This document shows, piece after piece, positions 1 to 64,000 of a DNA stretch of 64,000 nt. Position 1 is the first letter of the stretch. The number at the start of each line of letters is the position of its first letter. Source of the DNA: Lachnospiraceae bacterium (lineage in GTDB: Bacteria; Bacillota; Clostridia; Lachnospirales; Lachnospiraceae). The stretch spans positions 33,972 through 97,971 of the forward strand of contig JAJQFS010000063.1 of NCBI GenBank assembly GCA_021200995.1, read 5' to 3'. The notes beneath the pieces were generated by a model that saw nothing but the letters and a program-made list of their open reading frames with translations, was not told the origin of the DNA and did not search any database. Made by a program: the position numbers and the translations under genes.

Positions 1-2
1 CC

Positions 3-1166
3 GCGCATCCGGTTGAACCCGTGGTGGTGGAAGGCAAGGCACCCTGTCAGGAGGTAGTGCATCTGGCTACTGATCCGGACTTTGACCTGTACAAACTGAT
101 TCCGGCACCCACCAATACGCCGGTGGACGCGGGTCCTTATATCACACTCGGCATGTGCTACGCGACGCATCCGGACACGGGCCTGTCGGATGTAACGATT
201 CACCGCATGTGCATTCAGGGGAAGGACGAACTGTCCATCTTTCTGCAGCCCGGTTCCCGGCACATCGGGGCGATGGCGGAGAGGGCGACAGAGCTCAATC
301 AGACCCTGCCGATTTCCATCTCTATTGGCGTGGATCCGGCTATCGAGGTGACGTCCTGTTTTGAGCCGCCGACAACGCCGTTGGGCTTTAATGAGCTCTC
401 CATCGCGGGCGCGCTGCGTGAGCGGCCGGTGGAGCTTTGCCCCTGTGTTTCGATTAAAGAGAACGCGATTGCCAACGCGGAGTATGTCATCGAGGGTGAG
501 ATTATTCCGGGCGTAAAGGTGGTGGAGGACCAGAACAGCCACACTGGCTTTGCCATGCCGGAGTTTCCGGGATACAACGGTCATGCCAGTAATGAGTGCT
601 GGCTGATCAAGGTGAAGGCCGTGACCCACCGCGTGAACCCGATCATGCAGACCTGCATCGGACCGAGCGAGGAGCATGTGAATATGGCGGGCATCCCTAC
701 CGAGGCCAGCATTCTGGGCATGATTGACAAGGCTCTGCCCGGTAAGGTTGTCAATTGCTACGCGCACCGTTCCGGCGGCGGCAAATACATGGCGATCCTG
801 CAGTGCAGAAAGACGGTGCATACCGACGAGGGCAAGCAGCGTCAGGCTGCGCTTTTGGCTTTCTCCGCATTTCCTGAGCTGAAACATGTGATTTTAGTGG
901 ACGAGGATGTGGATATTTTCGATACGAACGATGTGCTCTGGGCGATGAATACTAGATTCCAGGGAGACAGGGACATCGTGACGATCCCCGGTGTGCGTTG
1001 TCATCCGCTGGATCCGAGCTCCAATCCGGCTTATACCGGTTCCATCCGTGACGTGGGCATTTCCTGCAAGACAATTTTTGACTGCACGGTTCCCTTTGAC
1101 TTAAAGGACAACTTCCATCGTGCGCCTTTCCTGGACGTGGATCCGGAAAAGTGGCTGAACGGGTGA
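3..1166 (+). CDS. lpdC: UbiD-family decarboxylase, LpdC/BsdC-like catalytic subunit of a hydroxyarylic (gallate-type) acid decarboxylase; N-terminus cut by the window edge
   Basis: The frame is open from base 3, with no stop before the listed GTG at 21. UbiD-family blocks present: AGPYITLG, DVTIHRM, GSRHIG, GIPTEASIL, QRQAALLAFSAF..VILVDEDVDIFD, MNTRFQ. ubiX-like and lpdD-like genes follow directly. Confidence 0.85.
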   Translation, partial: AHPVEPVVVEGKAPCQEVVHLATDPDFDLYKLIPAPTNTPVDAGPYITLGMCYATHPDTGLSDVTIHRMCIQGKDELSIFLQPGSRHIGAMAERATELNQTLPISISIGVDPAIEVTSCFEPPTTPLGFNELSIAGALRERPVELCPCVSIKENAIANAEYVIEGEIIPGVKVVEDQNSHTGFAMPEFPGYNGHASNECWLIKVKAVTHRVNPIMQTCIGPSEEHVNMAGIPTEASILGMIDKALPGKVVNCYAHRSGGGKYMAILQCRKTVHTDEGKQRQAALLAFSAFPELKHVILVDEDVDIFDTNDVLWAMNTRFQGDRDIVTIPGVRCHPLDPSSNPAYTGSIRDVGISCKTIFDCTVPFDLKDNFHRAPFLDVDPEKWLNG

Positions 1167-1170
1167 GAGT

Positions 1171-1743
1171 ATGACACAAAGACTGATTATCGGCATGAGC
1201 GGCGCGTCGGGCGCGCCGCTGACGGTGGAGCTGTTAAGGCAGCTCCACGCCTTTTATCCGCAGGTGGAGACGCATCTGGTGGTGACAAAGGGCGGTGAGA
1301 TGACCCTGCGTGAGGAGACTGATCTGACGCTTCAGGATTTGAAAGCGCTGGCCTTTGTTTCTTATGAGAATGACAATATCGGCGCGGCCATCGCCAGCGG
1401 TTCTTTCCATACGATGGGCATGGCCGTGGTGCCGTGCAGTATGAAGACGGTCGCGGGGATTGTCTGCGGCTACAGCGATAACCTGTTGCTGCGGGCGGCA
1501 GACGTGTGTATGAAGGAGCGCCGCAAACTGGTGCTGGTACCCAGGGAAGCGCCGCTCTCCACTTTGCATCTGCGCAATCTCTATGAGGCCAGCCAGCTGG
1601 GCGCGGTGATTCTGCCGCCCATGCAGACCTACTATGACCACCCGCGGACGGTGGAAGATATGACCAGACATACCGTGGAACGGATTTTGAGCCAGTTTGG
1701 ACTGGAGAACGGAGCGCGCGAGTGGGGCGGGATGGATATGTAA
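1171..1743 (+). CDS. ubiX: UbiX-type flavin prenyltransferase (LpdB/BsdB-like subunit)
   Basis: 190-aa product with the N-terminal IIGMSGASGAPL motif and the later VVPCSMKT and LVPRE blocks typical of UbiX/Pad1. It starts 5 nt after the UbiD-like stop. Confidence 0.92.
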   Translation: MTQRLIIGMSGASGAPLTVELLRQLHAFYPQVETHLVVTKGGEMTLREETDLTLQDLKALAFVSYENDNIGAAIASGSFHTMGMAVVPCSMKTVAGIVCGYSDNLLLRAADVCMKERRKLVLVPREAPLSTLHLRNLYEASQLGAVILPPMQTYYDHPRTVEDMTRHTVERILSQFGLENGAREWGGMDM

Positions 1744-1812
1744 TACATAGAGATTTCGAATAAGAGGGATGGAATTCGTAACGGTAAGGTAAAGAGACAG
1801 GGAGAACATGCA

Positions 1813-2211
1813 ATGAAAGAGGAAATGAATGGGAATGACATCCGAAAATTTCAGATTCATCGTATTCTTATGAACGAGCCTCTGACGGCAGATATCCTCA
1901 TCCTGTCAGCTGGCGTGGAAGTCAATCTCTACGGCGGCTGCCTGCCGCACATCGGCGCGGTCAGTATCGTGGATCCGGAGAGAAACCTGACGACCACCCA
2001 GTTTCCAACGCACAAAGACGGTGTTGTCTCCGCGAAGTGGGCAAGGACCATCGCGGATGCTGGTTATTTGCCGGTGACGGTAATCGCGGGCATCCACTAT
2101 GACAACCTGACGAAGGAAGAGATCGCGGTTGTGGTGGAGGCGACGGATGAGATGCTGAAAGAGGCGCTGGAACAATTATATGCGCATATTTCAAGTAAAA
2201 AAAGTGAATAA
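1813..2211 (+). CDS. lpdD: LpdD-like small subunit / prenylated-flavin chaperone-like protein of the decarboxylase
   Basis: 132-aa product in the third position of a UbiD-UbiX-small-subunit cluster. GGGAGA lies 8 nt upstream of the ATG. Size and the blocks LYGGCLPHIGAVSIV and GIHYDN fit my memory of LpdD. Confidence 0.65.
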   Translation: MKEEMNGNDIRKFQIHRILMNEPLTADILILSAGVEVNLYGGCLPHIGAVSIVDPERNLTTTQFPTHKDGVVSAKWARTIADAGYLPVTVIAGIHYDNLTKEEIAVVVEATDEMLKEALEQLYAHISSKKSE

Positions 2212-2253
2212 AAATATGATTTTTTTCTGCACTTTACACACAGGAGGAAGATT

Positions 2254-3204
2254 TTGGAGCTGGAACTTTCACGCTTTACAGATTACAAAAAGAAGGTGCT
2301 GGACAACTGCTCGCGGATCATTGTCGGCAAGGACGATGTCATCACGCTGGTGCTGACCTGCTTTGTCTGCTCCGGCCATGTGCTGCTGGAGGATGTGCCG
2401 GGTACGGGCAAGACCATGCTTTTGCGGGCTTTTGCGAAGACGGTGGGAGGGGATTTCAAGCGCATTCAGTTTACGCCGGATCTGCTGCCGTCTGACCTGA
2501 CCGGTATTCATTTCTATAATCAGAAGACCGGCTCCTTTGAGTTTCGGCCAGGGCCGCTTTTATCCAATATTGTCCTCGCGGATGAGATCAACAGGGCCAC
2601 GCCCCGCACCCAGTCGAGTCTTCTGGAAGCCATGGAGGAGCGGCAGGTGACGGTGGACGGTGTGACCATGCCTTTAGAGGAGCCTTTTATGGTGATGGCA
2701 ACGCAGAACCCGCTGGAGTCCTACGGCACATTTCCTCTGCCGGAAGCGCAGATCGATCGCTTTTTCATGAAATTATCTCTTGGGTACATGACCAGAGAAC
2801 AGGAGATGCGCGTGCTGTCCCGGCCGGCGACTGTGAGCCTGCTGGCGGATCTTTCCCAGAATGTGACAGCAGAGGAAACGACGTATGTCCGCTCCGCATA
2901 CAGGGAAGTTATGGTGTCTGCGGATGTGATGGCGTACCTGATGGATATCATAGAGGGAACCCGCGCGGAGAGTTCCTTTGTGGGCGGCGTTTCGACACGA
3001 GGGGCTCTGGCGCTGTATCAGGCGTCTCAGGCCTTCGCGGCGTTGAATGGCCGGTCCTATGTGCTGCCGGAGGATGTGAAATATCTGGCGCCCTTTGTTT
3101 TACAGCACAGACTGGGCGCCGGCGGCAAAAGCGGCGCGAAATCGGAGGACTTCCTGAAGCGTATTCTGGATAAGACCAGGGTTCCGCTGGAAGAGCAGCC
3201 ATGA
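2254..3204 (+). CDS. MoxR-family AAA+ ATPase
   Basis: Walker A in DVPGTGKTML, Walker B in VLADEINRA, and MoxR-like TQNPLE/YGTFPLPEAQIDRF blocks. TTG start 4 nt after AGGAGG. Confidence 0.9.
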   Translation: MELELSRFTDYKKKVLDNCSRIIVGKDDVITLVLTCFVCSGHVLLEDVPGTGKTMLLRAFAKTVGGDFKRIQFTPDLLPSDLTGIHFYNQKTGSFEFRPGPLLSNIVLADEINRATPRTQSSLLEAMEERQVTVDGVTMPLEEPFMVMATQNPLESYGTFPLPEAQIDRFFMKLSLGYMTREQEMRVLSRPATVSLLADLSQNVTAEETTYVRSAYREVMVSADVMAYLMDIIEGTRAESSFVGGVSTRGALALYQASQAFAALNGRSYVLPEDVKYLAPFVLQHRLGAGGKSGAKSEDFLKRILDKTRVPLEEQP

Positions 3205-4280
3205 TTCTGCTGCTGGCCGCGGTCATTTTGCTGGCTGTCGCGTTTCAGTCGTATACCCGACGCCGCGGTCTGAAGGGGCTTGACGCGTCGCTCTCCATTC
3301 CGAAGGCATTGGTGGAGCAGGATGCGTCTTTTGATCTGGTTCTGGAGCTGGTCAATCACAGCAGGGCCTTTTTTCCATTTTTAAAAGTTTCCATTCATCT
3401 GCCGAAGGGCCTGACGCCGGAGGTGGATGAAAAACAGCTGCGCACGGACATGCATGGAGGTAAGTATGTATATCTCTCCTCCTGGCTTGGCCCCAGACAG
3501 CGCCTTTCTTTTAAAATTCCACTGAAGGCGTCTCAAAGAGGCAGATTCCTGACAGGAGACATGACCGTATTCTGCGGGGATTTTCTGGGTCTCTCATCGG
3601 AGGGACAGAGCTTTTCTCAGTTTCTGGAGGCGGTGGCCATGCCGAAAGCGGTTGAGGTGCAGGAGATTGAGCAGATCGCAGGCGGTTTTATCGGAGATAT
3701 TTCCGTGAACCGTTTTCTGTTCGAGGATCCGGTGCTGACGGTCGGCTATCGGGATTATACAGGGCGCGAGCCTATGAAAATGCTGGCCTGGACGCAGATT
3801 GCGCGCACGGGCAGGATGACGGTAAAGCAGTATGATTATACCATGGAGACCTCTGTCATGGTTGTTTTAAACATGGAATGCAGGCTGCGAAAAGAGGAGA
3901 CAGAAACGTTTGTGGAAGCCACCTACAGCATCGCGCGCACGGTCTGCGAGCAGCTGGAGGAAAAGGGCATTCAGTATTCTTTCCAGACCAATGCGGTTAC
4001 TGCGGGAGATTTCGCTTCCTGGCAGTCAGTTGGAGAGGGGCTGGGCGGGCATCATCTGATGCACATTCTGGAGGGCCTGGGACGTGGCCTGGATCAGGTT
4101 TCCTCATCCTGCGACAATTTGCTGAAAAATGCGGTGAGAAGCTCCGACAGTACGCGGGGACTGATGTTCATTACACCGGAGAATGATCCGGAGATTTTAA
4201 GCCTGGCGGCTGAGTGGGCCGAGAGGGCCGGGGTCAATTTGTGGACCGTGACAGGAGAGGAGATCCTATGTCGACTCTGA
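3201..4280 (+). CDS. DUF58-like protein (usual MoxR partner), N-terminal TM helix
   Basis: Its ATG overlaps the moxR stop (ATGA). Hydrophobic N-terminus ILLLAAVILLAVA. Size and position match the conserved MoxR-DUF58 pair. Confidence 0.75.
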   Translation: MILLLAAVILLAVAFQSYTRRRGLKGLDASLSIPKALVEQDASFDLVLELVNHSRAFFPFLKVSIHLPKGLTPEVDEKQLRTDMHGGKYVYLSSWLGPRQRLSFKIPLKASQRGRFLTGDMTVFCGDFLGLSSEGQSFSQFLEAVAMPKAVEVQEIEQIAGGFIGDISVNRFLFEDPVLTVGYRDYTGREPMKMLAWTQIARTGRMTVKQYDYTMETSVMVVLNMECRLRKEETETFVEATYSIARTVCEQLEEKGIQYSFQTNAVTAGDFASWQSVGEGLGGHHLMHILEGLGRGLDQVSSSCDNLLKNAVRSSDSTRGLMFITPENDPEILSLAAEWAERAGVNLWTVTGEEILCRL

Positions 4281-5485
4281 TATTTCTGAAATTATTATCC
4301 GATCTGGGATTATACTACAGCATCGCCGGTTTCTTCGCGGTTTTCGCGGGAGCGGATGCCTCCCTTTTGCTGATGAGTTTCGGGCTGCAGGCGCTGGCCG
4401 GGTTTCTGACCTTTCCGCTGCGTGAGAAAGGCGTGATTCGCTTTCTGCCGCTTCTGCTGCTGGCGGTCTGTTTTCTGCTCCCGGGCGGTTGGTATGTGGA
4501 ATGGATTGCCGTTATGCCGCCCGCGTGTTACGTCATCTATCTGACGGTGAAACGGCTGTATCTGCCGGAATGGTCCGCGCAGATCGATATCTTCCGTATT
4601 TTCTGGAAATTACTGCTGGGTTTCTGCGCCATGGCACTTTTAATGGGCTGCGGGGAACAGCTGGCTGCGATTACCATTCCGATGGGCCTGATTACACTGA
4701 CGTGCTGCGTGATTCTGATGCGCTCTCTGCGCCATGACGCTTCCGTTTACTGCACACCCCGTTTTCAGGCGATGAATCTGCTCACTGTGGCGGTGGTCAT
4801 ACTGCTGGCGGCGGCGCTTTCTTCGGATGCGTTCCTTAACGCGGTCGCTGCGGTCTTAAGCTGGATTTATCAGACGGTGTGTTATCCTCTCCTGATGGTG
4901 GTTTTGTATCTGCTGGTGGGCATTGTCAGGGTGATTATCTGGTTATTTTCCTGGATTCAATTCGGCGATTCTGAGCAGCAGGAGACAGAGATGACGCTCG
5001 ACCTGAGCGGAGTCGATGAGGTTCTTGGTGATACACAGACGGGCTTAAACAGTGAGCTGTTTTCACAGGTGATGACCGCTCTGGGTCTGATTCTGGCTGC
5101 GGTCGTGCTTTTTTTCGTGTTCCGCTGGCTTTCCCGCCGTAATCGTCAGAGTGAGGGAAACGCAATCACGGGACAACGTACTACGGTTGAGAGAACATCG
5201 GCGGGCCGCCGCTTTTTAGCGATATCGACGCCCGTGGAACAGGTACGTTTCCAGTACCGCAAATATCTGAAATTATGCCGCGCGAACGGCTTTGATTTTG
5301 AAAAGAGCGAGACCAGCCGGGAGATAGAGTTCAAGACGAAAAAAGCCATGGAAGCCGAGAATGTGCACGCCATGCGTGAAATTTATATTAAGGCCCGCTA
5401 TCATGAGGAGGCAACGAAGGAGGACGTCGCCGAGGCAAAGAGATTGTATCAGCGCCTGTCTGCGTCCGCAAAAGACAAAACCTGA
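4268..5485 (+). CDS. Polytopic membrane protein with a DUF4129-like cytoplasmic C-terminal domain
   Basis: I trimmed the ORF to ATG 4268, preceded by GGAGAGGAG and overlapping the DUF58 stop. It has several hydrophobic segments followed by a helical charged tail (REIYIKARYHEEATKEDVAEAKRLYQRL) typical of DUF4129. Confidence 0.6.
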   Translation: MSTLIFLKLLSDLGLYYSIAGFFAVFAGADASLLLMSFGLQALAGFLTFPLREKGVIRFLPLLLLAVCFLLPGGWYVEWIAVMPPACYVIYLTVKRLYLPEWSAQIDIFRIFWKLLLGFCAMALLMGCGEQLAAITIPMGLITLTCCVILMRSLRHDASVYCTPRFQAMNLLTVAVVILLAAALSSDAFLNAVAAVLSWIYQTVCYPLLMVVLYLLVGIVRVIIWLFSWIQFGDSEQQETEMTLDLSGVDEVLGDTQTGLNSELFSQVMTALGLILAAVVLFFVFRWLSRRNRQSEGNAITGQRTTVERTSAGRRFLAISTPVEQVRFQYRKYLKLCRANGFDFEKSETSREIEFKTKKAMEAENVHAMREIYIKARYHEEATKEDVAEAKRLYQRLSASAKDKT

Positions 5486-5770
5486 AAATCAGAAAGCGGA
5501 ACAGGACATTGTGCCGGTGTCGGAATGAACTGGAGCGGAGTCATCACAGATGAACGGGATGGGAGATATCCCGTGAAAAGACTGGGATGAATTTGGTTAT
5601 TACATGGAATGATACGATTATTCTTTCGGGGAATACTTTGCAAAAAGAGATAGAATTGTAAATATTGCCGGAAACGGATAAGATAGACATACCTGAAACG
5701 CTGTCAGATGCGTTGTAAAATCTGACGAATCAAAACATATAAAATGTACAGAAGATTGAGGTGATTTATT

Positions 5771-7249
5771 ATGGCATCAAGTACAACAAACGCGAAGGGG
5801 GTTGGCCGTGATCTGACGGAGGGACCGATCTTTTCGACACTGATCGTTTTTGCCTGGCCGATCATTTTGGCAAATGTGATTCAGCAGCTTTACGGCATGG
5901 TCGACCTGGCGGTGGTCGGACAATTTGTGGGATCTATCGGAACAGTGGGCGTCAATACGGGCGGAGAGATGGCGGATCTGATGCTGCCGATTGGCATGGG
6001 TCTTGGAACTGCCGCTCAGATCTATATTGCGCAGCTGATGGGTGCGAAGGATCATTCCCGGACAAAAGAAACCGTATCCACGCTACTGACATTTTCCACG
6101 TTGCTTTCCATTGTGCTGGCAGTGGTGATGATCGTATTCAGTGTGCCGATTTTAAACCTGTTGAACTGCCCTGAGGAGGCTATGGGTCAGGCAAGCGCGT
6201 ATATGATCATCACAGCGATAGGGTATCCGTTTATCTTTGGATATAACTGCGTCTGCGGCCTGCTGCGGGGCATGGGGGAAAGTAAGAGACCCCTTTATTT
6301 TATCATTGTGGCGGCTGTCATCAATATCTTTGCGGATATTTTGTTTGTGGCGGTATTTAAGATGGAAGCGGCGGGCACAGCGCTGGCGACGGTCTTAAGT
6401 CAGATTGGTGCCTTTGCAGCATCGTTTTATTATCTGTACCGCTGCAGAGATAAATTTGACCTGCAGTTTGACCGCTCCTTTCTGAAAATGGATCCGGAGA
6501 CTCTGAAAGTGCTGGTGAAATTGTCGATTCCACAGATCGCAAGAAGCCTGATGGTACGTTTAGGACTGCTTTACATCAATGCGAACATCAACGCGTATGG
6601 CACGGAAGTTTCCGCGACTAACGGTGTAGGCAACAAGCTTCAGAAATTCCTGGAAGTCTTTATGCAGGGCGTGGATACGGCTTCCGCTTCCATGATCGGC
6701 CAGAATCTTGGCGCGAAAAAGACAAAGCGCGCGGGGCAGGTGACCTGGTGTACGCTGGCGATGACCATGAGTATTGCCGCTGTGATTTCTGTTATTGGTG
6801 TGCTTTTCGGCAGACAGCTTTTCGGCATATTCTCGAACGACGAACTGGTGCTGGCAATGGGAAAGGTATACATGGAATTTATGGTGATCCACTTCTTCTC
6901 CTCCGCATTTGTCGGGGCGTTCCAGGCGATGGTCACGGGCTGCGGTTTTGTCAGTCTGGGCTTCGCAATCGGCCTGCTGGACGGTGTGGTTTGTAAAATC
7001 GGCCTGAGTATATTGTTCCTGCCTTTGTTTAACCAGGCGTCCGGCGTGTTCGCGTTTTTCTGCAATCAGATACCGGATATTGTGACACAGCAGGTGATGC
7101 AGACAGATGTCGGAGCCATCCATAATTATGGGTATCTGGCGTATTTCCTGGGAATCGCGTGCTCCAGAATTGTACCGGGGCTGCTGTGCTTTGGATATTT
7201 TCTGAGTGGGAAGTGGAAGACCAGGGAACTGGTGACAAAGAAAAAATAA
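5771..7249 (+). CDS. MATE-family efflux transporter
   Basis: 492-aa multi-TM protein. The N-terminal LTEGPIFSTLIVFAWPIILANVIQQLYGMVDLAVVGQFVG is a typical MATE signature. Confidence 0.9.
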   Translation: MASSTTNAKGVGRDLTEGPIFSTLIVFAWPIILANVIQQLYGMVDLAVVGQFVGSIGTVGVNTGGEMADLMLPIGMGLGTAAQIYIAQLMGAKDHSRTKETVSTLLTFSTLLSIVLAVVMIVFSVPILNLLNCPEEAMGQASAYMIITAIGYPFIFGYNCVCGLLRGMGESKRPLYFIIVAAVINIFADILFVAVFKMEAAGTALATVLSQIGAFAASFYYLYRCRDKFDLQFDRSFLKMDPETLKVLVKLSIPQIARSLMVRLGLLYINANINAYGTEVSATNGVGNKLQKFLEVFMQGVDTASASMIGQNLGAKKTKRAGQVTWCTLAMTMSIAAVISVIGVLFGRQLFGIFSNDELVLAMGKVYMEFMVIHFFSSAFVGAFQAMVTGCGFVSLGFAIGLLDGVVCKIGLSILFLPLFNQASGVFAFFCNQIPDIVTQQVMQTDVGAIHNYGYLAYFLGIACSRIVPGLLCFGYFLSGKWKTRELVTKKK

Positions 7250-7285
7250 CAGCAAAAACGAAAACAACGGTGCTTTTTGGTGCTG

Positions 7286-7314
7286 TTGTTTTTGTTTGTC
7301 TTTGATGATATAAT
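7286..7314 (+). promoter_or_regulatory. Putative sigma-A promoter for the hydrolase gene
   Basis: TTGTTT (7286-7291), 17-nt spacer, TATAAT (7309-7314), with TG at 7306-7307 (extended -10). Confidence 0.4.
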
Positions 7315-7380
7315 TTGCGTAGCTAATATATGTTCACTGGGTGTAAAGCCGGAATGTGATCGTATTCAACGGAGGAAAAT

Positions 7381-8694
7381 ATGATTAAATTTGACGAAGC
7401 AACAGGTCGGATTGAAGTGACGAATGGCGTCCTGGAAAACGATGGCTTTGAGGTGCGGGATACTTTTGTACTGCTTGGCAGGGGGCAGCGGGGGATGCTG
7501 TATGAGCCGGCGGATGGGTCAAAGAGAATTCCGGTCGGTGTTGTCCTGATTCATGCATCCGCGGATTATTCCTGTCTGCCCATGTGCGCGGAACTGGCGA
7601 AGAGAGGGTTTACCGCGCTGGGAGGACAGGTGCGTGGGGATGAAATCGGTCTGGAAGAGAAGATGCTGAACGTCAAAACAGCAGTGAACTTCTTAAGACA
7701 CATGCAGGGCATTGAGAAGGTGGTTCTGATGGGACACAGCGGCGGCGCCACGCTGATGTCGGCTTATCAGAGCATCGCTGAAAATGGTGTGGAAATTTAT
7801 CAGACGGAGGAGATGCTGTATCCTTGTCCGCTGACAGAAAAGCTGCTTCCGGCAGATGGCATCATGTTGATTGATTCCAACTACGGAAATGGGGCGATGA
7901 CGCTGATCAGCATGGATCCGGCAGTGCTTGAGAATGGAAACGGAACAGATCTGGATGAGAGCCTGAGCGTGTTCAATCCGGAGAACGGATTCAACGGAAG
8001 TGAAACGGCGTATTCCGCAGAGTTTCTGGAAAGATTTTACAGGGCGCAGGCGAAGCGCAACAACGAAATCGTCAGCCTGGCGCTTGAGAGACTGAAGGCG
8101 CTGGAAAACGGAGAGGGGCATTATGAAACGGATGAGCCTTTTTTAGTGACCGGCGGCGCACAGATGAAGCCCTGCAATAAGGTTATTCTGGCGGATCTGA
8201 GGCTGTTAAGTCATACGAAGGAAAGTTATCCGCTGCTTCACGCGGATGGAACGGTTACGCATGAGGTCATTTACTCTTTAAGACCTGCTGAAACCGGTAT
8301 GAATCCGACACGCGGCGGGCTGGGGCTGCTCAACAGTACGGTGAAAGCGTTTTTGTCCGAACACGCGGTGTACGCCTCTGAGGATTACCGTATCACGGAA
8401 ACCGGTGTGGAAGGCGTTTGCTGGGAGCAGACCTATAACTGCACGCCGTATAATGTCACACATATTTCGGCGCCGCTTCTGGTGATGGGGATGACCGGCA
8501 GCTATGAGTTTATGGCCGCGGAAGCGATTTATCAGAACGCGTCCAGTGAGAGAAAAACAATTGCCTTTGTGGAAGGGGCAACGCATAATTTCGGGCCTCA
8601 GACGCGGACGGAGAAATTCCCTGGGCAGTATGGAAACACCCATAAAATCCTGTACGATTATATGGCAGAGTGGCTTAGAAACGAAATGTTGTGA
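7381..8694 (+). CDS. Alpha/beta-fold hydrolase
   Basis: Nucleophile elbow GHSGG in VVLMGHSGGATLM. AGGAAAA-type RBS upstream. Confidence 0.7.
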   Translation: MIKFDEATGRIEVTNGVLENDGFEVRDTFVLLGRGQRGMLYEPADGSKRIPVGVVLIHASADYSCLPMCAELAKRGFTALGGQVRGDEIGLEEKMLNVKTAVNFLRHMQGIEKVVLMGHSGGATLMSAYQSIAENGVEIYQTEEMLYPCPLTEKLLPADGIMLIDSNYGNGAMTLISMDPAVLENGNGTDLDESLSVFNPENGFNGSETAYSAEFLERFYRAQAKRNNEIVSLALERLKALENGEGHYETDEPFLVTGGAQMKPCNKVILADLRLLSHTKESYPLLHADGTVTHEVIYSLRPAETGMNPTRGGLGLLNSTVKAFLSEHAVYASEDYRITETGVEGVCWEQTYNCTPYNVTHISAPLLVMGMTGSYEFMAAEAIYQNASSERKTIAFVEGATHNFGPQTRTEKFPGQYGNTHKILYDYMAEWLRNEML

Positions 8695-8698
8695 GATT

Positions 8699-9568
8699 TT
8701 ACAGCTTCTCAAGCCTCTCCCTTAAACTCACGCCCGTAGGCGTGCCCGCCAGGCCGCCTAAGCCGGTCTCGCGGATATTCTCCGGGAGGGAGCGGCCGAT
8801 GGCGCGCATGGCGTCGAAGACTTCGTCCGCGGGGATGCGGCTTTCAACGCCGGCACAGGCTAAGTCGGCGCTGGTTAAGGCGTTTACCGCGCCGATGACA
8901 TTGCGCTTGACGCAGGGCACCTCCACGAGGCCGGCGACCGGGTCGCAGGCGAGGCCGAGGAGGTTTTTCATGGCGAGGGCCGCGGCGTGGCTGATGGTCA
9001 TAACGCTGCCGCTGCACAGGTAAGCCGCCGCGCCGGCGGCTATGGAGGAGGCGGAGCCGATCTCCGCCTGACAGCCGCCGGAGGCGCCCGCTAAAAAGGC
9101 GCGGGAAGCGATGACGCCGCCGATTCCGGCGGCTACGTACAGTGCCCGTGTCATCTCATCATCGGAGTATCCTTTCTCTTCCTGCAGAGATAAAAGCACC
9201 GCCGGCAGCACGCCGCAGGAGCCCGCGGTGGGAGCGGCCACAATGCGCTTCATGCAGGCGTTGGATTCGCCCATTTTGACAGCACGCTCCATCACGCGGC
9301 CGATGAAATCCCCGCACAGAAGCTTTCCCTGTTGTCTGGCTGCCGCGATTTTGGCGCCGTCTCTGCCGGATAAGCCGCTGCGTGACATCTGATTCGGATC
9401 ATAGGCATAATCCGCCGCGCGCATGGCGCGGTACATTTGCTTCATCTTCTCAAAATTCTCTTCCGGGGACATGGCCTGCTCGATACAGTCTTCGCGCTGG
9501 ACGCATTCCCAGAAGGAGATCTTATTCATTTCACAGATACTGGCAATTTCCGCCATGGATTGATACAT
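8699..9568 (-). CDS. sdaAA: L-serine dehydratase (iron-sulfur dependent), alpha subunit
   Basis: 289-aa product with the family blocks APTAGSCGVLPAVL and GGCQAEIGSASS. The beta subunit gene lies directly upstream on the same strand. Confidence 0.92.
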   Translation of the reverse strand: MYQSMAEIASICEMNKISFWECVQREDCIEQAMSPEENFEKMKQMYRAMRAADYAYDPNQMSRSGLSGRDGAKIAAARQQGKLLCGDFIGRVMERAVKMGESNACMKRIVAAPTAGSCGVLPAVLLSLQEEKGYSDDEMTRALYVAAGIGGVIASRAFLAGASGGCQAEIGSASSIAAGAAAYLCSGSVMTISHAAALAMKNLLGLACDPVAGLVEVPCVKRNVIGAVNALTSADLACAGVESRIPADEVFDAMRAIGRSLPENIRETGLGGLAGTPTGVSLRERLEKL

Positions 9569-9629
9569 AATGGTTCCTCACTCTTTACTGCAGGCTTTTA
9601 TATTTCATACTGGCCGTGAGTCATAACGT

Positions 9630-10292
9630 TTAATCTTCCATACTCAGATACGCGACCTTCAGAATCCCCTGCTCATGTCCCAGCTCCTCCACTACGTCCG
9701 CCGGGACCTCATTGTCGCACTCGATGACTGTCACCGCCTGTCCGCCCCGGCCGGTCCGATACAGCTGCAGGGTGGCGATATTGATCTGAAACCCGGCCAG
9801 CACGCAGGCAATCTCCGCGATGAGTCCGGGCTGGTCCTGATTCTGGATGATGAGCGTGGGGTAATCGCCGCTGAAGGTATTGGCCAGGCCGTCCACCTCG
9901 TTGATCTCGATGCGCCCGCCGCCGATGGAGGCTGCCACGACTTCCAGCTTTTTGCCGCTGTAACCGGTTAAAAGAAGCTTGACCGAATTGGGATGCACGT
10001 CGCCTAAGTCAATGTCTCCGAAGTGGTATTTTAGTCCTTTGCCATCCGCGATCTCAAAGCTTAAGGGAATAAGAGGGTCGTCCACATGAAGGCCCATCAG
10101 TCCGGCTAAGAGCGCCTTGTCCGTCCCATGTCCCCTGCCTGTCGCCTGAAAAGAGCCGTGAAATAAGATCTCCGCCTCCGCGACCTCCTCACCCAGAAGT
10201 CTGCGCGCCACGCTGCCGATTTTGGCCGCGCCCGCCGTGTGGGAGCTGGAGGGCCCTACCATCACCGGTCCCACGATATCAAACAGATTCAT
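9630..10292 (-). CDS. sdaAB: L-serine dehydratase, beta subunit (with C-terminal ACT-like domain)
   Basis: Starts MNLFDIVGPVMVGPSSSHTAGA. I trimmed to the second ATG (10292), which has GGAAGGA 6 nt upstream. Confidence 0.92.
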   Translation of the reverse strand: MNLFDIVGPVMVGPSSSHTAGAAKIGSVARRLLGEEVAEAEILFHGSFQATGRGHGTDKALLAGLMGLHVDDPLIPLSFEIADGKGLKYHFGDIDLGDVHPNSVKLLLTGYSGKKLEVVAASIGGGRIEINEVDGLANTFSGDYPTLIIQNQDQPGLIAEIACVLAGFQINIATLQLYRTGRGGQAVTVIECDNEVPADVVEELGHEQGILKVAYLSMED

Positions 10293-10385
10293 AGCGTATC
10301 CTTCCCGAAATTTCATTATTTTACTCAGTGTAACATGATTTTATTTTTCTGTAAAATATCTTTTAAAGATCTGTAAAAATACCTT

Positions 10386-10414
10386 TTGACCATGCAGGAA
10401 GAATCTGCTATGAT
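10386..10414 (+). promoter_or_regulatory. Putative sigma-A promoter for the PatB/MalY-like gene
   Basis: TTGACC (10386-10391), 17-nt spacer, TATGAT (10409-10414), with TG at 10406-10407. Confidence 0.5.
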
Positions 10415-10440
10415 AGGTTTATTCACAGGAGGACATCATC

Positions 10441-11643
10441 ATGAATTACGACTTTACATCTATCATTGACCGTCATGGCCGTGACGCCATCGCGGTAGAC
10501 AAGATTCCAATCCCCGGCGCGACAGTCGACGAGGGCTTTTCCAAAATCCCCATGTGGGTGGCGGATATGAACTTCGCGACAGTGCCCACCATTCAGGAAG
10601 CGATCATAGAGCGGGTAAAGCATCCCGCCTTTGGTTATTATGATACCAGAAGCGAATACTATGACGCCATCATTGACTGGCAGAAGGACCGCCATGGCGT
10701 GGAAGGGCTGACGAAGGAGGACATCGGCTATGAGAACGGCGTGTTAGGCTGCCTGGCGTCCGCACTGCAGGCTTTCACCGCTCCGGGAGAACCGGTTCTG
10801 CTGCATTCCCCGACATATGTCGGTTTTACGGGCACGATAGAGGGCAACGGCCGGAATATGGTTTTAAGCCCGTTAAAGCTCGATGAGAACGGCATTTACC
10901 GCATGGATTACGAGGACATGGACAGACAGATTAAGGAGAATCATATCCACTTCTGTGTCTTCTGTTCCCCGCACAACCCCACCGGCAGAGTCTGGGAGCG
11001 GGAGGAGATTGAGAAAGCGATGGAGGTTTATAAGGCCAACGACTGTGTGGTGGTCTGTGACGAGATCTGGTCCGACCTCATTCTGGAGGGACATAAGCAC
11101 ATTCCCGTTCAGAGTGTGTCCGAGGACGCGAAGCAGCACACCATCGCCATTTACGCGCCGTCCAAAACCTTTAACCTTGCGGGACTGATCGACTCCTACC
11201 ATATTATTTATAATCCTTACCTGCGTGACAGAGTGGTGAAGCAGTCACAGCTGAGTCACTATAACAGCATGAACGTCCTGTCCATGTATGCCCTGATGGG
11301 CGCCTATAGCCCGGAGGGACGGGTGTGGGTGGATGAGCTCTGCCAGGTACTGACGCAGAATGTGAATTATGGCTATGATTATATCAATACTCATTTTGAG
11401 GGCGTGAAGGTTTCGAAACCCCAGGGTACTTATATGCTGTACTTAGACTGCAGCGAGTGGTGCAGGACACATCAGACGGATATTGCCACGTTATTAAAGG
11501 AAGGCGTTCGCGTGGGCGTGATCTGGCAGGACGGCGTGAGGTTTAAAAAGCCGGATACCATCCGCATGAACCTGGCGGTGCCGTTCTCCATGCTGACAGA
11601 CGCGTTTGACAGACTGGACCGCTACGTCTTTAACGCAAAGTGA
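10441..11643 (+). CDS. MalY/PatB-family PLP-dependent C-S lyase (cystathionine beta-lyase type aminotransferase class I/II)
   Basis: 400 aa. N-terminal DRHGRDAIAVDK..., and the PLP-lysine context YAPSKTFNLAGL, typical of this family. Confidence 0.85.
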   Translation: MNYDFTSIIDRHGRDAIAVDKIPIPGATVDEGFSKIPMWVADMNFATVPTIQEAIIERVKHPAFGYYDTRSEYYDAIIDWQKDRHGVEGLTKEDIGYENGVLGCLASALQAFTAPGEPVLLHSPTYVGFTGTIEGNGRNMVLSPLKLDENGIYRMDYEDMDRQIKENHIHFCVFCSPHNPTGRVWEREEIEKAMEVYKANDCVVVCDEIWSDLILEGHKHIPVQSVSEDAKQHTIAIYAPSKTFNLAGLIDSYHIIYNPYLRDRVVKQSQLSHYNSMNVLSMYALMGAYSPEGRVWVDELCQVLTQNVNYGYDYINTHFEGVKVSKPQGTYMLYLDCSEWCRTHQTDIATLLKEGVRVGVIWQDGVRFKKPDTIRMNLAVPFSMLTDAFDRLDRYVFNAK

Positions 11644-11799
11644 TTTGTGCAGAAGTGGAGTGAAGGACGGAAATGGATTATCGGCATTTAAAGTTATGAT
11701 CCTGGTATCCTTGCTTTGATCGTTACAGGATAAGCGTCACTGGAGTTTCATAACTGCAGAAGTATACAGGAACGCCGCAGTTTCAGGAGGAATAAGAGC

Positions 11800-12702
11800 A
11801 TGAAAAGTTTTATCGTGACATCCAGGCTGGACAACGTGCCCTTAAGCGGCGCCATCTTTGAGCCCGAGGGCGAGCCGAAGGCGGTCATTCAGCTGACCCA
11901 CGGCATGTGCGAGCACAAAGAGCGCTATTATGATTTTATGAAATACCTGGCTGCCAACGGCTATGTGGCGGCGATTCACGACCACCGCGGCCACGGCGCG
12001 AGTCTGGTTTATCCGAAGGCCTATGGGTATTTTAATGAGCAGTCCTACGATGTGCTGGCGCAGGATCTTTTTCAGATTTCTCTCTATCTGAAGACAAAGT
12101 ATCCTGATCTGAAGCTGTACCTTTTCGGACACAGCATGGGGACGCTCGCGGCGCGCCAGTATTTAAAACAGCATGATAACGCCATCGACAAGCTGGTGCT
12201 CTCAGGCCCGCCGACCAATTCCCCGGCCATTCCCGTAGCGCTCGCTCTGACCAGCGTGATTCAGAAAAAGGAAGGTCCCCGCGCCAGAGTGGAGTCACTC
12301 AATAACCTGGTGTTCGGCGTTTACAACAAAGGCTATGACGTGCCCAACGCCTGGCTTTCCGCCAATGAGGACAATGTGAAGGCATATAATGAGGACCCGC
12401 TGTGCGGCTTTACCTTTACGGTCAACGGCTTTGATACTTTATTTCATATGCTGCGCGACGTCTTCTCCAAAAAGGGCTGGAATGTGACAAACAAACAGCT
12501 GCCCATCCTGCTTGCCGCGGGCCTGGACGATCCTGTAATCCAGTCCAAGAAGAGTTTCATGGGGCTGAAGAGTTTCCTGGTGGAGCGCGGTTACACAAAG
12601 GTGGAGAGTCAGCTTTACAGCGACATGCACCACGAGATTTTAAATGAGAAGGACAATCAGAAGGTTTACGAGGATCTGCTGGCGTTTTTTGACCGGGCAT
12701 GA
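11800..12702 (+). CDS. Alpha/beta hydrolase (lysophospholipase / monoacylglycerol-lipase-like)
   Basis: HG oxyanion motif (QLTHGMCEH), nucleophile elbow GHSMG, and a C-terminal HHEILNE block with the putative catalytic His. Confidence 0.75.
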   Translation: MKSFIVTSRLDNVPLSGAIFEPEGEPKAVIQLTHGMCEHKERYYDFMKYLAANGYVAAIHDHRGHGASLVYPKAYGYFNEQSYDVLAQDLFQISLYLKTKYPDLKLYLFGHSMGTLAARQYLKQHDNAIDKLVLSGPPTNSPAIPVALALTSVIQKKEGPRARVESLNNLVFGVYNKGYDVPNAWLSANEDNVKAYNEDPLCGFTFTVNGFDTLFHMLRDVFSKKGWNVTNKQLPILLAAGLDDPVIQSKKSFMGLKSFLVERGYTKVESQLYSDMHHEILNEKDNQKVYEDLLAFFDRA

Positions 12703-12823
12703 ACGGGAAAAGTCTGAACGGAAATGCACATATCATAATTGACTTGAAACAGGCAATAAAATCAGTGACTGAAGATAATACTGTAATGGAGACACGTATG
12801 ACATCAAAAAAGGCGGTGAAAGG

Positions 12824-13003
12824 ATGGAAACGGAAGCTATGACATTAGACGAATTGAAACAGGTCACGATTGATTATTATGTGAATTTACAGAGGATCAA
12901 AAAAGCGGACACGGGGAATAATCCGGAGCTGGAGTATCAGTTGAAAGTGTATAGAAATAAACTATCTGCACTTGGAATTCCGGCTGAGGAATATGAGATG
13001 TAA
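12824..13003 (+). CDS. Hypothetical 59-aa helical protein (below the ORF-track cutoff)
   Basis: Translated by hand: METEAMTLDELKQVTIDYYVNLQRIKKADTGNNPELEYQLKVYRNKLSALGIPAEEYEM. A strong terminator follows. The RBS is weak (GGTGA close to the ATG). Confidence 0.3.
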   Translation: METEAMTLDELKQVTIDYYVNLQRIKKADTGNNPELEYQLKVYRNKLSALGIPAEEYEM

Positions 13004-13043
13004 AGGCAATAAAACGGAAGAATAACAGATGATAAAAAGAAAA

Positions 13044-13091
13044 GGTACGGCAAAGACGCCAGAGGGCGTTCTTACCGTGCCTTTTTGTTTT
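13044..13091 (+). terminator. Rho-independent terminator
   Basis: A 17-position stem (13044-13060 / 13065-13081; 15 pairs including 2 G-U) with an AGAG loop, followed by TTTTTGTTTT. Confidence 0.7.
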
Positions 13092-13115
13092 ATGTGGAAA
13101 AGAAAGGAGCGGACT

Positions 13116-15686
13116 ATGGCGGCATTTGAGCGGATTTTAAGCGGACATGAGGGACTGGATACGGTTTTGGACAACATCCGTTTGGGGGACAATGTGGTGT
13201 GGCAGGTGACGCGCCTTGAGGACTTTTCTTATTTCATGGAGCGTTTCGTGAAGCAGGCCATCGCGGACAAACGAAACCTGATTTACATGCGTTTCGCGAA
13301 CCATGCGCCGTTTCTTAAGCCGCAGCCGGGTCTGAAAATTTATGAATTTGATCCGGATAAAGGATTTGAGACCTTCACGGTGGAGATACATAACCGTATT
13401 GCGGAGGAGGGGTATGACGCCTTTTATGTCTTCGACAGCCTTTCGTCCCTGCAGTCGGTATGGTATACCGACCTGATGATGGGCAATTTTTTCAGACTGA
13501 CCTGTCCCTTCCTCTTTGAACTGGATACAGTGGCGTATTTTCCGCTGCTCAGAGGCCGTCATTCCTACAGCGCGGTGGCCAAAATCCGCGACACGACGCA
13601 GCTGCTTTTAGACGTTCACATGGCGGACCAGCTCTATGTGCATCCTTTAAAGGTCTGGAACCGGTATCTGCCCGAAATGTTTTTGCCGCATGTCTGTCCG
13701 GCGGGAACTGACAATTGTGTCACATTAAATGGCGGTGTCCCCATGAGCCGCTATTACCGGGTGATGGAGGAAATCAATTTAAAAAGTCAGGATCAGAACC
13801 TGGACAGTCACGACCGCTTTTTTGCACTGGCGAGACTGGAATACCAGCGGGGTCATTTCAGTGACGAGACCGAGGATCTGATCATCGAGAGTACGATGAC
13901 GAAGGACAAACGGCTGCATGAGCGAATCCGGGAATATTTTGAGCCGAAGGATTATTTTTCACTGCGTGACCGCATGGTGGGCAGCGGCTCCATCGGCGGC
14001 AAGGCCTGCGGGATGCTCTTAGCGCGCCGCATTGTGGAAAAACGGTTGCCAGAGTATGCGGCGTATACGGAGCCGCATGATTCTTATTACATCGGCTCGG
14101 ATGTTTTTTACACCTATATTGTCATGAATAACTGCTGGGATATCCGCCTTAAGCAGCGTACGGAGGAGGGATATTTTACGGAGGCGGAAAACTTAAAAAA
14201 CGCGCTTCTGTCCGGCACTTTCCCGGACGATATCCGCGAGAAATTCCGTTCCATGCTCGAATACTTCGGCGCGTCACCGATCATCGTGCGCTCTTCCAGC
14301 TTTCTGGAGGACGGCTTCAACAACGCCTTCGCGGGAAAATATGAGTCCGTGTTTTGCGTGAACCAGGGCAGTCCTGAGGAGCGCCTTACCGCATTTGAAA
14401 ACGCGGTGCGCAGGGTCTACGCCAGCACCATGGATATCTCCGCGCTGGAATACCGCAGACAGCGTGGGCTGGATGATCAGGATGAGCAGATGGCGGTGCT
14501 GGTGCAGCGCGTCTCGGGCGCGTTCTGGGGAAAGCTCTATTTCCCGGCCGCCGCAGGCGTGGGCTACAGCTACTCAGTCTACCGCACCAGCCGCGATATG
14601 GATCCGTCCGCGGGTCTTTTACGCATCGTCGCGGGACTTGGAACCAGGGCGGTGGACCGGCCGGAGAACGACTATCCGAGACTTTCCAGCCTCGATAAGC
14701 CGGCGGTTTCTCTTTACGGCTCTGTGGCGGATAAGCACCGCTATTCCCAGCGGAATATCGACGTGCTGGACCTTTCGGATAATCAGCTCAAAACCCTGAC
14801 CTTTGATTCTGTCATGAACGATTTGCCTCTGTGGTATAAAAAGGCTGTCATGGAGCGGGATTATGAGGCGGAGGCGGCCTTAGAACGGATGAACCGTTGG
14901 CGCCAGGTATGGTTTGTCAACTGCCAGAAGCTTCTGGACAATGAGAAATTTACATCCTTTATGCAGAAGATGCTGCATGTTCTGGATGAGGTCTATGAAA
15001 ATCCGGTGGACATTGAGTACACGGTCAATATGGACGAAACCGGCGACTTTGTGGTAAATCTTTTACAGTGCCGTTCTCTCTACACCGGCACGCAGGGCGG
15101 CCAGGTAGCGGTTCCTTCACTTCCGGACGAGGATATTTTCTTTTCCTTAAAGGACTCCTCCATGGGCAATGCCAGGGAGGAAAAAATCGGTGCCGTCGTC
15201 CAGATCGACCCCATCGCCTATTATAATTATCCGTACAATAAAAAAACCAAGGTAGCGGAGGCCGTCCGCCAGATCAATCTGTATTACCAGAAAAAAGGTA
15301 TCCATCCCCTGCTGATGACGCCGGGACGGGTCGGCACCTCCTCCCCGGAGCTGGGCGTGCCGGTGACCTTCGCGGCCATCTCCGGCTTTGCCGGTATCTG
15401 TGAAATTTCCGACAGCCGCGCCGGTTACATGCCGGAGTTAAGCTACGGCAGCCATATGTTCCAGGACCTGGTGGAGGCGGATATTTTCTACAGCGCGGTC
15501 TGGAACGACAAGCGCACTTTTGTCTATCGGGAGGATTTTTTCAAAGACCTGCCCAATGTCTTTGCGGCCATCTGTCCGGAGTTTGACTCGCTCTTTGACA
15601 TGTTTACTGTGACGGAGCCGCTGGATCTGTATTACTGGAATGATGTGAAGAGCGGGCGGACGCTTTGCGGGTACAGGAGAATATGA
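13116..15686 (+). CDS. PEP/pyruvate-binding (PPDK_N / ATP-grasp) domain protein with a degenerate KaiC/RecA-like N-terminal domain
   Basis: I trimmed to ATG 13116, which sits after the terminator and the AAAGGAG RBS. Central GSIGGKACGMLLARRI and VRSSSFLEDGF..FAGKYES blocks resemble PEP synthase/PPDK nucleotide-binding domains. The N-terminal ILSGHEGLDTVLDNIRLGDNVVWQV resembles the KaiC fold but has no P-loop. Confidence 0.8.
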   Translation: MAAFERILSGHEGLDTVLDNIRLGDNVVWQVTRLEDFSYFMERFVKQAIADKRNLIYMRFANHAPFLKPQPGLKIYEFDPDKGFETFTVEIHNRIAEEGYDAFYVFDSLSSLQSVWYTDLMMGNFFRLTCPFLFELDTVAYFPLLRGRHSYSAVAKIRDTTQLLLDVHMADQLYVHPLKVWNRYLPEMFLPHVCPAGTDNCVTLNGGVPMSRYYRVMEEINLKSQDQNLDSHDRFFALARLEYQRGHFSDETEDLIIESTMTKDKRLHERIREYFEPKDYFSLRDRMVGSGSIGGKACGMLLARRIVEKRLPEYAAYTEPHDSYYIGSDVFYTYIVMNNCWDIRLKQRTEEGYFTEAENLKNALLSGTFPDDIREKFRSMLEYFGASPIIVRSSSFLEDGFNNAFAGKYESVFCVNQGSPEERLTAFENAVRRVYASTMDISALEYRRQRGLDDQDEQMAVLVQRVSGAFWGKLYFPAAAGVGYSYSVYRTSRDMDPSAGLLRIVAGLGTRAVDRPENDYPRLSSLDKPAVSLYGSVADKHRYSQRNIDVLDLSDNQLKTLTFDSVMNDLPLWYKKAVMERDYEAEAALERMNRWRQVWFVNCQKLLDNEKFTSFMQKMLHVLDEVYENPVDIEYTVNMDETGDFVVNLLQCRSLYTGTQGGQVAVPSLPDEDIFFSLKDSSMGNAREEKIGAVVQIDPIAYYNYPYNKKTKVAEAVRQINLYYQKKGIHPLLMTPGRVGTSSPELGVPVTFAAISGFAGICEISDSRAGYMPELSYGSHMFQDLVEADIFYSAVWNDKRTFVYREDFFKDLPNVFAAICPEFDSLFDMFTVTEPLDLYYWNDVKSGRTLCGYRRI

Positions 15687-15746
15687 GGTTGGAACACTTG
15701 ATACTTGGTGTGATGCTACAATAAAAGTAGACACAAAGAGCTGGAA

Positions 15747-15821
15747 AAAATGTGACTGAAAAAGGAAAAACTCGTTGGCAAAATGTGAACGAGATGATAA
15801 AAGTTCGTTGGCAAAATGTGA
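15747..15821 (+). repeat. Three direct repeats with 33-bp phasing upstream of the DUF4143 ATPase gene
   Basis: AAAATGTGA occurs at 15747, 15780 and 15813. The last two copies extend to an identical 17-mer, TCGTTGGCAAAATGTGA (15772-15788 and 15805-15821). Confidence 0.75.
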
Positions 15822-15829
15822 TTCCCGAC

Positions 15830-15857
15830 TTGAATTTTTTGAACATATGGTTATAAT
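15830..15857 (+). promoter_or_regulatory. Putative sigma-A promoter of the DUF4143 ATPase gene
   Basis: TTGAAT (15830-15835), 16-nt spacer, TATAAT (15852-15857). Confidence 0.4.
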
Positions 15858-15881
15858 AAAAGCAAAAAAGGGGCGTGGCAT

Positions 15882-17195
15882 ATGTATCGGGAGGCAATCA
15901 GATATCTGGAAGAGTGGCAAAGAGATCCTGATCGAAAACCCATGATTCTGCGTGGCGCGAGGCAGGCCGGGAAAACCTGGCTGATGAAGGAATTTGGCCG
16001 TACGCATTATCAAAAGTGCGCGTATGTCAATATGGATGAAAACGAGCGGATGGAGGAAACCTTCGGGGAGGCCCTTGATATTTCCCGTATCATTTCTCTG
16101 CTGGAAATTGAGGTCGGGTTTCAGATTACTCCGGATGATACCCTGATTATATTTGACGAAGTGCAGGAGATCCCGCGCGCTTTAAAATCGCTCAAATATT
16201 TTCAGGAGAATGCGCCGCAGTACCATATCATCGCAGCGGGTTCTCTTCTGGGGATTGCTTTGCACGAAGGAACCTCATTTCCGGTTGGAAAAGTGGATTT
16301 TTGCGACCTGTATCCCATGACATTCCGTGAATTTCTCTTAGCCTGTGACGAGCCGTCTCTGGTAAACGCGCTTGATGACAATAACTTTGAGGTCATGCGG
16401 GTTTTTAAAAATAAATATGTGGATTATCTGAAATATTATTACTTTGTAGGAGGGATGCCGGAGGCCGTTGCAAGCTTTCAGTCATATCGGGACTTGAAAC
16501 GGGTCCGTAGCATTCAGAGAAGGCTTCTGGCTGCTTATGAGGATGATGTTTCCAAACATGCGCCGGGAGAAATCGTGACACGGATCCGGATGTTGTGGAA
16601 TTCTATTCCTACGCAGCTGTCCAGGGAAAACCGCAAGTTTATTTATGGGCTGGTCAGGGAAGGCGCGAGAGCAAGAGAATATGAGGTAGCCATGACGTGG
16701 CTGACAGACCTCGGACTGGTTTATAAGGTGAACCGTGTAAAGAAACCGGATTTTCCACTGCGGGCTTATCAGGATTTTTCGGCGTTCAAGCTTTACACAC
16801 TGGATGTAGGGCTGCTTGGAGCCATGTTGCGTCTGGACGCGAGGGTGATATTGGAGGGCGATCGTCTGCTTGAGGAATTTAAAGGAGCGTTGACAGAACA
16901 GTACGTTCTCCAGCAGCTGATTGTCAATCCTGAAAATGATATCTTTTACTGGACAGCGGATTCCGCAACTGCGGAGGTAGACTTTCTCATTCAGGCACAA
17001 GGGCGGATTGTGTCGATTGAGGTCAAGGCCAGTGAAAATCTTCGCGCCAAGAGTCTGAAGAGCTTTATACAAAAATATCAGCCTCAGACGGCTGTCAGGA
17101 CGTCCATGTCGGATTATCGTGAGCAGGAGAGTTTTGTAAATCTGCCATTATTTTATATTGGAAATCTGAACAGGTATTTGACAGAAAAAGAATGA
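15882..17195 (+). CDS. AAA-ATPase with a C-terminal DUF4143 (PD-(D/E)xK-like) domain
   Basis: Walker A LRGARQAGKTW, Walker B IIFDEVQ, and a C-terminal nuclease-like motif AEVDFLI...IVSIEVKAS. This is the common 'ATP-binding protein' family. Confidence 0.8.
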   Translation: MYREAIRYLEEWQRDPDRKPMILRGARQAGKTWLMKEFGRTHYQKCAYVNMDENERMEETFGEALDISRIISLLEIEVGFQITPDDTLIIFDEVQEIPRALKSLKYFQENAPQYHIIAAGSLLGIALHEGTSFPVGKVDFCDLYPMTFREFLLACDEPSLVNALDDNNFEVMRVFKNKYVDYLKYYYFVGGMPEAVASFQSYRDLKRVRSIQRRLLAAYEDDVSKHAPGEIVTRIRMLWNSIPTQLSRENRKFIYGLVREGARAREYEVAMTWLTDLGLVYKVNRVKKPDFPLRAYQDFSAFKLYTLDVGLLGAMLRLDARVILEGDRLLEEFKGALTEQYVLQQLIVNPENDIFYWTADSATAEVDFLIQAQGRIVSIEVKASENLRAKSLKSFIQKYQPQTAVRTSMSDYREQESFVNLPLFYIGNLNRYLTEKE

Positions 17196-17322
17196 ACTCA
17201 TTTCATCGTTGGAAGAACTTTCTCGAAAAGAATTGTTTTTGAGTGAGAAACCTTTATAATAAAACGCAGGGGTGAAGAAACAGATATAGTCGGAACTATA
17301 AAAGGAAAAGAGGTAGATATTT

Positions 17323-18804
17323 ATGGGAAACACACTGGATTTTCAGGAAGAACAGTATGAGGTGAAGACCTGTACCCTGGGACAGGAGACGATCACCTAC
17401 AGGGCATTTGAGGGACTGGAGTATTGCAAAAAGCCGAAGGCGCCGGTACAGAAGCTGAATCTCTTCGTGCCGGAGGTCTATTATCACGGAGAGACAATCA
17501 ACGGTTATGGACTGCATACAGCGCCGATATTCATGCCGAACACGGTGGGCGGTTATATGGAAGGACCGGCCGCGGTGCCGGGACCGGACCGCGGCGGGGC
17601 GGCCAATTCGGTTTTTAAGGCGTTGCAGCATGGCTATGTGGTGGCCTGCGCGGGGGTGCGCGGCCGCACGACCGGAAAGGTCAGCAAAGAGTTTTTTGAG
17701 GGAAGCTCGTCAGAAGCAAAGGCAGTCGCGGACGGACGGCTGGTTGGCAAGGCTCCCGCGCTGATCGTGGATATGAAGGCCGCGATTCGTTATCTTAAGC
17801 ATAACCGGGAGCATATCCCCGGCGACACGGAGCACATCATCACCAACGGTACCAGCGCGGGCGGCGCTCTGTCCGCCATGACCGGCGCGACCGGCAACAG
17901 TCCGGATTATGAGCCATATTTGCAGGAGATCGGCGCGGCGGATGAGCGGGATGATATTTTCGCGGCCAGCTGCTATTGCCCGATTCACAATCTGGAGAAC
18001 GCGGACGCTGCCTATGAGTGGCTCTTCTGCGGGCAGAATACGTATCACAGCACGAAAGGTATCCGCACAGAAAAGGGAATTCAGCGTGTTCCGGTGACTG
18101 GCACTATGACAGAAAAGCAACAGCAACTGTCCGTGGAATTAAAAGCGCTTTTCCCGCAGTATGTAAACAGTCTTCAGTTAAAGAGCCCTGACGGGGAAAG
18201 TCTGACGCTGAACGCGGACGGCACCGGCAGTTTTGCGGAATATGTAAAAAGCTGTGTTATACAGTCCGCACAGAAGGAGCTGGATACACATGACACGCAG
18301 CTTTACAGATCGCAGGTGATGACGGATGGAAGCCGGATTGAAGACCAGGATTATCTGACGATAGAGAACGGGAAAGTGATTGACCTGGACTGGGCGCGCT
18401 TTGTGGAGAAAATTACCCGCATGAAGACGACGCCCGCCTTTGACGCGCTGGACCTGGGCAGTCCGGAAAATGAGGAATTCGGAACCGAACAGGTGGAGAA
18501 AAAGCACTTTACAGAGTTTTCTCTGGCACACAGCGAAGTCAGCGGCGAGCTGGCGGATGCTGAAATCATTCGTCTCATAAATCCGGTCGAATATACAGGC
18601 AATCCTGATGCGGCAAAGCACTGGCGTATCCGTCATGGCTCCTTTGACCGCGATACATCTCTGGCGATTCCGGTAATCCTTTCTCTGCTGCTTCAGATGA
18701 ACGGCATGGACGTGGATTTCTTCCTGCCGTGGGGAATCCGCCACAGCGGCGATTATGATCTGGAGGAAACCTTTGCCTGGATCGACGGGCTGGTAAAGAG
18801 GTGA
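17323..18804 (+). CDS. tanB: Subtype-B tannase (tannin acyl hydrolase / gallate esterase), no signal peptide
   Basis: Collinear with my memory of Lactobacillus plantarum TanB: [38 protein letters not shown], catalytic [62 protein letters not shown]. Confidence 0.88.
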
Positions 18805-18906
18805 CATCAGAACATAATGGCTGTCTCCTTATAAAGAAATGAAGAAAAGTATACTTGTGAGTAGTATACTCTAAATTCCACAAATTTGAAGATTAGAGTG
18901 CGGAGG

Positions 18907-18936
18907 TTGACAGAACCTGAAGGATTATGGTAGGAT
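18907..18936 (+). promoter_or_regulatory. Putative sigma-A promoter of the nitrogenase-like cluster
   Basis: TTGACA (18907-18912), 18-nt spacer, TAGGAT (18931-18936), with TG at 18928-18929. Confidence 0.4.
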
Positions 18937-19009
18937 GTGGGAGAAGTTAGAACAATATAACTATACAGAATCCGTGTAGCGAACTTGTATAAAGATTTTA
19001 TGAAAGTAG

Positions 19010-19039
19010 CGTAGAGCCAGGAGAAATCCTGGCTCTACG
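19010..19039 (+). promoter_or_regulatory. Perfect 13-bp stem with GAAA loop immediately 5' of the RBS of the first nitrogenase-like gene
   Basis: CGTAGAGCCAGGA (19010-19022), GAAA loop, TCCTGGCTCTACG (19027-19039). AGGAGG follows at 19043-19048. No U-tract follows, so this is not a classical terminator. Confidence 0.6.
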
Positions 19040-19052
19040 TATAGGAGGAAAA

Positions 19053-19562
19053 GTGGAGAATAACAGAAATATGGAGTCAGAGGGCAAAAAAGAAATGACG
19101 GGCAGAGGCCATGGAGAACGTGGCGGCAGAGAGAGCCGCGGCGGTTATGGAGAGCGTGGCGGACGGGGAGGCCATGGCGGAGGAGGCAGTCCGCGTGGCC
19201 AGATGCTTCAGGAGCGCCTTAATGGGGACGAGACCGCCATTCTGGTGTTCGTGGGGTCTTTAAACTGCATCCGGCATAAGCCCTATATGAGAATCGGGGA
19301 AATGATGCAGGAAGGGAAGGCGGCGTTATTGCGCCCGTCCATGAGCGATTTTTCCAGCGGGAGATATTTAAATCAGATTGTGGACGCGATTGTGGAGTTG
19401 TCCAAAGAGCGTGGGACGAAGCATTTCGTGCTGACCTACGGCTGTCAGCGGGTGATTCTTTCCACGGACGGGGACCTGCTGGTTCAGCAGTTAAAAAATG
19501 AGTATGACATAGATCTGAAGCTGTGGGAGGACTCTCATCTGGAGTTTGGAGATCATGAGTAG
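19053..19562 (+). CDS. Small nitrogenase component-1-like protein (subdomain I only) with an N-terminal Gly/Arg/His-rich tail
   Basis: After the low-complexity N-terminus, the pattern AILVFVGSLNC ... PSMSDFSSGRYL ... TKHFVLTYGCQRVILSTDGD mirrors the first Rossmann-like subdomain of NifD/K/E/N-type proteins (HGPxGC loop, then TC..IGDD strand). The GTG start follows AGGAGG; ATG 19071 is an alternative. Confidence 0.55.
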   Translation: MENNRNMESEGKKEMTGRGHGERGGRESRGGYGERGGRGGHGGGGSPRGQMLQERLNGDETAILVFVGSLNCIRHKPYMRIGEMMQEGKAALLRPSMSDFSSGRYLNQIVDAIVELSKERGTKHFVLTYGCQRVILSTDGDLLVQQLKNEYDIDLKLWEDSHLEFGDHE

Positions 19563-19574
19563 GAGGGGATTGAT

Positions 19575-21728
<2,154 letters not shown>

Positions 21729-21808
21729 TAAAGCAGCGGAATGATGATGTCAATGCACGTTTATCATAAGAATTTTTTGTGTTGAAACGGCAATCATAAA
21801 AAATCAGC

Positions 21809-21837
21809 TTGACGAAGTACTTAGGAAATACTATAAT
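21809..21837 (+). promoter_or_regulatory. Near-consensus sigma-A promoter of the DUF234 ATPase gene
   Basis: TTGACG (21809-21814), 17-nt spacer, TATAAT (21832-21837). Confidence 0.55.
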
Positions 21838-21871
21838 CAACTCGTAAGTTACCAACTTACGAGTTGATTAT
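21833..21871 (+). repeat. Perfect 18-bp inverted repeat (3-nt spacer) overlapping the -10 box / start of the 5' UTR
   Basis: ATAATCAACTCGTAAGTT (21833-21850), ACC, AACTTACGAGTTGATTAT (21854-21871). GGAGG follows at 21878-21882. Confidence 0.85.
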
Positions 21872-21887
21872 ATCTTTGGAGGAATGT

Positions 21888-23279
21888 ATGTTTTACTGTC
21901 GGGAAGAAGAACTTCGCCTTATGAACATGCGTTATCGGAAAGACCGGTTTGAGTGTATTGTCATATATGGAAGACGGCGTGTAGGAAAAACTGCATTAAT
22001 CAATGAGTTCTGTAAAGATAAGCCAACAATTTATTTTTCCGCGTTGAATGCTTCTTCGCAGGAAAACCTTGAGGCGCTTTCCAGGGCAATTTTTGCCTGC
22101 AAAACTCCGGATACTGTTTCCACGCCTGTGTACAGCAGTTATGATGACGCGCTGGATGAAATTACGGCTATGTCCAGAGAAAAGCGTCTGGTGTTTGTGA
22201 TTGACGAATATCCTTATCTTGCGCGAGCCGAGCAATCTGTCTCTTCGAGACTGCAGCATATCATTGATCATCAGTGGCAGGATGGCAGACTGTATCTGAT
22301 TCTTTGCGGCTCTTCCATGAGTTTTATGGAATATCAGGTATTGGGATATGAAAGTCCACTGTATGGGCGGCGCACGGCGCAATTTAAAATTCAGGCGTTA
22401 ACATACAGGGAAATGACGATATTTCATCCGAAACTGTCCTGTCAGGATCAGGCGCTTTTGTATGGTGTGACGGGCGGTATTCCTCATTATATCAATAAAC
22501 TGGATGTAAAGGATGATATGGATGAGGCGGTTCTGGATAATCTGCTGGAACCTTCCAGCTATTTGTTTGAGGAACCGGAGAATCTGCTGAAGCAGGAGCT
22601 GCGGGAGCCGGCTGTCTATAATTCCGTGCTTTCCGCCGTGGCGGGCGGAGCCAGCCGCTCCAATGAAATTGCGACAAAAGTAGGAGCGGAATCTGCGGTA
22701 TGTGCTAAGTATCTGAAAGTGTTGATCGATCTGGGAATTTTGAAAAAGGAATCTCCGGTTTCAGAAAAGCCCGGCAGAAAAACAATTTATACAATAGATG
22801 ACAACTTTTTCCGTTTCTGGTATCGTTTTGTGTCCCGTAATATGTCCATGATCAGCGCCGGACGAATCCGTTCTGTTTATGAACGGGCGATTAAAAGCGG
22901 ATATCCGGATTATATGGGACTGATTTTTGAAAAAATGTGCAGAGAGTATTTGCTGCGTTATGCGAAAGAACTGCCCATCGTGTTGAGAGAAGTAGGGCAG
23001 TGGTGGGGAAGTGACCGTGAAACGCATCAGGAAGTGCAGATTGATATTGTGGGTTTGCCGGTGGATGGAAATGCCTGCCTGATTGGTTCCTGTAAATATC
23101 GGAATGAGAAGGTCGGCGTGGAGGAACTGAAACTTTTACAGAAATATGCTTCTGTGTTTCGTCCCGGTGGTACTTTTTATTACTATATTTTCTCTAAAAG
23201 CGGATTTACGCAGCCTTTACTGGAACTGGAAAAGCAGGGAAGGGTCACTTTACTGACATTGGAGGATCTTTATGCGTGA
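21888..23279 (+). CDS. AAA-ATPase with a DUF234-type C-terminal domain (PD-(D/E)xK-like)
   Basis: I trimmed to ATG 21888, 5 nt after GGAGG. Walker A YGRRRVGKTAL, Walker B VFVIDEYPYL, and a C-terminal EVQIDIVGL...LIGSCKYRNEKV nuclease-like motif. Confidence 0.8.
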   Translation: MFYCREEELRLMNMRYRKDRFECIVIYGRRRVGKTALINEFCKDKPTIYFSALNASSQENLEALSRAIFACKTPDTVSTPVYSSYDDALDEITAMSREKRLVFVIDEYPYLARAEQSVSSRLQHIIDHQWQDGRLYLILCGSSMSFMEYQVLGYESPLYGRRTAQFKIQALTYREMTIFHPKLSCQDQALLYGVTGGIPHYINKLDVKDDMDEAVLDNLLEPSSYLFEEPENLLKQELREPAVYNSVLSAVAGGASRSNEIATKVGAESAVCAKYLKVLIDLGILKKESPVSEKPGRKTIYTIDDNFFRFWYRFVSRNMSMISAGRIRSVYERAIKSGYPDYMGLIFEKMCREYLLRYAKELPIVLREVGQWWGSDRETHQEVQIDIVGLPVDGNACLIGSCKYRNEKVGVEELKLLQKYASVFRPGGTFYYYIFSKSGFTQPLLELEKQGRVTLLTLEDLYA

Positions 23280-23368
23280 CGGCTGAATTTATTCCAGGGA
23301 AAGGATCAGAATTGTGGGAGAAAGAAACCGACGGAAAGTTCGCAATTTATACAGGAGACCAAGGATAA

Positions 23369-24691
23369 ATGGAACGAAATAATATACGCTATGCGTGTTA
23401 TGTACAGATTTTAGAGGAGGAGCTGGTGCCGGCCATGGGCTGCACGGAACCGATTGCCTTAGCTTACGCCGCCGCGAAGGCGAGAGAACTTTTAGGGGAG
23501 CTGCCGGATAAGGTGGTGCTGCAGGTCAGCGGCAGTATTATCAAGAATGTGAAGAGCGTGATCGTACCGGGCACCAATCACTGGAAGGGGCTGGAGGCCG
23601 CGGCCGCGGCGGGAATTATCGCCGGACACGCGGAACGGGAGCTGGAGGTGCTCTCCGGGGTGGATGATGAGGAGAGAAACGCCATGAGCCGGTATCTCGA
23701 CCGCGTGAATATTACGGTGGAGCATATCGAGGAAGGGCATATTTTTGATATCATCGTGACGGAATATGCAGGGGAGCATTCTGCGAAGGTCCGGATTGCG
23801 GATCATCACACGGAGATTGTCCTGATGGAAAAGGATGGAGAGATATTGTATCAGAAAAATACTGCATCTGGTTCCGGTACGGACGGCAGTTTGGCGAAGA
23901 CTGGCTCAAACGGAAACGGCGCGGATCAAATTGCTGACCGCGGTCTTCTGACCGTGGAGGGAATCTGGGACTTTGCCAACACCTGCGATTTAAAGGATGT
24001 AGAGGAAGTGCTGGACCGTCAGATCCGTTATAATACCGCCATCGCGGAGGAAGGGCTGAAGGGAGATTACGGCGCGAATATCGGGAAAGTGCTGCTGCAA
24101 TCCAACGGCTCTGACGTACGCACCAGGGCGCGGGCCTACGCGGCCGCGGGGAGCGACGCCAGGATGAACGGCTGTGAACTGCCTGTGATTATCAACAGCG
24201 GCAGCGGCAACCAGGGCATGACCTGCTCCCTGCCGCTTATCGTCTATGCAGAGGAGCTTGGCGCAAGCCACGAGAAGCTTCTGCGTGCCCTGATTATCAG
24301 TAACCTGATCAGCATCCATGAGAAAACCGGGATTGGTACCCTGAGCGCCTACTGCGGCGCGGTCAGCGCGGGTGCGGGCGCGGGCGCGGGAATCGCCTAT
24401 CTGAAGGGCGGCGATTATCAGACCATTATTCATACGGTAGTGAATGCGCTCGCGATTGTCAGCGGCATTATCTGCGACGGCGCCAAGGCCAGCTGCGCGG
24501 CCAAAATCGCCAGCAGCGTGGACGCCGGAATCCTGGGCTATGAAATGTACTGCTGCGGCCAGGAATTCAAGGCCGGCGACGGGATCGTGATGAAGGGCAT
24601 CGAGGCTACCATCGACAGCATCGGTCGCCTGGGGAAGGACGGGATGCGTGCGACGAATGACGAGATTATTTCCCTGATGATCGGGGAGTGA
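23369..24691 (+). CDS. UPF0597 / L-cysteine desulfidase-like (serine dehydratase alpha-like) family protein
   Basis: 440 aa. N-terminal LVPAMGCTEPIALAYAAAKA and later SGSGNQG and SGIICDGAK blocks are typical of this family. Confidence 0.8.
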   Translation: MERNNIRYACYVQILEEELVPAMGCTEPIALAYAAAKARELLGELPDKVVLQVSGSIIKNVKSVIVPGTNHWKGLEAAAAAGIIAGHAERELEVLSGVDDEERNAMSRYLDRVNITVEHIEEGHIFDIIVTEYAGEHSAKVRIADHHTEIVLMEKDGEILYQKNTASGSGTDGSLAKTGSNGNGADQIADRGLLTVEGIWDFANTCDLKDVEEVLDRQIRYNTAIAEEGLKGDYGANIGKVLLQSNGSDVRTRARAYAAAGSDARMNGCELPVIINSGSGNQGMTCSLPLIVYAEELGASHEKLLRALIISNLISIHEKTGIGTLSAYCGAVSAGAGAGAGIAYLKGGDYQTIIHTVVNALAIVSGIICDGAKASCAAKIASSVDAGILGYEMYCCGQEFKAGDGIVMKGIEATIDSIGRLGKDGMRATNDEIISLMIGE

Positions 24692-24749
24692 GACAGTGCT
24701 CTGATTACCGGGAAGAGATATTCCCCGTTATTAGCGTGAGGCAGATTTT

Positions 24750-27386
24750 ATGGGAGAGGGAAAAGAAGCGAACACACAACAGCATATCTGCATCGGCCTT
24801 TTAGCTCATGTGGACTCCGGCAAGACGACCCTGGCGGAGTCCATTCTCTATACCCGGAACGCGATCAGAAAGCAGGGCAGGGTGGATCACGGGGACGCCT
24901 TCCTAGACACGGATCAGATGGAGAAGGCGCGGGGCATTACGATTTTTTCCAAGGAAGCGCGGGTGCGGATCGGCGAATATGAGGCAGTGCTTCTGGATAC
25001 GCCGGGTCATACGGATTTTGGCGCGGAGATGGAGCGGGCGCTTCAGGTGCTGGATTACGCCATTTTGGTGATCAGCGGCTCCGAGGGCATCCAGAGCCAT
25101 GTGCGGACACTCTGGCAGCTTTTACAAAAGCACAGTATTCCGGTCTTTTTGTTTGTCAATAAAATGGACCTGCCGGGATGTGATCGTGAGGTGCTGATGC
25201 AGGTTTTGCAAAAGGAGCTGAGCGGCGACTGTGTAGACTTTACGGATACGTCGAACCAGAATTTCCTGGAAAGCGTGGCTGAACGTTCCGAGGATTTGCT
25301 GGAATATTATTTACAGGGTAAAGATCTGCCCGTGCATCTGATTGGGGAGCTGATTTTGGAGCGGAAGCTTTTCCCATGTTATTTTGGCTCCGCCCTGAAA
25401 AATGAGGGCGTGAAGGAACTGCTGACCAGTCTGGAAACCTATATGCTTCCGGTACGCTATCCGCATGAATTCGGTGCGCGTGTGTATAAAATTTCCCGGG
25501 ACGATAAGGGAAGCCGTCTGACGCATTTAAAAGTGACCGGCGGGATGCTGCAGGTGAAGGCTCTCATCGGTGAGGAAAAAATCAACGAGATCCGCCTGTA
25601 TTCCGGCGCGGATTATGAGCAGGTGAACGAGGCAAAGGCAGGGACTCTCTGCGTGGTGACGGGGCTTACGGCTTCTTACAGCGGGCAGGGGCTGGGCTTT
25701 GAGCGGGAGGAAATGCCTCCAACGCTGGAACCGGCATTGTCTTATCGGATGATTCTGCCGGACGGCTGCGATGTCTATCAGACCTATCTGAAAATCAGAC
25801 AGCTTATGGAGGAGGACCCGCAGCTGAAGATCCTCTGGGTGGAGCAGAAGAGAGAAATTCAGGTGCAGTTCATGGGTGAGGTACAGATTGAAGTCGTGCG
25901 CGCCATGATACAGGACCGGTTTCAGTTAGCGGTTTCATTTGACGAGGGGAGTATTATTTATAAGGAAACAATTGCCGCGCCGGTGGAGGGTGTGGGGCAT
26001 TTTGAGCCGCTGCGCCACTACGCGGAGGTGCATCTGTGGATGGAGCCGGGAGAGCCGGGCAGCGGCCTGACCTTTGATTCGATCTGCAGTGAGGATGTGC
26101 TGGACCGCAACTGGCAGCGGCTGATTCTGACGCATTTAAAAGAACGCAGGCACAAAGGGGTGCTCACGGGCAGCGAGCTGACGGATGTGCGGATTTCGCT
26201 TACGGCGGGACGCGCACATCCAAAGCACACTGAGGGCGGTGATTTCAGGCAGGCGACTTACCGGGCGGTCCGCCAGGGACTGATGCGGACGGAAAATATC
26301 CTGCTGGAGCCGATGTATGAGTTTGAGCTGACACTGCCCATGGAGAATGTAGGCAGGGCCATGAACGATATTAACCGGATGAGCGGAACGTTTGAAGGAC
26401 CTGTCACGAATGAAATAAAGACAGACGGTGGTGACGGGATGACTGCAACCCTCTCCGGCAGAGCGCCCGTATCCACAATGCAGGGCTACCAGAGGGAGGT
26501 GGCTTCCTATACCAGAGGGCTTGGCCGGCTGAAGCTGCGCCTGGCAGGCTACGCGCCCTGTCATAATACGGAGGAGGTTCTGGAGGCGGCACACTATCTT
26601 CCGGAGGAGGATCTGGAGAATACGGCGGACAGTGTGTTCTGCGCCCATGGCGCAGGATTTGTGGTGCCATGGGATCAGGTGGAGGAATATATGCACCTGG
26701 AGACCGGGCTGACGGAGGCGTATGAGCGGGAGGCACCTGCCCAGCAGTCCTACCGCGCACAGCGAAAAGAACAGGAGAACAGTTCTGCATCGGACTTTAT
26801 TTCCCAGGAAGAAATCGACGCCATCTTCGCCCGCACCTACGGCACCACTTCACGTAAAAAGGAAGGCTGGGAGCGCATATCCCGGTCGGTTTCTCGTCCT
26901 GCGGCAGCGTCCGCAAAAGAGTATGTTTACCAACCAAAGCAACACAAACCTGAGGAGGAGTATCTCCTCGTGGACGGCTATAACATCATTTTTGCCTGGG
27001 AGGAGCTTTCCGCCATTGCTGCCGTCAACATCGACGGCACCCGTGATCGCCTGGCGGACATTCTCTGCAATTACCAGGGCTACAAAAAGATGACGGTCAT
27101 CCTCGTTTTCGACGCCTACCGCGTGGCCGGACACCGGGAAACCGTGCAGCAGTACCATAATATTTACATCGTTTACACAAAGGAAGCGGAGACCGCGGAT
27201 CATTATATTGAAAAGACGGTCAAACGTATGGCCGGCAAATATAAGGTGACCGTGGCGACCTCCGACCGCCTGGAGCAGATGATTATCTGGGGCCGCGGCG
27301 CCACACGCTTAAGTGCGAGAGAACTTTTTGAGGAGGTGGAGCGGACCGGGCAGGAGATACGGGAGTATCTATCTTTACACCCGTAA
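24750..27386 (+). CDS. TetM/EF-G-type translational GTPase fused to a C-terminal YacP/Rae1-type NYN ribonuclease domain
   Basis: G1 AHVDSGKT, G3 DTPGH, G4 NKMD, with EF-G-like domains through about residue 650. After a charged linker, residues ~738-878 read LLVDGYNIIFAW, VILVFDAY, ETADHYIE, VATSDRLEQMIIWGRGATRLSARELFEEV (YacP/Rae1 pattern). Confidence 0.85.
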   Translation: MGEGKEANTQQHICIGLLAHVDSGKTTLAESILYTRNAIRKQGRVDHGDAFLDTDQMEKARGITIFSKEARVRIGEYEAVLLDTPGHTDFGAEMERALQVLDYAILVISGSEGIQSHVRTLWQLLQKHSIPVFLFVNKMDLPGCDREVLMQVLQKELSGDCVDFTDTSNQNFLESVAERSEDLLEYYLQGKDLPVHLIGELILERKLFPCYFGSALKNEGVKELLTSLETYMLPVRYPHEFGARVYKISRDDKGSRLTHLKVTGGMLQVKALIGEEKINEIRLYSGADYEQVNEAKAGTLCVVTGLTASYSGQGLGFEREEMPPTLEPALSYRMILPDGCDVYQTYLKIRQLMEEDPQLKILWVEQKREIQVQFMGEVQIEVVRAMIQDRFQLAVSFDEGSIIYKETIAAPVEGVGHFEPLRHYAEVHLWMEPGEPGSGLTFDSICSEDVLDRNWQRLILTHLKERRHKGVLTGSELTDVRISLTAGRAHPKHTEGGDFRQATYRAVRQGLMRTENILLEPMYEFELTLPMENVGRAMNDINRMSGTFEGPVTNEIKTDGGDGMTATLSGRAPVSTMQGYQREVASYTRGLGRLKLRLAGYAPCHNTEEVLEAAHYLPEEDLENTADSVFCAHGAGFVVPWDQVEEYMHLETGLTEAYEREAPAQQSYRAQRKEQENSSASDFISQEEIDAIFARTYGTTSRKKEGWERISRSVSRPAAASAKEYVYQPKQHKPEEEYLLVDGYNIIFAWEELSAIAAVNIDGTRDRLADILCNYQGYKKMTVILVFDAYRVAGHRETVQQYHNIYIVYTKEAETADHYIEKTVKRMAGKYKVTVATSDRLEQMIIWGRGATRLSARELFEEVERTGQEIREYLSLHP

Positions 27387-27674
27387 CAGCAGAGCAGATA
27401 TACGCCGATCTTGCCAGATCCCGGCAGCAGATAGCGGAAGGCAGGGGAATTCCTATGGAGAAAGCATTGGAAGAAATTGGCAGAAAGCATGGTTTTATTA
27501 TATGTAAAAAATATCTTAAAAAATCTTGAATTTTATCTTTATCTCTTCTGGAAAATAATGTATAGTGAAATATAGCGTAAAGCTATATTCCGTTCTAAAT
27601 CATTTCGATTGGCCTGCCGCCGCCATCCGGTGGTAAACTGGTTGAAAACGCAGAACACCAAAGGAGAGAAACAA

Positions 27675-28223
27675 ATGAAAAACAATTCCGTCAGAAATGT
27701 CGTCGCAATCGGTATCGGCGCCGCACTGTTCTTTGTGCTGGGCCGCTTCGTGGCTATCCCCAGTGGGATTCCGAACACCAACATCAGCTTACAGTACGCC
27801 ATTCTGGGCATGCTGGCTGCGATGTACGGCCCCGTGGCAGGCGCGCTGATCGGCTTCATTGGTCATACCCTGATTGACTTATCCTGGGGCGGCAGCCCGT
27901 GGTGGAGCTGGGTCATCGCCTCTACTTTTGTCGGCGCCATCGTCGGCCTTGTCGCGAAGAGACTGAATATCAGTGAGGGTGAGTTCGGCAAGTCTCAGAT
28001 TATTCTTTTTAATGTCGCGAATGTGGTGGCCAACGCCGTCGCCTGGATTATCATTGCGCCGGTTCTGGACATTCTGATTTACGCTGAGCCTGCCAATAAG
28101 GTATTCGCGCAGGGCGCGATGGCCGCTGTCGCCAATATTCTGACTGCCTGCATCATCGGTACCCTTCTGCTGCTGGCCTACACCAAGACCATCGCCAAAA
28201 AGGGCTCCCTGGATCAGGAATAA
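27675..28223 (+). CDS. ECF transporter S component, UPF0397 family (substrate unknown)
   Basis: I trimmed to ATG 27675, after AAGGAGAG. VVAIGIGAALFFVLGRFVAIP...NISLQYAILGML...GFIGHTLIDL...KVFAQG matches my memory of streptococcal UPF0397 proteins. Confidence 0.8.
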   Translation: MKNNSVRNVVAIGIGAALFFVLGRFVAIPSGIPNTNISLQYAILGMLAAMYGPVAGALIGFIGHTLIDLSWGGSPWWSWVIASTFVGAIVGLVAKRLNISEGEFGKSQIILFNVANVVANAVAWIIIAPVLDILIYAEPANKVFAQGAMAAVANILTACIIGTLLLLAYTKTIAKKGSLDQE

Positions 28224-28375
28224 GTACTATGGAATAACTGCAGAAAGAGCAGGGCTGTTCGCCTTGCTCTTTTTCGTGGTGCGGCATATAACAGAGAAGT
28301 ACGATATAAAGCAAACGGGCAGATATTTCGGAAATGTCTGTTTTCAAAAAGTAAAATCAACAGCGAGAGAAAACG

Positions 28376-30088
28376 ATGCAGCCTATTATTTCCTTTAAAA
28401 ACTTCGGTTTTCAGTACCGGGCGCAAAAGCACCCGACCCTCTACGATATCAACCTGGATATCTATCCGGGCGAGCGAGTCCTGATCGCGGGACCCTCCGG
28501 CAGCGGTAAGTCCACCATCGGCAACTGCTTAAACGGCCTGATTCCCTTCAGCTACACCGGCGAGTGCACCGGGAGCCTTACCGTGGACGGCGTGGACGCC
28601 CCCAAATCCGGCATCTTTGAGCTGTCCCGGCATGTGGGCACGGTCCTGCAGGATCCGGACGGACAATTTATCGGGCTGACGGTGGCCGAGGACATCGCTT
28701 TTGCTCTGGAGAATGACTGCGTCCCGCAGGATGAGATGCATGAGACAGTGCGTAAGGTAGCGGAGATGGTCGGAATCACCGAGCGCATGGAATATGCGCC
28801 GCATGAGCTGTCCGGCGGACAGAAGCAGCGTGTGAGTCTGGGCGGCGTCATGGTGGACCAGGTGAAGATTTTGCTTTTCGACGAGCCGTTGGCCAACCTG
28901 GACCCGGCCACCGGCAAACAGGCCATTGAGTTGATTGACGATATTCAGAAGCGTACGGATACCACGGTGGTCATTATCGAGCATCGCTTAGAGGACGTCC
29001 TCTGGAAAAACGTGGACCGCATTATTTTAGTCAGCGAAGGACGGATCGCGGCGGATTTAAAGCCGGACGACCTGCTCAGCACCAGTCTGTTGACGGAGCA
29101 CGGCATCCGCGAACCGCTGTACCTGACCGCCTTAAAATACGCCGGCGTGGAGATCACTCCTGAGAAAAAGTCCGCTCATGTCGATACAGTGGTACTGGAT
29201 GAAAGCGACAAACAGAAGGTGCGCGACTGGTTTACCTCTGCGCCTCCCGCTCCCGCAAAGCCTGAGCGGCCGGTGCTTTTAGAGGTAAAAGACGTGACCT
29301 TCGGCTATAATCCGGAGACCGTGACGCTTCATGATATCAGCTTTCAGATCCGGGAAGGCGAGATGCTCAGCATCGTGGGACGAAACGGCGCGGGCAAATC
29401 CACCATGTCCAAGCTGATCTGCGGCTTCGAGCCACTGACGCAGGGCAAGGTATATTTTAAAGGAAAAGATGTCACCAATGATACCATCCGCGAGCGTGCC
29501 GCCCATATTGGTTATGTCATGCAGAATCCTAACCAGATGATTTCCAAGACCATGATTTTTGACGAGGTGGCTCTGGGCGTTCGCAATCAGGGCCTGAGCG
29601 AGGCCGAGATCAGGGAAAAAGTGGAGGCGTCATTGAAAATCTGCGGCCTCTATCCCTTCCGCAACTGGCCGATCTCCGCACTCTCCTTCGGGCAGAAAAA
29701 GCGTGTGACCATCGCCAGCGTCCTGGTGATGGGGCCGGAACTGATTATCTTAGACGAGCCGACCGCGGGCCAGGATTTTAAGCATTATACGGAAATTATG
29801 GAATTCCTTCGTTCCTTAAACGACCAGGGAGTGACGGTGGTGATGATCACGCACGACATGCACCTGATGCTGGAATACACGCCCAGAGCTCTGGTGTTTA
29901 ACAATGGCCGCCTGGTCTGTGATGAGGCATCCTCTGTGGTGCTGTGCAATCCGGACTTGGTGAAGGAAGCCGCGTTAAAGGAGACAAGCCTGTTCACACT
30001 GGCCAACCGCTGCGGTATTATGCCGCCGGAAGCCTTTGTGGACCACTTTATTGACGCTGACAGGGAGGTGAGAGACAATGGCCGCTAA
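28376..30088 (+). CDS. ECF/ABC transporter ATPase with two fused ATP-binding cassettes
   Basis: Two Walker A motifs (GPSGSGKST, GRNGAGKST), two signature motifs (LSGGQKQR, LSFGQKKR) and two Walker B motifs (LLFDEP, IILDEP). Confidence 0.92.
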   Translation: MQPIISFKNFGFQYRAQKHPTLYDINLDIYPGERVLIAGPSGSGKSTIGNCLNGLIPFSYTGECTGSLTVDGVDAPKSGIFELSRHVGTVLQDPDGQFIGLTVAEDIAFALENDCVPQDEMHETVRKVAEMVGITERMEYAPHELSGGQKQRVSLGGVMVDQVKILLFDEPLANLDPATGKQAIELIDDIQKRTDTTVVIIEHRLEDVLWKNVDRIILVSEGRIAADLKPDDLLSTSLLTEHGIREPLYLTALKYAGVEITPEKKSAHVDTVVLDESDKQKVRDWFTSAPPAPAKPERPVLLEVKDVTFGYNPETVTLHDISFQIREGEMLSIVGRNGAGKSTMSKLICGFEPLTQGKVYFKGKDVTNDTIRERAAHIGYVMQNPNQMISKTMIFDEVALGVRNQGLSEAEIREKVEASLKICGLYPFRNWPISALSFGQKKRVTIASVLVMGPELIILDEPTAGQDFKHYTEIMEFLRSLNDQGVTVVMITHDMHLMLEYTPRALVFNNGRLVCDEASSVVLCNPDLVKEAALKETSLFTLANRCGIMPPEAFVDHFIDADREVRDNGR

Positions 30089-30914
30089 AACTGTTTTAAA
30101 TTACATAGAGCGCAAAAGCTTTGTGCATGATTTGACCGGTGTGACCAAGCTGGCTTTTTTCCTGCTCTTTACCTTCGCCAGTATGCTGACCTATGATACC
30201 AGGGTGCTTCTGGGGCTTTTGATTATCAGTTGTCTGGCCTTCCGTTTCAGCCATATCAAATTTAAGGAAGTCCGGTTTATGATGGTGTTCATGCTGGTTT
30301 TCCTCTTGATGAACAACATCTTCATTTACCTGTTTAACCCGGATCAGGGCACCGCGGTGTACGGCACGCGGCATGTGCTGTTCCACTTTATCTGGCGCTA
30401 CGATGTGACGGCGGAGCAGTTATTTTACATGTTCAATGTATCATTGAAATATTTCGTCTCGCTGCCCATCGCTATCCTGTTTATCTCCGCGACGAATCCC
30501 AGCGAATTCGCGGCCAGCTTAAACCGCATCGGCGTTTCTTACCGGGTGAGATATTCTGTGTCCATCGCGCTGCGCTATATTCCGGACATCCAGCGTGGTT
30601 ATCACAATATCAGCCAGGCGCAGCAGGCCCGCGGCGTCGAACTCGGTAAAAAAGTGAAGCTCTGGACGCGTCTTAAAAATGTGGTGACAATCCTGATGCC
30701 ACTTATTCTTTCAAGCCTTGCCCGGATTGACGTGATTTCCAACGCCATGGAGCTGCGCGGCTTCGGCAAGGACAAAAAGAAGCACACCTGGTACATGGCG
30801 CGCCCACAGAAACGAAATGACTGGCTGGTGATCGGCTTTGGAGTGCTGCTTTTGGCGCTCAGCGCTGTGATTACCTTCTGGGATGGTGACAGGTTCTTTA
30901 ATCCGTTTATGTGA
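30078..30914 (+). CDS. ECF transporter transmembrane (T) component
   Basis: 278-aa multi-TM protein overlapping the ATPase stop by 11 nt. ALRYIP...ISQAQQARG is the conserved EcfT/CbiQ region. Confidence 0.85.
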   Translation: MAAKTVLNYIERKSFVHDLTGVTKLAFFLLFTFASMLTYDTRVLLGLLIISCLAFRFSHIKFKEVRFMMVFMLVFLLMNNIFIYLFNPDQGTAVYGTRHVLFHFIWRYDVTAEQLFYMFNVSLKYFVSLPIAILFISATNPSEFAASLNRIGVSYRVRYSVSIALRYIPDIQRGYHNISQAQQARGVELGKKVKLWTRLKNVVTILMPLILSSLARIDVISNAMELRGFGKDKKKHTWYMARPQKRNDWLVIGFGVLLLALSAVITFWDGDRFFNPFM

Positions 30915-30987
30915 GCGCTTTTTGCGAAGCAATCCATGGTATCACCCCTTTTTTGGCGTATCATCTATGCTATATGAAATAAAAAAT

Positions 30988-31023
30988 GCGGAGGATTTTT
31001 GGAATCTTCCGCGTTTCGTTTTT
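30988..31023. terminator. Bidirectional terminator hairpin between convergent ecfT-like and SDR genes
   Basis: GCGGAGGATT / AATCTTCCGC stem (one mismatch), with an A-run on the 5' side and GTTTCGTTTTT on the 3' side. Confidence 0.65.
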
Positions 31024-31033
31024 GATGGCTGAT

Positions 31034-31756
31034 CTACACCGTCCACCCACCGTCTAAAGTAATGATCTGTCCTGTCAGGTATTCCGGCGCTTGTGCTAAC
31101 TGCAGGCAGAGCGCCGCTACTTCCTCTGGCCGACCGATCCGATCCGCTGGGATTTCCGTAATCAGCGTCTGCATCTCGGCCTCAGACAGCTTCGCGTTCA
31201 TGGAGGTGTCGATCAGGCCGCAGGCAACGGCGTTGACCTGGACATTGCCGGGGGCGGCCTCCTTCGCCAGTGCCTTCGTCAGGGCGTTGACGGCTCCTTT
31301 GGAGGCCGAGTAGGCCGCCTCCATGCTGGCGCCGTGCTCTCCCCAGACGGAGGAAATATTGATGATCCGCCCGCTGTTGCGGCTCAACATCCCCGGCAGC
31401 AGATGTTTGCAGCTTAAGAATACAGAGGTCAGGTTGGTATCCATGACCTGCCGCCAGTCGGTAAGCGACATATCCTGCAAGAGCCCCATGTAGGAGATGC
31501 CGGCGTTATTGATCAGCACATCCATGGCCGGTAATTCTTTTAAAAATGCTTCATACTTTTCCGTGTCTGTCACATCCACGGCAAAGCAGGCCGCATTGAC
31601 GCCGTATTCCCGCCGCCATTCTCCGGCGGCGTCTTCCAGCATTTCCAGATTTTCCTTACAGATTAAATATAATTCCCAGCCTTCCCCGGCAAAGGCTTCG
31701 GCGATGGCGCGGCCGATGCCGCGGGAGGCGCCGGTGATACAGATTTTTTTTGGCAT
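31034..31756 (-). CDS. SDR-family oxidoreductase (FabG-like)
   Basis: Cofactor motif TGASRGIG, an NNAG block, and the catalytic YSASK. Confidence 0.85.
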   Translation of the reverse strand: MPKKICITGASRGIGRAIAEAFAGEGWELYLICKENLEMLEDAAGEWRREYGVNAACFAVDVTDTEKYEAFLKELPAMDVLINNAGISYMGLLQDMSLTDWRQVMDTNLTSVFLSCKHLLPGMLSRNSGRIINISSVWGEHGASMEAAYSASKGAVNALTKALAKEAAPGNVQVNAVACGLIDTSMNAKLSEAEMQTLITEIPADRIGRPEEVAALCLQLAQAPEYLTGQIITLDGGWTV

Positions 31757-31942
31757 TTCATGATTTCCTTTTTTGAAGAATTGAAAATAGTTGTATTTAC
31801 GCAGAGAGAGTTCTCTGCTTTTTCAGGATACCACCGAACGGAACGTTTTACAAGGCGGTGCAGGACAGGATTTTTGGGCTTTACTTTATTTTCATGCGAT
31901 GGCATAATGAAAGCACCTGATCAGAATCCCGGAGCAAAGACA

Positions 31943-32830
31943 ATGCAATTGAAAGAACAAAAATTACAGCACCAGGACATCATTCTACAGTATTCTGCCC
32001 AGAATAACGGTGTGACCATCACCGGCATGGAAGGCTTTCGCTCCGCGCTTGTGGTGCCGGAGAACATAGAGAATTTGCCGGTGAGGTCGGTTGGCAAAAA
32101 GGCCTTCCTGGGCAAAAGCTGCCTGGAGCGGGTGACGCTGCCAAAGACAGTGACGAGGCTGGAGGACTATGCCTTCGCGCAGTGCGGGAGGCTGCGTGAA
32201 CTGGACGCGCCGGGAGAGGTATCCCTGGGAACGGGCGTTTTCAAGGGGTGTAAGTCCATAGAGCGGCTGGCGCTGGGCGATATGCCACTGGACGCGCAGA
32301 TTCTGATGGCGACGCTGTGCTGCCACCTGAAGGCGGATTATCTCTTAAGTGACCTGGAGAGGGGAAGCGAGAGATGGTTTGAGCGGTGGGATCAGTGCCT
32401 ACTTTCCTTTCTCTTAGAGGACGATGAGGAGAATTATCACGACCTCGTTTTCTGTGGGGAGGAGGACATCGGCATCCGCATGCAGGATCAGATCCTGGAG
32501 GAAAAGAAGCTGAAGGCACATCTGTGCTTCCTGCGGCTGGGGCATCCGGCATTTTTAAAGGAAGGCGGACGAAAAGCCTGCACGGAATACCTGCTCCAGC
32601 ATACGAAGGGCTGCGCTTGTGAGGAGGCCTGGCAGGTGCTGACACAGCAGCTGAAAGGTCAGATGCAGTATTACCGGCTTTTTGCCGACCTGGGCGGAGT
32701 GACGAGGGATAATCTGGACGGTATGATCCTGGACCTGGATGAGACACAGACGGAAGCAAGGGCGTTTCTGATCCGGTATCGGGAGGAACATCATGGGGAG
32801 TATGATGTTTTCGCAAACTTTACCCTTTGA
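31943..32830 (+). CDS. Leucine-rich-repeat (BspA-type) domain protein, cytoplasmic
   Basis: I trimmed to ATG 31943 (GGAG 8 nt upstream); ATG 31907 is an alternative. Repeats of the type VRSVGKKAFLGKSCLERVTLPKTVTRLEDYAFAQCGRLREL. No signal peptide. Confidence 0.6.
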   Translation: MQLKEQKLQHQDIILQYSAQNNGVTITGMEGFRSALVVPENIENLPVRSVGKKAFLGKSCLERVTLPKTVTRLEDYAFAQCGRLRELDAPGEVSLGTGVFKGCKSIERLALGDMPLDAQILMATLCCHLKADYLLSDLERGSERWFERWDQCLLSFLLEDDEENYHDLVFCGEEDIGIRMQDQILEEKKLKAHLCFLRLGHPAFLKEGGRKACTEYLLQHTKGCACEEAWQVLTQQLKGQMQYYRLFADLGGVTRDNLDGMILDLDETQTEARAFLIRYREEHHGEYDVFANFTL

Positions 32831-32918
32831 ATATAAAGAAAAACAGAAGATATGGACATTTGTCGGAGAGGAAAATTTCTTTTTGATCTGTCCCTGAGAG
32901 AAGGAGGAATTAGCTAAG

Positions 32919-33836
32919 ATGAAAGACTTAATCATTATCGGAGCCGGTCCGGCAGGCCTGTCGGCGGCGGTCTACGGCCTGCGCGCCGGCATGGATCTGG
33001 AAATTCTGGAATCCAATTATATGGGCGGCGGTCAGGTGCTCAATACCTATGAGGTGGATAATTATCTGGGCATGCCGCATTACAATGGATTTGACCTGGG
33101 AATGGCTTTTCAGAACCATGTGGCGGATATGGGCAAGGAACCTGTCTCCTGCGAGGTGACCGCGCTTGAGAAGACGGACGCCGGTTTCCTGATCCATACC
33201 GATCAGGGAGTCATGGAGAGTAAAACTGTGATTTACGCGGCAGGTGCTGCCAACCGGAAACTCGACGTTCCCGGAGAGGAGTCGCTGAAAGGAAAGGGCG
33301 TTTCCTACTGCGCGACCTGCGACGGTGCGTTATATCGCGGGCAGACGGTGGCAGTCGTGGGCGGCAGCTACACCGCGGTGGAGGACGCCATCTATCTGGC
33401 AGGTCTGTGTGAGAAGGTGTACCTGATTCACCGTCGGGACAGTCTCAGGGCAGGCGCGGTTTTGGAGGGGCGGCTGAAAAGTCTTCCCAATGTGGAGATC
33501 CTCTGGAATACGATCCCTGTGGAAATCCTTGGTCAGGAGGAGGTGGAGCGCTTCCGTCTGCAGAATAAGCTGACAGGCGAGGAACGAACGCTGGATGTGC
33601 AGGGCGTGTTCGTGGCGGTGGGCACTGTGCCGAATACACAGCTTTTGCGGGGACCGGCAGAGTTGGATGAATATGGTTATGTGAAAGCAGGGGAGGATTG
33701 TGCCGCTTCCGTTTCCGGGTTATTTGCCGCGGGGGATTTAAGGACAAAGAAGCTGCGCCAGGTCATTACGGCGGTGGCGGACGGCGCCAACGCGGCGACC
33801 GCGGCCTGGGACTATCTGCAGACCGTCAGACCGTAA
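32919..33836 (+). CDS. trxB: Thioredoxin-disulfide reductase
   Basis: FAD motif IIGAGPAGLSAA, redox-active CATCDG, and NADPH motif VVGGSYTAVEDA. Confidence 0.92.
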   Translation: MKDLIIIGAGPAGLSAAVYGLRAGMDLEILESNYMGGGQVLNTYEVDNYLGMPHYNGFDLGMAFQNHVADMGKEPVSCEVTALEKTDAGFLIHTDQGVMESKTVIYAAGAANRKLDVPGEESLKGKGVSYCATCDGALYRGQTVAVVGGSYTAVEDAIYLAGLCEKVYLIHRRDSLRAGAVLEGRLKSLPNVEILWNTIPVEILGQEEVERFRLQNKLTGEERTLDVQGVFVAVGTVPNTQLLRGPAELDEYGYVKAGEDCAASVSGLFAAGDLRTKKLRQVITAVADGANAATAAWDYLQTVRP

Positions 33837-33841
33837 ATTAG

Positions 33842-33876
33842 AAAACAGGCAGTCGCTGATTGATTGCCTGTTTTTT
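33842..33876 (+). terminator. Rho-independent terminator after trxB
   Basis: AAAACAGGCA (33842-33851) pairs with TGCCTGTTTT (33865-33874), running into a T6 tract. Confidence 0.75.
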
Positions 33877-34057
33877 ACACTGGGTAATTGTACAGAATAT
33901 TCAGTCAATTCCTGAAAAAGTTTTTCTGTCGTAATTTGAAGAAATTACTTGACAAATGAAAAACTGGCAAAAATACCAAATTGATTTGCAGGAAAAGCGT
34001 CAAAAAACCTCTTTTTCGCGTCGAACCTGTTCTGGAAACGAATGGAAAAAAGAGAAG

Positions 34058-34129
34058 TTGTCCACATGGATAACCTCTCTTTTTTTCGCGTTTTTAAAGT
34101 TATACACAGACTTATCCACTTTATCCACA
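34058..34129 (+). promoter_or_regulatory. Cluster of four co-oriented DnaA-box-like 9-mers
   Basis: TTGTCCACA (34058-34066), TTATACACA (34100-34108), TTATCCACT (34112-34120) and TTATCCACA (34121-34129), against the consensus TTATCCACA. Confidence 0.6.
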
Positions 34130-34310
34130 TTTTGCAGTGCGCTTTTTCGTGCTTTCCTGCATTTTTTTGCCGGCGAACAGCTGTTTTGTCGAAAATGAAC
34201 AGAATCGAAAAAATAAGGTAAAAATTTCAAAAAATCCGGAAAATGGAATTGTCTGAAAATTTGCGCAGCCGCACAGGCGTAAAAAATTTGAAAAAAAGTG
34301 AAAGAAAGGA

Positions 34311-34339
34311 TTGCATATTGTGAAAGCTTATGGTAGAAT
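34311..34339 (+). promoter_or_regulatory. Putative strong sigma-A promoter of the butyrate operon
   Basis: TTGCAT (34311-34316), 17-nt spacer, TAGAAT (34334-34339), with TG at 34331-34332. Phased A-tracts lie upstream. Confidence 0.55.
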
Positions 34340-34458
34340 ACGGATTGACAAAAAAATAACAATTTAATTTCTACATTCCGTTCACAATTCATTTATGGCA
34401 TAAGGAACAAAAAATCAGAAATCCATGTGTCATGCAATTCATTAAAAGGAGAAAAACT

Positions 34459-35640
34459 ATGGCAAAAAAAGTTGTATTGGCAGGGGCCTGCCGTACCGCG
34501 ATCGGTACAATGGGCGGCACATTAAGCACAACCCCCGTTGTGGATCTGGGTGCGATCGTGATTAAAGAAGCCGTGAACAGGGCCGGCATTAAGCCGGAGG
34601 ATGTGGATCAGGTTTACATGGGCTGCGTCATTCAGGCGGCGCAGGGACAGAACGTGGCGCGCCAGGCGTCCATCAAGGCGGGACTTCCGATTGAAGTACC
34701 GGCGGTTACCATGAACGTGGTCTGCGGCTCCGGCTTAAATTGTGTCAACCAGGCGGCTCAGATGATCCTGGCGGGCGACGCGGATGTGGTCGTGGCCGGC
34801 GGCATGGAGAATATGTCCATGGCTCCCTACGCGGTTCCCCAGGGTCGTTACGGTTACAGAATGAACAACGGCGTGCTGGTGGATACCATGATCAAGGACG
34901 CCCTCTGGGATGCGTTTAATGATTATCATATGATTAAGACCGCGGACAATATCTGTGAGGAGTGGGGCTTAACCCGTGAGGAGATCGACGAGTTCGCGTT
35001 AAAGAGCCAGTTAAAGACCGAGGCGGCGCAGAAGGCCGGCGCGTTTGATAAGGAAATCGTGCCCGTCACCGTGAAGAAAAAGAAGGAAACCATCGAGTTC
35101 AAGGTCGATGAGGGACCGCGTCACGGCTCCACCATCGAGGGCCTGCAGAAGCTTCGTCCGATCAATCCGGGCGGCTTTGTGACCGCGGGCAACGCTTCCG
35201 GCATCAACGACGGCGCGGCCGCGATCGTGGTTATGAGTGAGGAGAAGGCTAAGGAACTTGGCGTGACGCCGATGGCGACTTATGTGGCAGGCGCTCTGGC
35301 GGGCGTTCGTCCGGAAGTCATGGGCATCGGTCCGGTAGCGGCGACGAAGAAGGTCATGGCGAAGACCGGTATGAAGATCGAGGACTTCGACATCATCGAG
35401 GCCAACGAAGCGTTCGCAGCACAGTCCGTGGCGGTTGGCAAGGAGCTGGGCATCGACGTTGACAGACAGCTGAACCCGAACGGCGGCGCAATCGCTTTAG
35501 GACACCCAGTGGGCGCTTCCGGCTGCCGTATCCTGGTGACGCTGCTTTATGAGATGCAGGCGAGGGGCGCGAAGACCGGCCTGGCGACGCTGTGCATCGG
35601 CGGCGGCATGGGCTGCGCGACGATCGTTTCAATGGAATAA
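34459..35640 (+). CDS. thlA: Acetyl-CoA C-acetyltransferase (thiolase)
   Basis: I trimmed to ATG 34459, after AAAGGAG. Starts [16 protein letters not shown]. Also has the active-site context VCGSGL and the C-terminal CIGGGMG. Confidence 0.93.
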
Positions 35641-35660
35641 TCCGGAGGATTTTAAACAGA

Positions 35661-36485
35661 ATGGAATATATTTTATATGAGGCGCAGGGCAGCGTAGCTG
35701 TCCTGACCATCAACAGAGAGCGTGCGTTAAATGCCCTGAACTCTACAGTTTTGGAGGAGCTGGACCAGACCATCGACGCGATCGACCTTAATACGGTCCG
35801 CTGCCTGATCATCACCGGCGCGGGTGCCAAAAGCTTCGTGGCCGGCGCGGACATCGGGGAGATGAGCAGCCTGACCAAAGCAGAGGGCGAGGCTTTCGGC
35901 AAAAAAGGCAATGACGTCTTCCGTAAGATCGAGACACTTCCCATTCCCGTCATTGCGGCGGTGAACGGTTTCGCATTAGGCGGCGGCTGTGAGCTTGCCA
36001 TGAGCTGTGACATCCGCATCTGCTCCGAGAACGCGGTTTTCGGACAGCCTGAGGTTGGACTTGGCATCACGCCGGGCTTCGGCGGTACCCAGAGACTGGC
36101 CCGTATCGTGGGCGTGGGTATGGCGAAGCAGATGATCTACACCGCGCGCAATATCAAGGCGGCTGAGGCTTACCGCATCGGCCTGGTAAATCAGGTCTGC
36201 GCGGCTGAAACGGACGCGGACGGCAATGTGGTCAAGACCGCGCAGGAAGCTCTTATGGCGGCAGCACTCAAGCTCGCCTCCACCATCGCAAAGAACGCGC
36301 CCATCGCGGTGCGCAACTGCAAAAAGGCCATCAATGAGGGCCTGGAGGCACCCATGGACGAGGCGATTGTGATCGAGGAGAAGCTTTTCGGCGACTGCTT
36401 CGAGACCGAGGACCAGAAATACGGTATGGCCTTCTTCCTGGACAAAAACAAGGAAAAGGTGAAAGAACCGTTCCAGAACCGATAA
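35661..36485 (+). CDS. crt: Short-chain enoyl-CoA hydratase (crotonase)
   Basis: I trimmed to ATG 35661. Has LTINRERALNAL, FVAGADI and AAVNGFALGGGCELAMSCD blocks. Confidence 0.9.
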   Translation: MEYILYEAQGSVAVLTINRERALNALNSTVLEELDQTIDAIDLNTVRCLIITGAGAKSFVAGADIGEMSSLTKAEGEAFGKKGNDVFRKIETLPIPVIAAVNGFALGGGCELAMSCDIRICSENAVFGQPEVGLGITPGFGGTQRLARIVGVGMAKQMIYTARNIKAAEAYRIGLVNQVCAAETDADGNVVKTAQEALMAAALKLASTIAKNAPIAVRNCKKAINEGLEAPMDEAIVIEEKLFGDCFETEDQKYGMAFFLDKNKEKVKEPFQNR

Positions 36486-36592
36486 TGGTTTGAACGGATA
36501 TCAGGATACGCGATGTCATTTATGACGGTCATGAAGAATTAAAAAAGCGGAATGGCCGTCTGAGCATGAATCAAAATATAGGAGGCAACATT

Positions 36593-37429
36593 ATGAAAGT
36601 AGGCGTAATCGGCGCCGGCACCATGGGTTCCGGCATTGCGCAGGTGTTCGCGCAGACTCCCGGCTATCAGGTTTATCTGTGCGATATCAACGAGGAGTTT
36701 GCCGCAAACGGCAAAAAGAAGATTGAAGCGGCATTCGCGAAGAGAATCGCGAAGGGCAAGATGACCCAGGAAGCCGCGGACGCGGTGCTTGCCAACATCA
36801 CCACCGGCGTGAAGGACATCTGTACCGACGCGGATCTGGTTGTGGAAGCTGCCCTGGAAGTCATGGAGGTGAAAAAGCAGACCTTTAAGGAGCTGCAGGA
36901 TATTGTTCCTAAGACCTGCATTTTCGCGACCAATACATCCTCCCTTTCCATCACGGAGATCGGCGCGGGACTGGACAGACCGGTGATCGGCATGCATTTC
37001 TTCAACCCGGCTCCCGTGATGAAACTGATCGAGATCATCCGCGGCGCGAATACCACCGACGAGGTCTTTGACAAGGTGAAGGCCATCTCCGAGGAGATCG
37101 GCAAGACGCCTGTAGAAGTCAATGAGGCCGCCGGCTTTGTAGTGAACCGTATCCTGATCCCGATGATCAACGAGGGTATCTGCGTTTACGAGGCCGGTGT
37201 TGCGAGCGTCGAGGATATCGACACCGCCATGAGACTGGGCGCGAACCATCCGATGGGACCGCTGCAGCTGGGTGACTATGTCGGACTGGACATCGTGCTG
37301 GCGATTATGGAGGTCATTTATAAGGAGACCGGCGACAGCAAGTATCGTCCGTCACCGTTATTGCGCAAGATGGTACGTGCCGGCAAGCTGGGCGTGAAGA
37401 CCGGCGAGGGCTTCTATAAGTATAATTAA
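36593..37429 (+). CDS. hbd: 3-hydroxybutyryl-CoA dehydrogenase
   Basis: I trimmed to ATG 36593, after TAGGAGG. Has the NAD motif VIGAGTMGSGIAQ, TNTSSLSITE and GMHFFNPAP. Confidence 0.92.
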   Translation: MKVGVIGAGTMGSGIAQVFAQTPGYQVYLCDINEEFAANGKKKIEAAFAKRIAKGKMTQEAADAVLANITTGVKDICTDADLVVEAALEVMEVKKQTFKELQDIVPKTCIFATNTSSLSITEIGAGLDRPVIGMHFFNPAPVMKLIEIIRGANTTDEVFDKVKAISEEIGKTPVEVNEAAGFVVNRILIPMINEGICVYEAGVASVEDIDTAMRLGANHPMGPLQLGDYVGLDIVLAIMEVIYKETGDSKYRPSPLLRKMVRAGKLGVKTGEGFYKYN

Positions 37430-37493
37430 TTTCAGAAAAGATGACATCAGGCAGACTGTATTTACGGGCTGCCTGTATGTGCTTGAGCAAAAA

Positions 37494-37688
37494 GTTACTA
37501 TTCACGGCCATCGGAAAATATAATTAAAATCGTCGTGTTTACACGTAAGATGTTAATTATATTTTCCGATGAAGCCTGTGAAGCAGGAACTACACCAACA
37601 TAAGCAAAAAGATGAGCGGTGTTTTGTGGCGCGCCGGACGCGCAGCGGACGCTTTTGCGCATGTCGGTGTAGGGCCGTGAATAGTAAC
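37494..37688 (+). repeat. Nested inverted-repeat element (~195 nt) in the hbd-bcd spacer
   Basis: Outer arms are a perfect 16 bp: GTTACTATTCACGGCC (37494-37509) and GGCCGTGAATAGTAAC (37673-37688). Inner arms are a perfect 19 bp: 37509-37527 and 37553-37571. A further 12-bp stem (37590-37601 / 37661-37672) has one mismatch. Confidence 0.8.
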
Positions 37689-37729
37689 GGGTAAGACAGA
37701 AATTGTTTCAAAGAAGGAGAATAAAAGAC

Positions 37730-38896
37730 ATGGATTTTACTTTAGGCAAAGAGTATGAAATGGCGAGACAGTTATTTAAAGATTTCGCCGAAAAAGAAGT
37801 AAAGCCCCTTGCGCAGGAAGTGGACGAAACCGAGCGTTTCCCCCGCGAGACTGTGGACAAGATGGCTAAATATGGGTTCATGGGCATTCCGGTTCCGAAG
37901 GAGTACGGCGGACAGGGCTGCGACACCTTAACCTATGCGATGTGCGTGGAGGAGCTTTCCAAGGTCTGCGGCACTACCGGCGTTATTGTATCCGCGCATA
38001 CTTCTCTCTGCATCGACCCCATCCTGACCTATGGCACCGAGGAGCAGAAGCAGAAATATGTTGTGCCGTTAGCTAAGGGTGAGAAGCTCGGCGCTTTCGG
38101 CTTGACCGAGCCGGGTGCTGGTACAGATGCTCAGGGGCAGCAGACCAAGGCTGTCTTAGACGGCGATGAGTGGGTCTTAAACGGCTCCAAGTGCTTCATC
38201 ACCAACGGCAAGGAAGCGGATGTATATATCATCATCGCGGTGACCGGCAAGGTCGAGAAGCGCGGCCGTATGCAGAAGGAAATCTCCGCGTTCATCGTGG
38301 AGAAGGGCACCCCGGGCTTTACCTTCGGTACCAAGGAAAATAAGATGGGTATCCGCGGTTCCTCCACCTATGAGCTGATTTTCACCGACTGCCGCATCCC
38401 GAAGGAGAATCTGCTGGGCCAGAAGGGCAAGGGCTTCAATATCGCCATGCATACGCTGGACGGCGGACGTATCGGTATCGCCGCGCAGGCGCTGGGTCTT
38501 GCGGAGGGCGCTTTAGAGACCACCGTTGCCTATGTAAAAGAAAGAAAACAGTTCGGCAAGACCATCGGTTCCTTCCAGAACACCCAGTTCCAGCTGGCCG
38601 ATATGGCGACCAAGACCGAGGCCGCGAAGAACCTGGTTTACAAGGCTGCCTTAAAGAAGGATGAATTCAGAAAGAACCCGAAGGTTTCCTACTCTGAGGA
38701 AGCAGCAATGGCGAAGCTGTATGCCGCTGAAACGGCTATGGAAGTGACAACCAAGGCGGTGCAGCTGCACGGCGGCTACGGATACATCAGAGAATATGAT
38801 GTGGAGCGCATGATGCGCGACGCCAAGATCACTGAGATCTACGAGGGCACCAGCGAAGTGCAGAAAATGGTCATCAGCGGCGCGCTGCTGAAATAA
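37730..38896 (+). CDS. bcd: Butyryl-CoA dehydrogenase (acyl-CoA dehydrogenase, Bcd)
   Basis: I trimmed to ATG 37730, after AAGGAGA. Has GLTEPGAGTD and the C-terminal YEGTSEVQ. etfB and etfA follow. Confidence 0.92.
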   Translation: MDFTLGKEYEMARQLFKDFAEKEVKPLAQEVDETERFPRETVDKMAKYGFMGIPVPKEYGGQGCDTLTYAMCVEELSKVCGTTGVIVSAHTSLCIDPILTYGTEEQKQKYVVPLAKGEKLGAFGLTEPGAGTDAQGQQTKAVLDGDEWVLNGSKCFITNGKEADVYIIIAVTGKVEKRGRMQKEISAFIVEKGTPGFTFGTKENKMGIRGSSTYELIFTDCRIPKENLLGQKGKGFNIAMHTLDGGRIGIAAQALGLAEGALETTVAYVKERKQFGKTIGSFQNTQFQLADMATKTEAAKNLVYKAALKKDEFRKNPKVSYSEEAAMAKLYAAETAMEVTTKAVQLHGGYGYIREYDVERMMRDAKITEIYEGTSEVQKMVISGALLK

Positions 38897-38970
38897 GGCG
38901 AACGAAAAATCCGCAGGATTTCTGAGTGGCGCCTTACGGCGATATCATAATAAAGAGAGGAATAAATCAC

Positions 38971-39756
38971 ATGAAAATAATTGTTTGCATCAAACAGGTT
39001 CCGGATACCAAGGGCGGTGTGAAGTTCAACCCGGACGGAACATTGGACAGAGCCGGTATGCTGGCGATCATGAACCCGGACGACAAGGCCGGTCTGGAAG
39101 CGGCTCTGAGATTAAAGGATGAGTACGGCGCGGAGGTGACAGTGCTGACCATGGGTCTGCCGAAGGCGGCGGACGCATTACGTGAGGCCCTGGCTATGGG
39201 CGCTGACAAAGCGATCCTGGTGACTGACAGAGTCTTAGGCGGCGCTGATACCCGGGCAACCTCCACCACCATCGCTGGCGCGATCAGAAATCTGGAGTAT
39301 GACCTGATCATTACCGGCCGACAGGCGATCGACGGCGATACCGCGCAGGTAGGCCCGCAGATCGCGGAGCACCTTGGTATTCCGGTGATTTCCTACGCGC
39401 AGGATATCAAGATTGAGGGTGACAAGGTTGTGGTGCAGCGTCAGTATGACGACAGATATCACGTGCTGGAGGCACAGATGCCCTGCCTGATCACCGCTTT
39501 GAGCGAGTTAAACGAGCCCCGCTACATGACGCCGGGCGGCATCTTTGACGCCTGCCAGGCTGAGATTATCACCTGGGGCAGAAAAGATCTGGTGGATGTG
39601 GATGACTCCAACTTAGGATTAGCCGGTTCCCCGACCAAGATCGCGAAGGCCTCCGATAAGGTCCGCAAGGGCGCGGGCGAGAAGGTAGTACCGGAGTCTC
39701 CGGAGGACGCGGTCAGCTACATTGTCGGTAAGCTGGATGAAAAGCATGTGATCTAA
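38971..39756 (+). CDS. etfB: Electron transfer flavoprotein, beta subunit
   Basis: I trimmed to ATG 38971. Starts MKIIVCIKQVPD, the typical EtfB start. Confidence 0.92.
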   Translation: MKIIVCIKQVPDTKGGVKFNPDGTLDRAGMLAIMNPDDKAGLEAALRLKDEYGAEVTVLTMGLPKAADALREALAMGADKAILVTDRVLGGADTRATSTTIAGAIRNLEYDLIITGRQAIDGDTAQVGPQIAEHLGIPVISYAQDIKIEGDKVVVQRQYDDRYHVLEAQMPCLITALSELNEPRYMTPGGIFDACQAEIITWGRKDLVDVDDSNLGLAGSPTKIAKASDKVRKGAGEKVVPESPEDAVSYIVGKLDEKHVI

Positions 39757-39780
39757 AAGAGCGAGTGAGAGGTGAATAAT

Positions 39781-40824
39781 ATGAATTTAGAAGAATACAA
39801 GGGTGTATATGTATTTGCCCAGCAGGTAGATAACGTAATCGGCAGCATCGCCTTCGAGCTGCTCGGCAAGGGCAAGGAGCTGGCTGCTGATCTGGGTACC
39901 GACGTGACTGCCGTTCTGATTGGCTATCAGGTAAAAGACCTGGCGGATCAGCTGGCGGAATACGGCGCGGACAGAGTCATCGTAGTGGATGATCCGGAGC
40001 TGGAAACCTACAGAACCGAGCCTTACGCGCAGGCGCTGGCAGGCGTCATCAATGAGTTTAAGCCGGAAATCATGCTGGTAGGTGCGACCGCCATCGGCAG
40101 AGATTTAGGCCCCACTGTTTCCGCGAGAGTTGCGACCGGTCTGACCGCGGACTGCACAAAGCTGGATATCGGCGATTTCCCGCTGACTCCCATCCCCGGC
40201 AAGGAACAGCTGCATAATCAGCTTTTAATGACCCGTCCGGCGTTTGGCGGCAACACCATCGCTACCATCGCCTGCCCGGACAACCGTCCGCAGATGGCGA
40301 CTGTTCGTCCCGGCGTGATGCAGAAGATCACTCCCGTTAAAGGCGCGAAGGCCGAGGTCATTGAGTATAATCCCGGCATCACCGTGAACAATAAATTCGT
40401 CACGATCAAAGAGGTCGTGAAGGCTGTTTCCAACACCGTAGACATCATGGATGCCAAGATCTTAGTCAGCGGCGGCCGTGGCGTCGGTAGCCCGGAGAAC
40501 TTCAAGATTCTGGAGGATCTGGCGGAGGCGATCGGCGGTACCGTCAGCTGCTCCCGTGCGGTGGTAGACGCTGGCTGGAAGCCGAAGGATCTGCAGGTTG
40601 GTCAGACCGGCAAGACTGTTCGCCCGAATGTTTACTTTGCCATCGGCATTTCCGGCGCCATTCAGCACGTGGCCGGCATGGAGGAGTCCGATATCATCAT
40701 TGCCATCAATAAGGATGAGGATGCTCCGATTTTCGACGTGGCGGATTACGGTGTGGTCGGTGACCTGAATAAGATCGTTCCACAGCTGACTGAGGCCATT
40801 AAGGCAGCAAAAGCAAACAAATAA
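39781..40824 (+). CDS. etfA: Electron transfer flavoprotein, alpha subunit
   Basis: ATG 39781 lies 8 nt after GAGAGG; GTG 39772 is possible. FAD-binding C-terminal blocks VSGGRGVG and YFAIGISGAIQH. Confidence 0.92.
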   Translation: MNLEEYKGVYVFAQQVDNVIGSIAFELLGKGKELAADLGTDVTAVLIGYQVKDLADQLAEYGADRVIVVDDPELETYRTEPYAQALAGVINEFKPEIMLVGATAIGRDLGPTVSARVATGLTADCTKLDIGDFPLTPIPGKEQLHNQLLMTRPAFGGNTIATIACPDNRPQMATVRPGVMQKITPVKGAKAEVIEYNPGITVNNKFVTIKEVVKAVSNTVDIMDAKILVSGGRGVGSPENFKILEDLAEAIGGTVSCSRAVVDAGWKPKDLQVGQTGKTVRPNVYFAIGISGAIQHVAGMEESDIIIAINKDEDAPIFDVADYGVVGDLNKIVPQLTEAIKAAKANK

Positions 40825-40843
40825 AAAGAGATAAAAGACATAT

Positions 40844-40897
40844 GGAAAATCTGCCGTACCCGATGAGCGTAAACCTCGTGTAAAGGCAGATTTTTCC
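40844..40897 (+). other. Intercistronic stem-loop between etfA and ptb
   Basis: GGAAAATCTGCC (40844-40855) pairs with GGCAGATTTTTCC (40885-40897), with one bulged T. There is no clean U-tract. Confidence 0.4.
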
Positions 40898-40921
40898 GCA
40901 TGTTTCGCGAGAGGTAAAATC

Positions 40922-41836
40922 ATGAATTTTGATTATGTATTAGCTAAGGTGAAAACTTTAAGCAAAAAGAAGGTTGCCATCGCCGCCGCCCAGGACAGCG
41001 CAGTCTTAGAGTGTGTGAAAGCCTGCAGGGAGCAGGACATCGCGGATGTCGTGCTGGTGGGCGATCAGGCAAAGATTGAGGCGATTGCGAAAGAAATCGG
41101 ACTGGATCTGACCGGCATTGAGATCATCGATGAGCCGGATATGATTGAGGCATCCTTAAAGGCTGTGAAGCTGGCCCATGATGGTGACGTCGACATGTAT
41201 ATGAAGGGTCTGGTGGATACCAAAAACTTCTTAAAGAGCGTTTTAAATAAAGAGGTTGGTCTGCGCACCGGCGGCGCTTTGTCCCATGTCAGCGTCTTTG
41301 AGGTGCCGGGTTATGACCGTCTGCTTTTCCTGACAGACGTAGCCTTCATGACCTATCCAACTCTGGAGGACAAGGTACATATCATCAATAATACCATTCC
41401 GGTCTGCAGAGCCTGCGGTGTGGAAGTGCCCAAGGTTGCTCCGGTGGCGGCGGTGGAAGTTGTCAACCCCAAGATGCAGGTGACCATCGAGGCGGCGGAG
41501 CTGACCAGAATGAATGAGGAAGGCGAGATTACAGGCTGTATCATCGACGGCCCGCTTTCTCTGGATCTGGCGATCGGCCCGGAGGCCGCGAAGCACAAGG
41601 GCGCGACCAACCGCAAGATTCAGGGCGACGCAGATGTGATCCTCTTCCCGGATATTCACGCTGGCAACCTGGTATACAAGACGCTGGTTCACACTACCCA
41701 GTCCAAAAACGGCTGCATCCTGACCGGAACCAAGGTACCCGTCATCCTGACCAGCCGTTCCGATACCTTTGAGACCAAGTTGAATTCCATCGCGTTGGCG
41801 GCAGTTGTCGCGGAGGAGCTGCAGCAGGGGAAATAA
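40922..41836 (+). CDS. ptb: Phosphate butyryltransferase
   Basis: 304 aa of the PTA/PTB family (VAIAAAQD, ILTSRSD). It lies directly upstream of butyrate kinase. Confidence 0.9.
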   Translation: MNFDYVLAKVKTLSKKKVAIAAAQDSAVLECVKACREQDIADVVLVGDQAKIEAIAKEIGLDLTGIEIIDEPDMIEASLKAVKLAHDGDVDMYMKGLVDTKNFLKSVLNKEVGLRTGGALSHVSVFEVPGYDRLLFLTDVAFMTYPTLEDKVHIINNTIPVCRACGVEVPKVAPVAAVEVVNPKMQVTIEAAELTRMNEEGEITGCIIDGPLSLDLAIGPEAAKHKGATNRKIQGDADVILFPDIHAGNLVYKTLVHTTQSKNGCILTGTKVPVILTSRSDTFETKLNSIALAAVVAEELQQGK

Positions 41837-41869
41837 GGCTGTTATAAAGTGTAAAGCATTTCCAAATAC

Positions 41870-41916
41870 GAGTGCGCCTGTACAGTAAAGAGTAAGACTG
41901 TGCAGGACGGGCACTC
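41870..41916 (+). other. Intercistronic stem-loop between ptb and buk
   Basis: GAGTGC GCCTGTACAGT (41870-41886) pairs with ACTGTGCAGG..GCACTC (41897-41916). No U-tract follows. Confidence 0.45.
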
Positions 41917-41933
41917 AGAAAAGAGAAAATAAA

Positions 41934-43001
41934 ATGCCTGTTAAAAGTTTAATCATCAATCCGGGTTCTACCTCCACCAAGATCGGTGTCTTTGAGGATG
42001 AAACCCTTCTTTTTGAGGAAACACTGCGTCATACCACAGAAGAAATCGCGCAGTTTCCCATGATCGTGGACCAGAAGGATTTCCGCAAAAAGATCATTAC
42101 CGATCTGCTGGAAAGCAAAAATTTTGACATCAACAGCCTGGACGTGGTTGTGGGCCGCGGCGGCATGTTGAAGCCGATCCCCGGCGGCACCTATGCCGTG
42201 ACGGATGATCTGCTGGAGGATTTGAAAATTGGCGTTCAGGGCCAGCACGCTTCCAACCTCGGTGGGATTTTAGCCCGTGAGATCGGAGACGAGATCGGCG
42301 CGCCGTCCTACATTGTGGACCCGGTCGTGGTGGATGAGCTGATGCCCATCGCCAGATATTCCGGCCACCCGGATCTGCCCCGCACGAGCGTCTTCCACGC
42401 CCTGAATCAGAAGGCGGTGGCCAAGCGCTACGCCAAAGAGATCGGCAAATCCTATGAGGAGCTGCGTCTGATCGGCGTTCACATGGGCGGCGGCGTGTCT
42501 GTAGCGGCGCACGAGTACGGCAGAGTTGTGGATGTCTTCAATGCCTTAGACGGCGACGGCGCCTTTTCCCCGGAGCGTGCCGGCGCGGTACCGGTCGGCA
42601 AGCTGATCGGCCTGTGCTTTTCCGGCAAATATACGGAGAAGGAAGTCCGCAAGATGCTGACCGGCAACGGCGGCTTCAACGCTTATCTGGGCACCAACGA
42701 CATGCGTGAGGTGACAAAACGTGCCAACGAGGGTGATGAGAAGGCGAAGGAAGCGAAGGAAGCCTTTTTACTTCAGGCTTCCAAGGACATCGGCTCCATG
42801 GCCTGTGTCCTGAACGGCAAAGTCGACCAGATTATTGTCACCGGCGGCATTGCCTATGGCGCTGATGTGGTAGCCGGCTTAAAAGAGAGATGCGGCTGGA
42901 TTGCACCCTTCACGGTTTATCCGGGCGAGGACGAACTGCTGGCACTGGCGCAGGGCGCTCTGCGTGTCATGAACGGGGAAGAAGAAGTAAAAGAGTATTA
43001 A
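41934..43001 (+). CDS. buk: Butyrate kinase
   Basis: 355 aa. N-terminal [15 protein letters not shown], plus HASNLG and TGGIAY blocks of the acetate/butyrate kinase family. Confidence 0.93.
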
Positions 43002-43004
43002 AAT

Positions 43005-44810
43005 ATGGCAAAAGTCCTTTTCAACTGGATTTATATTCTCTTTACAACCTTTTGCCTGGGCTTTGGGTTTTCGGCCTTCGGCAAAAAAATACTGGGGTAT
43101 GAAATACGGCGTCTGGAAAATATCCTGTTAGGCGGGATGATTCTGGCGACCGTATATGCCCAGGTATTCAGTCTGTTTGCGGGAGTCGGGCTGTGGGCCA
43201 ACATCGGATTGCTGGTCATCTGCGCGGCTCTTATTCTGTTACTTCACCAGGAAATGACGGAATTCCTGCAAAACATGATCAGAAATCACGGAACCGCATA
43301 TAAACTTGCGGTTTTTGCGCTGCTTTTGTTGTGGGCGTATTTCACTTCCAGAGGAACCATGATCTATGATTCTGATATGTATCACGCGCAGAGTATTCGC
43401 TGGATTGAGGAATACGGTGTGGTAAAGGGGCTGGGTAACCTGCATCTGCGCTTTGCTTACAACAGTTCTGTTTTCTGCGCGGCTGCCCTTTACAGCATGA
43501 AATTTGTGTTTGGACAGTCCATGCATACGCTGAGCGGTTATTTTGCGTTTCTGCTGAGCATGTCGGTGCTGCGGATCGGAAAGTGCGTGAGACGGCGCAG
43601 GCTTCTCTGGTCTGACTTCGCCCGCATCGCGGCGGCCTATTACATGACCCGCATCTGTGATGAGGTGGTGTCTCCTGCATCGGATTATCCGGCCATGTGC
43701 CTGGTGTTTTTCATTGTGATTGCCTGGCTGGAGCAGCTGGGGTCTGAGGAAAAGGACGATGTCGCGCCCTATGCGCTTTTGTGTGTGGCAGGTGTGTACG
43801 CGGTGTCGGTGAAGGTGACAGTTGGCATACTGCTTTTACTGGTCATTAAACCCGCATATCTTTTAATTAAGAAAAAACGGGTGAAGGAGATTTTCCTCTA
43901 TATCGGGATGGGCGTTCTCATCCTGGCCCCCTGGATGACGAGGACGGTACTGATTTCGGGCTATCTGCTTTACCCGTATCCGGCGCTGGATTTATTCAAT
44001 GTGGATTGGAAAATACCGGCCTACCTGGCGAAACAGGACGCGGCGGAAATCAAGGTCTACGGGCGTAATCTGTACTATGTGGAATATGCGGACATGCCTT
44101 TGACTGAGTGGTTCCCGCAGTGGCTGAATGGACAGCAGGCGGCAGCCAGACTTATGATTCTGGCGGACATTGCTTCCGTGGGCCTGCTGATCCTCGGATC
44201 CGTGGCTTGCCTGATCAAAAGAGCATGGAAATACCTGGACGCTCTGCTTGTGATGTGGGCTGTCAGCGCCTCCTATCTGCTGTGGCAGCTTTCCGCACCG
44301 TTAGTACGGTATGGGTATGCCTATATCCTGTTGGTGCCGACGCTTATGGCGGGGTTTGTGCTGGTATGTATGACGAACGACGTCAGAACGGTTGGGTGCG
44401 AAATACAGGACGGAGAAATGAATGAAGCCGTGGTGCCAAAAGGGCTGACACTGACTGCTGCAGCTTATGGGAAGGAAAGATCAGCCGGAAGGAAAGCACT
44501 TAACAGAATTATACTGCTTGGAGCAGCCGCGGCCGGATGCTATATCGCCTGCACGGCGGTCATCTACGCCTGGCAGATCCGTCTGGAACCATATTATATT
44601 GCCCAGCAGGACTACGGCAGCAGCGAATGCGAGGCATTTGAGTTGGACGGTATTACCTTCTATCGGCCTCTGTATGACGAGAGAGTGGGATATGACACGT
44701 TTCCGGTCGTCTTTCAGGATCTGGAGTTTGAACTGCGCGGGGACAGCATCAGGGATGGCTTTCGCTCAGTCATGCCGGATGAGGAGACATATTACAGTCA
44801 GTATTACTGA
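43005..44810 (+). CDS. Large polytopic membrane protein of unknown function
   Basis: 601 aa with many hydrophobic segments and a soluble C-terminal region of about 120 aa. It starts 4 nt after the buk stop. Confidence 0.6.
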   Translation: MAKVLFNWIYILFTTFCLGFGFSAFGKKILGYEIRRLENILLGGMILATVYAQVFSLFAGVGLWANIGLLVICAALILLLHQEMTEFLQNMIRNHGTAYKLAVFALLLLWAYFTSRGTMIYDSDMYHAQSIRWIEEYGVVKGLGNLHLRFAYNSSVFCAAALYSMKFVFGQSMHTLSGYFAFLLSMSVLRIGKCVRRRRLLWSDFARIAAAYYMTRICDEVVSPASDYPAMCLVFFIVIAWLEQLGSEEKDDVAPYALLCVAGVYAVSVKVTVGILLLLVIKPAYLLIKKKRVKEIFLYIGMGVLILAPWMTRTVLISGYLLYPYPALDLFNVDWKIPAYLAKQDAAEIKVYGRNLYYVEYADMPLTEWFPQWLNGQQAAARLMILADIASVGLLILGSVACLIKRAWKYLDALLVMWAVSASYLLWQLSAPLVRYGYAYILLVPTLMAGFVLVCMTNDVRTVGCEIQDGEMNEAVVPKGLTLTAAAYGKERSAGRKALNRIILLGAAAAGCYIACTAVIYAWQIRLEPYYIAQQDYGSSECEAFELDGITFYRPLYDERVGYDTFPVVFQDLEFELRGDSIRDGFRSVMPDEETYYSQYY

Positions 44811-44831
44811 TCAAAAGAAAAATTTCGTGAA

Positions 44832-44867
44832 AAAGGCCTCCGGTTCTATGTATGACCGGAGGCCTTT
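44832..44867. terminator. Bidirectional terminator between the membrane protein gene and the GlsB-family gene
   Basis: Perfect 13-bp arms AAAGGCCTCCGGT / ACCGGAGGCCTTT. On the minus strand a T5 run follows. Confidence 0.75.
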
Positions 44868-44895
44868 GCTGTAACAGTGTGATTGTCTGGCAGAC

Positions 44896-45141
44896 TTATT
44901 TTCTGATCTTTCTGACAACCCAGATCAGGATGCAGGAGCCAAGCACGCCGCAGATGATACTGCCGATGATTCCGTTGAAGGAAATGCCGATCAGGCCGAA
45001 AAGCAGGCCGCCGACAAAGCCGCCGACGATACCCAGGATGATATTGAAGATCAGACCGCCCTGCACATGCATGACCTGTCCGGCAATGTAGCCGCAGAGG
45101 GCGCCGACAATCAAAGAAGCAATAATGCCAAAAAAGCTCAT
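44896..45141 (-). CDS. GlsB/YeaQ/YmgE-family (transglycosylase-associated) small membrane protein
   Basis: 81 aa, Gly-rich TM helices: GIIASLIVGALCGYIAGQVM..., IILGIVGGFVGGLLFG. Confidence 0.85.
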   Translation of the reverse strand: MSFFGIIASLIVGALCGYIAGQVMHVQGGLIFNIILGIVGGFVGGLLFGLIGISFNGIIGSIICGVLGSCILIWVVRKIRK

Positions 45142-45221
45142 AATGAAGAACCTCTTTTCATTTTATGCCGGCTGACCAAAGAACCAAAGGCTTCTGGTCA
45201 GCCGTTTATTTTCCGATAAAA

Positions 45222-46631
45222 TCAGTCTAACGGGAACTTGAAATACTTTTTCGCATTATTATAAGAAATGCCTCTGACGATTTCCTCCAGGGTCTCCCAG
45301 TCGCAGGGGAACTCGCCGTTTTCCACCCAGTTGCCGATCAGGTTGCAGAGAATGCGGCGGAAATATTCGTGTCTCGTGTAGGATAAGAAGCTGCGGGAGT
45401 CGGTCAGCATGCCGACGAAGCCGCTTAAGTTGCCCAGGTTTGCCAGGGAGATCATCTGGTTCTGCATGCCGACCTTATGATCGTTGAACCACCAGGCGCT
45501 GCCCTGCTGGATTTTGCCAACCGCGGTGGAATCCTGGAAGCAGCCCAGGATCGTGCCGATGGCTTCATTGTCATTCGGGTTCAGGGAATAGATGATAGTG
45601 CGCGGCAGCTGATCCGTTTTGATCAGGGCGTTCAAAAAGTCTGCCATCTGGGCGCTGGGCGCGTAGTTGTTGATGCAGTCGTAGCCGGTATCCGGGCCGA
45701 GGGACTGATACATCAGCTCGTTATTGTCGCGTTTGCAGCCGTAGTGGAGCTGCATAGCCCAGTCTAAACGATTATATTCCTTTGCCACAAAGAGCATGAA
45801 GGCGGTCTTGAATTTCAGTTCGCAGGTTTTGCACACGGGCTTGCCGGCCAGGCGGTTGGCAAAGATTTCTTCAATCTCTTCATCGGAGGCAGGCTCATAC
45901 ATGACATATTCAAGGGCGTGGTCGGAGACACAGCAGCCCTGGCTGGCGAAAAACTCCATGCGGTTGGTAAGAGCGGTCTTTAAATCCGCGAAGGTCTTGA
46001 TCTCAATGCCGCTGACCTGAGACAGTGTTGCCAGATAATCCAGGTATTCGGGTTTCTCAATGTTCATGGCCTTGTCCGGTCTCCAGGCTGGCAGGACCTT
46101 TACCTCAAAGCTCTCACCCGCTTTGATTTTCTGATGCCATTCCAGGCTGTCCACCGGATCGTCGGTGGTGCAGATCAGGGTCACGTTGGACTGGCGGATC
46201 AGGTTGCGCACGCTCATGGAGTCGTCCTGGAGCTTTTCATTGCAGAGGTTCCAGACTTCCTCGGCGGTATTTTTATTTAATACGCCGTAATAACCGAAAT
46301 ATCTCTGCAGCTCTAAGTGAGACCAGTGGAAGAGGGGGTTGCCGATGGCCTTGCCCACGCACTCGGCCCACTTGAAAAATTTCTCCTTGTCGGATGCGTC
46401 CCCGGTGATGTATTTTTCCTCTACGCCGCAGGAGCGCATGAAACGCCACTTATAGTGGTCGCCGCCGAGCCAGACCTGTGTGATATTGTCAAATTTGCGG
46501 TCCTCGGCAATTTCCTTCGGGTTGATATGACAGTGATAATCCAGGATGGGAGTGGTCGCTGCATATTCGTGAAACAGTTTCTGAGCCGTTTCTGTCTCCA
46601 ACAGAAAGTTCTCGTCCATAAATTTCTTCAT
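45222..46631 (-). CDS. uxaC: Glucuronate isomerase
   Basis: I trimmed to the ATG at 46631 (GGAGGTAAGG upstream). Starts MKKFMDENFLLETETAQKLFHEYAA..PILDYHCH, the typical UxaC start. Confidence 0.93.
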   Translation of the reverse strand: MKKFMDENFLLETETAQKLFHEYAATTPILDYHCHINPKEIAEDRKFDNITQVWLGGDHYKWRFMRSCGVEEKYITGDASDKEKFFKWAECVGKAIGNPLFHWSHLELQRYFGYYGVLNKNTAEEVWNLCNEKLQDDSMSVRNLIRQSNVTLICTTDDPVDSLEWHQKIKAGESFEVKVLPAWRPDKAMNIEKPEYLDYLATLSQVSGIEIKTFADLKTALTNRMEFFASQGCCVSDHALEYVMYEPASDEEIEEIFANRLAGKPVCKTCELKFKTAFMLFVAKEYNRLDWAMQLHYGCKRDNNELMYQSLGPDTGYDCINNYAPSAQMADFLNALIKTDQLPRTIIYSLNPNDNEAIGTILGCFQDSTAVGKIQQGSAWWFNDHKVGMQNQMISLANLGNLSGFVGMLTDSRSFLSYTRHEYFRRILCNLIGNWVENGEFPCDWETLEEIVRGISYNNAKKYFKFPLD

Positions 46632-46757
46632 TTTTGCCTTACCTCCATGATGAACCTGGCTTTGAAAGCCGCGCGGAGTTTCTCTCCGTATAGTCAGATT
46701 CATTATAAAGCATGGACGGGCGAAAAACAAGAAGTTCCTTTTATTTTCAAAACCACA

Positions 46758-46786
46758 TTGACGAATACTTTGTTTTGGTATAAAAT
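46758..46786 (+). promoter_or_regulatory. Putative promoter of uxaB-uxaA
   Basis: TTGACG (46758-46763), 17-nt spacer, TAAAAT (46781-46786). Confidence 0.4.
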
Positions 46787-46870
46787 TTATGTAATTGCTG
46801 TGCAGGAAAACGATTTTTTTGTGCATAGTAACTACACTTTGTTAAGAATATAACAGATGGGAGAACAGGT

Positions 46871-48346
46871 ATGGAGCAATTAAGCAAAGCAATGACCAAA
46901 AAGGTGAACAGACCGGTAAAAGTGGTACAGTTCGGCGAGGGCAACTTCCTGCGCGCCTTCGTGGATTACATGATCGATATCGCGAATGAGAAGGGATTAT
47001 TTGACGGCGATATCGTCCTGATCAAGCCGATTCCCTTCGGCACGACTGACATGTTCCATGAGCAGGACTGCCAGTACACAGTGTCGCTTCGCGGCATCGT
47101 GGAGGGCGAGGCAAAGGTGCTCAACAGAGTGATTACCTCCGTGCAGGACATCGTGGACACCGCGACAGAGTATGACAAATATATGTCTCTGGCTGAGATC
47201 GACACCCTGCGGTTTGTGGTTTCCAATACCACCGAGGCGGGCATCGTCTATGATCCCACTGATGAATTTGATTTAAAGCCGGCGAAGACCTTCCCCGGCA
47301 AGCTGACGCAGTTCTTATACAGAAGATACACCACATTCAACGGCGCGGCAGACAAGGGCCTTGTAATGCTGCCCGTAGAGCTGATTGATGATAATGGCAT
47401 CATGCTGAAAAAGTGCGTGAACCAGCTCATCGACCTCTGGGGACTGGACGCCGCCTTTAAGGCATGGGTGAATGAGAGCTGCGTTTTCACCTCCACCCTG
47501 GTAGACCGTATCGTGACCGGATATCCGAGAGCGACCGCCGAGCAGGAGTGGGAGAAGTTAGGCTATCAGGATAAGATCATGGTAACTGCCGAGCCCTTCG
47601 CACTCTGGGTCATCGAGTCCGAGAAGGACATCAGCGGCGAGCTTCCGCTTGACAAGGTGATGGCCGACATGCCCGGCATGGATGCAATCTTTACTGACAA
47701 CCAGAAGCCTTACAAACAGCGCAAGGTCCGTATCTTAAACGGTGCGCACACCTCCTTTGTACTGGCAGCTTATCTGTGCGGCTTTGACATCGTAAGAGAC
47801 GCCATGAAGGATTCCGACATCCGCCCGTTTATCAAGGCAACCTTATATGACGAAGTCATTCCGACCCTGACTCTTCCCAAGGAAGAGCTGGAAGCGTTCG
47901 CGGCGGCGGTTGAGCTTCGCTTTGAGAACCCCTATGTTGACCATGCTCTGATGGCCATTTCCTTAAATTCCGTTTCCAAGTGGAAAGCGAGATGCCTGCC
48001 GTCCTACTTAGGCTATGTGGAGAAGACCGGCAAGATCCCGTCTCACCTGGCATTCTCCCTGGCGGCTCTGATGGCCTTCTACACCGGCTCCGAGATTCGT
48101 GACGGCAAGCTGGTCGGACACAGAGGAGAGGAAGAGTACATGGTGCAGGATGACGCCGCTGTGGTGGAATTCTTCGCGGAGCATTCTCAGAAGTCCACGG
48201 AAGAGTTCGTGACCGCTGTTCTGTCCAACGAAGCCTTCTTCGGACAGGATCTGACCAAAGTGGCGGATACCAAAGACGCCATCGTCGCTTATCTGGATGA
48301 TATCAAAGCAAACGGAATGAGGGCCGCATTATGCAAAGTTTCTTAA
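46871..48346 (+). CDS. uxaB: Tagaturonate reductase (altronate oxidoreductase; mannitol dehydrogenase family)
   Basis: 491 aa. N-terminal VVQFGEGNFLRAFVD, with ILNGAHT in the middle. Adjacent to uxaA and uxaC. Confidence 0.88.
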   Translation: MEQLSKAMTKKVNRPVKVVQFGEGNFLRAFVDYMIDIANEKGLFDGDIVLIKPIPFGTTDMFHEQDCQYTVSLRGIVEGEAKVLNRVITSVQDIVDTATEYDKYMSLAEIDTLRFVVSNTTEAGIVYDPTDEFDLKPAKTFPGKLTQFLYRRYTTFNGAADKGLVMLPVELIDDNGIMLKKCVNQLIDLWGLDAAFKAWVNESCVFTSTLVDRIVTGYPRATAEQEWEKLGYQDKIMVTAEPFALWVIESEKDISGELPLDKVMADMPGMDAIFTDNQKPYKQRKVRILNGAHTSFVLAAYLCGFDIVRDAMKDSDIRPFIKATLYDEVIPTLTLPKEELEAFAAAVELRFENPYVDHALMAISLNSVSKWKARCLPSYLGYVEKTGKIPSHLAFSLAALMAFYTGSEIRDGKLVGHRGEEEYMVQDDAAVVEFFAEHSQKSTEEFVTAVLSNEAFFGQDLTKVADTKDAIVAYLDDIKANGMRAALCKVS

Positions 48347-49815
48347 GGATCAACGACAATGACAACGTCGTGGTCGCGATTGAGACGCTCGCCCCCGGTA
48401 CCGTTGTCAGAGTTTCAGACGATTTATCCGTGACCGCGCAGGAAGAGATTCCTGCCGGTCATAAGATGGCGCTTGAGGATATCCCGGAAGGGAGTCCCGT
48501 CATCAAATATGGTTTCCGCATCGGCAACGCGAAGCAGGACATCAAAGCCGGCCAGTGGATTCACACTCACAATATCAAAACCGCCCTTGGCGACCTCTTA
48601 GAGTACACCTACGAGCCGGTTCCCTATGAGGAAAAAAAGACCGAAGACGTCACCTTCATGGGCTTCAACCGCCCGGACGGCAAGGTAGGTGTGCGCAATG
48701 AGATCTGGGTCATTCCGACCGTCGGCTGTGTCAACGACATCGCCAAGCTCATTGTGAAAAAGGCCAATGCGTATGTCAAAGGCTCTGTGGATGAGGTCAT
48801 TACCTTCACGCATCCTTACGGCTGCTCCCAGATGGGAGACGACCAGGAGCATACCCGTACGATTTTAGCGGATCTGATCAACCATCCCAATGCGGGCGGC
48901 GTCCTGGTGCTGGGCTTAGGCTGTGAGAATTCCAATATTGACGTATTAAAGCCCTATATCGGCGAGGTCGATCCGAACCGTGTGAAGTTTTTGGTCTGCC
49001 AGGAGTCTGATGATGAGATTGCGGACGGCGTAGAGCTCTGCAAAGAGCTGATCGATTATGCCGCCGGTTTTGAGAGAGAGCCCATCAGCGTTTCCAAACT
49101 GGTGGTTGGCATGAAGTGCGGCGGCTCGGACGGTTTTTCCGGCATCACCGCCAACCCCTGTGTGGGTCGCTTCTCCGATATCCTGGTGTCCAAGGGCGGC
49201 ACGACGATCTTAACAGAGGTGCCGGAGATGTTCGGCGCGGAGACGCTTTTGATGAACCGCTGCGCCAACGAGGAGCTCTTCCATCAGACCGTGGATCTGA
49301 TCAATGATTTCAAAAATTATTTCAAGTCGCACAACCAGACCATCTATGAGAACCCGTCTCCCGGCAATAAAAAGGGCGGCATCTCCACTTTGGAGGACAA
49401 GTCCTTAGGCTGCACGCAGAAGTCCGGCTCTTCCCTGGTAAAGGGCGTTTTAGCTTACGGCGAGCGGGTTACCACACCGGGACTCAATCTCTTAAGCGCT
49501 CCCGGCAATGATCTGGTAGCCTCAACAGCCCTGGCGGCCAGCGGCGCACACATCGTCCTCTTTACCACAGGACGCGGCACACCGTTCGCGTCCCCGGTGC
49601 CGACTGTGAAGATTTCGACCAATTCGCGTCTGGCGGGCAAAAAGTCCAACTGGATTGATTTTAACGCCGGCGTGCTGGTGGAGGATCAGACCATGGCGGA
49701 CACCGCGCAGAAGCTCTTTGACTATGTAGTGGCGGTGGCCTCCGGAGAGAAGGTCTGCTCGGAGCAGAATGGGTTCCACGACATGGCGATCTTCAAGCAG
49801 GGCGTAACTTTATAG
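48331..49815 (+). CDS. uxaA: Altronate dehydratase
   Basis: 494 aa. SAF N-domain (NDNVVVAI...AGHKMAL) followed by the UxaA family C-domain. Overlaps uxaB by 16 nt. Confidence 0.92.
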   Translation: MQSFLRINDNDNVVVAIETLAPGTVVRVSDDLSVTAQEEIPAGHKMALEDIPEGSPVIKYGFRIGNAKQDIKAGQWIHTHNIKTALGDLLEYTYEPVPYEEKKTEDVTFMGFNRPDGKVGVRNEIWVIPTVGCVNDIAKLIVKKANAYVKGSVDEVITFTHPYGCSQMGDDQEHTRTILADLINHPNAGGVLVLGLGCENSNIDVLKPYIGEVDPNRVKFLVCQESDDEIADGVELCKELIDYAAGFEREPISVSKLVVGMKCGGSDGFSGITANPCVGRFSDILVSKGGTTILTEVPEMFGAETLLMNRCANEELFHQTVDLINDFKNYFKSHNQTIYENPSPGNKKGGISTLEDKSLGCTQKSGSSLVKGVLAYGERVTTPGLNLLSAPGNDLVASTALAASGAHIVLFTTGRGTPFASPVPTVKISTNSRLAGKKSNWIDFNAGVLVEDQTMADTAQKLFDYVVAVASGEKVCSEQNGFHDMAIFKQGVTL

Positions 49816-50025
49816 AAATATACAGTGCCGGAAATGTCGGGCAGATTCTGTTTCCCTGTTTCCGGCACAGTTTTTCGTAAATATGCAAAGAAGTTTTTCA
49901 TAAAGCCGCTTTTTAGCACGAAGAAATTGTACAGAGACGAAGATGAAAGTGCTGCCAAAGCTCAAAAGCGTAAAAAGCTGATTATTGAAATAATATTTCT
50001 GCGCATAACGAAAGGAATTCTGATC

Positions 50026-50559
50026 ATGAAAGATAAGTTGGTTCAGGCTTACGAAGCCATGAAATCCGGGGATTTCACTTCAGATCTCGTGAAGGAAACC
50101 GTGGAGGAGATCAAGGCCCTGCCGAGAAATGAGCTGGGCGTTTTTGATATGTCCGTGGTTTCAGCCAATGTTTATGAGGCGGGAGGCTATGTCTATCCGG
50201 TCTATATGCTGTATGAGACAAAGGCAAACGGCAAAAAGGGCTATATGGATCTGATGGCCCAGTTAAGAACGCTGTCTCCGAAATATGATCATGACCTGTC
50301 TCTGGAGAATGCAACTTATTATCTGGATATGATGGTAAAGTGTATCGACGCCATCAGCCCGGAGATTTATGAGCTGTACAGGGAACTGATCGCCATGTTC
50401 CGCGCCCGCATGAAAGGGACCCTGATCATGGCGCAGGGCGAAAGCGGCGAGGCGGTGCGTTCCATCGGCGCCTCCATTGAGAAGGCCTGCGACATGGACA
50501 TCATTCTGGCGGAGAAATATCTCGATACCGCGAAGGCGCTTCAGGAGGTGGCAGAATGA
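50026..50559 (+). CDS. Hypothetical 177-aa protein, translationally coupled to the GH28 gene
   Basis: I trimmed to ATG 50026 (AAAGGA upstream). Its stop overlaps the GH28 start (ATGA). I recognise no family. Confidence 0.45.
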   Translation: MKDKLVQAYEAMKSGDFTSDLVKETVEEIKALPRNELGVFDMSVVSANVYEAGGYVYPVYMLYETKANGKKGYMDLMAQLRTLSPKYDHDLSLENATYYLDMMVKCIDAISPEIYELYRELIAMFRARMKGTLIMAQGESGEAVRSIGASIEKACDMDIILAEKYLDTAKALQEVAE

Positions 50560-52112
50560 ATATTTCACTGGTTATGAGTACAGCCAGAAGTGCTGTGATT
50601 GAGATCGAGGACGGCGGACGTTATTTCACGAAAAAGCCTTATCTGGTGAAACTGAACGGAAGCGTATATGGCGAGACTGACCGCACCATCACCAATCTGT
50701 TCAACTTAAAGCCGGAGACGCAGTATCTGGCGGAGATTTATGACGGGGAGACGCTGGCCGGCAGTATCGAGTTTACCACAGATTATGAGTATGTGACGCT
50801 GGATGTGCGCAAGTTTGGCGCGAAAGGCGACGGCGTTTCGGATGACACCCACTTTATTCAGGCGGCCATTATGGCCTGCCCGAAGTACAGCCGCGTGCTG
50901 ATTCCAAGGGGGACATATCGCATCACTTCCTTATTTTTAAAGAGCAATCTGCGCCTGGAGCTGGCGGAGGGCGCGGAGTTAAAGGCGTTCACGGACAGAA
51001 GCAAATTTGTGACCATGCCGCCGAGCGTTGAAAGCTATGATGAGAAGGACGAGTATTTTCTGGGCACCTGGGAGGGCAATCCGCTGCCCATGTTCGCGGC
51101 CATCATCAGCGGCTACCAGGTCAAAAACGTGATTATTTACGGGCCGGGTAAGATCAACGGCAACGCGAGCAAAGCGGACTGGTGGAATAATCCGAAGGTT
51201 ATGAATGTCGCGTTCCGTCCCAGGCTGTTCCACATCAACAACTGCAAGGACGTGACGCTGCAGGGCATCACGGTCTGCAATTCCCCGTCCTGGACGCTGC
51301 ACCCGTACTTTTCCAAGAACCTGCGCTTCATCGGGATTACGATCAACAATCCTTCGGACTCCCCCAATACCGACGGCCTGGATCCCGAATCCTGCAAAAA
51401 TATCGACATTCTGGGCGTGCGCTTCTCTCTGGGAGATGACTGCATCGCGGTGAAATCCGGTAAAATCTACATGGGTAGCCGCTTCAAAAAGCCGTCAGAG
51501 AATATCATGATCCGTCAGTGCCTGATGGAGGATGGCCACGGCGCGGTGACGTTAGGCAGTGAGATCGGCGGCGGTGTGGTAAATCTGACCGTACAGGACT
51601 GCCTCTTCCGTAACACGGACAGAGGGCTTCGCATCAAGACCAGAAGAGGACGCGGCAAGGACGCGGTCCTGTCCAATATCACGTTTAAGAACCTGACACT
51701 GGACAACGTGATGACCCCGCTCGTCGTAAATGCCTTTTATTTCTGCGACCCGGACGGCCGCACGGAGTATGTGCAGTCCAGGGAACCTTATCCGGTGGAT
51801 GAGCGCACCCCTGTCTTAAAGAAAATGCTCTTTGAAAATATGGAGTGCACCAACTGCCATGTGGCGGCGGCTTATTTTGACTGCCTGCCGGAGCAGAAGA
51901 TGGAGGAACTGGAGTTAAGACATGTACACATCAGCTACGCGGATGAGGCGAAAACGGATGTGCCGGCCATGTCCGAGGGCGTGGAGCCGTGCTGTAAGAA
52001 GGGGCTCTTTGCCCGCAACATTCACAAGCTGATTTTAGAGGATGTGACGATTGATGGGCAGGTTGGTGAACCCATGGAATTGATCGGCGTGGACACGCTG
52101 GTGCAGAAGTGA
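50556..52112 (+). CDS. Glycoside hydrolase family 28 (exo-polygalacturonase-like), no signal peptide
   Basis: GH28 motifs NTDGLDPESC, GDDCIAVKSG, GHGAVTLGSE and RGLRIKT. The N-terminus carries an Ig/FN3-like extension. Confidence 0.88.
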   Translation: MNISLVMSTARSAVIEIEDGGRYFTKKPYLVKLNGSVYGETDRTITNLFNLKPETQYLAEIYDGETLAGSIEFTTDYEYVTLDVRKFGAKGDGVSDDTHFIQAAIMACPKYSRVLIPRGTYRITSLFLKSNLRLELAEGAELKAFTDRSKFVTMPPSVESYDEKDEYFLGTWEGNPLPMFAAIISGYQVKNVIIYGPGKINGNASKADWWNNPKVMNVAFRPRLFHINNCKDVTLQGITVCNSPSWTLHPYFSKNLRFIGITINNPSDSPNTDGLDPESCKNIDILGVRFSLGDDCIAVKSGKIYMGSRFKKPSENIMIRQCLMEDGHGAVTLGSEIGGGVVNLTVQDCLFRNTDRGLRIKTRRGRGKDAVLSNITFKNLTLDNVMTPLVVNAFYFCDPDGRTEYVQSREPYPVDERTPVLKKMLFENMECTNCHVAAAYFDCLPEQKMEELELRHVHISYADEAKTDVPAMSEGVEPCCKKGLFARNIHKLILEDVTIDGQVGEPMELIGVDTLVQK

Positions 52113-52175
52113 AAATGAGGGGTCTTTCTGCGACGTTGTACGCAGGGGACCCTGATTATGATAAGGAGGTATGAA

Positions 52176-53015
52176 ATGCAGTTAGGTCTTCGTTTACATG
52201 ATACGAAAAACCTGCCTTTTGATGAGAGAATCGCCGAGGTGGCGGCGCAGGGCTTTTCCTGCGGGCACTTAGCGCTCGCAAAGGTATTCCCCAAAGAGAT
52301 CAGCACCGCGGACGAGGCGCTGACCCCCGGCTTTGCCAACTATGTGAGAAAAATATTCGTCAAGCACAATGTGGACTGCGCGGTGCTGGGCTGTTATCTC
52401 AACCTGGCCAACCCCAATCCCGTGACGCTCGCGCAGACCACACACCGCTACATGGCCAATATCCGCTTTGCCTCGATCCTGGGAGCCGGTGTGGTGGGTA
52501 CTGAGACCGGCGCGCCGAACGAGGGTTACACCTACGGCCCGGAGTGCTATACCGAGGAAGCTCTGCAGATTTTCATCAAAAATCTGCGCCCTGTGGTGGA
52601 GTACGCGGAGAAGATGGGTGTGATTGTGGCGATTGAGCCGGTATTCAAGCATATTGTCTGCAATCCGGAGCGCACCCGCAGAGTGCTGGACACCATCAAC
52701 TCCCCAAATCTGCAGATCATCTTCGATCCAGTCAACCTGCTGGATATTTCCAACATTGACCATGCGGATGAGGTCTTCGCGGAAGCGATCGACGCCTTTG
52801 GCGATGATGTGGCGGTGATGCATCTGAAAGATTACCGTGTGCAGGACGGCAGGCTCTTAGCCTGCGGCGCGGGCCTCGGTGAGATGAATTTCGACCGCAT
52901 TATGAAATTCTTAAAGACAAAGAAACCGTACATCTACGCGACGCTGGAAAACACCACGCCTGAGGACGCGGTGCAGTGCAGAGAATTCCTGGAGAAGGAG
53001 TACGCGAAAGCGTAA
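52176..53015 (+). CDS. Sugar phosphate isomerase/epimerase (xylose-isomerase-like TIM barrel)
   Basis: I trimmed to ATG 52176, 6 nt after AAGGAGG. AP-endonuclease-2/TIM-barrel-like pattern (VAIEPV, IFDPVN, MHLKD). Confidence 0.72.
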   Translation: MQLGLRLHDTKNLPFDERIAEVAAQGFSCGHLALAKVFPKEISTADEALTPGFANYVRKIFVKHNVDCAVLGCYLNLANPNPVTLAQTTHRYMANIRFASILGAGVVGTETGAPNEGYTYGPECYTEEALQIFIKNLRPVVEYAEKMGVIVAIEPVFKHIVCNPERTRRVLDTINSPNLQIIFDPVNLLDISNIDHADEVFAEAIDAFGDDVAVMHLKDYRVQDGRLLACGAGLGEMNFDRIMKFLKTKKPYIYATLENTTPEDAVQCREFLEKEYAKA

Positions 53016-53052
53016 GACAGGACGATGTGAGAATAATTGGTGCAATAAGCAA

Positions 53053-53085
53053 AAACCCCCTCGGATGAAAAATTCGAGGGGGTTT
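53053..53085. terminator. Bidirectional terminator between convergent genes
   Basis: Perfect 11-bp arms AAACCCCCTCG / CGAGGGGGTTT, with flanking A/T runs. Confidence 0.75.
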
Positions 53086-53147
53086 CGCAGTTGCAGAATG
53101 AGTTCAAAAGAACCTATTGTCGGGGGATGAGTGCCGACTGTTCGTGC

Positions 53148-54146
53148 TTACACCTCCCAGTCGCCCAGCACCTTCTCTTTCGTGAAACGCGCGGCTTCCT
53201 CAGCGGTCAGCTGTGAGGAAAAATCCGCCCTGGCTTCAGGCGCCGCGCCTGGGCCGAAGCTCTCAAACTCGGCGTAGCGGATGGTCTCATGGGGCTTATT
53301 CCAGTCCTGCCAGCCTTCCGGTTTGATGTGCGCGCCCAGCTCGCAGTGCAAAAGAATGGTCTGCGCGTACTGTCTCCAGGGACGGCCCAGGTAGACGGTT
53401 CCTTCGGGGCAGTCAGAGGTGAAACGGCAGTGATCCAGGATATAGCCGTACTCCTGTTTCTCGTAAGTGGAGGTGGCGGTCACATAGCCATAGCAGCGGT
53501 CAGCGGCCTCCTTAAGATTATCAATCGGCGCATCCTCATAGCGGTTTTTGGTGAAAAATTCGCAGTTCTCAAAATACGCGGCAGCGGAGCCGAAAACAAA
53601 GTCCACATCTCCCTGAATATAGCAGTTCTGATAGTATTGCCTGCCAATGACACGTGGCGCAAATTCTTTGGGACCGACAAAACCGCCCTGCTGCATTTCC
53701 TTCTCCGGCAGCGGACCGGTAAAGAGGGTATCCTGGCTGCCGAGCAGACGACAGTTATACAGGGCTAAACGGTCGCCGTCCATGTAAAGCGCGAGCGCCT
53801 GGCCAACGATTTTTCCGTTGCCGGCGTCATTCTGGATGGTCAGATTGCGGCCGGTGAAATCATGCGTATCAATCAACATGGTATAGCTGCGGAACGTCCC
53901 GCGTTTTCTGCCGTCCGGATGCATCTGAAAAGCGGCGTAATTGTAAACAATGACCGTCGTGTCGGCGTTTTCACCTTCCAGTGTGACAAAAGGTTTCTGC
54001 ACGGTTACGCGCTCGCGGTAGACTCCGGGCGCCACGTACACGGTTACAGGCTCTGAGTTGTCAGCGGGAATGCTGTCGATCGCTTCCTGGATGGTGGAGA
54101 AGTTTGGTGATTTTTCGGGGTAATGGACGTAGATGAAATTGGACAT
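53148..54146 (-). CDS. Pectinesterase (carbohydrate esterase family 8), no signal peptide
   Basis: I trimmed to the ATG at 54146. CE8 motifs GSQDTLF, QGDVDFVFG and LGRPW. Confidence 0.88.
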   Translation of the reverse strand: MSNFIYVHYPEKSPNFSTIQEAIDSIPADNSEPVTVYVAPGVYRERVTVQKPFVTLEGENADTTVIVYNYAAFQMHPDGRKRGTFRSYTMLIDTHDFTGRNLTIQNDAGNGKIVGQALALYMDGDRLALYNCRLLGSQDTLFTGPLPEKEMQQGGFVGPKEFAPRVIGRQYYQNCYIQGDVDFVFGSAAAYFENCEFFTKNRYEDAPIDNLKEAADRCYGYVTATSTYEKQEYGYILDHCRFTSDCPEGTVYLGRPWRQYAQTILLHCELGAHIKPEGWQDWNKPHETIRYAEFESFGPGAAPEARADFSSQLTAEEAARFTKEKVLGDWEV

Positions 54147-54411
54147 GGGGTTCGTTCCTTTCTGGCTGCATGAAGATTTGTGCCGTTCCTGCACATTTTT
54201 TCAGAGCGGCGTTTTTATTTTATATAATTTCGCTGGAAATCGTTGCTTTATTATAGTATATTCTTATCATACGCGCAAGCGAGTCACCGCGTTATTTACG
54301 ATTAGCGGGACTATACGGTGCCAAACGTTCGGTGGACGTTCATTTCCGCAGAAGACACCTGCCATGCAGCACAGAGCAAAACGAGGATTATATTTCATGG
54401 AGGAACTAAAT

Positions 54412-55950
54412 ATGCCAAAATGGTTAAAAGACGCAGTATTTTATGAGATTTACCCGCAGTCGTTTTATGACACCAACGGAGACGGAATCGGGGATTTTAA
54501 TGGAGTGATTGAGAAGCTGGATTACATCAAAGAGCTGGGCTGCAACGCCCTTTGGATCAACCCCTGCTTTGATTCTCCGTTTAAGGACGCGGGGTATGAC
54601 GTCCGTGATTATAAAAAAGTGGCGCCCAGGTATGGGACGAACAGCGACCTGTACCGCCTTTTCGGGGAGGCACACAAGCGTGGAATACATGTTTTGCTTG
54701 ATCTTGTGCCGGGGCATACCTCGGAGGAGCACCCCTGGTTTCTGGAGAGCCAAAAAGCAGAAGCCAACGAATATTCCAACCGCTATATCTGGACGCGTCA
54801 TGCGTTTGAGTCGATCAAAGGATATCCGTATATCGGCGGAGAGAGCGAGCGCGCCGGTGTCTATATGCTGAACTTTTTTAAGTCTCAGCCCGCCTTAAAT
54901 TATGGCTTTGGGGAATACAAAGAGGGCTGGCAGCTGCCGACAGACCACCCGGACTGCGTTGCTACGAGGGAGGCCATGAAGGACGTGATGCGTTTCTGGC
55001 TGGATCACGGCTGCGACGGATTCCGCGTGGATATGGCGGATTCTCTGGTAAAAAATGACGACGAATTCAAGTCCTCAACCTGCGCGATCTGGAAAAATAT
55101 AAGGGAAATGCTGGATGCGGAATACCCTCAGGCCGCGATGGTTTCCGAGTGGAATAATCCTGAGAGAGCGATCAAAGCGGCCGGATTCCATATGGACTTT
55201 TACCTCAACTGGGGCGGAAACGGATACAGCACGCTGATGCGCGATTATGAGTCGGGAGAGGATCACAGCTTTTTCAAAAAGGACGGAAACGGCGACATCA
55301 TGCGTTTTCTGGATGAGTATCTGCCGCGCTATACCGCCACAAAAGGAGATGGGTATTACTGTCTGCTGACCTGCAATCATGATACCCTTCGACCGAAATA
55401 TAATCTGGATGATCAGGAACTGAAACTTACCTATGCGTTTCTCTTCACCATGCCGGGAGTTCCGTTCCTCTACTATGGGGACGAGATCGGTATGCGTTAT
55501 CAACAGCTGCCGACAAAAGAAGGCGGCTATCATCGCACCGGATCCCGGACGCCGATGCAGTGGAACAACGGGAAAAACGCGGGCTTTTCCACATGTCCGT
55601 CGGACGCGCTGTATCTGCCGGTAGATCCCGCTGCGGACGCTCCGAATGTGGCGGCGCAGGAGGCGGATCCGGAATCTCTGATGAATACGGTGAAGGCGCT
55701 CCTTCGTCTGCGCCATGAGGAGGAGAACCTGCAGGCGGACGGCGAATTTGAGGTGCTTTACGCGGAAGGCGGGAAGCTGCCCTTTGTGTATCGCAGAGGG
55801 GATCTGATCCTCGCGCTGAATCCGTCAGGAAAGACCGTGAGCGCTCCGGTGGACACGGACAAAAAAAAGCTTCGCTTCGCTATCGGGAGCGGGGAGGCGA
55901 AGGCGGGTAAGATTACTTTACAGCCGCAGTCGTTTCTGGTGCTGAAGTAA
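54412..55950 (+). CDS. Glycoside hydrolase family 13 (alpha-glucosidase / oligo-1,6-glucosidase-like)
   Basis: I trimmed to ATG 54412, 7 nt after GGAGGA. Has YEIYPQSFYDTNGDGIGDFNG, DLVPGHTS, GFRVDMA and NHDT. Confidence 0.88.
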   Translation: MPKWLKDAVFYEIYPQSFYDTNGDGIGDFNGVIEKLDYIKELGCNALWINPCFDSPFKDAGYDVRDYKKVAPRYGTNSDLYRLFGEAHKRGIHVLLDLVPGHTSEEHPWFLESQKAEANEYSNRYIWTRHAFESIKGYPYIGGESERAGVYMLNFFKSQPALNYGFGEYKEGWQLPTDHPDCVATREAMKDVMRFWLDHGCDGFRVDMADSLVKNDDEFKSSTCAIWKNIREMLDAEYPQAAMVSEWNNPERAIKAAGFHMDFYLNWGGNGYSTLMRDYESGEDHSFFKKDGNGDIMRFLDEYLPRYTATKGDGYYCLLTCNHDTLRPKYNLDDQELKLTYAFLFTMPGVPFLYYGDEIGMRYQQLPTKEGGYHRTGSRTPMQWNNGKNAGFSTCPSDALYLPVDPAADAPNVAAQEADPESLMNTVKALLRLRHEEENLQADGEFEVLYAEGGKLPFVYRRGDLILALNPSGKTVSAPVDTDKKKLRFAIGSGEAKAGKITLQPQSFLVLK

Positions 55951-56005
55951 CAGAAATGTAATAAATTGTTTACGTTCCCTTCATGCCTCATCGACAATCT
56001 GGATA

Positions 56006-56034
56006 TTGAAGTCATTTCAGAAAAGTGTTAGAAT
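56006..56034 (+). promoter_or_regulatory. Putative sigma-A promoter of secA
   Basis: TTGAAG (56006-56011), 17-nt spacer, TAGAAT (56029-56034), with TG at 56026-56027. Confidence 0.45.
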
Positions 56035-56148
56035 AAACGCGGACTGGCACATCGGCAGGATGATGTTCATATCTGAGAGAAGCCGCATGTGCCGCAAGAA
56101 ACCTCTTTTTCAGGAATTTCGATGCAGTGAAAGTAAGGAGCTTCCCGA

Positions 56149-58716
56149 ATGAATCTAATCAATAAGGCTTTTGGCACGCACAGTGAACGCGAACTGAAGC
56201 GCATCATGCCGCTCGTGGATAAAATTGAAAGTCTGCGGGATCAGATGATGCAGCTTTCCGACGAGGCACTGCGGGCCAAAACGACAGAATATAAAAAACG
56301 TCTCCAGGAAGGAGAAACCTTAGACGACCTGCTGCCGGAGGCATATGCCACCGTGCGCGAGGCCGCCAGACGGACCCTGGATATGGAGCATTATCGTGTG
56401 CAGCTGATCGGCGGCATCATCCTGCACCAGGGGCGCATCGCCGAGATGAAGACCGGCGAGGGCAAGACCCTGGTATCCACGCTGCCCGCCTATTTAAACG
56501 CGCTGGAGGGTAAGGGCGTTCACATCGTCACGGTCAACGACTATCTGGCAAACCGTGACGCGGAGTGGATGGGCGCCGTGCACCGCCTTCTGGGGCTGTC
56601 CGTGGGCTGCGTACTCAACGGCATGAAGCCGGAGGAGCGCCGCGAGCAGTACAACTGCGATATCACCTATGTCACGAACAATGAGCTGGGTTTTGACTAC
56701 CTGCGTGACAATATGGTGATTTACAAAGAGCAGCTGGTGCTGCGGGGCCTGCATTACGCCATCATCGACGAGGTGGACTCGGTGCTGATTGATGAGGCCC
56801 GCACCCCGCTCATCATTTCCGGCCAGAGCAGCAAATCCACGAAGCTCTATGAAGCCTGCGATATCCTGGCGCGCCAGATGGTCCGTGGTCAGGACGTAGA
56901 GCAGCTCTCCAAAATGGACGCCATCATGGGCGTCGAGCAGGAGGAAAGCGGCGACTTCATCGTCAATGAGAAGGATAAGATCGTCAACCTGACCGCGCAG
57001 GGCGTGGAGAAGGTGGAGAAGTTTTTCAAGATCGATAACTTTGCCGACGCGGAAAACCTGGATATCCAGCACAATATTATCCTGGCCCTGCGCGCGCACA
57101 ATCTGATGTTCCGCGACCAGGACTATGTGGTCAAGGACGATCAGGTACTGATTGTAGATGAGTTTACCGGCCGTATCATGCCCGGCAGACGTTATTCTGA
57201 CGGCCTGCACCAGGCGATCGAGGCCAAGGAGGGCGTGAAGGTGAAGCGGGAGTCCAAGACGCTTGCCACAATCACCTTCCAGAACTTCTTCAATAAATTC
57301 GAGAAAAAGGCCGGTATGACCGGTACGGCGCTGACCGAGGAAAAGGAATTCCGCGAAATCTACGGCATGGACGTGATCGAGATTCCGACCAATAAGCCCG
57401 TGATCCGCGTGGACAAACAGGACAGCGTCTATAAAACGAAAAAGGAAAAGCTTCACGCCATCGTGGGAGCGGTGAAGGAGGCCCATGACAGACAGCAGCC
57501 TGTGCTGGTAGGCACCATCACCATTGAATCCAGTGAGGAGATCAGCAAGCTTCTGCGCAAGGAAGGCATTCCGCATGAGGTCTTAAACGCCAAGTTCCAC
57601 GAGAGAGAGGCGGAGATCGTCTCCCTGGCGGGCCTGCACGGGGCGGTGACCATCGCCACCAACATGGCCGGCCGTGGTACGGATATCAAGCTGGATGACA
57701 TCGCGAGAGCGGCGGGCGGCCTGCGTATTGTGGGGACGGAGCGCCATGAGTCCAGGCGTATTGACAATCAGCTGCGAGGCCGCAGCGGCCGTCAGGGTGA
57801 TCCGGGCGAGTCTCAGTTCTTTATTTCCCTGGAGGACGACCTGATGCGCCTGTTCGGCTCCGAGAAGCTGATTGGCGTCTTTAACGGTCTGGGCATTCCG
57901 GAGAATCAGGAGATTGAGCACAGATCCCTCTCCAAGGCGATCGAGGGCGCGCAGAAAAAGATTGAGGGCAATAACTTCGGCGTGCGTAAAAACCTGCTGG
58001 AGTATGACCAGGTCATGAACGAGCAGCGTGAGGTGATTTATAAGGAGCGCCGCCAGGTCTTAGACGGCGAGAGCATGCGCGATTCCATCATCAAGATGAT
58101 TCAGGATATCGTGGACAACGCGGTTGATACCGTGGTGCGTGATGAGGCGGATCCAGAGGAATGGGATCTGAATGAACTGAATTCCATCCTTTTACCGACC
58201 ATTCCGTTAAAGCCTGTGACGCCAGAGAAGGTTGCTTCCTTACAGAAAAACAGCCTGAAGCAACAGCTGAAAGAGGAGGCTGTGAAGCTTTACGAGGCCA
58301 AGGAAGCGGAATTCCCTGAGGCGGAAACGATGCGGGAAATCGAGCGCGTGATTTTGCTTCGATGCATCGACCGCAAATGGATGGATCATATCGACGATAT
58401 GGATCAGCTGCGTCAGGGCATCGGCCTGGCCGCCTATGGACAGAAGGATCCGTTAGTCGAGTACAAGATGAGCGGCTACGATCTTTTCAACGAGATGACC
58501 AATAATATTAAGGAAGAGACTGTCCGCGTCCTTTACCGCGTGAAGCTGGAGCAGAAGGTGGAGCGTGAGCAGGTAGCGAAGGCCACCGGCACGAATAAGG
58601 ACGAGACCGCGGTCAGAAAGCCCATCCGCAAGGAAGGCAAAAAGATTTATCCCAATGATCCCTGTCCCTGCGGTTCCGGCAAAAAATATAAGCAGTGCTG
58701 CGGGCGGTTGAAATGA
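56149..58716 (+). CDS. secA: Preprotein translocase ATPase SecA
   Basis: 855 aa. Has [28 protein letters not shown] and the C-terminal zinc motif [14 protein letters not shown]. Confidence 0.97.
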
Positions 58717-58723
58717 GGCATTT

Positions 58724-59836
58724 ATGATAGTAGAGCTGGAACAGGCCAGATTAAAACTACAGACCTACGAGGAACCGCTGAAGGAAGTGCGGGATTCTCT
58801 TGGCCTTGAAGACAAACAAAAGCGCATCGAGGAGCTGGAGATGGAAATGGCCGCGCCCAATTTCTGGGACGATCCGGACTCCTCCAATAAGCGCATGAAG
58901 GAATTAAAAAACTTAAAAGACACTGTCAGTCTGATCAATGGCCTTTCCACACAGATGGAGGACATTGCCACGCTGATCGAGATGGGCAATGAGGAGGAGG
59001 ACGAGAGCCTTGTCCCGGAGGTGGAATCTGAACTGGAGGATTTCATTAACCGTCTGGAGGATCTGCGCATCAGCACCCTTTTATCCGGTGAATATGACAG
59101 AAATAACGCGATCTTAAAGCTGAACGCGGGAGCGGGCGGCACCGAGAGCTGCGACTGGGCGGGCATGCTTTACCGCATGTACACCCGCTGGGCGGAGCGC
59201 AAGGGCTTTTCCATCGAAGTGCTGGATTATCTGGACGGCGACGAGGCGGGGATTAAGTCCGTGACCTGGCAGGTCAACGGTGAGAACGCCTACGGGTATC
59301 TCAAATCGGAGAAGGGCGTGCACCGTCTGGTCCGCATTTCCCCCTTCAACGCGCAGGGCAAGCGCCAGACTTCCTTTGTGTCACTGGATGTGATGCCGGA
59401 GTTAAATGACGATATAGAAATTGATATCAACCCCGAGGATTTAAAAGTGGACACTTACCGCAGCAGCGGCGCCGGCGGTCAGCATATCAATAAGACGTCC
59501 TCCGCGGTCCGTATTACGCATATTCCCACGGGAATCGTGGTGGCCTGCCAGGAGGAGCGAAGCCAGTTCCAGAATAAGGACAAGGCCATGCAGATGCTGA
59601 AATCCAAGCTCTACATGCTGCAGCAGGAGACCAACGCCGAGAAGCTTTCCGATATCCGCGGCGAGGTCAAGGAGATTGGCTGGGGAAATCAGATCCGTTC
59701 CTATGTCCTGCAGCCCTATACCATGGTGAAGGATCACAGGACGAACATGGAAACGGGAAATGTGGACGCTGTCCTGGACGGGGAGTTGGATCCGTTTATC
59801 AACGCGTATTTGAAGCAGCAGAGTCTCTCATCCTGA
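58724..59836 (+). CDS. prfB: Peptide chain release factor 2 (single uninterrupted frame)
   Basis: SPF tripeptide (RISPFNAQ) and GGQ motif (SGAGGQHINKT). Shows the classical secA-prfB synteny. Confidence 0.95.
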   Translation: MIVELEQARLKLQTYEEPLKEVRDSLGLEDKQKRIEELEMEMAAPNFWDDPDSSNKRMKELKNLKDTVSLINGLSTQMEDIATLIEMGNEEEDESLVPEVESELEDFINRLEDLRISTLLSGEYDRNNAILKLNAGAGGTESCDWAGMLYRMYTRWAERKGFSIEVLDYLDGDEAGIKSVTWQVNGENAYGYLKSEKGVHRLVRISPFNAQGKRQTSFVSLDVMPELNDDIEIDINPEDLKVDTYRSSGAGGQHINKTSSAVRITHIPTGIVVACQEERSQFQNKDKAMQMLKSKLYMLQQETNAEKLSDIRGEVKEIGWGNQIRSYVLQPYTMVKDHRTNMETGNVDAVLDGELDPFINAYLKQQSLSS

Positions 59837-60596
59837 CCAGATCAAGATAGAACTCCACGTTGGCGCAGCCCATGTAGGGCAGCAGATAGAGAAAACCGAT
59901 CCCTAATGTGATGGTGGAGAGCAGCGCCCACGGCAGGAAGCTGATTTGCAGTCTGAGCAGCCGCAGCCGCTTTCCTTTCATCAGCTGGGAGGACCGTTTG
60001 TAAGCCTGTGTGACCTTTAAATCGGGGAAATCCACCAAAATGCGGGTTGTCTGGGACCAGGTTAAGGAAACCCAGGCCGCGTACAGAATGTAGGCGATGA
60101 TGAGCACGATAACAAAGACCGCGAGCGCGGCCGCCACAGTGCCCGGGAGATTGACCTCCGGCAGATAATCGATGTCGCCATACAGGTACAGCATGAGCGT
60201 ATCCACATCGCTTCCCGACAGATAGAAGATGGCCGCGATGAAAATCCCGATAAAAAAGAGAATCGTTCCGGGCAGCATATAGAGGATCTGCATCAGATAA
60301 TTGCCCAGAAAAAGGATGGGGTGATTTCTAAAGGCGTAGAGAAAATCCGCTACGCCGGCATTGCCGCCCTGTCCGCAGCTGAGTTTGAAATAAAAGCTGA
60401 CCAGTCCGGCGTCCAGCCAGATATTGACCAGGCTGATGATCAGGGACAGAGAAAGGGCAGAATTGCTGTTGTAATCCGCGCCCGCAGAAATACTGGCGAT
60501 CAGGAACATAATCAGCTGCATGGTGATGGCGGGAAACCAGTGCCCTCTGAGGGATGATTTCGCCGCGGTTTTTAATTCCGCGTTTGTACGATACAT
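59799..60596 (-). CDS. DUF975-family integral membrane protein
   Basis: 265 aa. The N-terminal NAELKTAAKSSLRGHW pattern followed by multiple TM segments is typical of DUF975. Confidence 0.72.
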   Translation of the reverse strand: MYRTNAELKTAAKSSLRGHWFPAITMQLIMFLIASISAGADYNSNSALSLSLIISLVNIWLDAGLVSFYFKLSCGQGGNAGVADFLYAFRNHPILFLGNYLMQILYMLPGTILFFIGIFIAAIFYLSGSDVDTLMLYLYGDIDYLPEVNLPGTVAAALAVFVIVLIIAYILYAAWVSLTWSQTTRILVDFPDLKVTQAYKRSSQLMKGKRLRLLRLQISFLPWALLSTITLGIGFLYLLPYMGCANVEFYLDLVRMRDSAASNTR

Positions 60597-60727
60597 AGGA
60601 GCTCCTTTATAGTCATTTCATTTTCAGTTAGTATAACATTTCTGATATCAAATGACAATGCGGGGCGAATGTAAGTTTTTCTTAAAGTTTTGTGTTTTTT
60701 ATTTAAAAGTATTTTTGGGAGAAAGAA

Positions 60728-61210
60728 ATGGATTCTTTGGAAGCAGACGTCAGGGTCAACAGCGGCGATCTCTATGATTATATGCTGTATCACGCCTATC
60801 ATGGCGCACAGGGCCTTTTAGGCAGCTGCATTGGCGCGCTGGCGATCCTGATTTTTCTGAGCAATCATCAGTGGATTTACCTGATTGCGGGCGTGATTAT
60901 GCTGGTGTATCTGCCGTGGACACTCTTTTTGAAGAGCAAGCAGCAGGCACTCAACACGCCGGCGTTTCAGGATGCGCTGCATTATACATTTGATGAGCAG
61001 GGCATTTCGGTCAGCCAGGGTGAAACGACGGAAAGCATGGCCTGGAAGGACATGTACAAAGCGGTGTCTACCAACCGCAGTATTATCATTTACACGACAC
61101 GAATCAATGCCTGCATATTCCCGCGCCGTGAGTTAAAGGACCAGGAGACGGATGTGATTCAGTATATCTGCACGCACATGGAACCAAAGAAAGTGAAAAT
61201 CCGGAACTGA
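60728..61210 (+). CDS. YcxB-like membrane protein
   Basis: 160 aa with two central TM helices and a C-terminal beta-rich domain (W.D...V......I.IY pattern). GGGAGA RBS. Confidence 0.55.
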   Translation: MDSLEADVRVNSGDLYDYMLYHAYHGAQGLLGSCIGALAILIFLSNHQWIYLIAGVIMLVYLPWTLFLKSKQQALNTPAFQDALHYTFDEQGISVSQGETTESMAWKDMYKAVSTNRSIIIYTTRINACIFPRRELKDQETDVIQYICTHMEPKKVKIRN

Positions 61211-61303
61211 CCGGCGCACTGACACTGAAACAGGTGTTCCTTCGGTGCTGTCAGCCAGGTACTTTCTTTGCCTGGAAAAGTCTGCATGGATATGAGGAGA
61301 AAT

Positions 61304-61732
61304 ATGAGAAAGGTGATAGAAACCGCTTCGCCCGCGGAGACCTTCGCGTTTGGGGAGAACCTGGGCCGTGATGCAAAGCCCGGCACGGTGATTGCGCTGC
61401 TGGGTGATCTGGGTGTGGGCAAGACGGTGTTGACACAGGGAATTGCCGCGGGGCTTGGGATTACAGAGCCGGTGGTCAGTCCGACTTTTACAATTTTACA
61501 GGTTTATGAAGAGGGCCGACTGCCCTTTTATCATTATGACGTCTATCGGATCGGCGACCCGGAGGAGATGGAAGAGGTCGGGTATGAGGACTGTTTTTAT
61601 GGAGAAGGCGTCTGCATCGTGGAGTGGGCGGATCTGATCGGGGAGCTGCTGCCAGAGGATACGATCCGGATTACGATTGAAAAGGATCCTGAGCGGGGGT
61701 TCGATTATCGCAGAATTACGGTGGAGAGCTGA
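61304..61732 (+). CDS. tsaE: tRNA t6A37 biosynthesis ATPase TsaE
   Basis: Walker A in LLGDLGVGKTVLTQG, SPTFTIL, and YHYDVYRI. The start is uncertain (ATG 61286 or 61292 are in frame). Confidence 0.88.
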   Translation: MRKVIETASPAETFAFGENLGRDAKPGTVIALLGDLGVGKTVLTQGIAAGLGITEPVVSPTFTILQVYEEGRLPFYHYDVYRIGDPEEMEEVGYEDCFYGEGVCIVEWADLIGELLPEDTIRITIEKDPERGFDYRRITVES

Positions 61733-61754
61733 GAAGATTCGCAGGTGATGAAAA

Positions 61755-62564
61755 ATGAGAATTTTAGCCATTGACAGCTCCGGGCTGGTGGCCTCGGCGG
61801 CTCTTTTAGAGGACGAGGACCTCATCGCGGAGTATACAATTCATTATAAAAAAACACATTCGCAGACGTTGCTTCCCATGCTGGAGGAGATCCGGAAGAT
61901 GACGGAGCTTGACCTGCATTCGATTGACGCCATCGCTGTGGCGGGAGGTCCGGGTTCCTTTACGGGGCTCAGGATCGGTTCGGCGACAGCCAAGGGACTG
62001 GCGCAAGGACTGGATAAACCGATCATTGAGGTTCCTACTCTGGAGGGCCTGGCTTTTCAACTGTACGGGACGAACGCGCTGGTATGTCCGCTGATGGACG
62101 CGCGCAGGAACCAGGTGTATGCGGGGATTTATGAATTTATTTTCAATTCTGATATGTATGAAATGAAACCTGTGATGGACGGTGCCTGCTGTCTTCTGCC
62201 CGAGGTTGTGGCAAAACTGAATGACCTGGGGCGTGAGGTGATTCTGAACGGGGACGGCGTGCAGGCCTATCGGGATACGCTTACGCAGACACTTCGGGTG
62301 CCATACACCTTCGCGCCGGCGAACAGGAGACTGCAGAGCGCCGCGGCTGTGGGAACATTGGCGTTTCACTATGCCGCGCAGGGAAAATTTGTCACAGCTG
62401 CCGCGCATAAACCGGAGTATTTCCGTTTAAGCCAGGCGGAGAGAGAGCTGCAGGAATTAAGACAGCGGGAGGAAGCGAAAGCTGCGCGGGAGACCGCCAG
62501 AGAGCAAAATCCTGAGAAGAGAGTGAAAGAGGACGGGCAGGAGGCGGCGCGGGATGAGGCCTGA
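61755..62564 (+). CDS. tsaB: tRNA t6A37 biosynthesis protein TsaB, with a charged C-terminal tail
   Basis: MRILAIDSSG and GPGSFTGLRIG motifs. The last ~45 residues are Glu/Arg/Ala/Lys-rich. Confidence 0.88.
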   Translation: MRILAIDSSGLVASAALLEDEDLIAEYTIHYKKTHSQTLLPMLEEIRKMTELDLHSIDAIAVAGGPGSFTGLRIGSATAKGLAQGLDKPIIEVPTLEGLAFQLYGTNALVCPLMDARRNQVYAGIYEFIFNSDMYEMKPVMDGACCLLPEVVAKLNDLGREVILNGDGVQAYRDTLTQTLRVPYTFAPANRRLQSAAAVGTLAFHYAAQGKFVTAAAHKPEYFRLSQAERELQELRQREEAKAARETAREQNPEKRVKEDGQEAARDEA

Positions 62565-63000
62565 CATTGAAATCCGTCCCATGCGGGAGACGGACGTACC
62601 CGCAGTGGCCGCCATCGAGGCGGCGAGCTTTTCGGAGCCGTGGAGCGCGGCTTCTTTTTATGAAATATTAAAAAGAGAGGACGCACTGTATCTGACAGCC
62701 GTGTCAGAAGGAAGCGTGGCGGGTATGTGCGGCCTGCTGATCGGCCCGTATGAGGCAGAGGTCTTTAATGCCGCCGTCTTGTCAAAGCTTCGCGGGCAGG
62801 GCGTCGCGGGGAAGATGTTCGCCGAGCTTTTGAAGCGTGGGGGCGAACGGGGTGTTACGGACTTTACTCTGGAGGTGCGCGCCTCCAATCAGGCGGCAAT
62901 CCGTCTTTATGAAAAAAACGGTTTTGTGACAGAGGGCGTGCGGCCGCGGTTTTATCGAGATCCGGAGGAAGACGCGCTGATAATGTGGAGGCGGTCTTAA
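62554..63000 (+). CDS. rimI: Ribosomal-protein-alanine N-acetyltransferase (GNAT)
   Basis: 148-aa GNAT protein with the acetyl-CoA motif LRGQGVAGKM. Shows the classical tsaB-rimI synteny, overlapping tsaB by 11 nt. Confidence 0.82.
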   Translation: MRPDIEIRPMRETDVPAVAAIEAASFSEPWSAASFYEILKREDALYLTAVSEGSVAGMCGLLIGPYEAEVFNAAVLSKLRGQGVAGKMFAELLKRGGERGVTDFTLEVRASNQAAIRLYEKNGFVTEGVRPRFYRDPEEDALIMWRRS

Positions 63001-63121
63001 ATTGCATGTGGTTATGATCTCATTCATTGACCGTCAATCGTAAGGAACAGGTTGACTCGCTTTCGCTCATGAGACTATAAAAAGTGGAAGCCTCTGCTGA
63101 ATAATTAAAGAGAGAATTTAT

Positions 63122-64000
63122 ATGTTAGATATATGTCTGCTGGGAACAGGAGGAATGATGCCCCTGCCGTACAGGTGGCTGACTTCCATGATGGCCCGCT
63201 ATAACGGAAAAAGTATTCTGATCGACTGCGGCGAGGGCACGCAGATTGCCTTAAAAGAAAAGGGATGGAGCCCGAAACCCATCGATATTTTATGCTTTAC
63301 GCATTATCATGCCGACCATATCAGCGGCCTGCCCGGCCTGCTTCTGACCATGGGCAACGCGGAGCGCACCGAACCGCTTCTGATGATCGGACCGAAAGGT
63401 CTGGAACGCACGGTAAACGCTCTGCGCATCATCGCGCCGGAGCTGCCCTTTGAAATTCAGTTCCGGGAGCTGAATGAACCGGAGGAGGTTCTGGATTTTG
63501 GTGATTTTGCCATTACCGCCTTTCGGGTGAAGCATAACGTGGTCTGTTACGGATATACGCTGGAAATCAAACGCCAGGGCAAATTTGACACGGACCGTGT
63601 CCTGGCCGCGGGGATTCCGCAGAAATACTGGTCCAGGCTGCAGAAGGGCGCGACCATAGAGGCGGATGGTGTCACTTACACGCCAGACATGGTGCTGGGG
63701 CCGCCCCGCAAGGGACTGAAGGTGACTTATTGCACGGACACCCGTCCGGTGAAGACGATTGCGGAGCATGCCGCGGACAGCGATCTTTTCATTTGCGAGG
63801 GCATGTACGGCGAGCCGGATAAGCTTAGCAAGGCGAAGGAAAATAAGCACATGACCTTTTATGAGGCCGCGAAGCTGGCAAAAGAAGCCGCGGTGAAGGA
63901 ATTGTGGCTGACCCATTACAGCCCGTCGCTTACGCGGCCGGAGGAGTATATGGACGCTGTCCGCAAAATCTTCCCACATGCGATCGCCGCGCGGGACGGC
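63122..64000 (+). CDS. rnz: Ribonuclease Z (MBL-fold); 3' end runs off the window
   Basis: Translated by hand: MLDICLLGTGGMMPLPYRWLTS...FTHYHADHISGLPGLL (HxHxDH motif). The frame stays open to base 64000. The listed antisense ORF 63290-63979 is its shadow. Confidence 0.85.
   Translation, partial: MLDICLLGTGGMMPLPYRWLTSMMARYNGKSILIDCGEGTQIALKEKGWSPKPIDILCFTHYHADHISGLPGLLLTMGNAERTEPLLMIGPKGLERTVNALRIIAPELPFEIQFRELNEPEEVLDFGDFAITAFRVKHNVVCYGYTLEIKRQGKFDTDRVLAAGIPQKYWSRLQKGATIEADGVTYTPDMVLGPPRKGLKVTYCTDTRPVKTIAEHAADSDLFICEGMYGEPDKLSKAKENKHMTFYEAAKLAKEAAVKELWLTHYSPSLTRPEEYMDAVRKIFPHAIAARDG

Follow-up and report, generated by a model that had tools for sequence, protein, structure and literature searches.

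A translational GTPase fused to a Rae1-type NYN endoribonuclease in gut Clostridia, with a proposed function in ribosome rescue

Background

Rae1 (YacP; PF05991; PDB 5MQ8/5MQ9) of Bacillus subtilis is a small, single-domain enzyme of ~170 aa that acts as a translation-dependent mRNA nuclease, which on stalled ribosomes cuts 12 nt to the 5' side of the codon in the A site (PMC12407103). Its D7N D81N mutant has lost catalytic activity (PMC10351889), and on collided ribosomes the enzyme generates substrates for tmRNA (bioRxiv 10.64898/2026.09.23.753862). The position of cleavage lies where the mRNA leaves the stalled ribosome, which on a single ribosome is distant from the factor site. How Rae1 is recruited to stalled or collided ribosomes has been an active question only since 2025–2026, and a fusion of the nuclease to a GTPase of the factor site offers a concrete and testable answer.

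Fusions between TetM-like proteins and NYN_YacP domains in Clostridia were reported by Atkinson 2015 (PMC4342817) and Matelska 2017 (PMC5499597), neither of which tested function, and no functional study after these reports was found in the literature. The architecture is hence not new as an observation. An earlier note on the present DNA, made from the sequence, had stated that no functional characterisation was known; this holds, but the architecture itself was described in 2015 and 2017. Other relatives include the ribosomal protection proteins such as TetM, in which the tip S508-P509-V510 displaces tetracycline, with a role for P509 (PMC7456112). The window considered here is a stretch of 64,000 nucleotides from a Lachnospiraceae bacterium (contig JAJQFS010000063.1), which carries one such fusion.

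The fusion gene

The gene and the domains that it encodes are as follows, all on the forward strand.

24738..24741, +, Shine-Dalgarno-like GAGG, 8 nt 5' of the ATG (sequence inspection)
24750..27386, +, complete fusion gene, ATG start, 878 codons plus stop, 0 internal stops
24780..25445, +, G domain, residues 11-232 (Pfam GTP_EFTU, E = 2.9e-48)
25470..25949, +, domains II and III, residues about 241-400 (weak Pfam EF-G_D2 and EFG_III matches)
25950..26288, +, domain IV, residues 401-513 (Pfam EFG_IV, E = 2e-17)
26301..26567, +, domain V, residues 518-606 (Pfam EFG_C, E about 2e-16)
26559..26699, +, subfamily-specific C-terminal block, residues 604-650 (conservation and AF2)
26700..26954, +, flexible charged tether, residues ~651-735, about 85 in all (AF2 pLDDT 34-60)
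26796..26855, +, conserved helix motif within the tether, about residues 683-702, DFISQEEIDAIFARTYGTTS (profile HMM)
26955..27377, +, Rae1/YacP-type NYN endoribonuclease domain, residues 736-876 (Pfam NYN_YacP, PDB 5mq8)

The single uninterrupted reading frame of 878 codons that the earlier note had described is borne out, and an identical protein (P0001), originating from a Lachnospiraceae MAG, is present in NCBI nr. A stop or frameshift between the two halves, which the note had named as one observation that would undo the fusion, is found neither in the window nor at any of the GTDB loci (80/80 unsplit). Within a set composed of the window ORF, the 80 GTDB species loci and other loci, the 85 NYN-containing ORFs are all 753-1080 aa long and none is split (0/85). 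The fusion gene is genuine, and a frameshift or assembly artefact is ruled out. The gene follows its upstream neighbour after an intergenic gap of 58 nt, in which inspection of the sequence reveals no leader peptide or attenuator, and a scan for terminators and promoters around the gene gave no signal above background.

The GTPase body

The N-terminal part of the protein has the full five-domain layout of an EF-G/TetM-type translational GTPase, as recognised by Pfam, AF2 and Foldseek. The G domain contains G1 AHVDSGKT (residues 19-26), G2 RGIT, G3 DTPGH (83-87, with the catalytic H87), G4 NKMD (137-140) and G5 GSAL, so that all of the GTPase motifs quoted in the earlier note are in place. Conservation was counted over 150 representatives at 50% clustering, reaching down to 41% identity and giving 151 aligned rows; the G-domain motifs are kept in 144-151 of these rows and H87 in 148/149 representatives. 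The AF2 model of the whole fusion protein has a pLDDT of 84, and within it domains II and III form a beta-barrel followed by an alpha/beta domain (pLDDT 85-96) with a fold like that of EF-G. When the model was used with Foldseek, the top 50 matches were all EF-G, EF-G2 or EF-2 (E 8e-50 to 6e-42), with a target-normalised TM-score of up to 0.72. Domain IV contains two family-specific motifs, GxGH[FY]EPL[RK]HYAEV (414-427) and G[RK]AHxKHTEGGDFR (487-500), which are retained in ~150/151 rows.

Beyond domain V the body continues into a block of 47 residues (604-650) with the pattern PCHN...Y616..D621..S628-V-F-C631-x-H633-G-A-G..V639.W641..V644..H649, which is found in 149/150 representatives and is modelled by AF2 as a helix, beta-hairpin and helix (pLDDT about 90). 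C604 is kept in 131/151 rows, C631 in 130/151 and H649 in 137/151, with the full CHCHH pattern in 59/151, and the block may bind a metal ion.

A GTPase body of ~670 aa also occurs unfused in Bifidobacterium and other Actinobacteria, for example P0334, where it is annotated under several names ('elongation factor G', 'GTP-binding protein', 'TetM family'). Over fusion residues 11-650 these proteins are 50-54% identical to the window protein, and they share with it the domain IV motifs (GHFEPLRHYAE, KHTEGGDFR) and, in the alignment, the C-terminal PCHN...SVFCAHGAG...W..V....HL block. Unlike the fusion, they stop directly after this block and have neither tether nor NYN domain. Since the unfused clade has the block and ends with it, residues 604-650 are the native C-terminus of the GTPase subfamily. 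No NYN gene adjoins the unfused Bifidobacterium gene. We know of no characterisation of this Bifidobacterium-type ~670-aa GTPase. On sequence grounds the GTPase body is an autonomous, distinct and uncharacterised translational GTPase subfamily, whose motifs and C-terminal block the window protein carries. Through the fusion a subfamily comes to light that belongs to the core gene set of Bifidobacterium and of many of the dominant Clostridia of the gut. The existence of the unfused clade also shows that the GTPase has a function independent of the nuclease, and the nuclease could be an add-on to another activity, a point that counts against the rescue model given below.

Relationship to EF-G and the Tet proteins

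The body shares the five-domain fold with EF-G (fusA) and its domain IV is nearer in sequence to that of EF-G than to that of the Tet proteins; when searched alone against the PDB, domain IV matched EF-G and not the Tet proteins. The fusion nevertheless scores below the EF-G cutoffs (TIGR00484, 253 bits against 659; NF009381, 292 against 583), the alignment breaks in the G' region and loop 1 of domain IV is four residues shorter. H490 aligns to the histidine of the Staphylococcus aureus EF-G tip GSYHDVDSS and is kept in 132/151 rows, although the surrounding loop sequence differs. Moreover, the gene lies outside the str operon (rpsL-rpsG-fusA-tuf) in which fusA resides.

With Tet(M) and Tet(O) the fusion has in common the EF-G-like five-domain layout and intact G motifs over one continuous alignment, and these are its best full-length sequence matches (233 bits). 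It remains, however, below every curated cutoff. The top NCBIfam model, tet_protect NF012153, gives 380 bits against an equivalog cutoff of 775, and the TetM/W/O/S model NF033148 gives 261 bits against 1100. Identity to Tet(M/O/W/S/36) and Otr(A) is only 28-31% and the region matched by Tet proteins extends no further than residue 588, whereas the fusion goes on to add the 47-residue block, the tether and the nuclease. The TetM tip Y506-Y507-S508-P509-V510 (3j9y) aligns by HMMER to A489-H490-P491-K492-H493, so that loop 3 of domain IV in the fusion is without the S-P-V tip; K492 is kept in 140/151 rows and H493 in 150/151.

Tether and nuclease

The linker between the two halves had been described as about 80 residues of charged, low-complexity sequence. 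Its charged character is confirmed, but residues 604-650 are folded and the tether itself holds a conserved helix. Over the family, tether lengths have a median of 81 aa (5th-95th percentile 58-126), charged residues make up about 37% of the sequence, and the part adjoining the NYN domain is net basic. The helix motif (xEEIDxIFxRTYG) is found by profile HMM in 126/150 representatives and is placed by AF2 at residues 686-697; Q686, E688, I692, F693, R695, T696, G698 and R702 are invariant in 50 close relatives.

The C-terminal domain matches Pfam NYN_YacP over residues 739-872 (E = 3.6e-48, 164.1 bits against a cutoff of 24.6, profile positions 1-136/166), and it aligns over ~135 residues with residues 3-135 of B. 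subtilis YacP/Rae1 (PDB 5mq8) at 45% identity (E = 5e-26). The blocks that the earlier note had quoted for this domain (LLVDGYNIIFAW, VILVFDAY, YTKEAETADHYIE and VATSDRLEQ...) are all found, and Pfam profiles and PDB sequence matches uphold the assignment of both domains. The key residues are D742, N745, D788, D817 and D839, of which D742 and D817 are the counterparts, in the alignment, of catalytic D7 and D81 in Rae1. The retention of aspartates expected to coordinate metal, pointed out in the note, extends across the family, the four acidic residues being near-invariant among the representatives (D742 148/149, D788 149/149, D817 147/148, D839 148/148).

The fusion thus shares with B. subtilis Rae1 the aligned NYN fold and the equivalents of the catalytic aspartates, and some members (P0448, P0121, P0051) also keep the C-terminal tail of roughly 35 aa found in standalone YacP, which is absent in the window clade (P0001-P0006). 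In contrast to the standalone enzyme, the NYN domain is here the C-terminal module of an 878-aa protein with a 650-aa GTPase body, from which its ribosome targeting presumably comes. The genomic setting differs as well. The canonical order of standalone yacP, cysS-mrnC(mini-RNase III)-rlmB-yacP-sigH, is seen in Clostridioides difficile, whereas the fusion gene lies outside the rlmB-yacP-sigH operon in unrelated neighbourhoods. In one species, Monoglobus pectinilyticus, the fusion is the only NYN_YacP match over at least 2.06 Mb of assembly and the canonical rlmB-yacP slot is empty.

Distribution and genomic context

The phyletic survey that the note had proposed reveals a widespread gene of gut Clostridia in which the fusion is stable. 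An intact copy is present in each of the GTDB species examined, at least 80 in number; relatives are found in the genomes of at least 593 GTDB species; and the fusion makes up more than 147 clusters at 50% identity, with 147/150 representatives carrying the NYN domain. The hosts are mainly Lachnospiraceae and Oscillospiraceae, together with Acetivibrio thermocellus, and they include Anaerostipes; both of the latter are tractable. The pattern of conservation shows both halves to be under strong purifying selection across hundreds of species.

In the window the neighbours of the fusion gene are a serine-dehydratase-like gene and an ECF riboflavin transporter. No neighbour or partner gene is conserved, the commonest family accounting for only 5/135 flanking genes, which suggests that the fusion gene is self-sufficient. 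MatE efflux genes are the commonest neighbour, at merely 11/82 loci. No mobile-element neighbours were found in the window or at the family loci, and rRNA-processing genes were never found beside the fusion gene at the loci examined. Only two of 72,556 plasmid records contain the fusion, both on replicons >250 kb, and seven of 2.9 million viral contigs have a match, mostly of the unfused type and at contig ends.

Proposed function and alternatives

The reading that we favour, by a modest degree, is that the protein is a ribosome-docking translational GTPase with a tethered, GTP-gated Rae1-type mRNA endonuclease that serves ribosome rescue. The GTPase body would bind the factor site (GTPase-associated centre) of a ribosome that is either stalled with a vacant A site or collided and blocked in translocation, with the unusual His-rich domain IV entering the decoding region. 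By docking and hydrolysing GTP, the body would concentrate the nuclease locally and license it to cleave the message at the edge of the stalled ribosome, as B. subtilis Rae1 does, and the truncated mRNA would then allow release of the ribosome by trans-translation (tmRNA). The ribosome targeting that standalone Rae1 obtains in another way would, in these Clostridia, come from the GTPase. Counted in favour of the rescue model were the constrained length of the tether (58-126 aa) and its conserved helix, as well as the identity and fold of the domains, the conservation of both active sites, the stability of the fusion, the lack of a conserved neighbour, the autonomous GTPase clade, the translation-dependent mRNA cleavage by standalone Rae1 and the lone NYN domain of M. 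pectinilyticus. The earlier note had predicted a GTPase-delivered nuclease acting on mRNA in the A site. A GTPase-delivered, ribosome-associated nuclease is still the best reading, but a shared A site is not, since the premise that Rae1 acts there has been withdrawn by the Rae1 group and the work of 2025–2026 puts cleavage behind stalled, collided ribosomes. Because the factor site is far from the Rae1 cleavage position, the rescue model needs either a long reach of the tether or action across the disome interface.

Several other functions would fit parts of these data. In eukaryotes, the GTPase eIF5B triggers the PIN nuclease Nob1 within 80S-like particles, and by analogy the fusion might serve ribosome maturation or turnover, the GTPase docking on 70S or 30S particles that are immature, damaged or idle while the NYN domain cuts rRNA (for instance in 16S 3'-end trimming or an inactivating cleavage). 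An rRNA substrate has to be considered because the standalone yacP operon holds rRNA-processing and -modifying genes, as in C. difficile (PMC5499597). The tether would bring many rRNA sites within reach, the GTPase of the unfused clade could serve in biogenesis or quality control, and Atkinson 2015 cited a prediction of rRNA/tRNA maturation for NYN_YacP (PMC4342817). This function is nonetheless unlikely, as the experiments on Rae1 all concern translation-dependent mRNA cleavage with no rRNA-processing role reported (PMC10351889, PMC12407103, bioRxiv 10.64898/2026.09.23.753862) and the fusion gene never sits beside rRNA-processing genes. Slightly less likely again is a gene-specific regulator that cuts a few mRNAs at programmed stalls, for example in efflux or stress genes. 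The first targets of Rae1, spyA and bmrX, are indeed particular short ORFs in which stalling is programmed (PMC10351889, PMC12407103), and MatE efflux genes are the commonest neighbour, although at few loci. No neighbour or candidate target is conserved, however, Rae1-dependent tmRNA tagging rises globally on collisions (bioRxiv 10.64898/2026.09.23.753862), and conservation over hundreds of species favours a general role.

Many members carry the NCBI/JGI name 'TetM/TetW/TetO/TetS family tetracycline resistance ribosomal protection protein', and the nuclease could in principle be an accessory that aids resistance. The Tet proteins provide the best full-length matches and the top NCBIfam model, and Atkinson 2015 put the fusions in the Tet subfamily and speculated on a novel resistance mechanism (PMC4342817). 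Against this stand the scores far below the curated cutoffs, the low identity, the replacement of the S508-P509-V510 tip by P-K-H and a domain IV that by itself resembles EF-G. Tet ribosomal protection genes are typically found on plasmids or conjugative elements, a characteristic though not defining feature, whereas the fusion is a core-like chromosomal gene of at least 593 species that is not mobile and lacks a leader or attenuator of the tet(M) type. A resistance function is thus improbable, and the doubt voiced in the earlier note over whether the protein is merely a ribosomal protection protein is supported. As judged from these comparisons the fusion protein is probably not a tetracycline-resistance determinant, and it is argued here that the Tet label of the family is wrong; with the gene present in hundreds of species abundant in the gut, the wrong name can push resistome estimates too high. 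Least probable of all is a translation-targeting toxin or anti-phage abortive-infection effector, an option the note had also raised. RelE and other mRNA nucleases that depend on the ribosome are classic toxins, NYN and PIN domains are known in defence, and two genes upstream lies a DUF234 ATPase that matches the PADLOC candidate system PDC-S27. Yet the PDC-S27-like gene is not conserved as a neighbour, nor is any antitoxin, immunity or partner gene, the neighbourhoods differ between genomes, the fusion has no PADLOC family match bar a chance-level TIR hit (E = 2e-4), and it is near-absent from phages and plasmids.

Comparison with known rescue systems

The logic proposed for the rescue model, in which a stalled or collided ribosome is sensed, its mRNA cut and the complex handed to rescue, is like that of Escherichia coli SmrB, yeast Cue2 and Caenorhabditis elegans NONU-1, although the comparison is a functional one only, the SMR and NYN nuclease folds being unrelated. 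Similarly, Hbs1-Dom34 is a GTPase-delivered rescue module, and the likeness is confined to the proposed function. To our knowledge, none of SmrB, Cue2, NONU-1 and Hbs1-Dom34 covalently joins a nuclease to a translational GTPase. The analogy between SmrB and Rae1 has been drawn in a preprint (bioRxiv 10.64898/2026.09.23.753862).

A broader and more speculative proposal, which we regard as possible but doubtful, is that the unrecognised GTPase subfamily senses stalled or collided ribosomes through its His-rich, EF-G-like tip, and that in Lachnospiraceae, Oscillospiraceae and Acetivibrio it has become an obligatory GTP-gated vehicle for Rae1 that replaces the standalone enzyme. If so, standalone Rae1 elsewhere would be predicted to work with a translational GTPase in trans, and the fusion would unite a sensor, a timer and an mRNA nuclease in a single polypeptide, making it a bacterial counterpart of Hbs1-Dom34 plus Cue2.

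Gene and domain architecture

The fusion gene was confirmed, by reading of the open reading frames, as the single uninterrupted frame of 878 codons described in the earlier note, and every motif quoted there was found in the window protein. The intergenic DNA 5' of the gene is just 58 nt long. The features of the gene and the Pfam matches of its product are:

24750-27386 (+), fusion gene, a single ATG-initiated open reading frame of 878 codons
8 nt upstream of the fusion ATG (+), Shine-Dalgarno sequence GAGG, read from sequence
Residues 11-232, GTP_EFTU (Pfam, 2.9e-48)
Residues 401-513, EFG_IV (Pfam, 2e-17)
Residues 518-606, EFG_C (Pfam, 2e-16)
Residues 739-872, C-terminal NYN_YacP (Pfam, 3.6e-48; 164 bits versus a cutoff of 24.6)

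The proposed domain assignments are thus supported by Pfam for these four domains, with EF-G domains II and III giving weaker matches than the other domains of the protein. The last 140 residues also match the sequence of the B. subtilis YacP/Rae1 crystal structure (5mq8, residues 3-135) with E = 5e-26. Neither Rfam families nor tRNAs were detected in the 64-kb window, promoter and terminator scans at the fusion gene gave background levels only, and no tet(M)-like leader was found upstream of it. An antitoxin-like reading of the frame past the stop (27386-27529) was rejected, as the frame lacks a start codon ahead of a 24-aa ORF and matches nothing in Pfam.

The predicted structure was obtained with AF2 from an alignment of 64 fused and unfused members (mean pLDDT 84, pTM 0.60), superseding an earlier run on a shallower alignment of 50 close relatives (pLDDT 60, domain IV below 50). 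The G domain and domains II-V are modelled at pLDDT ~85-96, and they are followed by a confidently folded block at residues 604-650 consisting of a helix (607-614), a hairpin (628-639) and a second helix (641-647). Residues 651-735 are of low confidence: two weak helices are predicted, at 654-679 and at 686-697, and the stretch 698-734 is disordered. The NYN domain (737-876) is well folded. The top 50 Foldseek matches of this model in the PDB are exclusively EF-G, EF-G2 and EF-2, the best having E = 8e-50.

Where the earlier note described a linker of about 80 low-complexity residues, the protein has a conserved block that is folded and, after it, a tether of constrained length that contains a conserved helix. 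Across 146 representatives the tether, counted from the 604-650 block to the NYN domain, has a median length of 81 residues (5th-95th percentile 58-126) and is ~37% charged, its NYN-proximal part being net basic; the helix motif xEEIDxIFxRTYG occurs in 126 of 150 representatives. Within the folded block, C604, C631 and H649 are conserved in 131, 130 and 137 of 151 sequences, respectively, and a metal site is possible. The full CHCHH pattern (C604/H605/C631/H633/H649) is found in 59 of 151 rows, and because of this partial conservation the assignment of zinc to the site is a guess.

Distribution of the fusion

The fusion of GTPase and NYN domains is real. NCBI nr contains an identical protein, which derives from a Lachnospiraceae MAG, and the architecture is found in 119 of the 120 best clusters at 90% identity. 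When 1.84 billion cluster representatives at 50% identity were searched exhaustively with HMMER, the 150 best matches all scored at least 647 bits and were mostly 830-1000 aa long, and 147 of these carry the NYN domain. At least 593 GTDB species genomes contain a relative in one scan, and the best 80 of these matches all span domain IV through NYN. A stop or frameshift between the halves, which the earlier note had allowed for, was not seen in the GTDB loci examined, where all NYN-bearing ORFs are 753-1080 aa long and none is split.

The taxonomic survey proposed earlier places these genomes mainly in two families, the Lachnospiraceae (Blautia, Roseburia, Dorea, Anaerostipes, Acetatifactor, Butyrivibrio and others) and the Oscillospiraceae (Flavonifractor, Intestinimonas). 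Cultured carriers include Acetivibrio thermocellus, Pseudoclostridium thermosuccinogenes, Kineothrix alysoides and Monoglobus pectinilyticus. Three of the best 80 loci (L045, L071 and L075) lie in MAGs that bear the names Bacteroides, Alloprevotella or Prevotella, the rest being from Clostridia only; binning contamination is more likely here than real occurrence.

Three of the 150 representatives lack the NYN domain (P0165, P0251 and P0269). Two of them share with the fusion its GTPase body and its C-terminal block, which in P0251 (873 aa) is followed by a class IV aminotransferase domain (Aminotran_4) and in P0165 (914 aa) by a C-terminal extension without assignment. These extensions could be alternative fusions or gene-call artefacts.

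The third, P0269 (656 aa; locus L087), pointed to a large clade of unfused proteins of ~670 aa that are core in Bifidobacterium, an example being P0334, 'MULTISPECIES: elongation factor G [Bifidobacterium]'. The unfused proteins are 50-54% identical to the window protein across residues 11-650, share both of its family-specific domain IV motifs, GxGH[FY]EPL[RK]HYAEV and G[RK]AHxKHTEGGDFR, which are near-invariant, as well as the block PCHN...DSVFCAHGAG..V.W..V....HL, and end directly past that block. Given this unfused clade, the fusion can be described as a complete, autonomous translational GTPase joined through a tether to a Rae1 module. A separate NYN gene was sought beside the unfused GTPase as a Rosetta-stone test and none was adjacent. 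The labels of this apparently uncharacterised Bifidobacterium GTPase (P0334, L084-L086) conflict, ranging over 'elongation factor G', 'GTP-binding protein' and 'TetM family RPP'.

Identity of the GTPase

The top NCBIfam model for the window protein is tet_protect, with a score of 380 bits where the equivalog cutoff is 775, and the protein falls below the cutoffs of the EF-G models too. Its GTPase body shares 28-31% identity with the plasmid-borne proteins Tet(M), Tet(O), Tet(W), Tet(S), Tet(36) and Otr(A), in alignments that stop at residue 588. In TetM, the tip of domain IV loop 3 (Ser508-Pro509-Val510) clashes with tetracycline and so dislodges the drug (PMC7456112), whereas in the HMMER alignment this position is P491-K492-H493 in the window protein, K492 (140 of 151) and H493 (150 of 151) being near-invariant within the family. 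Domain IV alone matches 17 EF-G sequences in the PDB at E <=1e-3 and no Tet protein. In domain IV the tip histidine of EF-G aligns with H490, and loop 1 is four residues shorter.

From these comparisons, the GTPase of the fusion is probably not a bona fide Tet protein and belongs to a distinct, apparently uncharacterised subfamily of translational GTPases, to which the finding as a whole points. The source names of fusion members conflict, including 'TetM/TetW/TetO/TetS family... protection protein', 'translation factor GTPase family protein', 'elongation factor G', 'small GTP-binding protein' and 'NYN domain-containing protein', and the tetracycline-resistance label is a probable systematic mis-annotation.

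The NYN module and its catalytic residues

Conservation was assessed in 150 family representatives reaching down to 41% identity. The G1-G5 motifs are essentially invariant, and the catalytic H87 of DTPGH is kept in 148 of 149. In the NYN domain, D742 is kept in 148/149, D788 in 149/149, D817 in 147/148 and D839 in 148/148, with N745 likewise listed among the retained residues. D742 and D817 correspond to D7 and D81 of Rae1 in the 5mq8 alignment, and Rae1 carrying both D7N and D81N has no catalytic activity (PMC10351889). The near-invariance of the catalytic residues in both halves shows that the GTPase and NYN halves alike are under purifying selection.

The NYN module is 41-45% identical to the standalone YacP proteins of C. 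difficile and B. subtilis, which have an extra tail of ~35 residues (...DRNYL...L...MEDL...). This tail is also present in some fusions (P0448 of A. thermocellus, P0121 and P0051), whereas the window protein stops short of it, as do all members of its clade, P0002-P0006. A C-terminal truncation artefact is ruled out, and the missing tail is native, because all members of this clade stop at the same point.

In C. difficile, the standalone gene lies in the canonical order gltX-cysS-mrnC-thyX-rlmB-yacP-sigH-tuf. In fusion-bearing M. pectinilyticus, a phosphoesterase gene and pgeF come after rlmB, with no yacP there, and the sole NYN_YacP match in the at least 2.06 Mb of assembly searched is the fusion. 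The search detects standalone YacP in plasmid-collection records of Clostridioides, Bacillus, Listeria and Staphylococcus, that of C. difficile being among the matches listed at E ~1e-27. The rlmB locus examined in Vescimonas (Oscillospiraceae) likewise lacks yacP. What was covered of these genomes suggests replacement of standalone Rae1 by the fusion. Several entries of the plasmid collection are evidently pieces of chromosome; ~100-kb C. difficile records (e.g. L090, NZ_CP149721.1) carry gltX-cysS-rlmB-sigH-tuf-rplK, and a Monoglobus assembly (NZ_OY7257xx) is entered as at least 20 'plasmids' of up to 518 kb each.

Genomic context

In the window, the fusion gene has a serine-dehydratase-alpha-like gene on one side and an ECF riboflavin transporter on the other. 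Other genes in the vicinity are:

19575-20906 (+), nitrogenase component-1-type oxidoreductase
21000-21728 (+), adjoining NifH/frxC-family protein (E = 2e-106)
21864-23279 (+), two genes upstream of the fusion, ATPase_2 (PF01637) and DUF234 protein with a match to PDC-S27, a PADLOC candidate defence family (E = 1.4e-51)
27609-30914 (+), ECF riboflavin-type S component, then a fused double ABC ATPase, then a CbiQ/EcfT gene

With the first two (19575-21728), this Lachnospiraceae genome carries a nitrogenase-like reductase pair. An FMN riboswitch was absent at the Rfam gathering score upstream of the ECF riboflavin genes and elsewhere in the 64-kb window.

Gene neighbourhoods differ wholly between fusion members. 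Clustering of ORFs at 82 loci revealed no conserved neighbour (MatE at 11 loci, GreA and a response regulator at 8 each), nor is the PDC-S27-like gene conserved as a neighbour, and no Pfam family is shared by more than five of the 135 genes scanned that directly flank the fusion. The link to co-expressed HTH proteins proposed by Matelska 2017 was not reproduced, HTH families each occurring in 2 of the 135 flanking genes. The fusion is found on plasmids in 2 of 72,556 records, both on replicons above 250 kb, and relatives occur in 7 of 2.9 million viral contigs, mostly as the unfused type and at contig ends. The fusion gene behaves as a self-sufficient, chromosomal gene of the housekeeping type.

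Proposed mechanism and alternatives

The earlier note took the two halves to act together at the A site, a view that is outdated for Rae1, which cuts at the tail of stalled ribosomes, at a point 12 nt upstream of the A-site codon, and possibly requires ribosome collisions (PMC12407103). A September 2026 preprint, in which Rae1 is reported from >87% of the Firmicutes genomes surveyed and the GTPase fusion goes unmentioned, describes Rae1 as making tmRNA substrates on collided ribosomes, 'CART' (bioRxiv 10.64898/2026.09.23.753862).

The favoured reading, held somewhat more likely than not, is a factor-site GTPase with a tethered Rae1 nuclease that would cut mRNA on stalled or collided ribosomes. 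The GTPase body would dock at the factor site of the ribosome and probe the decoding region through its distinctive domain IV. The substrate might be a ribosome stalled with its A site empty, as bound by Tet proteins, or a collided, rotated ribosome refractory to EF-G translocation. In a disome, the mRNA exit of the leading ribosome, where Rae1 cuts, lies beside the factor site and mRNA entry of the trailing one, so that a 58-126-residue tether could plausibly span the distance. As a rough estimate, a tether of such length samples ~60 Å on average and nearly 300 Å when fully extended. Hydrolysis of GTP would then time or license cleavage of the mRNA, and tmRNA would rescue the ribosomes afterwards.

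The same two conserved halves could instead serve a nuclease directed at the maturation or turnover of rRNA, which is considered unlikely, and a gene-specific regulator is somewhat less likely still. That the protein is a true tetracycline protection protein, as the Tet-type source names imply and the domain IV tip speaks against, is very improbable. The fusion protein has no match among the PADLOC defence families, and a role as a toxin or defence effector is given the smallest chance.

The earlier note knew of no functional characterisation of the fusion, and the literature searched through 2026 likewise yielded no functional study. The TetM-like/NYN_YacP architecture itself has appeared in print twice (Atkinson 2015, PMC4342817; Matelska 2017, PMC5499597). 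The architecture is real, biologically interesting and already known as an observation, and the mechanism of a GTPase-tethered, mRNA-cutting nuclease, if true, would add a new form to the Rae1-type nucleases that work with the ribosome.
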